Source: Adineta vaga (Eukaryota > Animalia > Rotifera). From it: a stretch of DNA of 64,000 bases. The stretch is from the NCBI GenBank assembly GCA_021613535.1, contig CP075495.1, positions 2,852,001-2,916,000 on the forward strand. Direction: 5' to 3'. Both the position numbers and the translations under genes were made by a program. The notes beneath the pieces are model-generated. The model was not told the origin of the DNA, ran no database searches, and was given only the letters and a program-made list of their open reading frames with translations. Below are positions 1-64,000 of the stretch, piece after piece. Every line of letters starts with the position of its first letter. Within the stretch, counting starts at the first letter, position 1.

Positions 1-366
1 AATTCCTATGGAAAATATTAACTGTACGAAGAAAAGAAAATCGAAATCTTTTTTTTGAAAATTTACCTCCAAATAAAACAGAATTCCATTTCGGATCATT
101 CGGTGCTCCGGTTATATCTTGAATAAATTGAACAAATGACATCGTTCGAGCATAGAGTGAATCCTAAATGTATTGAAATTCAAAAACAAAACAAAAAATG
201 TTTTTCTTTTCTTTCATCTTATTGAATATCTTACATGACCAATGCCGATTCCACTACCATAATATGTTAAAATTTTCGGTAATAATGGTAAAATAATGGT
301 AAATTCCAAGAAATCAATGAGAATTGAAATAAACAATATACCAATAATATTCGACATAATTCTCAT
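1..366 (-). CDS. MFSD10: MFS transporter MFSD10/TETRAN-like, 5' part only (continues beyond the left edge)
   Basis: Manual splicing gives MRIMSNIIGILFISILIDFLEFTIILPLLPKILTYYGSGIGIGH / DSLYARTMSFVQFIQDITGAPNDPKWNSVLFG / G-I with GT-AG introns. This matches the remembered MFSD10 N-terminus (LDLLAFTLLLPLLP...NSVLFGG). Confidence 0.8.
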
Positions 367-1002
367 TATGATAATTACTTAACCTTGAATTTCTTGTAGT
401 ACGAGAGATTAATTTGGCATAAGTATTACCAGTCAAGATGTCATTCTATCTAGTAGGAAAAGATTTATATAGAGTTGTCTAAATCCACTCGGGATATTTC
501 TATATTTTCTCTGTTTCTAAGGAAAACGTATCAACGACTAGCATCTGTACATTGTCATCGACATACGGGGTCTTTTATATAACTGTATAAGAAGTGTCTA
601 TGAAGCAAACAGAGATAGAAAAAGACAGATGTATATTGGTTAAAGAACGCAAAAAAAGAAGAAAAAAAAGAAAAGAATGATACAAAGCACAATCATCAAG
701 AGTGATAAGAACACTAATGTACAGAATGTTTGATCAGTAGCAAAACAGACATCATCGACAAATCTATAAACAAAAGAAAATGATGATGTTTATGTCCATG
801 AATAGTTGCTTTGCTTTCATCAGTCATTCATTTGTACATTGATAGTTAAATATTTATGTATATATCGAGAAGAGAACAAAAGAAAAAGAGAATATCGATA
901 TTTATTCATGGATTTTCATTTGTGTATAAAATTATAAAATGAATAAAAAAAATATATTTACGAAAGCAAATGCTATACAGAATGAGAGAAAATTTTGACA
1001 TT

Positions 1003-1419
1003 TTAGATTTGTTCATTTATCGTCGTATTTAATGTATCATTCGTTGTTGTGGCTTGCATCTGTTCCATGAGTAATTGAATTGCTTGTTGTCGAGCATCGA
1101 TATAACGTTGTCGACGAAGTTCTTTATAACGTTCAATACGTTCTTTTTCAAGAACAGGATCAGTTAATGGATTATCCCATCGAAGTGAAGCAAGATTAGC
1201 AGGTGTTAGTTTATTTAAATCAGATGGATTTTCTAAGCAAACTAAGATAGAATAAGAACGCTTTTTTCTTTTGTACAAACCATGAATGATTTGATCATTT
1301 CCATCGAGATTTTTGCCTTTGGATTGTAATTTTCGTTGTCGTCGTTTTTTATTCGTACGTTTCTTTTTTGTTGTCGGTTGTGGCTGAATTATTTCGGTAC
1401 TACTAATATCAATCGGCAT
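1003..1419 (-). CDS. LIAT1: LIAT1-like protein (ligand of arginyltransferase ATE1)
   Basis: Single coding exon from ATG 1419. A basic tract KKKRTNKKRRQRK precedes SLRWDNPLTDPVLEKERIERYKELRRQRY, which resembles the LIAT1 domain (SLRWxGxLxDPEAEKERIRxYKxNRRKRY). Confidence 0.7.
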   Translation of the reverse strand: MPIDISSTEIIQPQPTTKKKRTNKKRRQRKLQSKGKNLDGNDQIIHGLYKRKKRSYSILVCLENPSDLNKLTPANLASLRWDNPLTDPVLEKERIERYKELRRQRYIDARQQAIQLLMEQMQATTTNDTLNTTINEQI

Positions 1420-2116
1420 TCTCAATCTAAATAACTAACCATCTATCTAGAAAAAAAGAAGATTTTTAAATCAAGAAAATCTATGAAATTTTATTTCTTT
1501 ATTTTTAAATAACAAAATCAAATTTGATTCTTTTTATTTTTTTCTTTTCTTCGAACATCGTCAATTTATACTATTGGATGAACCTGAAACACGTAGAAAA
1601 ACAACTTTTTATATTAAAAGAAAATATGTTTTATTTTTCAAATAAGAACCTTAGTTTTAACTGACTGGATATATATATATATAGTCTTTGCAATGAATAG
1701 GAAGATAACATTGATTCTTCATGTAGTTAAATATTCCACGAAAAACAAAACATTTCTATTACGTATGTCATTCTCACTTTTTCTTCGAAAAGTTTTTGAA
1801 TAAGGTTATTACATGAAAGAATAAGAAAAAAAAACGAAAAGAGCATCGAACATGCCAAAAGAAGAAGAAGTAAAAAATCAAAGAATAGTCATGTGTACAA
1901 AACAAAAAAAGAAACCAAACGGCGAGTGACACACCGGGACAGAACCAAAATGAAGAAGAAGAAGAAGAAGAAGATAGAATATCCGACCGATCAAGAGAGA
2001 GAGAGAGCGAGAGAGAGGAAAGTATTGCGCCACCTTGAATAAGAAGAAGAAGACGAGAAAAAAAACAAATCAACAAGTTAGTTGTTTTGCTCTCTATCAT
2101 TCAATTTATATGTCTA

Positions 2117-5100
2117 TTAAATCGATGAAAACATATAAGATGAAACAATAATAATCAGTAAATAGAGAAGACAATTTCTTATGAAACATTTACAATCATT
2201 AGGTACGAAAACAGGTGTTAAGATATTTGTTATACGATGAAGTTCATGACAGCAACAAACAAATATAAATGTTGTTATGATTAAATTTAATGTTGGCATA
2301 CGTGGAATGATCGTTAACGTTCCATGACCATTCGCAACAAGCCATATATGATATTGTGTAACAAATAATTCCAATGATATACTTCCGAACCAAGAAAAAA
2401 ATGGTGAATAATGTTGACGAAGAAATAGAGGAATATTTCGTAAAAGAATATAACTGATAATCTAGATAAACAAAAAATATAGAATAAGAAAATGAAATTT
2501 TTCAAATGAAATTAACTTACAGGTAATATAATAATATAAGGATGAATTTCATCACATATTGCTTTATTTGAACATAAAAATAAAACAATAAAATAAATAA
2601 TTAATCCCAATAAACTCAATAGACAAAAGATTGTTTTAAATTTTGATATTAATTGTTGATATTGTTTACGTTTGATTCCTAAGGTTCTATATGCATCATA
2701 ATTTTCAATAAATAAGATCAAAAATGCAAAACACATGCCATATAAAACGGTATAACGATCAAGATTCCATCGATGATACCAATCATTGATTGTTCCATTA
2801 CGATCATAATATAAATGTGTTGATGAATTCATATTATATCGATGAAGATTAGAATAGAGATATTGTTTATCATTCAATGATATACCATTCATTGAAACTG
2901 GACCAACAATACCTTGTCCACTACCCGATATATAATCTAATAAAGTATTATATTCATTATAATATAATGAACTTTTATCATGAATTAATAACGTATGTAA
3001 TTGATGAAGACCATTGTAGGATAAATCTGATTGATCTAATTGTTGAACATAAGCAGCAAGAGACGATGTGATTGTTGAAGTTGTAAATAGATTATTCCAT
3101 AAACGGAAAGTAAAGATTTTTTCGAATACATATGCTGACATACTTAAGATTGTCACAGAAATACCTACGAAAAGAAAAGAACAATGGTATTTTTTTTTGT
3201 CTTCTTATTCACTAATTCAACAATTCTTCTACATACCCATAAGTAAAAATTTCAATAATAAATATACAAAATGTATTGGTTTTTCTTTAACTGATGCAGC
3301 TGATATACGTGGTGGTATACAAGCTAAGATGACATACATTACAGAAAAATAAAATGATATTAATGGTGGATAATAATAAGATTGATAATGTCTATTCATT
3401 AATAAACATAATGTTATTGTTAAGAAATTATATTTAAATAACATTTGTATAAAAGGTAAGAATTGATAATTTCCTGTTGTCCAATAATAATGAAAATGAC
3501 TGTAGGCTGATAGAAATAAATAAGCACTAATTAATAATTGAATTGACATGGATAGAACGAGACTTTTTCCTGATGCATCGGTCATTTGATAAGCTAAGAG
3601 AATGACCATCATCCAACCACGCATTTCATTAATTTGTTCTTTATTTAAAAAACTATTATTATTGTTATTATTTGTTCCGTTATTTGGCATGGAAATATTT
3701 TCATCATTGGAATCTGAATGGGATTGTATTTGTTCATAATCATTATTATGTACTGGAGAAAAGATTGATGTTGAAGGCGAATTTGGACTTGGTGGTATTG
3801 AATGTTGATTTGGCGATGAACGATTTGATGTAGTTTTTTGAAAATATTTATCATGAAAAAAGATACCTAAGATGCCAATATATGTTAAAGGTAAGAAAAA
3901 CGCAATACGTGAAAAATGAGAATTTTCTTTCATTAAGAAATCTGTACGATCAGCCAAATAGAAATAAAGAAGAATAAATGCATATTTCACACTAAAAAAA
4001 AAGAGAAAAATCAAATGGATATTTTCGTTTTCTTTTTTTCCCTATCGAAAATCTTACCTTGTACGAAGTATGTTTAAATCAGACAGAGGAAAATAGAAAA
4101 GTGAATTTTTCTTTCTATAAAATCTTGATGGATAGGAAGAATTATTATTATGATTTCCATTGGATGATGATGATGATGAAGATTGTGTAGCAATTGATGT
4201 CGTCAATAATAATGGAGGTAATAAATGTTCACGTGATTTTTTACGAAGATTTCGTAGAAATTTTGGAATTAAAAACCGATAACGACTTAAACCGGTCGAT
4301 AATAATGGTGGATTTTGATTTGATGCTGGATTTGAACTATTACTACGTGAATAACTAATAGAACGAATCAATTTTATGAAAAATTTCATTTACAAAATGA
4401 AACTTACTTTGATGAACAATCTCCATTCATTGTTGGTGTTAATAATTGTTGATCAGCTTCTTCACCATCTTCATTAACATCTTTAGTAAATGCTCCATTC
4501 ATATGACAATGACCATTGGGAATGGAATTATTCTCTTGATGTTGAATATGTTGTTCATCATGATGAATTTGTTTGCCATAATTTAAATTAATATGACTCT
4601 TACGTTTTAATATGAATACATATCGAACACGATAAACAATATAAATAATGAAAAATGTTATAGAACATCCGAGAATAAGACTTAGTAAAAATTGTAAACG
4701 TGTTAATGGTGGAACTTGTGCACAACATGTACCATCATCAGGTAATAATAATGGATTACATAAAGCATTCAATAGAATTTGTACACAAGTATGTCGTGTA
4801 AATGATGATAATTTATAAAATTCATAAATTTTCCCACTATTTATTAATGATGTTGATAGAGCTGTATGATTTTTTCTTAATGGCATATAAGAATAATAGA
4901 TAATTTCTGTTTGATTACTTGATGAATCATCGAAATCTAGATATAATAATGATAATAAATTTGGTAAGATTGTTGTTGTTGATGATGATGAAGATGACGA
5001 GGATGAAGATTGCGTTAAATCATTCTGTTCAAGATTATGCGTAGATTCAACATTATTATTATTATCATCATCATAATCTTCTCGATCATATGTAACAAAA

Positions 5101-6880
5101 TATTCATCATTATTATCATCATATAGAAATGCATTTTCATTTGATATTGTAGAATATTCTTCTAATAATGTAGATGAATGCCAATAGATATTTGTATGAT
5201 AGAAAACATGTTTAGCGATCGAATTCATTCGATCGATATAGGAATTTAATTTCGGTATGAATTCATTGATATATTCAATCTGTTGTTGCTGTAAGGAATT
5301 ATGTGAAAATTGAAATAAATGTTCATTTAAAGCTAAATGTGGTTGTCCAAACCAGAAGATTGTTGTGGTTAAACTTATATTTGTTAATAAATTTTGTTTA
5401 ATACGTGTTAAATTGCCTTCAAAATATTTCATTGTATCTAAACTTGCATTCTCACGTAGACCATCATATAAACCAAGACCAATAATTAATACATGTGGTC
5501 GTATTGATGTATTAGTCGTCCAGGAATATAATAGATTATATAAATAATCATTAAATGTTTGAACGGAATAATATTGAAGAATAAAATTTTCATTTGTATA
5601 TGTTAAATTTTTCTCATGTTTATAAACAAATGGATATTGTTTATGTTGTTGTTTATGATCTTTTTCTTTATTGATTGTTGATGGTTTCTTTCGTGAAAGA
5701 TTTGAATGATATTTGATTGTATTAATAAATGTTCGATAGATCATATAGAGACGTTCATCACCGATAAATGTATAGGAAAAATCAATTTTAGTTTTATCTT
5801 GTTTTTCTTGTTTTAAACGTTGTTGTTCTTGTTTACGTGTACGTAACCATTCACCTGGATCAATACGATTATTAAATGCTTTTCGCGTCGCTAGAAGACT
5901 TTTGTCAACTGTTGACGATGATTGAGTAATTAAACGTGTACATTGATTATAATCGAGAAGATCATACCAATGTATCATACAACCTGTCGGTTGCCAAACA
6001 TGATAACGTTCAATACGACCTTCGTTTAATAATCGATGGCATGATGTAGCACCTTTGATATAACGTAATGATCCATGATAGAAAAGTAAAGCAAAGAAAA
6101 GTAATAATGCAATTAATTTAGCATTATGAATATTGAAATGATTGAGAATTGTTGAAGAATTTGATGATGAAAATGATGAATGATTATTTGAATGGGATAG
6201 AGAAGATGGTAAAGAATTTGGTGGTACAGTCGTTATCGTTGTTGTTCCTGGTGGTATGGATGCTATTGATGCAGTTGATGAACAATTCGGTGGTATTGGA
6301 TGTTTTAATGAAACTGAAGTAAATGTTGATGGATTGACATCGGAATCTATGAAAATCAAGAAGATGATATTTAAATTTTTCTTGTTTTGTTTTGTCTTTA
6401 TTGACAATTAGATTGAAAAATTTGTTGTTATTTCATAAAATATTTACTTTCGTTTAGTAATATTTTCTTTTTTCTTTCAAACTAGTTTTTAGTGTGTTTT
6501 ATTTTTGAAGTCTTAGAAGGAAAAAAACTTACGTCGTAAATTTTCTTGTGACGCCGAATAATTATGTTGATGATAATGATTACTATTTAGATTTGTAAAT
6601 GTTGATTGATCTGAAGGTAGGAAGATGTATGTCGATGGGATGAACGTGCTGGTAGAAATCTTGAATGAGTATTATCATTGGTAGAATTTTCTTTTCGATT
6701 GGATCGAGATGGTGGAAAGATTTGGGCAGCAAGGGTATTCGATGTTGTATCATATGAATGATGTCGAACATGATGTGGCGATGATAGACGATTGTTAACT
6801 GCATATGGTGCACTTTTTTGATTGGGATTATCACTAGATATGTTAGTATTGTTGGTTGGATTTGTAGATTTTGAACTCAT
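2117..6880 (-). CDS. CASD1: CASD1-like protein (SGNH-like luminal domain plus Cas1p-type multi-TM acyltransferase domain) with degenerate catalytic motifs
   Basis: Multi-exon gene joining ORFs 4404-6407, 4054-4389, 3229-4014, 2512-3156 and 2117-2374. Motifs SCHRLLNEG..VWQPTGCMIHWY, LNALCNPLLLPDDGTCC, EWxGWM-like EMRGWM, YHRWNLDRY and WFGSISLELFVTQYHIWL. The 5' exon (~6532-6880) has a frame inconsistency, so the start is uncertain. Confidence 0.88.
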
Positions 6881-9375
6881 ATTCCATCTGAAATTTTTAA
6901 AATACATAGTATGTATTTTGAAATCAACAAAAGAATAATGATTAATTTCAACATGACTGTTTTTATCTCTCTCTCTCTCTCTCTCTTTCTCGGTTTGATC
7001 GCAAAACAGATCGCTCACCGTGCAAGTAATTTGCTATTTAGATCAGGATCGCCGCTAATCAGATGTTGTCTTTCATTCCACATTATTTTCTTCTATTAGA
7101 GATAAATACACAGAACGATATTTCGTTTGTTTCTGTTGCTATTATAACAACTGATGTATTCGGTAAGTGTACTATGTCATACTTTTCTGAAGCAAACAAT
7201 CAAATTGCGTCGCCTTCAATAACGTCGTCAAAATTCGATTGTATTCTACATCATCACCATCACCACCATTTTTCAATCGGAATCAAAAAGAATAAAGGAA
7301 ACGAAGGTAAGAGAGAGACAGAGACAGAGAGAAAGCGCAAAGAACGAACTATGCAAACGACGATAAAATCTCTATTTTAATATAATTTTCTATGTGTATT
7401 TGTATGTACGTATAGTGGGCAATACGTGCAAATAGACATAGTATCATTACATTTAGGCAGATATGAAAACTTAAAGAGTACAATACATCAATAATGATTA
7501 TCATTCAGAGAAAGTATATCAACATCATCATTTTTTCTTCTTCTTCTTCGTTTTTTGTCTTATTATTTCTACCAAACAGTGTGTTGTTAAAAAGAATAAC
7601 ATGACGCAATGGAAAATGAAAGTGGCAAAGAATAACAAAAAAAATCCGTCGAACGTTGCAGTAGTAGTGAGAAAGCAAAAAAAATCTCGATAGTCAACAC
7701 AGAAGCAGGATCTGACAACGTTTGTTACTAATAAAGCCAGAGAATTTCAATGTCACTCACTCTTCCGTTCTTGTCATCGTCGAGCTTGGCCTTGTTCTCC
7801 ATGTTGTTTTTCTTTTTTTCTTCTCTCTCTGTTCTATTCTTTTTTAACACGCTAGACAACCATAACTAGGGAATCGATCAACGTCGGAACTCCTCTATAA
7901 CAACTATTTCCTGTACGAGACTAGCGTATTGATGGACACGAAAAAAGAAAAACATACAAACTATTATTTAATATTTTGATTTTTACTTGTCAAAGAGATA
8001 TTGACAACAAGAAACTCGAATGAAGCATTCTCTTTTTCTTTTATAAATATAATATTAGTAATATATACAAACATTCGTCATAAATTGTTAAAAAAGAACA
8101 AATATATCACACTTTACTTGACAAAGGTTATCATTGGAAGAGGATCATACTTGAAGAAAATGAAGTTCTTTCTTTTTTCTTCTTCTTCTTCTTTGCTTAT
8201 TCAAAAAATATCTCGTAGTGTAGTATGAAATCTTTACTCAAGGTCATTACCTTTTGTCTGTATGTTTTATATCCACTCTTACATTCTTATCTAAATAATT
8301 GTAAAAAAAAGAATTCTTCTTTGTCGAATTAATTAAAATTCTATCCTAAAAAAATATTATTCTTTTTATCTGTTAAAATTGATCTCATATGAAATAAGAA
8401 TGTTATTAACTATAATCATAACGCCGACGATAGGAAGAGAACATGTAACAACTTCAAAGACATCAGTGATAAGTGATAAAAGGGCAGGGATTCTTTATTT
8501 CTTTTTGAATGAAAACCTACGTAATATAACAAACTGATTAATCAAAGACACAATTCTTATGAGTATAGATAGCTGATAAAAGTCCTTATTAATCTATCTA
8601 GTCAGAATGCATTGCTGGCTTTTACAATTATATTATAATTTCAAAAAGGATCTTTTTAAAGTGTACTTCATATTTCCGTTACTTTATTACATATTTACAC
8701 GCGACTATCTTCATCATGTTTCGTTGTATTCTAAAATAGAATATATGTAACATAAAGAAAACTTTTCATTCGACTAACATTTCATCGACGTTTTGTATAT
8801 TGTAAAAATACGATAATTTCTTTTACTGCTCAGAATTATTAATATTAATAAAGGATGGAAGAAAAAATGACAGCACTCTGTCTGGAAATTCTTCATTTTA
8901 TCTCAAACTAATACTTCACTTTTTCGGATGTCAATAGGAATTGGAGTTTTTTTTTACTCTAAATAAATGTAAAATTATACTCACTCCATGATAGTCATGT
9001 CGATGTCATTAAATCTATCCGTTTACCAAATGAAAAAGAAGCATATCGTTTTTTCTTTAACGAAAAACAAATCATTGTTTTTCTGTTCTTAAAAGGATAT
9101 TTCATTTTATCTAAAAATAAAAACAAAAAGAGAAAAAAACTATCATAATCCCATCATAATTTCCAAATAAATAAAGTATTAGCAGTCAAATAAAAGCCAA
9201 CTGTATACAATAGTCATTTGTTACATTAGAAACAAGCGAACAAAAGAAAAACAAAACCGAGGAAGTTTTAATTACAAAATAGAATTCACGTATATTCATA
9301 GACTTGACTAGACGTGATCTATAGGAGAAAAAAACGGACACTATATATATACAAAAAAAGAAGGATTTGCTCTTT

Positions 9376-10558
<1,183 letters not shown>

Positions 10559-10971
10559 TTATGATATTTTTGTGAAGAATGAAAATGAAATGATCTAGAA
10601 GCGATTATCTTGTACTATTTTATGAATTATTGTAACAATATTTTTAACTCAATGTTCTTTAGCTTAAACATTGAGATAGACAGAGAAGTTTTTTTTGTCT
10701 TAAATTATGAAAAAACAAGTACAACACATATACACAAAGAACATCCATAAAATACCATATTTGTTATTATAAGAAAAATCGTCTTTTTTCCATTAATTAT
10801 CATCAGAAATTGATTTGATTATTAACAATCTTTCGAAGATAAATAGTTTATTTATATCTTATTGTAATCAACGATAGATGTCGATAGTAACGTATGAATC
10901 ATCGTGTCGACATGGTGATCTAAATTTATATTTATTCATCCTCTTACTTATTCAATTCATTTCAGTTTCCG

Positions 10972-11985
10972 ATGAAAACTTCCGAAGCAAATTCACCGGT
11001 TCGACGTACAATTCTTCATTATTTAGTTAATATTGCTATCATAGTTATTTTTCTTCTCATCATCTTCAATTATCTTCCAAGAGTTGGTTAGAAAAAACAA
11101 CAAATGTGATTCATGAAAAGGATTAGTATCGTTTTTCTATTGACTATGTTGTTTTTCAAGTAAAGGTTAAATAAAAAGAATCGTGTATAAAAAGTAAATG
11201 AACCAATTTTCTTCATTACATTGGTAGACTCATAAGCACTATAATTTTCAATGTTTTAGACAAAAATGTCATCATCAGATATCCCTTCTCTATGGCTTAC
11301 TCCAGAGAAATGTCCTAACCAATGGATATTTCGATGTCTTACGAGTTTAGATAATCTCGTTGAAACAAATCTAGCTGCGCATTATTTTCGACAACTTGTC
11401 ACAATCCTTGAAGATGATTATCATATACTTAATTATCATCTTGAAATTGGTCATAATTTAACAAAAAATAATCAGTTCGATGTATGCATCTTCTTCAATG
11501 ATCCTAGGCGTTCAAACAATCCATCAACTACACGGGTTTGTATTTCATGTGAACCAACACATGAATTATGTTCAGCAAGTTTTTTATCTGAGCAACGGCA
11601 TACTCGAGCATGGTTGGATGCTCGTGCTCGAGAAAAACTTATTTTAACGCCTATTCGACACGTTGAACGTTTATCTGAATTAATCGATGAAAATGAAGAA
11701 ATGGAAGCATTTTGGCGTGATGCTGTTGAATTAATTCATAGAGAATGTGATCAACTTAATGGATTCTATCCAAAACTGACTCTTAATCATGGAACATATC
11801 GAAATCATGCACATTTACACTTGAAAATGACTTTTAATGATCAGATTTGGCATGATACTATCGCTCCTCGGCATGCTGAACAACTTCAACAGATGAAACA
11901 AATTTTAAAAAATCCAAACATTATGGAAGATTGTTTTGGACATCAGAAAGATAAAAAGAAAAAGGAGGATTCTACAGAAACATAA
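10972..11985 (+). CDS. HIT (histidine triad)-family protein, possibly with an N-terminal membrane anchor
   Basis: ORF 11266-11985 contains CISC, ILTPIRHVERLSEL and NHGTYRNHAHLHLK (HxHxH triad). A putative exon 10972-11082 (MKTSEANSPVRRTILHYLVNIAIIVIFLLIIFNYLPR) can splice in phase 0 (GTTGGT..TTTTAG) to 11260. Confidence 0.72.
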
Positions 11986-12298
11986 TACAGTTATTTTAAT
12001 ACAAGTAACGCTCATCCGTAGGGTTCGCTGACCCCTCTCTGAAAGAACTATAATGATGGTTAATGGATCTATATTCTTTAAAAAACTCTCTTAAAGAGAA
12101 GAAACACTGGTCTAAATTTCTTTTCTTGATTTCATGTTTTGATTTTGTTCAGCATCATTGAAAACCTTGGGATCCAAATTTTAGCGCATCTGGTTGAACG
12201 AATAAAGAATACATCAATTTTATTGACAACCACTCCCGAAACTATTTTGAGATTTGTCAAAAAATATGCCCAGAAATCGAGATTTATTTAGACTCTAA

Positions 12299-12535
12299 CC
12301 CAGGTCGACCAATCGGATACTCGAATCCGATCGGATCCAACATAGGATACTATAGTTTCCAAAAAACGGATTTCGACGGATCCGACAGGTGGCCATAAGG
12401 CCACAATAAAATATAGCTAAAAAGAACGCTCATAAAATTCGCAGCTTCCGACGGAAATTCTACTGACGGAATCCAGTAGGATTTTGTCGGAACGTTGGAT
12501 CCTATCGGATCCAATATCGGATTTGTCGACCTGGG
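12299..12535. mobile_element. 237-bp MITE with CCCAGG termini (CMC/EnSpm-like)
   Basis: Left end CCCAGGTCGACCAATCGGATA and right end TATCGGATTTGTCGACCTGGG are inverted repeats. AA flanks both sides (candidate 2-bp TSD), and GGATCC/TCGGAT motifs recur internally. Confidence 0.85.
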
Positions 12536-12559
12536 AAGAGCTTTATGAAATTATTCGTT

Positions 12560-15010
12560 TAATGTACTAAAAGATACAGCATCGAAAACTGAACAAAATC
12601 CTCTATTTAGATATTCTTTCTGTGGACCGATCGGTACTAGTCGAACATTAAAAATACGTAAATTTGATAAATATAATGATATTAATTGTTTTTATCTATC
12701 CTCTGAAAGAAGAAAAGGAGTGTTCCAAAACCTTTTTGGGTTCTGCAACATCTCCAGAACCAGAAAAAGTTCTGTTTTATTTATTTTGAACCAAAAGTGT
12801 TCTGCCCAAAAATACTCAGTTTGAAAGGGTTCGGTCTGATAATATGAATCATAGAGATCTTTTCCTTCGACGTTACTAAATGTAAAGTTTCTTTTCTAAA
12901 ATCCGCAACCTGATATAGCTGCCCCAGTGAATGTTGGAGTATCGTAAGTTTCCTCAACTGAAGAAGAGAGTCACAAACTCAAAAATGTATATACGTTCGT
13001 TTGTTCATGCAAGTCAACAAAAATTTAACAACTTTCTTTTCTCTTTGGAGTTTTGTCATAATAAAAAACGGAAATGCTTTGACCATTTCAAGTTGTCAAT
13101 AACGATCTTAGATATGAACTGAACAACTTAATGTTTTGCATCGACGATGGTGGGAGTCCACTATCAGTATATGATTATTCCAAGCAATTTTTCAGTCATC
13201 CAAATCTGAGGGAGATTTTTCTCTTATTACTTACATGTAACAAAATCATGTTCAGGCCAGTTACAAGTTAACAGAGAACGACTCTAATATAGCTCAAACT
13301 AACTTATATGTTATGTCAACAATAGAGGGTAGGATTTGATCAGCTTAAGTCCATGAACTCTGATGAAATGAACTAAAGAACTATCCAAAAGTTTATCCTT
13401 TCACCGAGCTCAATCTTTTAAAAATATTCTTTACAAAATAAAATGATCTTTTTCAGCGGTTCCTCTATTCGATTATGTAGAGATATCACGCAGTCATCAA
13501 CTGATAGTATGTAGGGGTATTTGTATACCCTTGAGCATAGAAGATATCTTTATATAATGAGTCTAGCAGACAGGGACGGGCTGAGGATTTCATAATACTC
13601 GAAAACTTAACTTCAAAGCATGGGTCCCGATTGAAACTTATGAAAGATGATAAGTGACCCAAATGGTGACTTTTTACCAAAAACATTTTGTGATTGAAGT
13701 TTGCGAAAAAAAATTCTTTTAATTGCTACACCCAACTTTTGTTTTTGGTTTAAGCGGTACTCAGATTCTTAGAATGTTATCGGAATCTACATCGAATTTC
13801 ATCCACAGATTTCAAGTCTTTCAGAAGCTATCAAGAGATATATTCAATACGACTTGTTCAATGCCTCTTTCTATTCGGACAGCTTTCGAAACTAAATATC
13901 ATATGAAATATTTCTTATTGTTGTATAGGTACATATCGATATCTGATTAAGAGTAAGTAATATTTCAAATACGAAATGAAACACTCTCTATTATCATTTA
14001 GGTTTGTATAGATATGTGGGTAAAAAGGAGTTATTTTCAAAACAATATGTTAAATATTTATTGTTATCATTTCGGTTCATAGCCATATCTGATTAAAGTT
14101 GAGTGATATTTTGAATTTTAGATTAAATATTTTCTATTGTCATTTAGATTCAGATCGAAGTCTAACGAAATGTGACTTATATTTTATATAGAAAACTAAA
14201 TATTTTCTTCTTTTATATTTAGACCGATCTATATTGCCGAGAAATGGTAAGTGGGATATTAGAAACAAAATAAGTAGAATGATTTTCTTTTTATATCTAG
14301 GTTGATTTGTACACGTATCCAAGTGCTGCAAGTGCGTCTGTTTATATTACAAGGTCAAAAACAGACTGAGAAATTGAATTAGGTTAGGGCTGAATTGAGT
14401 CAATCGGCAGCAAGCAAAAAGCGTGATTCGACTGTAGCTTAATTCACTTTTTCGGTCTATTTGAGAGCTTAACATAAACAGACGCACTTGCAACACCGGA
14501 ATATGTGTACAAATCAACCTAAATATAAAGAGAAAATAATTTTCTGAAAAATCATTTAACACACCTTTTATGTCAGACTGAACCTTATTTTTGTATAGAA
14601 TAATGAAGAGTTCTGTTAGGTTTTAACAGAACCATCTATGAGTCAGAACCTTTTTGTGGGTTCTGAATTCTACCAGCGGGCCGAACCCCTAAAAAGGTTC
14701 TGGAAAACTCCTTTTTTATTTTCAGAGTTGGCTTTCATGCATCTAATATCTGATGCGACGAATAAAATTTCAATAGAAGGAAAATGATTGATAAAAAATT
14801 GTTCAAAAATAGCAACTGCTTCGGATTTGAATTGAAAAGATGCATATGTCAAATTAATCAACATCATGCCATATAAATTTGGTTTTGTAGGACCATATTG
14901 ACGTAATAAATTTGCTGATAAATAACGAAATTATGGAACACACGATAATAAACAAATCAATTGATTACAATATATTGAATTATCAACGAGTAAATATTCC
15001 ATCGAGCTAT
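12560..15010 (-). pseudogene. Decayed F-box-family / degenerate-LRR gene interrupted by the 12701-14727 element
   Basis: Right of the element: SSMEYLLVDNSIYCNQLICLLSCVP*FRYLSANLL...NHFPSIEILFVASDIRCMKA. Left of it: R*KQLISLYLSNLRIFNVRL. Joined, these recall the 'ANRWEQLI..LPNLRIF' motif of expanded rotifer F-box proteins (from memory). In-frame stops are present; the 5' limit is unclear. Confidence 0.55.
12701..14727. mobile_element. ~2-kb degenerate non-autonomous TIR element (CACTA/EnSpm-like)
   Basis: Left CTCTGAAAGAAGAAAAGGAGTGTTCCAAAACCTTTTTGGGTTC is the reverse complement, with several mismatches, of right GAACCCCTAAAAAGGTTCTGGAAAACTCCTTTTTTATTTTCAGAG. GAACC/GGTTC subterminal repeats occur at both ends. 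No transposase ORF; the outermost bases and TSD are eroded. Confidence 0.75.
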
Positions 15011-17478
15011 ATGAGAAAGTCATAATGTATTGTGTATATTTCGGAAAGTATAGAGGCAATTGACCTCAAATTGTGTCGAAGGAAAATAATATGAAAGTGT
15101 TCCACAATAGATTTTTAATATTGAGAGAATCTGAAATAAAACATAGTTTCTCGTAATATTAACGTAAGATACGATCAAATGAGAATTAAATAGGTTTCGA
15201 AAAAAACAGTCGAGTATTCCAGAAGGTCTTCTATTGTAAACCTAGATTTACATAAATGAATAGACAACATTATTCTATAGAAGAATAAAATAATAGGGAT
15301 CTATCGAAAGACGATAATGAGAAGGATATATCACATGATGCTTCAAACAAATATTACCTTCAAAGACAATGATCAAAAAAGATTAGCACACTTATGATAA
15401 TTAAATGAAAATAGAGTTGCTCTAATAAATTACTGCTTGTCGATAAATAAGAAACAAAATGTTCATTTTTAATTTTGTTCTCATTTCGTAAGTCTAAATA
15501 TGAAAGTTTTTATCTCTTTTGCCATCAAAGTGGAAAAGAAAAACTTCTTCGACGCAAGACATCAACATTATTATTTGTTTTCATTAGAATTTAAAACATT
15601 GAAAAAAGACCGAACAATCATATAGTCTATAATTTTGGTCAAAATGTATATGTTTTCTGATAGAAGAGACCGTTTTTATCTGGAAACATCAAGTATTAAA
15701 AAATAAAGAAAAAGAGTTTATTGAATTTTTTGTATGGATTCAATAGTTATTTACCTAATTATGACAATGGATAATATCCGTTTACAATCGATTATTTTGA
15801 AATTTACAAGCTCGTCTTTGAATGACGTTTGATAATGTCTTCATTTTTATCTTGGTTATGATGCAACACTCGTTTGAATTCTCATTGTTTGGATGCTGTG
15901 AAATTGTTCAAAGGTTATAGGTAACAATTATACGAATTCGATACTTTTTACAAATATATTTAGAGCATTGCAATCAAAATTGATTGAATCAAACCAAGCA
16001 AAGTTTATCATTAATTTTGTTATCTCTTTTCGACTAATGTTAGATATTATTTGTTAATTCATGTCAGATATAATCCTATCTTTGTTAAAATACCAATATT
16101 ATATGAAAGAAAATTTCCATTTAGTGTAAATATGACAATTATATACTTCATCAATATATTCATAGTCTAAAAGTCAGTGATCAATATGCCATTGGTTCAA
16201 TGAAACAAATTTCATGATACATGCGTCGATGGTATATTTTAGAAGAATGTTCATCACAATCGATGAATTCAGAAAGACAGTTCACATTGATTTCTCAAAT
16301 AAACAAAATCGTCATATTAGATAAAGAAACTATTTTGGATGTACATTCAACAACTAAACGTTCACTATCATGTGTAATTATTTGAATGCACGGCCTGAAA
16401 AACTTCGATAGATCTAGTATCGTCAGTTTCATCGACGCCGATGATGAATATATTCAAAAAGAAATATGTGTAAACTCAAGACAAAACGACTTTACCACTC
16501 GCGAATTAATCATACTCTTGTAATTCTCAGAATGATAATGAATAGGAAGGGACTATTAGTACGGATCACTATGTAAATATGAAACACTCTTTGTGTTTAC
16601 AAAGGCATTTCGCCGTCTTTCATTGAAGCTCGAATATATTGGAAGTTGCATCCAGATGCGATTTATATCCTAAATTGTGTCTCTAAGCATTAGTTAGTTC
16701 AGACTGAGATACACTCTTTTCTCTAAAACTTTCTTTTTTATCTTGAAAGATGTACGAATACAAAACATCTCTCTATCATCAGACATCAAACGTCAAATCA
16801 AAGAAGCAACTAAATAAAGTTGTCAAACTCGTCATCCACTTTATCTTGACGTCAACCCCAACTCTCTAACGTTACAAATATAGTAAAGATTTGTGAGACA
16901 CTCAGACTTTAAACTAAACTCTCTATTATGAGAAATATTCAAAATAAAGATCGGAAGCATATTTTCCTACGTTTTCATGCACAACAGAATGTTTAAGAAA
17001 TAATTTCCCAATCGTTCCTAATAGATCAGCGATGGGTATAAGTGCAGCGGACCCATTAAAAGGCTCATAAGACGCATCGACGGTCGTCCTTCTTCTTCAT
17101 AACCTTTCCACTGTTGAAACTTTTTCAGAAGATATTATATTCAGAGTAGACACTTTCACAAAATATCACATGATACCCATCAAACTTCAATTGATAAATT
17201 ATAGTGCATTTCAAACATGAAATTTCGCTATCTCGGACATACATAAATCAACAACTTAGATGATGCACACATCTCTCACGGTCGGGAATCAAGAGCTTAA
17301 AACAAAACATGTTATTGTACGATAAATACGACTTCGAAGCACACTGTGTATTCATTCCTCACCACATCGGTTTCCTCTAAAACAATTCTCCAGAAAAGAG
17401 CACTAGAAAACAATGTCCCTCAAGTCCAAACTACAACGTCCACCAATTTCCAAAAGTATTTCGAGGATACTTTCTTTG

Positions 17479-19741
17479 TTAGTAGTCGATTTCAAAGCCC
17501 CGGAGATCTAGTGTGGTGAGTGTCTATAGACGAGAGAGAGTATGGATGTGTCAACTAGGACAAGAGCGAACGAGTATTACCGTGTTTATTCGCAAGACAT
17601 CACATATATGTTGTACTCCTTGATCGCCAATTCTATTGCCCCCAAGATTTAGTGTGGTGAGTGTCTATAGACGAGAGAGAGCATGGATGTGTCAATTGGG
17701 ACAAAAGCGAATGAATGTTACTGTGTTTATTCGCAAGGCATCACCAATATGTTGTGCTCCTTGATCGCCGATTTGATTGTACTGGAGATCTAGTGTGGTG
17801 AGTGTCTATAGACGAGAGAGAGCATGGATGTGTCAACTAGGACAAGAGCGAATGAATGTTACTGTGTTTATTCGCATGGCATCACCAATATGTTGTGCTC
17901 CTTGATCGCCGATTTTATTGGATCGAAGATTTAGTGTAGTGAGTGTCTATAGAGGAGGGAGAGCATGGGTGTGTCAATTGGGACAAGAGCAAATGAGTAT
18001 TACCGTGTTTATTCGCAAGGCATCACTAATATGTTGTGCTCCTCGATCGCTGATTTGATTGGATCGGAGATCTAGTGTGGTGAGTGTCTATAGACGAGAG
18101 AGAGCATGGATGTGTCAATTAGGACAAGAGCGAATGAATGTTACTGTGTTTATTCGCATGGCATCACTAATATGTTGTGATCCTTGATCGCCGATTTTGT
18201 TAGATCGGAGATTTAGTGTGGTGAGTGTCTATAGAGGAGAGAGAGCATGGGTGTGTCAATTAGGACAAGAGCGAATGAGTATTACTGTGTTTATTCGCAA
18301 GGCATCACCGATATGTTGTGCTCCTTGATGGTCGATATCATTGTTCTCGAGATTTAGTGTGGTGAGTGTCTATAGACGAGAGAGAGCACGGATATGTCAA
18401 TTAGTACAACAGCGAATGAATGTTACTGTGTTTATTCGCAAGGCATCACAAATATGTTGTGCTCCTTGATCGCCGATTCCATTGTTCCCGAGATTTAGTG
18501 TTGTGAGTGTCTATAGACGAGAGAGAGCACGGATGTGTCAATGAGGACAAGAGCGAATGAGTATTACCGTGTTTATTCGCAAGGCATCACTAATATGTTG
18601 TGCTCCTTGATGGTCGATATCATTGTTCTCGAGATTTAGTGTGGTGAGTGTCTATAGACGAGAGAGAGCACGGATGTGTCAATGAGGACAAGAGCGAATG
18701 AGTATTACCGTGTTTATTCGCAAGGCATCACTAATATGTTGTGCTCCTTGATCGCCGATTTTATTGTACTGGAGATTTAGTTTGGTGAGTGTCTATAGAC
18801 GAGAGAGAGCATGGATGTGTCAATTAGGACAAGAGCGAATGAATGTTACTGTGTTTATTCGCAAGGCATCACTAATATGTTGTGATCCTTGATCGCCGAT
18901 TTGATTGTACTGGAGATCTAGTGTGGTGTGTGTCTATGTATAGAATATTCCTTTTGAGAATGTGGGTAAAGTAATGTGAACTTTAGAGTAAGGTTTTTCA
19001 AATAGATATAGGATTATACAAGAGGGGTTGCGGTAGTGTGTGAAAGTGTTCGATCTGGGTTCATGGAGGGAAAAGAGAAATCGTTGCTTGTCTGATTATT
19101 ACTGAGGGAATGTTCGAATCATCGGATGAGTAGAGTGAGTACTGTACTGAAGGGAGTGATACTTGTTTACTTCGAATGGATTTGGATCGTTATTTTTAGA
19201 GTTGGTTTGCGAAAGATTGTATTGAATCGGGGCAGAATAGAAAACAGTTCACTTCATTTTATTCAGTGGGTGTCAAAGATAGTTGTTGCATTGTTTAAGA
19301 GTTGCTATAGAGACATTCGTTTGAAACGTGAAAGGTGTTTTAATGCTGCGGTTCTGTTCTTGTGCGGCACAGAACTGCACGTTTAATAAGATATATATTC
19401 TATCGGCATAGATAGAAAAGAACAGGCGAGAGGAAGGGTTGTTTTAATAGCATGAGTCAATGTTGTGTTTGGTTGACTCGTGAAAATTGCTTTGGAATTG
19501 TGAAATTGGTTTTTTCTTTGAGTAAACTGACTAAGTTAGATATTGCGAGGCTCATGTGTGCTTGAACAGATGAGAAAATTGGTGAAGCACTTTGCAAACT
19601 TACTTGATATCGATGATAAATGCTCAGAATTTGATTAAAACGTTGGCAAACATTTTGCATCGAACAGAATAGTGTAAAATCAGACAGATGATCCAAAATT
19701 CGATAGACAAGTTCAATCGGTAATGTTGAAAATGTGTACAT
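17479..19741 (-). CDS. F-box plus ribonuclease-inhibitor-type (28-aa) LRR protein, ~340 aa, 12 exons
   Basis: Exon 1 (19604-19741) is MYTFSTLPIELVYRILDHLSDFTLFCSMQNVCQRFNQILSIYHRYQ, an F-box, followed by donor GTAAGT. Ten 84-nt phase-0 exons (18850-18933 down to 17581-17664) each encode ~TLTTLNLxxNxIGDQGAQHISDALRINT. The terminal exon 17479-17523 reads TLTTLDLRGFEIDY*. No stops in any exon. Confidence 0.88.
17503..18937. repeat. Tandem repeat, 141-bp period, ~10.2 copies (84-nt exon plus 57-nt intron)
   Basis: TGTCTAT recurs at 17521, 17662, 17803 ... 18931 with exact 141-bp spacing. Confidence 0.97.
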
Positions 19742-21869
19742 ATTCGCTTTAAATTCCACAAAAGTTTGTTGAGAGTACAAGCTATTGAATATATTTTGTT
19801 TGTTATGAAAAGAAATGCGCTTTACTTATAGTATTGTATTTTTGTTATTCGAAAAAGAGAATGAAATCTGACGATTTCAACTAAAGCGAATAGTTCTTTT
19901 ATGCCAAAAGATGGCGTTAACGTATGTATTGAGTGGAGTTTCGTCTGACGTGTGTGATTATCAGTGTCAGTATACACTCAAGATACGTATTTTTCATTAG
20001 TAATTTTTTGAGTTTTACAAAAGAGTTCTTTTTAAGAAAGGACATTTTTGCATGTAATATTCAAGAAAAGTTCAATCAGAAAAGGGAATCTTTGAGGGTA
20101 GACACCGATGGTCTCTACTTTTCACGCTCCATACCCTCATAAACTAATTTCATTCTATTAGTTCGACTTAAGGCAATTTTTATTTCAAATACGTCTATCC
20201 TTTAAGATCTTAACAAGAAAATTAATTGAATTAAAAACAAAGCCGGTTCATCTTATCGTGATGTGTGAGATAAATTTTTTGTACGAACAATTGGTGGTGT
20301 ATCAAATATTCTCAAAAGCAAAAGAAAACACATAAAAGTATAAACTAAGTTCGAGTCTGACTCTCACCGAGTTAACTGAGACTGTTGCATGTCTATGCCA
20401 TCGTATCTCTAAGATGTTCTTATATGATTTACTTATTCCCCTACGTTTTTCATTGATTCCAATAGTGTTCAAACTAGACAAATTTTACTGTACTTTATTT
20501 TTCTCAAACCTGCTACGGGTTCGATTCTACCTATGTGTTCATTTATTGAATTATCATCTCTAGAATGATCAATAGTTTCTATTTCAATATTACTAAACTT
20601 TTAATGATTTTATGAATAAATAACGACCGACTGATTGTAATCTCATATTATATCTATCGAAAGCGCGTACTTAGCTCGTACTGAAGGGTAGAGCAGTATT
20701 TTGATCTTGTGCAGCCTTTAACTTTTAACCCTTGATCCTTCACATTGACCGCACCCATCATCCTACCCTTAATCTACTCTCGGTTTCCGATGTTTAAGAC
20801 AGTCTTGAAGAAAATGGTTTTTTGACCTTTGACACTGACACAAAAGCGCACAGAAACTTTTTTTTCCATATGACGCTCCTTTCTGTGGAAGGAATAAGGT
20901 GTGGGTGTAAGTGTTCCTTGACAGAGTACGCACATACATACATCCACAAAAGAGGAAAAGGCCGATCCTGGATCCTCCTAGTTCCTGCGATCACACAGTT
21001 CATGATGACCAATGATAACCCATGAGGGTCCGAAAGTTTTACAGCATTTGGGTATCCAGGATCCGCTTTTCCCCCCTTGCAGACCCTCAACTTCTACTGA
21101 AAAAAACATTTCTTCAATTAACCCAGTAGCTTTATTAAATAATTCACAGTCGAAATTTTTTCTTTTATGCTTAATAACAGGTTATTTTCAGTTTCGCAAT
21201 AATTATAATAATTGATTAGAATTATGAAAAGCTAACATCAGATTTGAAATCCTCGACTTCGATTACTTTAGGGTAAATCATATAAAGATGATTATTAGTA
21301 AATTTTCATGAATTTTTATATTGCTGCAATCTGACCGGATTAGACAAATAAGAAATAGCGATTAATTAATTATGGTTCATAGAAAAGTATTTTTGGGAAA
21401 GGAACCCAAGATTCGTATTCCTCGATCTCGATTACATATGACGAATCGTTGTCCGATGACCAGGGGTAAGTTTTCATCGACTTATACGCTGCTTTCACCT
21501 GATTGGCTTGGACAAACAAACAAACTTTAAGCATTTTAACGACCCTATTTAAGAAGCATATAACCCTTTCTTTCAGAAAAGGGAACTAATTATTTTACAA
21601 AAAAAGTTACAGAAAACTCGTGGAACGCAAGATAAAACTCTGTTTATGAGATTTCGTAGTATTTCATATCACGTTCATCATGAACAGAATAGATAGAAAC
21701 ATTCAGATTGACTATTTTTCTTTGCTCAATGTTTTATTGGATGTATTTCTTTCGTCACGTGTGTTGCTAATGGGTGTTTTTTTTAGCTACTTCTGATTTT
21801 GAAAGAAATACTAAAATCAGCAACAAAAAGAACCATTAGGAAAAGAGCAAAACCCTATGCAATGATTGA

Positions 21870-22860
21870 ATCTTCATCATTCAATTGATAATGAACGAAC
21901 GCATGGAATATTAAGAGAAATACCTGCACGTCGACGTCTCGATATTCAAAAGATCCGAAATGTTCTTTTAATATGACTAGATAATAACATAGATAATAAA
22001 AAATGAAGACTGTCAAAATATCATCAGTGATAAATGATTCAATTCATTGAAATCATCAGGATACCTTGGTCAACAGATTGTACTTCACGTACATAATCTA
22101 TCTCAAGTGAACTCAATTTTTATCTTCTACGATATGAAGAGTAGGCTAAATACATGCTCCAAAATCAAGGAAGCTTTCAAGCAAGAAACACAGTAACGTG
22201 AACAAAATACCATGCTCTTAAGCTTCCTGCCGTCTGATAAAAAATTGGATTAAATAGATCCTTCTTTTATGTAAACGCAGATTCTCAATGAAATCTTATC
22301 AACCATCAAATTCGACGATAGAAATATTCACGATTTTGTGAATCATTGTCGTGAAGTTTTCATCGGTAATGATCAAGAATTGAAAAATGTGCATCTACCA
22401 AAGGAGATATATCATCAGAAAACACCTATCTGATGGTACAGTTATGATAGCTTCTTATCGACTAGCAAAGATGAAGATGTTTCACTTTGATTTTCAGAAA
22501 AACAACATAAACAATTCAGACCTGGTAGGAATAGTTTTTGTGATGATCATTGATCAAAAAGATTAGGTTTAGTACTAATTAAATTGAGTCAGAATGACAC
22601 GGCTGGAAAGATATATCATATGTTACATCAATCTATCATCAGCTGGATTAGATTAAAGATTTTCAAGGAGAACGTGAAGAGGCTATCAACTTCTATAGAG
22701 AAGTACTCATCTTTTGTGAAAATCTCGCTATCCCAAAGATTCAATGTAAGCTCCAACTTACGGTAACACCAGTAATGTATATAGACATATGGATGACTCT
22801 TTCAAACACGCTATAGAAATTGCACAAATAATATTACTTGTAAATTATCAAAATACGTAA
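21870..22860 (+). pseudogene. Pseudogene of the ADP-ribosyltransferase/TPR-repeat family expanded in bdelloids
   Basis: Fragments RNVLLI*LDNNID, SGYLGQQIVLHVHNLSQVNSIFIF, DPSFM*TQILNEILSTIKFDDRNIHDFVNHCREVFIGNDQEL..KTPI*WYSYDSFL, STSKDEDVSL, LVGIVFVMIID and TPR-like QGEREEAINFYREVL. Several stops, frameshifts and large internal deletions. Family assignment is from memory. Confidence 0.7.
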
Positions 22861-24593
22861 GAAAGAAACTATAGCTTGTATTTAGATTTTTTCTCGAATA
22901 AAGAAATATTTAATTAAATATATAGTATATGTATGTACATTCGCATACAGAGAAACTCGGCTCAATAAAGAAAAGTAGAAATACAAAAAAATGATCTTCA
23001 AATATCATGGAACAAATCAATTTTTTAGATGATAATATTGAAGTGAGAAATGAATTGCATTTATATACAATATCATAATATTAAACTAGATATTATCATT
23101 GTAGTCTAATGTTGATATAAAACAGAAATGATCAAAAATCGAAAGCTCTTGTTTCCATCTTATTAGGGTTTTAATTTGACAAGAGATTTTTCTTCATCAG
23201 ATATTCTAATTTATATCTGTGATATCGAGGTACGAGTTCTTACAGAAACGAACTCATGATCATTTTATTACAATGATGCATATATATATATATGGATGAA
23301 TTGCAAAATTATTGTACCGTTCATAGTTCCATTAATAAAATGTGAATAACTCCAATTCCTCTTGAGCAATCTTTATGAATATTTCTGCATATGCTACTCT
23401 AGTTGATGGTCACTACCACACAAAAAAGTCAGGGATTTATCATTAGTCTATCCCGAAATACTGCATATACTAGGGTGAAATAACTAGTTTCTGCTGGCAC
23501 CTATGGACGTAAAATGAACTATAACTGGCCAATGTCCTCTCATTTAAATTCTCACACTTGTTGACATTTACAGTACACAGTATATAAATGACCAATATTA
23601 AACTGGTTCGTTCTTTCCGCATCACAGTTTATGTTACGTTTTTTTCAAATACTGGTGTACCGTCTAAAGTTATGATCGTGTCAATTGAGATTTAAAAACG
23701 CCTTACCAATGTAACAAAGTATTAAAAATCTGTTGGGGACGCTTTAAAAGAAAGGTTATAAGTGGGGAATGAAATCACCAAAAACAATGAAAAGCTTTCA
23801 CTTACTCGAGTTCAAAAAGAAACCTCAAGTAAAATCTAAAAATCTAATTGTCACACTCAATATCACACGACATTTTTTACGGACAGTTATTTTAGATTTT
23901 TCTGTTCGCCGTTAGCACAAAACCAACGCTGAACTACACACATCACATATCACTTGATGTTCTGTTCAAGGAACTATCATAACGTGTGCTAGTACACTAT
24001 AACTTATTTCTTATAATTCACACATATTAACTGAGGGATTTTATATAAAGAATAGTGTACTAAGAGAGTTTGTATGATCGCGTATCATTAAACTTGACTC
24101 GCAATGATGCTCAAGTGATAAGAGCCAAGTAGATCCAACAGAAGTACAGTCATTCAGTGCATTTTTCAATGTTTTTCCTATATCAGAGCTTTACTAAATG
24201 CAGTAGTCGGGAAAATTTATACTTTTTCTCCTCTCATATAGTACAACTAGAAACAGCACTGATCGAAACATGTGAAAGAATCATTCTAGGAAATTTAGAC
24301 TGTATTGCACCTCAGCTGTATAACTTTTGTTTATGTCGAAATGGATCATTTGTTTATTTTGTTCTTTTTTTTTATCAATGGACGAAGCACAGATCAAAGA
24401 ATAGGAAAATAAGAATGAATTACATTGAATTACATAGAAGATCTCTCGCTTGTTGTCAAACTAGTGGAAAAGATAAGATACAGAACCAAAAAGAAGAGAA
24501 AAGATAGTACACAATAAGAAACTAGAATGTTCATTAGAACGATGTATTGTTGTTATTGTTGCTGTGCTCTCGATGGTATGATTCTTCGCCCGT

Positions 24594-26446
<1,853 letters not shown>

Positions 26447-27859
26447 CTATTAGTAATAATAGAGGGAAAAAAGAAAAGTAGATTAGTTCTTTGTTATCTA
26501 AGTTTTTTTCTTGTCAAAAGCTTTACTTTGTTTTTCTTGTAAGTATTTAATGTTCAGAGTGTAAAAATGAAATATTAACGACAGCGACGGCGACGACGAC
26601 GAGCGAATATGTACGTCTACAGCGAAGAATGAGAGGCAATTTTGAACTGAGTTTCTTCTTTTAAATAGCAAGCGAGAAAAAAAGAGAAAAAGAGAAAGAT
26701 GAAGTGGATGTGAATGGAAAAGAGTGTATTGTGTATGCGCGTTGTTAGACGACGACGGCAAGGAAGACTGGAACGAAAGAAAAAAAAATGAGAGAGACTA
26801 TGGATATATATCGCAACATCAGCGTAGCAACAGTATAGAAGACGTCGGACGTGCCTGATGTAAGAGAAGAAAAAAATGCATAGAGTAACCGAGGAAACAT
26901 CGATGTGCCCGACAATACAATACATAATTTATGTTTGTTTGGTTGCTGCACTCACGATAGCAACAAGTAGACACATACATGGCTTGTCTCTGTTTCTCTC
27001 AATTTTTACTTTTTTTGCTTTACATCATCGAAAAAAGAAGAGCTAGCAACTGAACGTATATCGATGATGAGAAACAGAATTTTTTTCTCTCGAACAAATG
27101 AGATCATTGTTGCTGTTTAAGAAATCAGATCACATAGAACATTGCATGATTGAATGACTGATTGCATGAGAAGAGGAAAACATTTCGTTAACATTACGAA
27201 TTATTCATGATGAAAATAAAATAGAAAATTATACGCTATTCTTCAGTGTTGTTAATGTACAATTCAAGAAATTTCTTCTACATTGAATAGTTCAAATGAA
27301 GGAACTTCCATCAACATATTCTTTGTTTACTTATGAGTAAAGACAAAACCTGATGAACGTTGTAGACGATTCTCTAGAGAAATCGACTACTTCGTCAATG
27401 AAGTAACCACTATTCATAAGAGAAATATAAGAAACTTTGTATTTCAATGATGACATTTATTAAAAAATAGTATGTTATATAATTATGAGATTGGACAATC
27501 ACTGTCTTTTTATTTAACTTGAAGTAAAAAATGTTTAAAGGATTCATCCATAAAAGTAAACATTCTTTTAAGTTTTTTTTCAAAAGATTTGTTATAACGA
27601 TAAAATGACAGTTCTATAGATTCTAAAATGTTTTTCAGCATTGGGCGGAATAAAAATGTACATTGGTTAATTAATGTTTTGATTGTACCTAGCAACGTCA
27701 ACTGTTAGTTTTTCTTTAAGTAAAACGATGTCAAACATTAGATCTCAAAATATAATATTCAATCGACGAGAATATGATTATATATTGTCAAAAGGGATAA
27801 AAATACAAGAAAGACAAAAGTTCCAGCTAAAATAAATAGTAGTTTTTATTCTTCGTAAT

Positions 27860-28754
27860 TCACAACATTGCTTGACTGTACGAATCATTATTATCATTAT
27901 CTTTGAATTCATCACTTTGCGTTATTCTGTGTTGCATTATATTTACAGAAAGTGCACCTACAGCTGATCCACCGAGGGCTGCAATAGCACCGATTTTCAA
28001 ACCCATTAAACATCCAAGAGGTCCACCAAGACCAGCGCCGAGTAGAGCACCGGATGCTAATGTAAAATATTTATTTTGCACAGCTTTTTGTAAGAACGTT
28101 GAAGCATGACGTATCTGATCATGAGCCATATGTACCAACTGTTCTGTATGTGAAATCTTTTCTTTTTGTTGTGCAACAAGTTGAGCAACTTCTCCAATTG
28201 TATCACGTAAAAGTATTAAATCTTGTTCAAGTAAATCATAAGAATCATTTAAACGATTTGTTGTTATTTGTCGTTGACGAAGTTCATTTGGTATTTCATC
28301 ATTTTCAATATTGTTACTGTTATTTAGATTATCATCGATCGATGAAGCCATAGCTTGTTCTCGAAGTATTTGAAATTCAGACATTTCACGGTCACTGTCC
28401 GTACGAAGAAGACAAATTTGTCGCTCGAGTTTCATACGATCTTTTTCTGTTAATTGTAAATATAGTTGTTCAATATTACGAATATTTTGAACTAAATTTT
28501 GAACAATTTTACCCACTTCATCTGCGAATAAAATAAAATGATTTTCTCAACTAAAACTACATTAAAAATGAGTATTTACTCAATTTTTGTACATATAAAT
28601 CATATTGATGTACGCGATTGATATCATTCAATTGTTGTTTTAGTACTGGTAAACGATTGAAATAAATTTGTGATTGTTCAATGAATCGTTTGATTTTAAA
28701 ATCGATATTTCTTTGATTAGAATCATCGATTTCTTGGTCACTATCCGAATGCAT
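27860..28754 (-). CDS. STX17: Syntaxin-17-like autophagosomal SNARE (two exons)
   Basis: SNARE motif DSYDLLEQDLILL..AQLVAQQKEKISH, followed by the glycine-zipper TM hairpin GALLGAGLGGPLGCLMGLKIGAIAALGG characteristic of STX17. Confidence 0.85.
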
Positions 28755-28986
28755 ATTCTAAAACGATTGAACAAAATATACAAGCTATTCGACTCTATCT
28801 GTTAGTACGACTATTATTATTATTATTATTATTATTATTGAGTAGTGTGTTATGATAAACATTTAATTCTAGAAGAAAAACAAACAGAAGAAGAGTTTGA
28901 TGTTTCGCTTTATTAGATATATATTAAAATGAAGAAGTTAACGTTGTAGAACAACAATGAAAATAGTAAATTAATAAGCTAATGTT

Positions 28987-30929
28987 TTAGTTTTGTTTTT
29001 TTGATTTGATTGTTTTAAGACGTTCAAGTAATGTTGGATGTGAATAATGATATTTTGCATAGAGAAAATCCGAAAATGGATAGGACATATTGTCAATTTC
29101 GAGTTTCTTTAATGCACGTCCTAAAGGTTCACCATGGTTAAGTTTCACAGCAAAGTCATCGGCTTGAAATTCAAAACGACGTGATAAGACTGTCAATGCA
29201 AATGAAAAGAGCTGAAAATGAAACAAAAGACATATTTTAGTAAAAATGAAAAAATGAATTGTCTTCTTACTTCAGAATAGGGTGAGAGAACATATTGAAA
29301 GATAATTAATAAACCCATAAGAATTGGTTGTTGTTTGGTAAAACCAAATGCTTTATAGAGAACTGTACGTTTGAATAGAGCAGCAAATATAGCAAATACA
29401 AGAAAGAGATTGAGCTTTAAATAAAAGAAAAATATCTTTAGAAGAAGATCGAAATAATAAAGATAAACTTACAAATGAAATACTCATATTGATAAGATTA
29501 TGATTAAGTGACCAATGTCCAAATTCATGGCATAAAACAGCAAGAACTTCATCAGATTCACAACCTTTATCAGCTTTCTTTTTAGTTGTTGCTTCGTCAT
29601 CATTATTTTTATCTTTTGTTGTTTGACGATGAGTGGTGGTCTTTTCTTCAACGGATACTTTTTCAGGTGCATCATCAGTTTTCTTTTCTTTATCCTAATA
29701 ATTCAAAACACAAAATCAATTCAATCGATTCTAATTATCTTTCACATACATCATCTTTAGTTTTTGTAAGACTATAACCTTTGATCAATGTATCGTAAAG
29801 AACAATACGTTTTGCTTTGAAAAATCCATAGAAATATGCATTCGAATGAGCTGATCGTGCCGAACCTACACAAAAAAAAATAGTTTACGCGGAACGATCT
29901 CCATACTTCAATAATTACCTTCGACGACATAAATTTTTGCAAGAGGAAAATGAAGTTTTTCTGCCAATCTTTCAATGCTTGAACGTAAATCTCCTTCACG
30001 TAATGGATCATAACGATCAAATAATGGTGCAATATAATTTGGATAGATGAATGCAATACCCTATAGAGAGAGAAAAAAATACGAATGAATCTTAGTTATT
30101 AAAAGATCAATGATCCTCACTAATGACATGATGGTAATAAAAAGCCAAGCATAAATAAAGAAATAATCACCGCCAATTTGTATAATTTTAATTAAAAGTG
30201 AAGCAATTGGTAATGTTAAAACAGTTGAAACAAGTAATTTCTTGATTGTATCTTTAATAAAAAATATACGTGTCTAGAAATGAAAGAAAGATTTCATTTG
30301 TAATGAATTTTGAAGAAAATTTTACTTGTTTATTAAATCCATGTTTTTCTTCAAGAACAAAATGATAATAATATGACCATGGAATACCAGAAAGTGTTGA
30401 ATAGATCATAAACATGAGAATAAATAAAATTGATTGTAATATTTCATGATTTTTATAATCATAACTTGCTAATATGTTACCAGACTTTTTCCATACCCAT
30501 GGTAAAACACCAACTAACAAGAGAATCTATGAAAAAGAAAGATCACATTCAAAAAGAAAAGAATGAATCTATAGATTTTGTTTTACTGTTGTTTCAACTT
30601 CGTTGAATATCGAATGAATTTCATTATAACGCATTTTATCAATTGCATATGAACGAGCTTTACTAAGTTCTTCCTCAGTCATAACATCGGTTAATTCAGC
30701 AGGAACAGTTCGATGACGTTTATAATTTTTATACTAAGGAAAAACAATTTTCAAACAAAAACTTATTAAAAATTGCAATTCATTGATTATTTACTTGTCG
30801 ATATGAAAGGTAATGTTCCCAAAGTGAAATAATCCATGTAAATATTAATAAAGCATAAAATAACGTATTTGAATCGATTTTATCGAGAAATGAAAAACAG
30901 TCTTCCAACTTGGAAACAAAGAATACCAT
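28987..30929 (-). CDS. ZMPSTE24: CAAX prenyl protease 1 (Ste24/ZMPSTE24, peptidase M48)
   Basis: Multi-exon. Motifs [48 protein letters not shown] (HExxH), [13 protein letters not shown] and [11 protein letters not shown]. Confidence 0.96.
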
Positions 30930-33017
30930 GTTGATATAGAATCGATTTGTTATATGCGTCGAAATCGATACAATTGTCGACTAGAAAACACTAGATTAAC
31001 GTGATGAATACCTGAAATCACGAGAGAAAAAGTGTGTGATAAATAAATGAGAGGAGTAAGTGAGAGAGAGAGAGATGTATTATATATGACGAAGAAGAAT
31101 GAAATGAATGAAGGAATGAATGAGTCAGTTTTGAAAGAGATTGGTCGATACGATAACCATTTAGAGGCGTTTTTCACTTGACGATTGCTTTCTCATTTTC
31201 GATTTGTGATTTGCAAATATTCTTATCGTTACTTTTCGTTTCATTTATTCTATCTTAATCCTTGATATTTACTTATTCCATAGGATTAATAAAAATCAAT
31301 ATGAAATCATTCAAAAGCGACTCCGATGGCGGCACTTGTTGATCATTGCGCTCTCTTCACGTATATATATATATATATCAACTATATTATCAGACTAGAT
31401 TATTTAGCCTTTATATAATAAAGAGATTTTTTCGTTTCAATCAAATATTTTGCTAACATTCTTCATCATAAGAAACCATGAGATTATTTAATAGTTTATT
31501 TCGAAAAAAAAAGAAGTTCAAAACAGATTTACAATTTGTACATGATGATAGTGTAGTTGATGATAATTTTCTAAAAGCAAACAATATATTTATATAAATA
31601 AATCGTCGATTTCAATGGTCGTCAGGTATCTGAAAAGCCAGCACCTGCACTTTTATTATCGAGCAGATTGCAAAACTAGTCAGATTCGAGACAATACAAT
31701 GGTTATCGATATTTATGTCTAAAACAAAACTTCTTTTTTAAGTATTATTTACATATACAAAATAAGAATTTTTTGTCTCATACATACCTTTACTTTTTTT
31801 TCTCCTTTATTTAGTACACACGTACATCAATGTCATAGATTATACTGTTTTTAGACACAATGATAGTTAGTTCGTCTAGTGGCGGCAAATGTAAATTAAT
31901 TCTCGTTTTTCTTTTACTACGTAAGCATACGTTGCTGTTACGTGTCACTCAACTGATAGTCCATACTGATTCGATTAACTTCGACTGGCGCCAAACTACC
32001 GAACAACGAAGGACTGTTGTTCATCAGCTGCTTTGTTACGACTTAATACCATTTATACAGCGATGTCCTTCATCAAGATGTGTACGTTCTCATCTGCTAT
32101 TGTATATATATATATATACTACTCTAAAATTGCTTACCTTCAGAAAGAGTCGCGATAAAAACGAGAATGTTACTGTGTCGTTGCCTATAGAGCGAAGTAG
32201 AATAATAATAATAAAAAAATAAGAGAAAAAAAGAAAGCGAATGGAAAAAGACGACAAAGTACTGTACGTCGACCAAAGTAAAAAAAGCGAGAATCGACAC
32301 GACAACGATGTCAGTAGAGAATATAAAGACACAAGAAGAATAACGACGAAAAACGAATTTGATGTGATGTGATGATGATGCGATGAAAAAACCTGAATGA
32401 AACAAGGCCGTCGCGGGCGCGCGCGTCAGCTGCAACTTTATCTTTGCTTCTCTCCACACACATACACACACGTTCGCCTTCTCACTCCGATTCGTTCTTA
32501 TCGCTCTGCCATTACTACCAGGTGAATGAAGGTTGACGATAGCTATACAGATTGATGGGATGAAAAAAAATACCTACAAAAAGAACGAATGTAATTGCAC
32601 TCCGAATTTTATTTTAAATATACGATAATAATGGCAATGTAACCGAGATGAGTAAACTCTATATATGCCTACATATCGATACGTTCTGTGATTGACTTTG
32701 TGAACAATAAATGAAGGAATGAATAGTATGGCGCAACAAAACAGTACTGACCTTTACTTATACAATTGGTTATGACGTACATATTTAGTTGATAATAATA
32801 ACCTTTTTTTTACCACTATATTGCGAGCAAACAAATTAATAAGAAAAAAAGAAAATGGTTATAGAAACTTTCTTGGTTAAAACAATTGATCCATAGGCAA
32901 TTCAAACCTTGCCCATTTTTTCTTCTTTTCTTTTCTTTTCGTAAGAGACGCGTCTAAAACGTGATGGTTGATATAATATAGATGCAATAATACAGCAGTT
33001 GTCGAATAGACTGGTTT

Positions 33018-33050
33018 CTCTTCTCTTCTCTTCTCTTCTCTTCTCTTCTC
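33018..33050. repeat. (CTTCT)n microsatellite
   Basis: About six pentamer units, directly visible. Confidence 0.85.
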
Positions 33051-35389
33051 CTTTCTTTTCTTTTTCTCGTTTGTTCGTACGTGTATCTACGTGTAATACA
33101 CTTTTTCTCGCTGTCGCCGTTGAATAGATGCCCAGTAACAACAACGAGTTGCTGATGCTGCAACCACATACTCATACATGGTAGTTACAACGCAAACAGT
33201 GAGAAAAAAGAAGGGAAGAAAAGAGAGAAAGAAAAAAAAAGAGGACGAAAGAAAGAACGAAGGAAAAGAAAACAGAGCGACTTACTCAACAAGAGACCCG
33301 TGCACACACACACACACATACACAGAAGGCATTGCCCTATCAACGAGAACGAATGGGCCACTGACATCATACAACGACAACATATACACGATCGAGAAGA
33401 GAAGGAGGAGAAATACGTAGAAACCCATACGTTCCGCGGCTAGAACAAAGAACGCTCAGTGATGCTAAAGGAGAAAAATGTTCTTTCTCTTCTTCCTTGA
33501 TGTTGTCACTACTGCATCTTATCTTAGCGCAAACTGACTGCTTTCTTTTACATTGTGATTGCACCATCGAACACTGCCATACTATTGTTCCTTATTTCAT
33601 TTATTATTGGCAATAATGATGAGCACTAATACGAATACACCCTATGTTTTAGCTACGTGTGATGAGATTAAAAAGCACAGATAATATGAAGAAAAATAGA
33701 ATTTCACGTACGATGAAACCATCAATTTCTATAACGAACGATCAAATGTATAAATGACATAAGTTCTACGACAATTCTTGCTTTTAACATCAGTTTCTCT
33801 CTCGGTTTCGCGTTTATTCTATTTCTATTAAAACTTAGAAAAAAATGAATTCGGTTTATAAAGATATCTATGTTCATATGCTATTTCTTTTCTTTTGTCA
33901 ATTTTGTTAGTGTTACCTGTTGACTAGAATTGACTAGCAGATGTATTTGTCTGTCTACTTGATAAACGGAAATTTGTCAACGTTCTTTAGCATTATGTAG
34001 CGTATTTACATACTTTTTGTAAGAAAAATGGTCGACGACTTTTTGGAGAGAAATCAATGGGCTTGACGTTGCGAGTTGTGCGGCAAGATTTAGAGAAACT
34101 GCGGAAGTAACAGAAAGACAGATATATGGCGAGCGGGTAGAACTACTATTGGAAAAAAACGACTGAAAAAGAACTGATAGAAAAGAAAGAAAGAAAAAAA
34201 GAGAAAAAAAAGATCCGAGAAAAGAAAGATGCTGAGAAAGAACAAGAGTAAAGAAAAGGAATCTATTGCGGAAGACAAGAAACAAATGAAGAAAAAGATG
34301 AAGAGAAATAGAAAAAAAAGAACAAGGAGAAATTTACAAAGAACCAAGCAAAACGATATCACACCTTTCTTTCCGATGTCCATAAATAGTTTCGATAAGT
34401 AATAAAATGTTTGAATTTCTCTTAAACTAGTAGAGACAAAAAAAAAGGAAGCAATGAATTTGTTCAATGTTTAGTTAAACTAATTCTCGAACTCATGATA
34501 ATCAAATGATTTCAATATACAATAACGCAAGACATATTAAATAAAAACATATATATACCCAATGCGATCTTACTATTTAATCATCACGTCCTTCATTATA
34601 GACGCACTCTCTTAAGAATTGAAAAAAAGAAATAGACAGAATAACTCGATCTTCTTATGTACGAAGAAACTATAGACTTCTTTGAAAGTTTTTTCTTCTA
34701 GGCATTGTCTTTTCTCAAGTTCATCAACTATATTTTTACACTCCAATTCTATTTAAGAGATTTTTAATAGTATTGAAAAAGTGCCAATTTCTCAAAGTAG
34801 AAGAAAAAAGAAATTCAACGATTTTTTTAGAGACATATAAGAACTAATTTTACATATAGTTCATAAATGTGTGAACATCAATTTCATTTAAGATTTCTTT
34901 TTAAATAAATGAAAGAAGAGAGAGAAAGAGAGAAAAGAATTAGCTAACATTATGCATTGTTGAATACACTACATCAACTGATGATGAATGGAGACATAAC
35001 ATCGAGGAAAAGAAGAATAAGAAGTCTATTTTGAGTATCTTAACCAGACATTTACAATACATCGTCATGAAGATGATTGGCAAGTAAACTTCAGGGACAA
35101 CTATCATTTACTACATCGCTTTTCTAGCCCATATTACAGAAATAGCAGATGGATGCCTATCACGATTCTGTCATCAAATCCCATTAGAAGTCTCTACGTT
35201 CACAAAATATGAAAGATATAGTTATTTATATATCAGTGTATATGAAGAAAGAGGGAACTTATCAACAAAATGACAATTAATAAAGACAAACTTGGAAAAT
35301 CATCAACTCATTGATTATATATATATATATCTTCGAAGAATTGACTCTAGTTGACATGTATGTAATTAGTACAAAAGGATCAATGATGA

Positions 35390-36640
35390 AATATTTTTAT
35401 TAGTAATTAGAAGACGATTCGAACAAACTGAAAATAGATAAGAAACAGGAAGTTATTTGATGATAAATATTAGATGATAAATTTATGAAGAATGATGATT
35501 TTGACATTGAATCTATTGATGATGATGATTTTGTTAGATACACAAGATAATATTCAAGGAAATTATTGATGAATATAATGAAAAATATTGCTAAACTAAT
35601 CATTAGAATCATACTAAAAAATGTAATAGACAAAGATAAGAATTAACTGAAATAAACATAGGAAAAAATATCCTACGGCAATATCTCAATGATATAATTA
35701 TTTTCTAGCGATCTTTCGATGAAATTACAAACCTGATTATACGAAATCGATCATATTGATCTGTTGACGTCAAAATGAAAAAGAATTCATAATATTCATT
35801 CAATAATTGATACCAATTGTTTGTACAATCAATCTAAAGAACATTTCAAACATTGGCACGTATATTCCTGTTTATGTCAATGACTGATAATCAATATCAT
35901 CAAATCAATGGTGCAGAAAATCTTCAATGAATTATCTCAACGTTCTAAGATCATTCACACATTTACTAATTTATGTAACTTTGATGAACTCAATAGTCTA
36001 CGTTAATAATTATCAACAAATCGTTCATTATTACATCTATCTGTTCGAATTGGTTGGTATAAAACAGTTGTTCAATTACTTAAATGTTCTGTTGATATCA
36101 ATCTGGTCGATAGTGAAGAAAATATACCATTAGTGTTAATAATAAATCAGTCGTAAATAACTATATTCAAATGTTTACTTTGATCTAAACCGATTGATAT
36201 CAACGATTAGAGGCTAACTGATGGATTAATTATGATCATTATCGGTATTTACGAATACTTTTACAACAGAAAAAAAAAACATGATCTCAATCTTGATGTA
36301 ACAATAAAATCGAAAAAAAAACGTTCTTACATTTCATGGGTGATGATAAAAGTGAGAATTTTTGAATACAAAAAGATAGTCAAGGTTATACACCATTATT
36401 CATTGCTCTTATCCGATGGCCTTATAGTCCATTTACACGACATTTACTTCGTGATCTATCATCAACTAGTCTACAACTACAAGATAATCAGAGTAAAACG
36501 ATTCTACATTGGGCAATCTTTAATCATCGACTTGTCAAATTAATCATTGAATATCAATGTCTTCGATTATACAATATCAAAGATAATTATAGATAACTAT
36601 CTATCGATGATGCTCACGAACAGAATTGTTTGAAATCTAA
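35390..36640 (+). pseudogene. Ankyrin-repeat pseudogene
   Basis: TNRSLLHLSVRIGWYKTVVQLLKCSVDINLVDSEENIPL and QGYTPLFIALIRWPYSPFTRHLLRDLSSTSLQLQDNQSKTILHWAIFNHRLVKLIIEY are ankyrin-like and are broken by stops and frameshifts. Boundaries approximate. Confidence 0.65.
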
Positions 36641-36799
36641 ACTTACTTTTGTAATTGATCTATCGTTTGAGTTATTGTTCATACGAGTATCTTGTATCAT
36701 GATATGTAATTGATCAGGTTTACTATCATCTTGTTCATCTAGAGGATAGAGAAAATCATTTAATTTATCTCGATTTTTTTGATAAAATATTCAACTGTC

Positions 36800-37669
36800 A
36801 GTATTACTTGGAAATGAATCATCAAGAAGATGACTAAAAATACAAAAATCATTCGAAGAAAAAAGTTCTCAACTTTACTCTGAATAGTTCATTGGTACAT
36901 GATCTACAGAAAAAGAATAACATTCTATCATTCCTAAAACAAAAAAGTCAATTTCTTTCGTTTTACCATGTAATAGATGAAGACTATCATTAATCATAGG
37001 TAGATCGGAAGAACTAGAACATAAATGTTGATTTTCGTACATTTCAGTACAGATTTGATTTGTTTGAGAACTGTTATTTTGTAATTGTTCAATAAACATA
37101 GTTGACCAAAATTCTGCATCCTTACACAACGAAATTCTGTCGACATGCGATAGAAAATCGTTGATCTCATACTTTAAGAAATTGAATACGTTGTTGATAG
37201 AGAATAAGTTTTGTTTTTAAAGCTTCTTTAAATTTTTTAATCTTTTCATTTTCTTCAAGTAAAGATTCTTTAATTATTTGTAATCGATCGAAATTTTCTT
37301 GCTTCTCTTTTTCATCATAATACGTCATAATGATTTCTATGAGAAATATTCACTTCAAATCTTCTTCTTAAGAAATAAATCTATATATACTTCGCTGTTT
37401 CTTTCGAGCATTGCTAAGTAAATATTTTGCTTTGGAATATTTCGCAGAATATTCTTCAATATAATGTTGTCGAATTTGTGAATTATCAAGGCAATTCAAT
37501 GGAATATTTAATTGATGTAGCAGAGAAATATTCTCATCCGGAGAATTCTAAAATATGAAACTGAATGACTTTTGTTACATTAGAATTTTCTTTTTACTAA
37601 TTGAGCTAGCGAGACACTTGTTCGAATGGTATCAAATTCTAAGATGGAATATTTATCACCACTTTCCAT
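36800..37669 (-). pseudogene. Disrupted gene for an unknown coiled-coil-like protein
   Basis: Exon-like blocks MESGDKYSILEFDTIRTSVSLAQ / NSPDENISLLHQLNIPLNCLDNSQIRQHYIEEYSAKYSKAKYLLSNARKKQR / IIMTYYDEKEKQENFDRLQIIKESLLEENEKIKKFKKL*KQNLFSINNVFNFLKYEIND. There is an in-frame TAA, and the first donor lacks GT. Confidence 0.4.
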
Positions 37670-39450
37670 CGTTGAAATTATTCGATGCACATGTCAGATC
37701 TGTTTATTTATGAGACGTGAATGTGATGATTTACAATGAAAGAAAATTCATGCTTTTCGCGCCAGATTTTACTAGTTATATCATTCAAACGAAACTCATT
37801 CTTTCTTCTATGTCTGACAATGTATATATAAAGCTCATTACTGTGGCACATCATTTCAGAATACATGATTTTCATCGAATTTCTTCATGACACATATTCA
37901 ATGACTATTCATTATATATCCGATTATACAAAAGTTCAGACACGATGAATATTATCATTCACTTCTATTTATTTTCTCTAAAGCAACGCCTTTAAGCTAA
38001 TAGATTATTGTTAATATAAACAATATTGACAGTATTATTATGTATTAACACATGTTTTGTATATAATATATATTCATCTAAATCAAAGACAAATTTCGTC
38101 GTTCTATATTTGATGACATTGTATGATAATTATTTATTCCATATATTGTATTCCATAACATCTCATCTATATTTGCCAAATGAGACATTGTTTCGAATAT
38201 GAAACGATGTTATTAGAGATATTTTATGTAGGTAGTAAACGAATTATGGGTCACATAATCTCACAGAACAAAGTTAATATTATTGGAATATTCTATTTTT
38301 GATCTATTCACATTTATAAATTAACTGATTATGCAACGCATCGATAGTCATGAAAAGCATTTACATCTAGGTAAGTGAATTTTCTATATATTTCATTTCA
38401 CTCACAAGATCATTGGCCTGGAAGTTTGAGAGGAAATTTGTTCTTCAACATGGTTGCATATGAACCTGATGAAAAATAAATCTAAGAAATTAATGCTACG
38501 TCATTATATTCTATGGTGAACTTTCTCATTTGTACTGATCGTAAGAAATCGAAGTTGACTTATTGTTCGATAGAAAACTAGTAATCACTGAGAAATGCTG
38601 ATCAGTGAAGAGAAAAGAAAAGCAGACTCATACAAGAAAATCTACAAGCAACATTACAAAGAAGAGGATGAAGAGAAAGAAAGGAAGAAAAAGAGGAACG
38701 GCAATTTTCTACATAATTGAGTTTTAGCTTGAATAACAAGCGGTCTGACGTTATTGAACAGTGAAGAAGAAAATCAGTGTGTTATTCTACCCAAGAATCA
38801 AAATCTCTTTAATAGATTTTTCTGTGAGAAAAATGGGAAATTTTAGATGTATTAATATTTATGATAATCTTTGAATAGAGAGAAAGAGAGTGAGAAAAGT
38901 AAGACGTGAAAGAACAGAGAACACTAGGTAAGTAAAAGAATAGTATGCAGAGAAGAAATGAAGGAAGGAAATAGGGTGACGATGATATTAAGAACAGCAT
39001 TTTGCTTTTTTTCCATCCTCTTCATTTTTTTCTCGTTAGATTCTAGTACTGTTACTTAAACAAGTACAATGAAAACTCAATCCCGATTGCCTGCTCAGAC
39101 ACAACATGCAGGAGAGTGAAGAAGAGAAATTGGAGACGACGAGTTTATATATATATATATACTTAGATGGGAAAAACGAGAGAGAGAAGAAGAGAAAGAA
39201 AAAATGCGAAGACTATAAGCAATGAATGACATCGTTCATTTATTCATTTTTGTATACCATAATACCTTACTATTCTTGAAGAAACCATCTATTCAATCAA
39301 CTAAACATCCTTTTCTTTCTGCATGACTTTCATATGAAAATCGATATTTTTTTCTTTCTTTTTATAGAAACTATATAATAATATGTTAGGTGACTATTTC
39401 TTCTTAGTTGATTACAAAGATGATCAAGGATCAACAGCAAACTTCTAATC

Positions 39451-40084
39451 ATGGACGTTATAATAACTGCTCTTGGTGAATTTGTTTGGACAGCATCGTA
39501 TGTAGACAAATATTTAGTTCCGAATTCATTAATAATCTTATATTTAATTTAGATGTGCTGTAATTAATTTTTGTGTTAGTTCAGGATTTAGTGCTAGTGC
39601 CGTATTTGTATCTTTTCTTTGCGTGATTCTTGCATCGGCTTTTTATAAATATTCAACCAGTCGTGAAGAAATATCATTGTTGGATAATACTTCAAGTACT
39701 TTTGTCGATTATGAAGATGATAATCTCACTCCATCGAATACAATCGCACCAATAATGAAATGTCCAATGTTTGCACATAATAATAATAACAATAATAATA
39801 CAAATCATACTAATGATACTATTCAATCATTATCAGAAATTGAAATTTGCGTAGAAGAAAATGCAAGTGAAACTGAAGCTAATGATGAAGAAATATCGGA
39901 TGATATTCTTATTGATACAATTGAAGGTTCCGAAGATGAAATTCAAAAGAAACAAATAGCAAATATTTATCGTCTTTTAAATGATCAACATTTAATTAAT
40001 AATTGGACAACAACAGATTTTCTTGATCAACTGAAAATGTATGGTCTTGAAACATATGAAGACGATGAACTTGAAGTTTCATAA
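39451..40084 (+). CDS. Hypothetical membrane protein with acidic C-terminal region (~190 aa)
   Basis: Exon 39451-39497 (MDVIITALGEFVWTAS, donor GTATGT) splices in frame to 39553 (CAVINFCVSSGFSASAVFVSFLCVILASAFYKY), continuing into ORF 39623-40084. Confidence 0.6.
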
Positions 40085-40740
40085 ATCTCTCTATCTCATT
40101 TTTTCATATTATTACGTATTCATTTTCGTTCATGAACGATATTTTACATCTCATCTTTGTTCTTCTTTTTCTTCTGTATTATCGATGATTGTTATATTTA
40201 AAATCAATCTATCTTGTTCATATTTCTCAATCTTGAAAGTTTTTTGATCTGTTTAGAATCATTTTAGAAACCTATTGTAGACATTCCTTGAATAGATTAA
40301 ACACAAAACATAAGTGATGTTTTTCGAAGTAAAATCGAACGAGTGACATATATAAACATAGAAACATTTAAATGTGTTTACTTTTGAAAACACCCACACC
40401 CACACCTGTACAAAACAAGACAATTTTTTGCTCTTTCGATTGTTGACATGTAAAAGACAACAAATTATATTAAAAGAAAAAGCAATCGAAAAAAAGTGAA
40501 TGTCATTCTTTGCTTCAATATTCTGAATCAACTATTGTAGTTAATGATTATTATTTTTTCTATCAAACTTATTTGTACAGTCATTAGTTGTTTAAACAGT
40601 GAGGAAATCCTAGTGGAAAACAGAAAAATACCTTAGAAAAAACTGAATGTTTAGTTAAATATTCACGTGAAACAAGAGACAATTCAATCGTGAATACTTT
40701 TTTTTACAGTGATTGATTGATTGATCCTTATTAAGATTTA

Positions 40741-43700
40741 ATGGTAGACCTGAAGGATAATGTGGACACATTGTCCAAGAATGTATGTGTCTTGTATGCT
40801 TTTGAATAGTGAATAAAAGTTTGTATAAATTTGTTAGAAAAATCAAGCACGTCAAATTAATACCAATGTTGATCAACTTGAATCAATTCCCAATAAGAAA
40901 GCGTAGGTCTTTTTGAGTCATTGAAACGGATTTAAGAAAGAAAAGTTTTGAAGAGATTTTAGCCAAGTATTCATATTCATTTAGAGAAGGATGTAAACAA
41001 CGAAGAGCGATTTGGATAACATTAACTGCAAGTATAGTTACGATCGTATTAGGTGTTGCTGTTGGAGTACCAGTAGCTATGAAAATGAGTCAAAATACAG
41101 AATCAATGACTACAGCACCATCACTTGTTGCAGGTAATTACGAAATGATTTTGTTCATCTGATTGCACTAGAATTTCATAATTTTTAGCTTCTATTATGA
41201 CTACAACTTCTACTACATCAGGTCTATTGTACTAAAAGTATCATATTAATCAGCGAATTTTTGTTGACGTTTCAGTATCGTCAATATCAATGAATTCCAC
41301 AGCAAGTAAGATATATATTACTGATCATTGTGACTTGTGAGCTAAAGGCTATTGCTTATCGTCATAGGCACTTTCTGCAGTATGGATTAGAATAATCAAT
41401 GACTAGTATTTCAATGTAAATATCCTTTCTTCCTCAGCAATAGTTTCTGTAACATCTATCCCTAATTCTTCTACTGCTAGTCGTAAGTTGATGTTCTTGG
41501 CTCGACTATTTTCCTTTGTTTATGATAAACAGCAATCTTTATTTAAAACACTCATCTCTTTTGTAGCGACTTCTACGATAAGTTCTACTACTAGTACTAG
41601 TGAGTTTATTATTCGTTTTTAATTTATCTAACTGTGCGTTTATTTAACATCAGCAATAATGGGTGTATTGACCAGTAGTAAGATACAGTGTTAATTATTT
41701 TATTACTATTAGGACACCTTTACTTTCCGTAGCATAAACCTTGACTACACCGAATACTAGTAATGCGGATCTATCAGCATAGTTTCGCATACTCCTTTGT
41801 TCATTTTCTAGGTACATCATCGTCTCCATCGATATTAACTACCTCCACGAGTTGTAAGCCATATTCTAATGCATTACTCATAAATATACCTTTTCTTTCC
41901 GTAGCATTCACTTCCATTACTTCTGCAATTACAAGTATACTCCGTTGATTATGACGTTCATACTTAGTTATTAATCTTTTAGACACATCATCGACTTCCT
42001 CCTCAATAGTTACTACCACTAGCAGTATAAATTTTATTTTCCGTGAACTGTTATTCATGAATCGTACTTTTTAGCGAGTACTTTGTCCATTTCTTCGACC
42101 ACAAGTGCGAATCATTACTTATAAATTTTCTATCTAACTAGTTTTTCTTTAAGTCACAACAACACTCACACTCACACTCACAACCACAGCCACAACAAGC
42201 AGAAGTATGAAGTATCTACTTTTCGGTTCCTAGTTTGATCACTCACTTCTCCTTAGGCACGAGTTCATCGACCTCCAGCACTACTAGTACCTAGTATTGG
42301 TTATAGTTTTCATATATACCACTTTTCTTTCAGGCACATCGATAACAAGTGAAACAACAACTACATGTATGAAATACTGTTTTAAGTCTCCTATATAAAC
42401 CATCGTCCTTTTTAGCGTCTACATCGACTACTTCCAGCACTTCAAGTATAGAACATCGACTCGAATGCTTCTATACCTTTCATCTTCTTTCAGGCACAGC
42501 AACATTCACAACAAGTCAAACAACCAGCACGAGTATGGAATATTAATCTCTCCCATTCTTGATTTATGTTCTCTTTTTTCGTAGGTACAAGTTCGTCCAC
42601 TTCTAGCGCTACAAGTACCTACTACTAGTTACGCTTTTCATTTTCAATCCTCTTTTTTCAGGCACACTAACTTCAACCACAAGTGAGACAACGAGCACTA
42701 GTATGGAGTCTTTGTTCCTCAAGTCTTAGTTTAAGTTCTCATTTTTATAAGGTACAACTACGCCCACGTCCACCACCACAAGTATTCAGGAATAGTCATG
42801 CTATTGGCATTCCGATATCCTATTCATCATTTCAGGCACATCAACATCAACAACAAGTGAAACAACAACTACATGTATGAAATACTGTTTTAGTTCTCCT
42901 ATATAAACTATTGTACTTTTTAGCGTCTACGTCAACTAGTTCGACTAGTTCCACTAGTTCAAGTACGCATCATAGGTTTGAATAGGTCTTCTTTCCGCAC
43001 CTTTTTTTATAGGTACATTAACATCGACAACAAGTGAAACAACAAGCACCAGTATGGAATCTTTTTTGTTTAGTCTTTAGCTTAGCTCTTCATTTCTACT
43101 TAGGTACAAGTTCATCGACCTCCAGCACTACAAGTATTCTGTATAAGTTACCGCATCTCTTTGTGATAATCTCTTTTAGGCACATCAACTTCAACAACAA
43201 GTGAAACCAGCAGTAGTAGTATGAAATAATTTTTCTTTACCTCTTAGCTAATATTTTCATCTCCTCAGGTACAACTTCGTCCACGTCTAGCACGACAAGT
43301 ACCAAGCATTATTGCTATCTTTCATATGCAACAATTTTCTGTTAGGTACATCAACATCAACAACAAGTGAAACAACAACTACATGTATGAAATACTTTTT
43401 CAGATCGGACACATGAAAACTCGTCCATTTTTAGCGTTCACTACGACCAGTTCCAGTACTTCAAGTAAATATGGCTGAATAGAGTTTAAATATTGAAATT
43501 ATCACGTTTGAAGGCACTTCAACATCGACAACAAGTGAAACAACTGGTACCAGTACGAATTTTATTTTGTTATGTTTTTCCTTAAAATCATCGTATTTCC
43601 TTAGGTTCAACGTCGACGACCTCGACCAGTACAAGTACCTAGTTTATACTTCAAATTTCATACGTAGTGCATTTTATTTTAGGCACATCAACATCGACAA

Positions 43701-45334
43701 CAAGTGAAACCAGCAGTAGTAGTATGGAATAATTTTTCTTTACCTCTTAGCTAATATTTTCATCTCCTCAGGTACAACTTCGTCCACGTCTAGCACGACA
43801 AGTACCAAGCATTATTTCTATCTTTCATATGCAACAATTTTCTGTTAGGCACTTCAACATCTACGACAAGTGAAACGACTAGTACCAGTACGAATTTTAT
43901 TTTGTTATATTTTTCCTTAAAATCATCGCATCTCCTTAGGTTCAACGTCTTCAACTTCTAGTACGACCAGTGCAGCTCTAGGCGAATCGTTCACGTGTTT
44001 AGTTTTTTTCTTTCAAGGCACATCGACATCAACAACAAGTGAAACAACAACCACATGTATTAAATACTTTTTTTGATTGTTTTTTTTTGCAAAATTTCAT
44101 CTCTTTCTAGCATCCACATCAAGTAGTTCCAGCAGTACAAGTATGTATTGTGTACTTGGATAGTTTTTGTATGTTTTACTTGGTTGTAGGTACGTCAACA
44201 ACAACAACGAGTACTGCAAGTACAACTAGTATGACATATTGTTATGGAATTGGTATTCAAAGTTTTATATTTTTTCAGGTTCAACCTCGTCGTCTTCGAG
44301 CACTACAAGTAGAGATATATCAGTTTAGAAACTGCATATCGAATTACTCTTTTATTAAGGCACATCAACGAGTACAGCTACTACAATGACGAGTAAGTCA
44401 GACACTTCGCTAACTACTACATCTGATCCTTTTTTTTGTAGCGTCAACATCGACCACTTCAGTAACGACATGTATGATTTCACGAAACTGATTATTTTAA
44501 CGGCAATCTGATATTCTTGTATTTGCTTTAGCAACTTCTACGACAAGTCGTACTACTTGTTAGATATTTCATGTATTACACTTATGAATTGAATACATAG
44601 AATGATTTTTATTTTAGCTACAAGCAGTACAAGCACGACTAGTCGAACGACAACTACAACAAGTATGTAGTGCCGTTGTTAAATTTCACAAAAAGAAAAA
44701 CCGTGTAATATTTTTGTAGGTGTAACAACAACAAGTAAGTATTCCGTGTAGTATTTTATATTATAAAATATAAAGAACGATCAAAATAGCTACAACTACG
44801 GCAGTGCCACCAAATTTATTAGTTAATCCTGGTGGTGATGCAAGTCTTACTGGTTGGACACAAACAGGTCCATCAACTGCTATTCGAGATACGGGTGGTT
44901 TAATCAATAGTGGCTATAATCCACGAACGGGTGGTGGCATGTTTGCTGGAGGTCTTGGATCTGGTGGTTCATCATCAGGTCTTACTCAAAATGTCATACT
45001 ACTTGGTGGGCCACAAAACTTAATCGCTGCTCAACTCGATGCTGGAACATTGAAAGTTGAAATCAAATTTTATTATCAGAATTATAATAGTTTCTGGCTT
45101 TCCACGGATGAAGCTCAAGTAATTGTCACATTTAAATCAGCAACAAATGTTGTTTTAGGTACTGCCGATTCTGGAAACAAAATCTGTAATATCTATCCTG
45201 GATGGTGTTTCTATTCGAATATAGTCAATCTTCCTGTTGGCACACGAACTATTGAGTATAAAATGAATTTTATTCGCAATGGTGGAACAGACATTGATTC
45301 GTATATTGATGATGCTTCATTACGAATTATTTAA
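40741..45334 (+). CDS. Type II membrane mucin-like protein: cytoplasmic tail, TM, Ser/Thr stalk from ~41 micro-exons, C-terminal jelly-roll (FBA/galactose-binding-like) domain
   Basis: Three 5' exons give MVDLKDNVDTLSKNKNQARQINTNVDQLESIPNKKAEGCKQRRAIWITLTASIVTIVLGVAVGVPVAM. About 41 AG/GT-bounded exons of 15-51 nt follow (41189-44734), all multiples of 3 and phase 1. The terminal exon 44790-45334 is in frame with ORF 44804-45334. One micro-exon (41733-41759) carries a stop. Confidence 0.85.
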
Positions 45335-45926
45335 TAGTGAACTTTTTAGTGATCTCATAAATTCGTCATAATTAAAACTTTCTTCAAAGACATATGTTAA
45401 ACTTTTATAAATCAAGTGGGCAGCATATTACTATAGGAGAAAAATGAACAACAAATTGAATTATAGAGAAAGAAAACGTGCAAATATTAACGAATCCGAA
45501 CTTCACATGTATGTGTATAAATGAAATGTGCGGATATTTCACTATCTATCTTGCTCACTTTTTTCGCGTACAATAAAACTATATAAGCAAATAAAAAGAC
45601 AATTAAATGAAACAATGACAGCAAAAATTAACAAGACCACATGTGAGACAGTTGATAAAAGTTTCGGATGGAAAGAAGAGAAAGATGAGAAACACTACAT
45701 ACTACAAATAATATTAGAATTTGTTTTGGTTGTTTCAAACGAAGAAGAAATAAAAACATACACACACACACACATAAAAACACTTTGTATACACAAATAT
45801 GAAAACAAACAACAAAACGAGGCAAGTATTTTACGAACTCTAGGTATTAATTATCATTTGAATCAAAGACCCGTTTTTGATACTCGTCGATCTAATGAAG
45901 ACAAATGTAAATTAATAATAGATGAA

Positions 45927-48900
45927 TCAATTAAATCTACCTGCAAATCCAACCATTTTTGTTTGTGTTGAAGGTACTTCTGAAGATTGTATCTCCGAAG
46001 TTGTTTCATTTATAATTGGTTCAATATGAACAATTGTTGGTAATGTTCGTGATGTAATTGGATAATTTCTTTCTCGATACCAATGAACCGATTTTTTATC
46101 CAGTACTAACAATTCAAGATCATCACGTGCCATGTGTTGTTTGATTTTATCTAAGATTGTTTCATAAGTTAATGCATGAATTGTTGTACCATTTATTTCA
46201 ATAATTCGATCACCATCACGTAAACCACAAACAGCAGCTGGTGAATGTTTAGTAACATCGGAAATGAAAACTCGGCTAAATAGAATTCAATCAATTTGAA
46301 ATATGAAAATTATGGAAAAGATTTTTCTATTACCCAAGTTTTTTTGGATCACCACATAGAAAAAAGCCATAGAATGGTGATGTAGCAAATTTTCGAACAC
46401 GACAAAGACGTGCAACAGGTGCATCGTGTGAAGATATATCCGATAATCTAGTTATCGAGCCCTCTAGAAAATGACAAATCAAATAAACGTCTGCTTTTTA
46501 ATCAATACTATGTCAGCTTACTTTCGGATGACGTAGAAATACTCTTTGGATAATGAATAATACCTGGTGATGCTGTAATTCCTATTTATAGAAGAAAACA
46601 TTCATGAAAATTTCAAACAAAGAAAAAAAAAGATGTGATTTTATACCAGTTGCAAGTGCAGGAACACTTCCACTAAGAGCTCGACTGGTAAAATTATCAA
46701 TTTGCTTTAATTGTCCCGGTAAATTTGGATAACTTGTAGCAATTTTTTGTTGATTAAAACTATCAAATGGACTAATAGAACTATTGATATCCGATACATC
46801 ATCACTTAATATAGTTGTTCGTGGTGACTGTATGGTTGATGTTAGAAATGTATTATTATTATTATTGCTATTTGATAAATTATTTATATTCGTTTGTTTA
46901 TCGCCATCCACTGTCGATGGATAAATATCTCGTGTATGACTTTCAATAACACGCATTTCAATAGATTCATTTATTCGCATTGCAGAAACAAGCATGTCTA
47001 CGACCTGAATCGGAAAGAGAAAAGAAAACTAGTGTTTTCTTAAATAAATAATAATTTCAAACGTACTTGTTCATATTTAATATTTCTGACATCAACACCT
47101 TCAACTTCCAATACTTCATCATTCACTTGTAAGCCAGCTATATCTGCTGCTGAATACTATTGAAGAAAAAAAAACGAAGAGGAAACCAAACATTAAATAT
47201 ATATATTTTCGATGTATCTTCGAACCTTTTCAACAGCTGTGATTGTATGATCATAATCACCGGTGGCACTTAGAACAAAGCCAAGACCTTTATTACGATC
47301 GACTTTGAGTACACATCGGCGAGGACCTCGAAGATAATCAAATGATCCAGTTGATATCGTTGAACGAACAGTATCTTGTATCGATGAGGCAGGTAATACA
47401 GTTGTTGTATTACTTGTCACTGTATCGAGTGATTGAGAAACATAGGGATTTTCTAATCGATTATGTCCATTCCGAAATGTTGGTGGTGATGGTGCACGTC
47501 CTTTTGTACTAGTCGTTGTTTTTGTAGTAGAATCATATTCTGCTGAAGAAAATCAAAATCAAATTCATTGTTCTTTATTATTTTTGACATCGAACGGATT
47601 TATCACTGATAAAAAATATACGAATCTCTTTACACACATTTTATCTTTCTCAACTTTTCAAGTTTTTTACTTTTCGTACTCGTTTAAATTAGAAATTCTT
47701 CTAACATAACTTCATTCGTCAAGACATTCTTCTATAGAAATATCTTATCAGAATCGAATACTTTATCATGAAAACTTTCTCAAATATGCATATTGTTTCC
47801 CTTTGATTAAACACAATAAAAAGTGCAAATTACTAATCTAATCTAATCCAATCTACAAAATATACACACTACAATTATATCTAAGTGAAATAAATATATA
47901 TACATATAACCTACCGTGGTTGTGTCATTTCTAGAGGCACATCAAGCTGTCGATAATATGCGTGCAATATGAATAATAAATAGTTGCTTTTGATCTACAG
48001 TAGTCGAACTAAACATGCAAGTTGTGCTTTTTTACTGTATGTCTGTGTGTGTGTGTCGCTATTGTGTAAAAATAACAATGTAAAGAAGTTATACTAATAG
48101 AAAAAAAACTACAAAAAATACTACGATTTTAAATAACAAATGACAACAATAATAATGATAATAATAATAATAATACTAATAGTGAGACAAAAGTAGAGAA
48201 TAATCAGATAGCTACATGCAAAAGAAGAGAAAGAAAATGTATGAAACTAATCACGAACGTTTTGATGATTTTGAATGTCCAATTTTGTGAAATAGATTAT
48301 TAATTGCATGTGGTATAGCTTTTGTTTTTGATCCTTTGGAATCTTTTGTTGATGCTTGTTGTAGTGATGTAGCGGATCGAGATAGATTCAGTCCATTTTG
48401 ACTGCCAGCTGATGTGATACTCGAACGTTGAGCATTATTTTGTGTTGGATCAAAGAATTTCAATGGTGCTTCATTATGACGGGTAGACGTCTGTACTGGT
48501 GAATGTGGTGCAGTTAAATGAAAACTAACTGGTGCTGATGAAACATTATCAGATGGTGCTTTTTGTTCAGTGATTTTGGAATTTTCCTCTTCTTCATTCT
48601 CAGAATCCGTTTCTTTCGATGTCGATAAACGAAATCCAGTAGATGGGAGATGATGAGGTGAATTATTTTCATCATGTTTAATCATACTATTATGTAACTG
48701 TTCTAAACTATCTCGTGACGATAGAGATGATGCGGTTGTAGCAGCAAGAACTGGTAATTTATGAAAACTTGCTGATGACCTACTTTTTGGAAAGATATGT
48801 TTCACTTTTAATTCGGGTTCTTTCAATGGTTTTTTTGTTCGTCTACAATAATCAAATGTTTCTTGATCGACCACGAGCATTTCTAATCGACCATCACGCT

Positions 48901-51900
48901 TGGCTTTTTCAATTTCTTTTTTCACTTTATCATAACCTAAACCTTTAGTTTTCTTGTCATTGATTTTCAATAATATATCACGTGATTGTAAACCAGCACC
49001 TTCGGCTATGATTGCGGTTCGACACGTAATATTAATGGATATTCATAATCGGGTTCTTCACTTAATTCAAAACCAAATGTTGCTGATTGTGTTCCATCAC
49101 CATTTGTTGGATGTAAATGACAAAGACGTAATGTATAGGAAAGTTCTTTATTTCGCTGTTCTAAAAAAAAGCAGCAGAGAAAAACAAAGAACAAAAAGAC
49201 ATGCCAAACTAGATACGGATCATAAAGCAAATCGGGATCTTCGAATAATAAGAGATAGAGAGAAAAAGAGAAAGTTCAGAAAAGAATGAGTGAGCTAGTC
49301 AATTGGCAAAAATAAACAAGAGTAAATTATCAAGCCAGGAAAACATAGCTATAATTAAAATAAATCAAGCAAAACTTGCCTTGAGTATACATGTTTCTAC
49401 ATAGTTGGAAAAAAATGTTCACTAGTTTTAGATATATGGTAATGATCATTAGAGTCTTTTATTGAAGATTAACGTCTCGAATTATTATTCTTCGTAGTGG
49501 TAGTAGTGCTGCTGCCGCCGCCAACGGAGGAGGTAGACTTGCCTCGATCTTAAATAAGAGAGAAAAAAAGAAAGAAAAATCAACGAGACAATTTTAATGA
49601 GTTTATTAGAGTAGGTTTATTTAGGTGAATAGTGGCGTTGTTCAGTGTCAAGAAATAAGCGGGCATTCAGTGTCAAGCTTGAAGAAGATGTGAAAAGACA
49701 ATATGAATTGACTAATCCTATATCCATCCACAACGGCAGCAGCATAATGCACAGTACACCAATGGCGATAAAGAAGGAGAAAAATAATAAATATGAGGAG
49801 AATTGTATGCTTTTTTTTCTTTTATGAAAATTGATTATTATTGATAAAGTAGGGCAGAGAGAGAGAAAGAGAAAGAATGAAAGAAAAAGCTCATTAATAA
49901 GCTATTGAACCATTATTTCAATAGTCAGTTAAGAGGACATTCCTTTTTTTTTAAAGTCATGCATAAGTATCCGTGAGCATTTGGCAAGTGTTGGTCAAAA
50001 AGCTTCAGATACGAATTCGAAATAAACAAGATATCAAGCAAATCAATGTTTAATTTGTATATTTTACTTACTTTGATATTCTTCAACAGCATTTGCACCA
50101 CGAGTACTAGGTTCTCCTCCTCCAATACTATCATTATTTCCTACAGTATTGCTATCATAACTATCTAGAGAAGCATTTCTTGGATTTGACATAGATGATT
50201 GACTATCTTTCTTTGCTTGTTCTGAATCCGATTGATTTATTGATTGTCCACGAACAACAAGTTCAACACGTTTTTGTTGTAATGCTTCTTTAACTAATTT
50301 GACTGTATCTTCATAAGTTGTTTCAGTTACAGATTTACCATTGATCGAAAGAAGCGTATCATTAAGAAGTAAGCCAGCTCTTCCTGCCGGTGAATTTTTT
50401 TCAATTTGACATATAACATATGGTGGTGGAGCTTTACCACTAAGTGCAAAGCCAGCTGTACCTTCTACTGATGGTTGTAGAACACAAACACGCGTACCCG
50501 GTACAGATGTTGGTGATGATGATAAAGGTGGTGCTGGTGCAGCTTGTTTACCTGATAATGATGATGTTGTTGAACCTGCACGTGGTACAGTAATTGGATC
50601 ATTTATAGAACGAATGCTACTAGCTTCTTTTTGTTCAGCTGGAAGAAAAAATAACGATCGTATGACTAAGTCGATAGTAAATAGAATTCATTATTATTGA
50701 ATAAGATACATGCAAAGTGTTAGTTTTGTTACATAGAAGTGACATGCAATAAAAAAGAAAAGAAAAGAAAAGAGAATGACGAATGTGTTTATATGTTTCA
50801 ATTTTTTTTGTTCATTCAAGCAAAAGTAGTGCAGTTATTTTTCTTTTTTTTTCAATGATAAATATACAGAAATACAAAGACTAATGAATCTAGAAGTTTG
50901 TGAAGAAAACCACATACACACAAGATCAATGTTAGTCATGCAGGTTATAAAAACAACAATTCTATGATATTTGTTGTGACATATTTTGCCTACTTTGTTC
51001 TGTTTCATTAGGTAATTTATGTTCAAATATTGGTTTCCAATTCAAAATATTCTTTTCTTGATAAATTTTATATCGTTGCATATCACTTTTTCTAATTAGA
51101 ATTAAATCAATACTAACATTTGATAATGATAATTTTCGAATAAGAATTTTCACATCATCATGTGTCATTTGTTCGACATTTTTTCGATCAACAAATAGAA
51201 TAACATCATCTTCACGTAAGCCAGCATTATAAGCTGGAGAATCTTGTTCAACTTGATCAATTAAATGAAGACCATTTTGATAACGTAATAAAAGCCCATA
51301 GCCATTATATGTTGGTTCTTTTTTCAAAAGACAATGTTTAACTTCAACAGTACCGTCACCATCCGTAAATAAAGTATTCAAATATTTTGTCAAATCATTT
51401 GTAGTTGATTTTGGTGAATCAGCTTTTGAACGAAGATTTGGTAAGTCACTAGCCGAATCTTTTGCTGATCGATTACGACCAGTTGATTCTAAGAAAACAA
51501 AGAAGAAGAAAAAAAAATCATATTTAGATTATGTTAACACGAATAAGAAAGAGAAGAATGATTTTACCACTCGAACTACTCAATATTTGTTGTTCTCCTG
51601 TCTCGTAGTCGGGTGGTGTAAAATTAGTGTTTTCGAGTGTACCTCTTGTTTTCGATTGATTTCTTTTGACATCTTCAATTAATTCTAAATATTTTGGATC
51701 ATTTACAACTGTTAATTGTAATGGTTTTTTGCTTTGCATCATTCGACGAACATCTTCGTGTACAGCATTTCGAACATCAACATCATTAACTGTTAATATA
51801 CGATCACCATCACGTAAACCAGCTTTATCGGCCATAGATGATGATTGAACATTACTGATAAAATGTGTTTGAATTTGAGTATCACCTTCGGGAATAAATG

Positions 51901-54900
51901 AATTAAAATCCAGACCTAATGCTTCTTTCAAAGTAACATGACGAATATCTCTTGGATCAATCATATCCGATGCTAGAGAAAAAGAAGAGGAAAATGTTAA
52001 ATAGTACGATTCAATCAAGTCAATTTGAACATACGTTGTTCAGTTAATGAACTTTTTTGTCCTCGATTAACAGCAAATTCTCGTGCTGGTGAATGACTTG
52101 GTGATCGACTTTGTGAACGTGGAGATTTGGTGATATTTTCATCTGATATTGGATTTGTTATTCCAACTGATAATGGTCCACCAGGAGTATTCGAACTATT
52201 TCCACGATCAGGTAATGGAGAACGTTGAGAACGAATAGTTGATGTATTTTGAGGTTGATCCGGTACAAAACGAAGTTGATTATTATTCAGTGGTTCACGT
52301 GTTATATCTGTTGTTAATAATGATTGAGGAGTTTGACCTTGATTAAATATTTTATCATTAGTTTATTACTAATTTTTATTTGAAAATCAATACAAACCTG
52401 CTTGTTGACGACTGAGCGATTCAGATCTTGATGATGATGGCACTACAGGTGTTCGTTCTTTTTCTACTTGTTTAATTGTTGGTGAAGAAGCCGGTGACTT
52501 CTTTCTTGCTATAACTAGATTAATTAAACCAGAATTGGTTAATAATTGACGAATTTCTTGTGATACTTCAGAAAATTCAATTAAACGAACATCTTTATCA
52601 TCTATTTTAATAAGCCAATCATCAACTCGAAGACCAGCGAGATCAGCTTTTGTTCCTTTAGCAACAGCTGTTATTATATATTGTAATGGATCTTGTTGTT
52701 TAGTTAATTTTAAACCGACAGGACTAGTTTCAGTTGGTTGCATTAATTGTATATTATGTAATTCATAACCATAATCTTTTAATTCTGATAGTGGCATTGT
52801 AGCTAAACGAAAAGAAAAAGTTTACTAAATGATAAAATTCTTTGAAATATTAGATTAAAGAAAATAACGTTCAGAGAAGAAAAATGGTAAGCTGTTATAG
52901 ATAGGTATCAGTCAAATCCAATGTTGAGAAAGGCAAAACAAGAAATACACCGCAAACACACATAGTGTTAGTATATAAACCACAAATAACCAAGCTGTGC
53001 ATATATATGCATGGCTCACCGAACGCCGTTTTTCCTAATGGAATTGGTGTTGATTGACTTTCTGTTGAACTTTCTTCTGACGAATGTTTTTCGTGATCGT
53101 CGTTGTTTTCTTCTTCTTCTTCTTCTTCTTCATCATCATTATTCTTGTCAAGGGTATTCGATTGTCTTTGTTGTAGACTAGCAGATCTAGCAAGAAGTTC
53201 ATTTAGTTTCTCATCTGCAGTCTTGTCTTGAATATTCTCTTTTTTCTCATGTTGAAGCCAAGAATTTGTTGGTGGTTCGTCCGTATCCGTTTCATCATCA
53301 ACTGATTCAATAGGTGAATAAAATGAATCAGCAGCAGATTTTTTTGTTGCTTGAGAATCAGTAACTGAAAGATTTTCATCGCTATCCGCTTTTTCAAGAC
53401 GACGAGCTTGAACTATTTGCTTCACACCGATTGATTTCTCATTTTCAGATCGAGGATCGTCACTATCAGTCTTTTCTAGACGACGAGCTTGAACAGTTTG
53501 CTTCATACCGATTGGTTTCTCATTTTCTGATCGAGGATCGTCACTATCGGTCTTATCTAGACGACGTGCTTGAACAAGTGTTCTTGTAGGTAATGCTGAT
53601 GGAAGAGATAATCGATCACTTTCTGACATTGTATCATCACTATCGGATTTCTCGATACGACGAGCTTGTACAACGGTTCTACCAGGTGTCAAAGATGTAG
53701 AAGATTGTCTGTCCGTATTGGGATATGTTGAAGTCTGTGTTCGATTGCTATTGTTGAAATTTGGATTTCTATCTGTTGAATCAGAAGTATTTCCAAATGA
53801 AGGTTTTGTTGATGATTCAAGCAGATTTGATTGTGGATTTTTGTGATTGATAGAATCAGAAATATCTTCTTCATGAGAATGTTCTGAAATGTCAGATAGA
53901 TCATCGTCGGTATCAGTATAACCACCTGAAGATACATTAGCTTTAGGTGGTTTACTCGGAACGCTCATTGCTTTCGATGGTCCTGTACAGTTGTATTTAT
54001 ATTTTAGTTATTTTTTTCATATATACATAGTTTTTTTCGAAAAAAAATCTATTAAAACTATTTAAACAAAACTTACCGAGACGAGTATCAACTTGATTTG
54101 TTGGAGAAGTTTGTGAATTTCCTGAGAAAAAGAAAGATAGTAACAAAATCGAAATCAAAGATCATGGTAAAAATCGAAATGTACCTTCATCATAATCACG
54201 TTGTAAAGGTGTAATAGGTACAGCAGCTGGAATATTTTGAATAGTTTGATTTGTTCGGATATTATCACGATTAGTATCAGCTGGTCTACTTTGATTTGGT
54301 AAACTATCTCGTTCTTCATTTGATGAAATTGGTCGCGACGTACGTTGTTTATCATCATTAAGATTTGATGTTGCATTTCCAGGTTGTTGTGATGATGTTG
54401 GATTACTAAATCCAACTTGTAAAGGTTTAAATGAATCTTCTAATGAACTATTACGCCCTTTGACATCATCAGCATCTATGACGACGACGAAGAAGAAGAA
54501 GAAGAAGAAAAACGATTGATTTATTTGAAAAAGTATGAAGACATACCTGGTCGTTGATCGCGTGATGTTGAACGAATGGATGAGTCACCACTAGCTGGTA
54601 ATTGAAATTCGTCACTAGATTTTCCACTTGATACGCCCCATGATGATCGATCAGCTGTAGCTGGTCCAACACCTTGCAAGATCTGTCCTTGTTGTGATTT
54701 TGATGGATATCGATCATTATCAAATTGGGGTGAACGTTGATCATATCGGTCATTGGGTGTTGAGGTTGAAACTGTTTCTCTTGCTCGATTAGAATTATCT
54801 GTTTCATCATATGATGGTTTTTGTTCATTATTATATTTATTGAAAAGTTGTTCTAAAGCTTGAGTTGGTGGAACTGTTGCTGATGTGTTTCTATCGATTA

Positions 54901-56834
54901 TATTCGATGATGGTAAAACTTCAGCAGCTGTATTATTATTATTTTGATTTGATTTAAGTAAATAAGATTTCTTTGCAACGAGAAAATCAAGATTTGGTTC
55001 ATTTCGACTACGTTTAAGAGTATTTAAAACTTCTTGATAAGGTACATAAAGTAGTGGAATATCATTGAGTGATATAATACAATCATCACGCTCAACACCA
55101 GCAAGATCAGCAGGAGAATTTGGTTCCACATGTTTAATAATATGACTAAAATCTTTATCTTGTTGCAATGATATTCCAATCGATTCACCTGGTCGAAGAA
55201 TTACTGAACACATATGTGGACCAGATCCTGAATTGTTATTGGTGTCTAAAAAACGAATAAAAGAATACTCGATTAATATACATTTACGTATATATGACAG
55301 AGAACAATTTATCTTCAAGTTTTCTTTCCATGCATAGTCATGCACAATAAAGAAATTCTAGTCAAATAAAAATAGAAGCAGTAACAGCAGCAGCAGCAGC
55401 AAAACCATTACCATAAGCATTTTATTATTTTCTTTTCATTACGTGCTTTTCTCATCTCCTACCCTGTGCTGACTGAGTTGGCGATGATGATTGCCATAGA
55501 CGATCATATGACTCTGGTTGTTTTTCCTGGTCAGTAGTATTGGTAGGACTAATTGATCTTTTTATTTTATCTTTAATTTTGTTGACTAATGATGGAGATT
55601 CATCTCCCTTAGAAGATTGATCTATTGATGCACTACTCGGCTTATGTTTCGAATCATTCTTATCGGATTTATCATTGGCATCATGTGATTTTGTTGGTAT
55701 GATTGATTTAATATTATCTAAACCTGATTTCGCAAGATTTTTAATACCATCTTTGATATGACTACCACGGTGTTTATCTTTCGAATCATCATTATCACCG
55801 GTATGATTTCTATTAGATGAATTGTCAGTTGTAGGTCGTGGTGGTTTTTCTTGTTGTTGTGCTGGTGGAGGTAAATCTTGTTCGAAGAGAATATCGAAAA
55901 ACGTTTTGCCGTTCTCAAGTGCATGATCTGTAATAGGTTTTTTTTGTTCAAAAGATATTTAGAGAGAGAGAAGAAGAAAAAAAGAGTCAAATATGTCTTT
56001 GTTTTCGTAATAAACAAGCTTGAAAAAGTAATCAGTTGAATCATTTCGTTTTTAGCTCAGTAAATATAGAAACAAAAACGTACCTGAATACGGTAAAAAT
56101 GTATACACATCATCTCGTCCGTCATTTGGAGATGTTTGTTGATAATGAGGAGCACTTGTAGAAGTTTGTTCTTGATTTAATGATGATGTTGGTCCAAGAT
56201 GAATGGTATTTTGTGCAGCAGTTGGATCAGCTGCATTTGTTGAACGCCATTGATCATAGAGAAGTTTTTCTGGACTGACCGTTAATGTTGGTGTTTCCAT
56301 ACGTACACATGTTCGATAATTTTCATCAATATTTAAATTATGTCGACGAGCTAAATCTGCACTATGAGGATCGAGTACTAAAAATCGAATTTGATCAGCT
56401 TCAAGTTCATGTTGAATAAATGATAGAATCACAAAAAAGTCGTCATTTTCTACAGAATGACCATTAACAGCAAGAACAACATCTTCACGTAGAAGGCCAC
56501 CACTTTCAGCGGGACTATTGGGTTCAACATCACCAATACGTAAACCAAGCCAATGTTGATTTCGAGCTAAATGAACACCGTAACCTAAACATAAGAAGAT
56601 ATTAGAATCTTTATATTTATTTCTTCGACTTTTAGTTTTCTTACCATCATAATGTGGCCATTTACGTAGAACACAAATACGAGGACGAATATTTGTTAAT
56701 TGTTCCGAATCATATTGAGATTGTTGTGGTTGTTGACGAGAAGTTGATGATGAACGACCTGCTTGTCCTCCTGCTGTGGATAAGGCTGGTTGACTATGAT
56801 AAGTAGCTGATTGATTTGTTCCGACCTGCATCAT
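45927..56834 (-). CDS. Large multi-PDZ scaffold of NHERF/PDZK1 type (8 PDZ domains in the longest predicted isoform plus 1 in an alternative last exon)
   Basis: PDZ signatures include RPRICVLRKWPHYDGYGVHL..VEPNSPAESGGL, VEPNSPADLAGV, GTKADLAGL, SSMADKAGL, DSPAYNAGL, NSPAGRAGL, KGLGFVL and PVARLCRVRK..YGFFL..HSPAAVCGL, separated by S/P/T-rich linkers. 5' UTR exons probably lie beyond 56843. Confidence 0.9.
53375..53675 (-). repeat. Coding tandem repeat, ~81-bp/27-aa unit VQARRLEKTDSDDPRSENEKxIGxKQT, four motif copies
   Basis: VQARR(I/L)(E/D)K(S/T/A)DSD occurs four times in ORF 52895-53968; the two central units are nearly identical in DNA. Confidence 0.9.
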
Positions 56835-59800
56835 AATGAAATTCTAAAAGATCGTATATGTTCTTTTTTTGATCGACCGGGAGAAGTTTTTGTTTGTTTG
56901 TGTTTTTCTTTCAATAGTTATTAGTCTAAATAACGACTAGACGAATTGGGAAGCAGATGATAACATCAACTAAAATGAAATATGAACTATAATTTTTTTT
57001 ATGAAGAAATAAACTGAGACGATTTTATTCTCATCTTGAAAATGAACAATACAGTAACTCGTTTATCTCGTCTTCTTTTTTCAATAACTAATGCCTATCG
57101 ACTTAGTTTCTTTTATCTATCTTTTAAGGACTCAAATGGTCTAAGTATAGTAAATAAATGAAGTACATACAATCTAAGCTGTTTAACCACTTGACTTCTA
57201 ATGTTTCAAAACAAAACACACACACACACAAGAGAATGAGAGAGAGAGAGAAAGACGAAGAAAACTTTTCAAACTTATGTCTTTGATACCAGCATCATTC
57301 ACACAGAACTATGGACACTCTTACTTTCTTTTTTTCTCTTTCTAACCCTGTCTAGCCCTGTAGCCCGAGTTTGAAATGTGATATCCTTGAAATGTGTATG
57401 TGTGCGTTCGCCTGCCTGCCTGCCTGTTTGTCTGCTTGTGCGTGTGTGTGTGTTGATCAAAAAAAAATGAAAACGAATGATAAGTTACTGAATGGAACAT
57501 AAACTGTAGCGACTGTTGTTACCACGTCTTCTCCTATCTATCTACACTTACTACCACTATTCGTCAACATACATCTATGTATATATCTAATCGTTAAACA
57601 CGAAAAGCAAGATACAAAAATGCAGCAAAAATGAAAATGCTAACCGATACGCTTCGATAATTTTTCTCTAGTTTCCTTTATCTTTCTTCTTTCTTCTCGT
57701 CCATTTTGTTTTTTTTTCTCTATGAAATATATGAAGGACATTTACTCAAAGTCGACCTGACGCGTCTTCGTTTAGCTATTTCATTTTTCTTCCTTACCTA
57801 TTCTCTTTCTTTCTTCTTTCTTTCGCTTTCTATCTATCTCTTCCTTTTCGAATCGCTTTTTTCTTACTCTTTCACACAATTTTATTGAAAGGCCATTACC
57901 TTCTAAATAATAACATCATTATAATCATCATCGTATAATACATCTCTCTTATTTGTTCGTTCCCTTAGGGTAAAGTAAAATGTAGAGAGAAAGACAAAAA
58001 ACACACATATACAAAAGTAATTGTTATGTACAGTTCTTCGAGTTTTGAAATGAAGGAAACGAAGAAGAAAAAAAAAGAAACAAATTCCATTCAACATATC
58101 TATCTATCTATCGATGTGTCTTTTTCTTTTCGCTCGAACAGCACAAAATACATTTCATGGCATCCAATGAAAAAAGATAAAGTTTCTTCCTCAACCGAAT
58201 AAATGCAATCAAAAAATAAAAAGAAAAAAAGAGAAAAATTCCATTAGGATGATTCGTTTTCGCACTACCATCATTACCACAACACATGATCAAGTGGTTA
58301 AGAGAATAGGGTGATGCTGTCGATGGCATATTTACTATTACCATTCAAATGTCTTGTGTTTAACCTTTACTTCATTTTTCTTTGTTCTAGCAATCGAAAG
58401 AGATATGGCACGCTCCAATATGAACGCATACGCATAGAGACAATGAGAGATTGTGTTGATAACCTTTGCAATAATTTACTTCTAATCGATAGTTTTTCTT
58501 TCGTACTTCTTTTTATGATTCACGTTCGATAGAAACAGATATTTTTGTGTATATATTTAAGTGATATGCATGATTGAATCAAATCAAAATAAAAAATAAC
58601 CGATTACTACGTGTTTTTTCCGATTTAAACGAAAGAATAGTATACACATATGTACATTCCTTTTATTAGTTCAGGTCGACTTTACTTATGAAATACCTGC
58701 CCATACCCTTCATTCTTATTCATGTTTCAGATGCTAGGCATCTTTCGTTTTTTCTTAATTTCTGATTAAAAAAACACGCCGTATCATCCAGAAACATGAA
58801 TAATCAGCAAAAAAAGCTCGTTCAATTTCATCAGTTATAGTATAGATAATTATCTCAGATAGAACCATAAATAAGTATGATTATTCATACATGTAGTAAT
58901 GACTATCTTTCTGTCATTATTCGTATTAAAATGACAAATGTATCTCAACCGTTATTAGTATCTGTCACTAATAAGCAGATTTCATGTATATGAACATGTG
59001 TGAAATGATCGGATGAATGAAGATTGACAATGAGTATTAACCATTTTTTATCTTTGTTCTTTATCGATAAGAGAAAAAATAACGAAGATATTAAGATGAA
59101 ATGATCATTTAAATTTCAATTATCTTGTTTTTATTGAATCAATTTCTCAGTGACATTTCTATCTGATGTAGAGAAGAAGAAGAAAAAAACAATATTTTCT
59201 GTCCGTTATTGTGATCTTTGTCGAAAAAAACATCTTATGATAATATTGTCCTTTTTGATTGGAGGAGATTTTTTCAATGACAAGCTATATAATACTATTC
59301 AACTATCAATTGTACTATTAAATGGATAGTTTTTACGATATCTTAAAAAACTGATTACTGTACGCACTATTTATCTTAATCCACTTCAGATAGTTGTAAA
59401 AATCGAATGAAAATGCAAATCTTTTCTTTGTTGATTACCGCCTTTACAATTTCTATGATATGGAATTCTGTTACACATATATATATATATATATATGTTT
59501 CATTACTATTCTATATAGATAAAAATAGCGTTATAAAATAAAACTTGTCGTCTTTATTTTTACCTGCTTTTTGCTAACAAACATTATTTATTAATGTGAT
59601 TTTTTTATTAAATATAGAAGAAGATTTAAGTATATATATATATATATTTGCTTGCAGTATATATTTAGTAAAACTACAGACAGTCAACTAAGTCAAACAA
59701 CACATCCACTTCACATTTCTTTTCTTTCTTTGGAGTCTATCTTTATACGCATAGCTTCATGCAAGCATAAACATATAAACGCGGATCAATACAACTGTGC

Positions 59801-62438
59801 CACTTGCCGATGTACAAACGCTTTAAGGTGTTGTCCCTTTGTTCATGTATACATATGTGCATGTTTGTATAGTATATATGCAGTCGAATTCAATCAAGCA
59901 TCTCTCAAACACTTCAAAATCGACAGTGAGATTATTGTCATTATAATCGATTCATTTTTCTTCGTTACTTTCGGAAAAAAACTGGATATGGATTTCCACT
60001 AATTGCGAAAAAGAAAGCTTCAAAAAAAGAGAGAATGTCATTTGTTTTTGTAAGATTCCTTTTTTTCGTACTTGTAACAATAACACCTAAGTGAAGTCGC
60101 GTGATCGACTTCTAGAAAAGAAAGAAAGAGAGAGAAGACTAGTAAAAGAATGTCTACATGTCACATCTCAATGTGATCGATATTGACCATTTGAAAAGTG
60201 GCATTGAAAAATGAAATAAAATTAATCTTTAATGGACGTTATCTTTCGCACTCAATAGAGCAAAACATAAGCGTCTTATTCATTTAAATCGATAAGACAG
60301 AGAAGAACAGTCGGTGTCTGCATTTCTAACTACTTTATATGAATATATATCCCCCTGTTCAATTTCGCATGGCTACGAGTGGTGATAAAGCATCAATCAT
60401 AAAAATTCGTAAAAACGAAAGAAAATAAATTACTTTCTTCCTATTTATCTAACAGTAATCATGGACAAAAGGTGTTCGTTATATTTCTTTCTCTCATTTA
60501 GCAATAGTAACTTACGTCGAATGTACTTGAATATGGACAAGCTCCTTCAACGAAAAGAAAAAACGACGCCATGTGCCTGGCTTGTTTTTTCATTATATAC
60601 AATAGATGAGAAATAAATCTTAACAATGAAGTTTTATCATTGACTCTCGGCCGTTTCTTTTGGTTACTTCATACAAGAACAAGTAGAAGAAGAAGAAAAA
60701 AAAGCAAACGACGATTGTTGTTCTTATTCGATTCTTTCATTCTTATATTATATATAAATGTGTCGTCTGATTATCTTACTTACAAACGATATCCTTCATG
60801 TGTTTTTTTCATTCGTTAAAGAAAAATGTCTCTCATGAAATAAATACATATAGAATTAAAATAGTTGACAAATCGTTAAATGTACAGAATTTCTCTTCAC
60901 ACATCAATGTAATAATACGCACGAACTAGTCAAATATGAAGTAGTCATAAACGAATAGAACCATAAAACGAAGGAGATGTAAGAAATAATTTCGTTTTTA
61001 TTTTAACTTACTGATTAGATTTGTAGAGTTCACACTAGATTTGATCGTCTTTAAATTGGATTTGATATTCCATGAAACGCGAAAAGATAGTGATAATTGT
61101 AGTGCATTTTATTGATCTGTTGTTTTGTTCTTCTTCTTCTTCTTCGTTTTGTTCAATATGAAACGATCGCTTTGTAAGAGTAAAGAAAAGAGAGAAAGAG
61201 AGAAAAAAAGAATGAGGGAGGGGGAGAGTAATAGTATGAGTTTCAATCGATTCGTATATGTATGTAAGTGCCGCGTGTGCACCTTGTAGGTAATTTGATC
61301 CTGTTCAAAATAATTGCAAGGAAATCTTAACGAATTTGAATTGATGTATTAAGATGAAGAAGAAGAAGAAAGAGAAGAAATGTAACAATAATAATTAGTA
61401 AACGATGCTTACCAAGTATCTGAAAAATAAAAATAAGAATTTGATCTAAGTTTTTGTATACTTTCGATTGATTTCATTTTTTTTTCGTATGACAATAACA
61501 TTGTCATTTTATTTCTTTCAAAATCTTAATCTGAATTGTCTGTTATTCTTTTTTTTTTCTTCTTTATTCTTCTGTCAAAGAAAAGCAAACAAGGTAGATA
61601 ATCGAAATACTTTCATTAGCAATGAAGAAAAAAGAAAACGAAATGAAACGCAAAAGAAAAGAATGGTTTGCTTGTGTAGTAGTAATGTGCACATGATTAA
61701 AACAACAAAACAGTGCAGTATATAATATGTATGCATTCGCTCGATCGTCAGTCATTTATCATCATTTATCAGATTAAAATGAAAGAAAAGAATATGTAAA
61801 TATACAAAATATGTCTTGTATAATTTTTTTTCCGAAAGTTAAAAGAGAAAGATTAACTGACATTGATAGTCGTTTATACATTGACGTTAAAAAATGAGAT
61901 GAAAGTCTTTTGATATACTCGGACAAGGAATAAAGAGGAAAAGAGAGCGAGAAAGAGAACATTTATTCACCAGTCATATTTTACAGTGAAATATATGTCT
62001 TTGAGATGTATCGATCATCAAGAATAACAACTTCTATAGAAATGGGAGGAGAGAGAATCATCAAAAGAACAAGGAAAAATGTTTTAAACGTAATAATCGT
62101 ACACAAAATAGTGGTTTGTTTGACATATAGAAAAAGAAAAAGAAAAGGAATTGATTATTCCACATTTTCTTTTTCTCAATCATCAGGTCGATAATCATTG
62201 TATATATATATATATATGTGTGTGCAGAAGATAAAACAATACATACGTTTCATTTGTATGTATTCTCATTTGAAAGTAAAAAAATTAATTGTTTTGAAAT
62301 GTTTATAAAAGCATCCTTGAAGAAATTGAACTTACTTCGGACAAAAAGAAAGAAATCTCGTTTTTGTATTAAATGAAGTAATCAAAGAAGAAAAGTATAG
62401 GACGTTTTCAAGGAAGAGTGGAGGATTTAGTAAAATGT

Positions 62439-62444
<6 letters not shown>

Positions 62445-62468
<24 letters not shown>
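62445..62468. repeat. (CT)n microsatellite
   Basis: About 12 CT units, directly visible. Confidence 0.85.
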
Positions 62469-62469
<1 letters not shown>

Positions 62470-64000
62470 TTTTCTTTTTTCATTTTTGCCTGTATATATA
62501 AAGAGATATTCGATATATAAATACTCCTAGTATGATTACGAATCGAACAGAAGCACGAATAACGATTTTACTCATTTAATCCCAAGGGCTGCTCCAGTTA
62601 CAACAATTTGATAAAGCAATAGAATTCAAGCATACATATACATGTATATCCAGGCTCAACAAGCTAAATCTCGTTTTGCTTATTATTCACTTGCTTATCA
62701 TTGACAATGATCCAATCGATGTGCTGAAGACATATGAGAACTATCTAATAATGAAACTTTATTTGAATTGTTATTAATGTATTTCGTTTTTTTTCTCGTT
62801 AGTGTAAGAAGAGAAGGAAAGTCTTTATTTGAACAGTTCAACCTATGAATCAACTTTGACAATCTTCAGTATGTCATCGAATATTAATATAAAGAAGTTT
62901 ACTCAGGATATTCAATGTATCATCAATAAAACAAAAAGATCATTGACAGAATGAATAATATTAATAAACTGATTTTTGTGAACAATCAATATCAATATGT
63001 AACATGTAGTCAGTTGTAAAGTACATGATTACAAAAGAGAGCGAGAGAGAAGGAAAAGGTTCTATTTATTTATGTTAATCATATAAATATATATAGATGT
63101 ATGTTTCTAATTGGAAAATGTATTGATGTGAATAAATGAACTATGAATATGAACTGCTATACTTTAAGTATTTTATCCTTCATGATTATGTTTCATTCTC
63201 TGTTGAATAGAAAACCTTCTCATTGATGTATGATATCCACTAAGAAGTAACATAGAATAGTAAAGAAGCTCGATGTCATTACAATTCGAATTCATCCTAA
63301 AACATCTATTTAACTGCCAAGATAAGATCTGTTGGATTAGAACAAGAGAAAAGACATTGACCATAATCACATTTGAATATAAATACATTGAATTGAATAA
63401 CCTTGAGTATAATTCATTAAGGTGCTATTGTTGATGAGGAAGAAGAGAGAAAGATTTTTTAATCTAGGACCAAGTGTGATTAAAATTATATGATGAAGAA
63501 AAAATGGTTTAACGTCATAAATGAATGGATATTTTTCGATTCGATGATTTCGTAAGAGAAACTTAGCTTTTCTTCTAAACTACCGTTTTATCAAATAAAT
63601 TCACACAAGGATTGATGAATACATCGATCATTACTAATCATCTCAATAGTAATACAATTTGCATTGAAATTGTTAAGTAGATTCACCTCGAATACTGGTA
63701 TATCAAAGAATTTGGTTTAGTTCAGTTCATCTCTATATCCTTGTAAAGAAGTTCGATTAATAGTTGTGTACAATCAATAGTTCTGTATTCTCATAGACAT
63801 ACGCTTGACAAACATTGATTCATTTAATTATAGGACATAAATGTTATATAAAGCTATTCAATAGTATATATACAAATCGACTATTATATGCATGAATCAA
63901 CGGACAAAATGGAGAATATTCAGTCTGCTATATTAATTATAATGTATGAATATGTTATGATAAAGCTGCAGTTTCTTGACTGATACAATCGTTTCCTTTT

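Follow-up and report, generated by a model that had tools for sequence, protein, structure and literature searches.

Between positions 40741 and 45334 of the window (the whole 64,000-nucleotide stretch of Adineta vaga DNA that was analysed) we recognised a gene model with an unusual architecture. It is a genuine gene of a bdelloid rotifer, and we consider it likely, with a probability of about 0.68, that it is functional and encodes a 730-aa type II stalked membrane protein, in which the length of the stalk is set mainly by the number of cassettes at the DNA level and the exons are normally all included. The full model contains 45 exons, 41 of them micro-exons in a single run. From the N- to the C-terminus, the predicted protein comprises a short tail, a signal-anchor helix, a Ser/Thr stalk and a 180-aa jelly-roll domain.

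All exons lie on the forward strand. Exon 1 (40741–40782), read in the sequence, holds the ATG and 14 codons of the cytoplasmic tail and ends at a GTATGT donor; its N-terminus resembles that of the A. steineri model P0002. Exon 2 (40838–40902, 65 nt) continues the tail, and its peptide DQLESIPNKK matches DQHESIPSRN of P0002. Exon 3 (40985–41133, 149 nt) encodes a basic KQRR followed by a hydrophobic signal-anchor helix of about 25 residues, ends in phase 1 and has homologous TM exons in a second copy on contig C5 of the same genome and in A. steineri. By inspection, the N-terminus is a hydrophilic stretch of about 40 aa followed by an internal hydrophobic helix, from which we infer a type II topology with a cytoplasmic tail of about 40 aa and one TM helix. 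The micro-exon array (41189–44734) sits exactly between this phase-1 TM exon and the last exon (44790–45334), which is also in phase 1 and, according to translation, searches and predicted fold, encodes a TTT linker, the 180-aa head and the stop codon. The single micro-exons encode peptides of 4–17 aa; sequence searches at the protein level covered the products of the TM exon and of the head exon. For a transcript or annotated protein of the gene itself, the ranges 99–315 aa and 213–679 aa (the latter with P0171 as query) yielded A. steineri and Rotaria models only.

The ORF scan found no long ORF across 41189–44734, in agreement with the first-pass annotation, which had described this region as free of meaningful ORFs and divisible into exons bounded by AG and GT. 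Our parser, based on dynamic programming and allowing any phase, recovered 41 exons there, all 41 divisible by three and in phase 1-1, as had been claimed; the smallest measures 12 nt instead of the 15 nt given earlier. Fifteen exons have 30 nt, 13 have 39 nt and four have 33 nt, and the others lie between 12 and 51 nt. The number of micro-exons is best given as 39–41, since the parse is ambiguous at some exons near the 5′ end: the 12-nt exon 41368–41379, the exon 41654–41677 before a 134-nt intron, and 41905–41934, which could alternatively extend to 41943. The 42 introns measure 39–134 nt with a median of 50.5 nt, and the acceptors are TAG, CAG or AAG preceded by pyrimidine tracts. Together the micro-exons amount to 1392 nt, or 64 % of the coding region, and specify a stalk of 464 aa with 209 Thr and 184 Ser (85 %), very close to the roughly 1.4 kb and 465 mostly Ser/Thr residues estimated before. 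The stalk is organised in 23-residue double repeats and, as a long tandem-repeat region dominated by Ser and Thr, qualifies as a mucin-like (PTS) domain. It is presumably O-glycosylated.

The core of the array (42257–44308) has a higher-order structure. TRF detected a 166-nt period, a repeat search found 12 copies spaced by 166–177 nt, and comparison of the cassettes resolved 12 units of about 166 bp, each made of a 39-nt exon, an intron, a 30-nt exon and an intron, so that the alternation of 39-nt and 30-nt exons noticed earlier is borne out. The longer exons encode peptides of the STSTSTTSETTxT type and the shorter ones of the STSSSTSSTT type. Recent duplications spanning two to three cassettes are present in the core, and two 227-nt copies (43174–43400 and 43677–43903), lying 503 nt apart, are 92 % identical. 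This pattern indicates that the array was enlarged through DNA-level duplication of a 166-bp cassette of two exons and two introns. Differences in stalk length between the two genomic copies and between species likewise correspond to DNA-level gains and losses of cassettes. The ancestral state was probably a set of phase-1 S/T micro-exons, which the second genomic copy and other Adineta-like genomes still show. In the A. vaga lineage this set probably grew as unequal crossover or slippage duplicated the cassette again and again, the introns being copied together with their exons. Given introns of about 50 nt, each intron would most likely be spliced out as a unit of its own, so that the mRNA normally contains every exon, and stalk length would then be set mainly by cassette copy number in the DNA, not by regulated exon skipping.

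The first-pass annotation had suggested looking for paralogues with the same layout, and one was found in the copy on contig C5, which has 52 % amino acid identity and about 12 micro-exons and is probably an ohnologue. The same TM exon, phase-1 micro-exons and phase-1 head exon are present in this copy and in a syntenic A. steineri orthologue, and an alignment of three genomes matches the terminal micro-exons, splice sites included. The same layout was seen in two Adineta-like Logan contigs with at least 16 and with 5 micro-exons; P0008 and P0012 stem from Logan contigs of unspliced genomic DNA. The annotated bdelloid proteins P0171, P0028 and P0002 follow the order tail, TM, S/T region and head. 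In the A. steineri model P0002 an early micro-exon is joined directly to the last exon and at least seven well-formed micro-exons are omitted; this join may reflect genuine skipping and not a fault of the annotation. A genome-wide search with a 30-nt phase-1 S/T exon pattern gave 26 matches, 9 of them at this locus, and reversed-pattern controls gave 41 and 43; because the reversed controls match more often, the pattern is unusable for counting paralogous arrays.

The first-pass annotation had further proposed a variation similar to that of schistosome micro-exon genes (MEGs), with in-frame skipping of any exon subset changing the length and O-glycan load of the stalk. Such skipping, whether regulated or stochastic, would produce a graded series of stalks differing in steps of 10 or 13 residues. 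We regard this as unlikely. Any subset of exons can indeed formally be skipped in frame, as all are in phase 1-1 and divisible by three, and among the 903 possible donor–acceptor junction codons none is a stop and 73 % encode Ser or Thr. Symmetric phase alone is no pointer to skipping, however, because it is a precondition for any exon duplication to survive. The weak donors reported earlier were confirmed in relative terms. The reference used was the homologous micro-exons of relatives, as a matrix derived from the ORF-supported introns of the window was too noisy; against (G)|GT[AAGT], the array donors reach a mean match of 2.0 vs 2.6–3.6 in the relatives (MWU p = 3e-6, with copies that are not independent of each other), and those in the core cassettes deviate strongly from GTAAGT. 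This weakness relative to homologous exons agrees with skipping, but it is not independent evidence because the donors derive by duplication from two founder exons. The at least seven well-formed micro-exons left out of P0002 also speak for skipping. Exon skipping is generally associated with short exons, weak splice sites and longer flanking introns (PMC6142364); the first two features favour it here, whereas the introns of about 50 nt argue against it, all the more as those of schistosome MEGs measure 0.1–5 kb. If skipping did take place, it would be the first MEG-style protein variation based on splicing outside flatworms, and with introns of about 50 nt, where intron definition is expected.

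Constitutive inclusion of all exons is instead suggested by the selection acting on them. Among the repeat copies, pN/pS is 0.28–0.35 in the inferred frame vs 1.7–6.7 in the other frames, and because these synonymous-biased differences are confined to the inferred frame, the micro-exons are genuinely coding. Exon similarity among cassettes is 0.70–0.73, compared with 0.60–0.63 for introns and 0.52 for shuffled sequence. None of the 41 exon copies has a stop or a frame break despite a divergence of about 27–30 % between copies, and purifying selection thus holds all 41 exons intact. These data also bear on a second alternative, in which the array is mostly a relic: in the functional mRNA the head exon would directly follow either the TM exon or the earliest micro-exons, the arrangement of model P0002, and the majority of the cassettes would be pseudo-exons that are never used. 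Short models of this type are indeed produced by gene predictors in relatives (P0002, P0003), and the core donors are weak. Unused sequence should nevertheless have accumulated stops and indels, as the introns have (32 of the 42 contain in-frame stops), yet AG/GT boundaries, frame and open reading are kept in all 41 units at about 30 % divergence, the low pN/pS is found in the inferred frame only, and recent cassette duplicates remain intact. We therefore find it quite improbable that most of the array is a relic.

The parse itself was compared with randomised sequence. The real sequence scored 393.5, while 15 dinucleotide-preserving shuffles scored 13–49 or gave no chain and resembled the real array in no respect, with only 2–8 symmetric phase-1 exons per 31–37 and 37–42 % S+T; for the reverse complement, the parser returned no chain whatsoever. 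That the array is an A/C-rich repeat merely resembling exons, a chance parse or a low-complexity artefact can practically be dismissed, for although the region is indeed a tandem repeat, the shuffle and reverse-complement controls fail completely, selection is specific to one frame, exon–intron boundaries are conserved in other genomes and the array falls exactly between two phase-1 exons.

Regarding the head, the earlier description as lectin-like holds at the level of the predicted structure (pLDDT 84), which adopts a fold of the lectin/CBM type. Its closest matches are the Fbs1/FBXO2 SBD structures 1umh, 2e32 and 2rj2, with TM scores of 0.70–0.73 and Foldseek E-values of about 1e-8, and the bacterial CBM61, CBM16, CBM4 and CBM22 jelly-rolls, with E-values of 1e-6 to 1e-7; sequence identity to these domains is 14–17 %. 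ESM Atlas lists an FBA cluster at 0.90. In hmmscan at E<=1, no Pfam FBA, CBM or MAM match to the head was found, and the likeness to FBA (PF04300) is thus one of fold and not of family membership. The sole match at this threshold was Fim-adh_lectin, which at 18.5 bits stays below the cut-off of 25, and membership in the fimbrial lectins was rejected. Chains of meprin MAM appear in the Foldseek list with E about 1e-6, and the homologue P0022 carries a MAM domain name in UniRef; as the Pfam search gave no MAM match, membership in MAM is considered doubtful. In a profile search over the full 180 aa, 1407 proteins reached E<=1e-3, of which 315 also reached E<=1e-10. Outside rotifers these sequence relatives are mostly bacterial and form an unnamed jelly-roll family. 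The Pontibacter protein WP_311580462.1, for example, has three copies of the domain with 26–29 % identity and has the motifs NLLxNPG...GW and GTRxI...DSYxD in common with the rotifer head. The rotifer domain is probably a carbohydrate-binding head of bacterial type, and it presumably binds a glycan.

The gene would thus represent a bdelloid surface receptor that combines a probably bacterial-type carbohydrate-binding head with a eukaryote-style intron-rich stalk. Its 41 consecutive small exons with introns of about 50 nt confront the spliceosome with an extreme natural case. How micro-exons are dealt with under intron definition, and whether weak donors lead to skipping or retention, could be tested directly on this array. 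The micro-exon architecture also explains the truncated and inconsistent models that predictors give for this gene family in bdelloid genomes.

MEGs are operationally defined by micro-exons whose length is below 70 nt and a multiple of three (Olson et al. 2020, PMC7653826), and have been described as restricted to platyhelminths (PMC4350168; Philippsen et al. 2015). All 41 array exons (12–51 nt, divisible by three) fall under the former rule, and 41 of the 45 exons of the gene form one run, so the MEG-like architecture claimed in the first-pass annotation stands under this definition (PMC7653826), in a gene apparently unrelated to the schistosome MEGs. It extends the micro-exon-gene architecture beyond platyhelminths to a rotifer, with an apparently independent origin by cassette duplication. 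Both systems have a long run of tiny symmetric exons between ordinary 5′ and 3′ exons, a product of the surface or secretory pathway, and a gene structure with which gene finders struggle. They differ in their introns (0.1–5 kb in schistosomes vs a median of 50.5 nt and a maximum of 134 nt in the rotifer), in protein size (an alignment of 87 S. mansoni MEG proteins has a maximum of 189 residues, whereas the rotifer protein has 730 aa) and in the N-terminus, which is a cleaved signal peptide in the MEGs and, by inspection, a signal anchor here. In schistosomes differential splicing yields a pool of variants, which for the rotifer gene is hypothetical. The rotifer micro-exons encode only a Ser/Thr spacer derived from a duplicated cassette, and the sequences are presumably unrelated.

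A matching logic is seen in the type II membrane lectins DC-SIGN and L-SIGN, receptors whose neck consists of repeats, and in fungal adhesins such as Flo, Als and Epa with their Ser/Thr repeat stalks. In all of them an anchor in the membrane or wall and a repeat spacer variable at the DNA level hold a carbohydrate-binding head off the surface. Their repeats, however, lie in single exons or intronless genes, in contrast to 10–13 residues per exon in the rotifer, and their heads are C-type lectin or PA14 domains instead of an FBA/CBM-type jelly-roll. With Fbs1/FBXO2 the likeness is in the jelly-roll fold; the domain of Fbs1 is tied to an F-box, while the rotifer head is stalked and, by predicted topology, extracellular. 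Units of exon plus intron are duplicated together in spider Flag silk, in the PEVK exons of titin and in the 54-bp exons of collagen. The rotifer array shares with these genes the tandem duplication of exon plus intron and the frame-preserving exon sizes, but it is in phase 1 instead of phase 0, encodes a mucin-like product and is built from much smaller units, with exons of 30 and 39 nt and introns of about 50 nt.

The genome under study comprises 100.8 Mb in six contigs with a GC content of 31.6 %. An ORF scan of positions 41189-44734 of the window bore out the first-pass annotation in that this stretch has no meaningful ORF. We parsed it by dynamic programming with a free choice of AG acceptor, GT donor and phase, demanding only an open frame running to the stop codon at 45334. 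On the plus strand the parser recovered 41 micro-exons, located at 41189-41221, 41276-41305, 41368-41379 (12 nt, ambiguous), 41438-41482, 41567-41599, 41654-41677 (ambiguous, with a 134-nt intron after it), 41812-41853, 41905-41943 (ambiguous, alternatively 41905-41934), 41983-42024, 42075-42104, 42154-42204, 42257-42286, 42334-42366, 42416-42445, 42494-42532, 42585-42614, 42662-42700, 42752-42781, 42836-42874, 42924-42962, 43013-43051, 43104-43133, 43180-43218, 43269-43298, 43346-43384, 43435-43464, 43514-43552, 43605-43634, 43683-43721, 43772-43801, 43849-43887, 43940-43969, 44018-44056, 44111-44140, 44190-44228, 44279-44308, 44360-44392, 44442-44471, 44532-44558, 44618-44662 and 44720-44734. 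The earlier description of about 41 tiny phase-1 exons was thus right almost to the number. All 41 have a length that is a multiple of 3 and are in phase 1 at both ends; 15 measure 30 nt, 13 measure 39 nt, four measure 33 nt and the rest fall between 12 and 51 nt. Their combined length is 1392 nt, or 464 residues, of which 85 % are Thr (209) or Ser (184). The 42 introns have a median length of 50.5 nt, their T content is 43 % versus 21 % in the exons, and 32 of them contain an in-frame stop. The parser score was 393.5, whereas 15 shuffled versions of the stretch, with dinucleotide composition preserved, gave 13-49 or no chain, with just 2-8 symmetric phase-1 exons out of 31-37 and a Ser plus Thr content of 37-42 %. 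The reverse complement of the stretch yielded no chain.

The array exons are coding, as three independent lines agree: selection is frame-specific, exons are more alike than introns, and the layout is conserved. Selection was assessed on 11 of the 39-nt exons and 12 of the 30-nt exons. Substitutions among exon copies cluster at synonymous sites of the inferred frame (39-nt class: pS 0.48, pN 0.14, pN/pS 0.28; 30-nt class: pS 0.59, pN 0.21, pN/pS 0.35), while the remaining two frames give pN/pS of 1.7-6.7. No exon copy contains a stop or a frame break. Pairwise identity between cassettes is 0.73 and 0.70 for exons versus 0.63 and 0.60 for introns, and 0.52 for shuffled sequences. Across three genomes, the final three micro-exons can be aligned together with their splice sites.

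The supported gene model starts with exon 1 (40741-40782, beginning at ATG), exon 2 (40838-40902) and exon 3 (40985-41133, encoding KQRR and then some 25 hydrophobic residues) and ends, after the micro-exons, with the last exon (44790-45334), which encodes the head and the stop codon; all lie on the plus strand and sum to 2193 nt, or 730 aa plus the stop. By inspection, the exon 3 helix with its hydrophilic N-terminus of about 40 aa reads as a signal anchor, which would make the protein type II with a cytoplasmic N-terminus. The order of tail, transmembrane (TM) segment, Ser/Thr stalk and head recurs in the annotated bdelloid proteins P0171, P0028 and P0002. Homology was searched with two exons, the TM exon and the last one, and the close homologues of the gene are all bdelloid (Adineta steineri, Rotaria spp.).

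Regarding the head, a C-terminal jelly-roll of 180 aa, the last exon matched no family in Pfam or NCBIfam and no sequence in PDB. The AlphaFold model, based on a 13-sequence alignment, is an all-beta sandwich (pLDDT 84, pTM 0.82). Its top Foldseek matches are sugar-binding domains of Fbs1/FBXO2 (1umh, 2e32, 2rj2; TM 0.70-0.73, E ~1e-8), followed by phage tailspike modules, CBM61, CBM16, CBM4/22 and meprin MAM domains. ESM Atlas returned an FBA cluster (0.90) and DUF642 (0.89), and the clusters nearest to the head are bacterial or rotiferan. At the level of the fold, the lectin-like head proposed earlier is therefore upheld by both searches, and the head presumably binds a ligand. Among 1.84 billion representatives, profile searching recovered 1407 relatives at E<=1e-3. 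The segment 44792-45331 and proteins P0054, P0061 and P0039 belong to a large unnamed domain family without a Pfam or NCBIfam model. The named non-rotifer relatives are bacterial secreted multi-domain proteins, among them Pontibacter WP_311580462.1, with three tandem copies (26-29 % identity) and a T9SS tail, and a Verrucomicrobiae MAG protein. A bacterial origin of the bdelloid head exon is plausible.

The array has a TRF period of 166 nt, and a repeat search found 12 copies spaced 166-177 nt apart. In each cassette, a 39-nt exon of the type STSTSTTSETTxT, whose Glu is conserved, is separated by an intron of ~50 nt from a 30-nt exon of the type STSSSTSSTT, after which comes a second intron of ~48 nt. 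Higher-order duplicates of 227 nt (92 % identity, spacing 503 nt, equal to three cassettes), 125 nt (86 %, spacing 335 nt) and 113 nt (86 %, spacing 508 nt) are superimposed. Within 42494-44056, the single Glu in T-S-E-T is kept in 10 of 12 39-nt exons, with Gln there in an eleventh; it gives the otherwise pure Ser/Thr stalk one acidic residue per ~23 residues.

The search for paralogues with the same architecture, proposed as a check in the first-pass annotation, recovered a second copy at G000:C5:14416267. Its head is 52 % identical, its TM exon ends in phase 1, and about 12 phase-1 Ser/Thr micro-exons of 15-90 nt precede a phase-1 head exon. It is partly syntenic, with fragments of a paralogous PDZ gene adjoining upstream in the other orientation, and we take it to be a probable ohnologue. 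At the A. steineri locus (L005, CAJNOG010000053.1) synteny is complete on both flanks, and the stalk combines phase-1 micro-exons with one 165-nt Ser/Thr exon. The large downstream gene in the window (45930-52821, minus strand) matches, with 57-96 % amino acid identity, the part of L005 that holds a PDZ-rich 2660-aa A. steineri gene. The distance from TM exon to head exon is 3.66 kb here versus 1.76 kb in A. steineri and, given this and the ~12 micro-exons of the C5 copy, stalk length has demonstrably been altered by gain and loss of exon-plus-intron cassettes in DNA. Two Adineta-like Logan genomic contigs carry at least 16 and at least 5 phase-1 micro-exons. In Rotaria socialis (L004:21-293, CAJOBQ010003987.1), a single uninterrupted exon of at least 273 nt encodes most of the stalk, and an intron of ~1.36 kb and a 30-nt micro-exon come after it. 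Stalk intron density thus differs sharply between bdelloid genera, which makes the density of micro-exons a feature of the Adineta side, at its most extreme in the array gene.

Short runs of phase-1 Ser/Thr exons (30-81 nt, introns ~50 nt) also occur elsewhere in this genome, at G000:C3:3481163-3481399 (L019:2164-2400), at L013:2427-2800 and 6007-6506 (G000:C5:4303426, with a tandem twin at 4307006), and on the minus strands of loci L017 and L016. These loci suggest that micro-exon stalks are a recurrent style there. NHL repeats (PF01436) are extremely abundant, with 2148 first-look candidates; 150 of 150 scored above the Pfam cut-off.

Regulated or substantial skipping of micro-exons could also tune stalk length, and all 903 donor-acceptor combinations would leave a sense codon at the junction (Ser or Thr in 73 %). 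However, symmetric phase lets cassette duplications survive and is therefore no pointer to skipping on its own. The donors (e.g. GTATGA, GTATGG, GTACCT, GTACCA and GTATTC) are weak, as had been noted before, matching on average 2.0 of 5 positions of (G)/GT[AAGT] (1.7 in the core), against 2.6-3.6 in homologous micro-exons of the C5 copy, A. steineri and the Logan contigs (p = 3e-6, the copies not being independent). This weakness was, however, inherited from two founder exons, and purifying selection acts on all exons. With introns of ~50 nt, as in the array, splice sites are reportedly paired across the intron, so that failure leads to retention. The A. steineri model P0002 (L005:8600-10110) joins micro-exon 8600-8638 directly to the last exon, leaving out at least seven well-formed phase-1 Ser/Thr exons (L005 9317-10039); this gap reflects either a skipped isoform or systematic mis-annotation of the family, in which P0001 and P0003 are further truncated models. 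Across eukaryotes, skipping is accompanied by short exons and weak splice sites, both present in the array, but also by longer flanking introns (PMC6142364), whereas the array introns are ~50 nt and those of schistosome micro-exon genes (MEGs) 0.1-5 kb. We consider skipping unlikely, and less likely than cassette variation in DNA with mostly constitutive splicing. The architecture is extreme and the question of skipping is directly testable.

By the operational definition that Olson et al. (PMC7653826) give, the array gene is a micro-exon gene, and the MEG-like character first proposed holds to that extent. MEGs have been described as platyhelminth-restricted (PMC4350168), and the array gene does not belong to the flatworm families: its introns are short (median 50.5 nt, unlike the schistosome range), its product is large and signal-anchored, and its micro-exons encode the spacer only. 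Full-text literature searches returned nothing relevant on rotifer or bdelloid micro-exons. The nearest functional analogues are repeat-stalked lectin receptors (DC-SIGN/L-SIGN) and adhesins (fungal Flo/Als), whose repeats lie within single exons or intronless genes, whereas the stalk repeats of the array gene are split over micro-exons.
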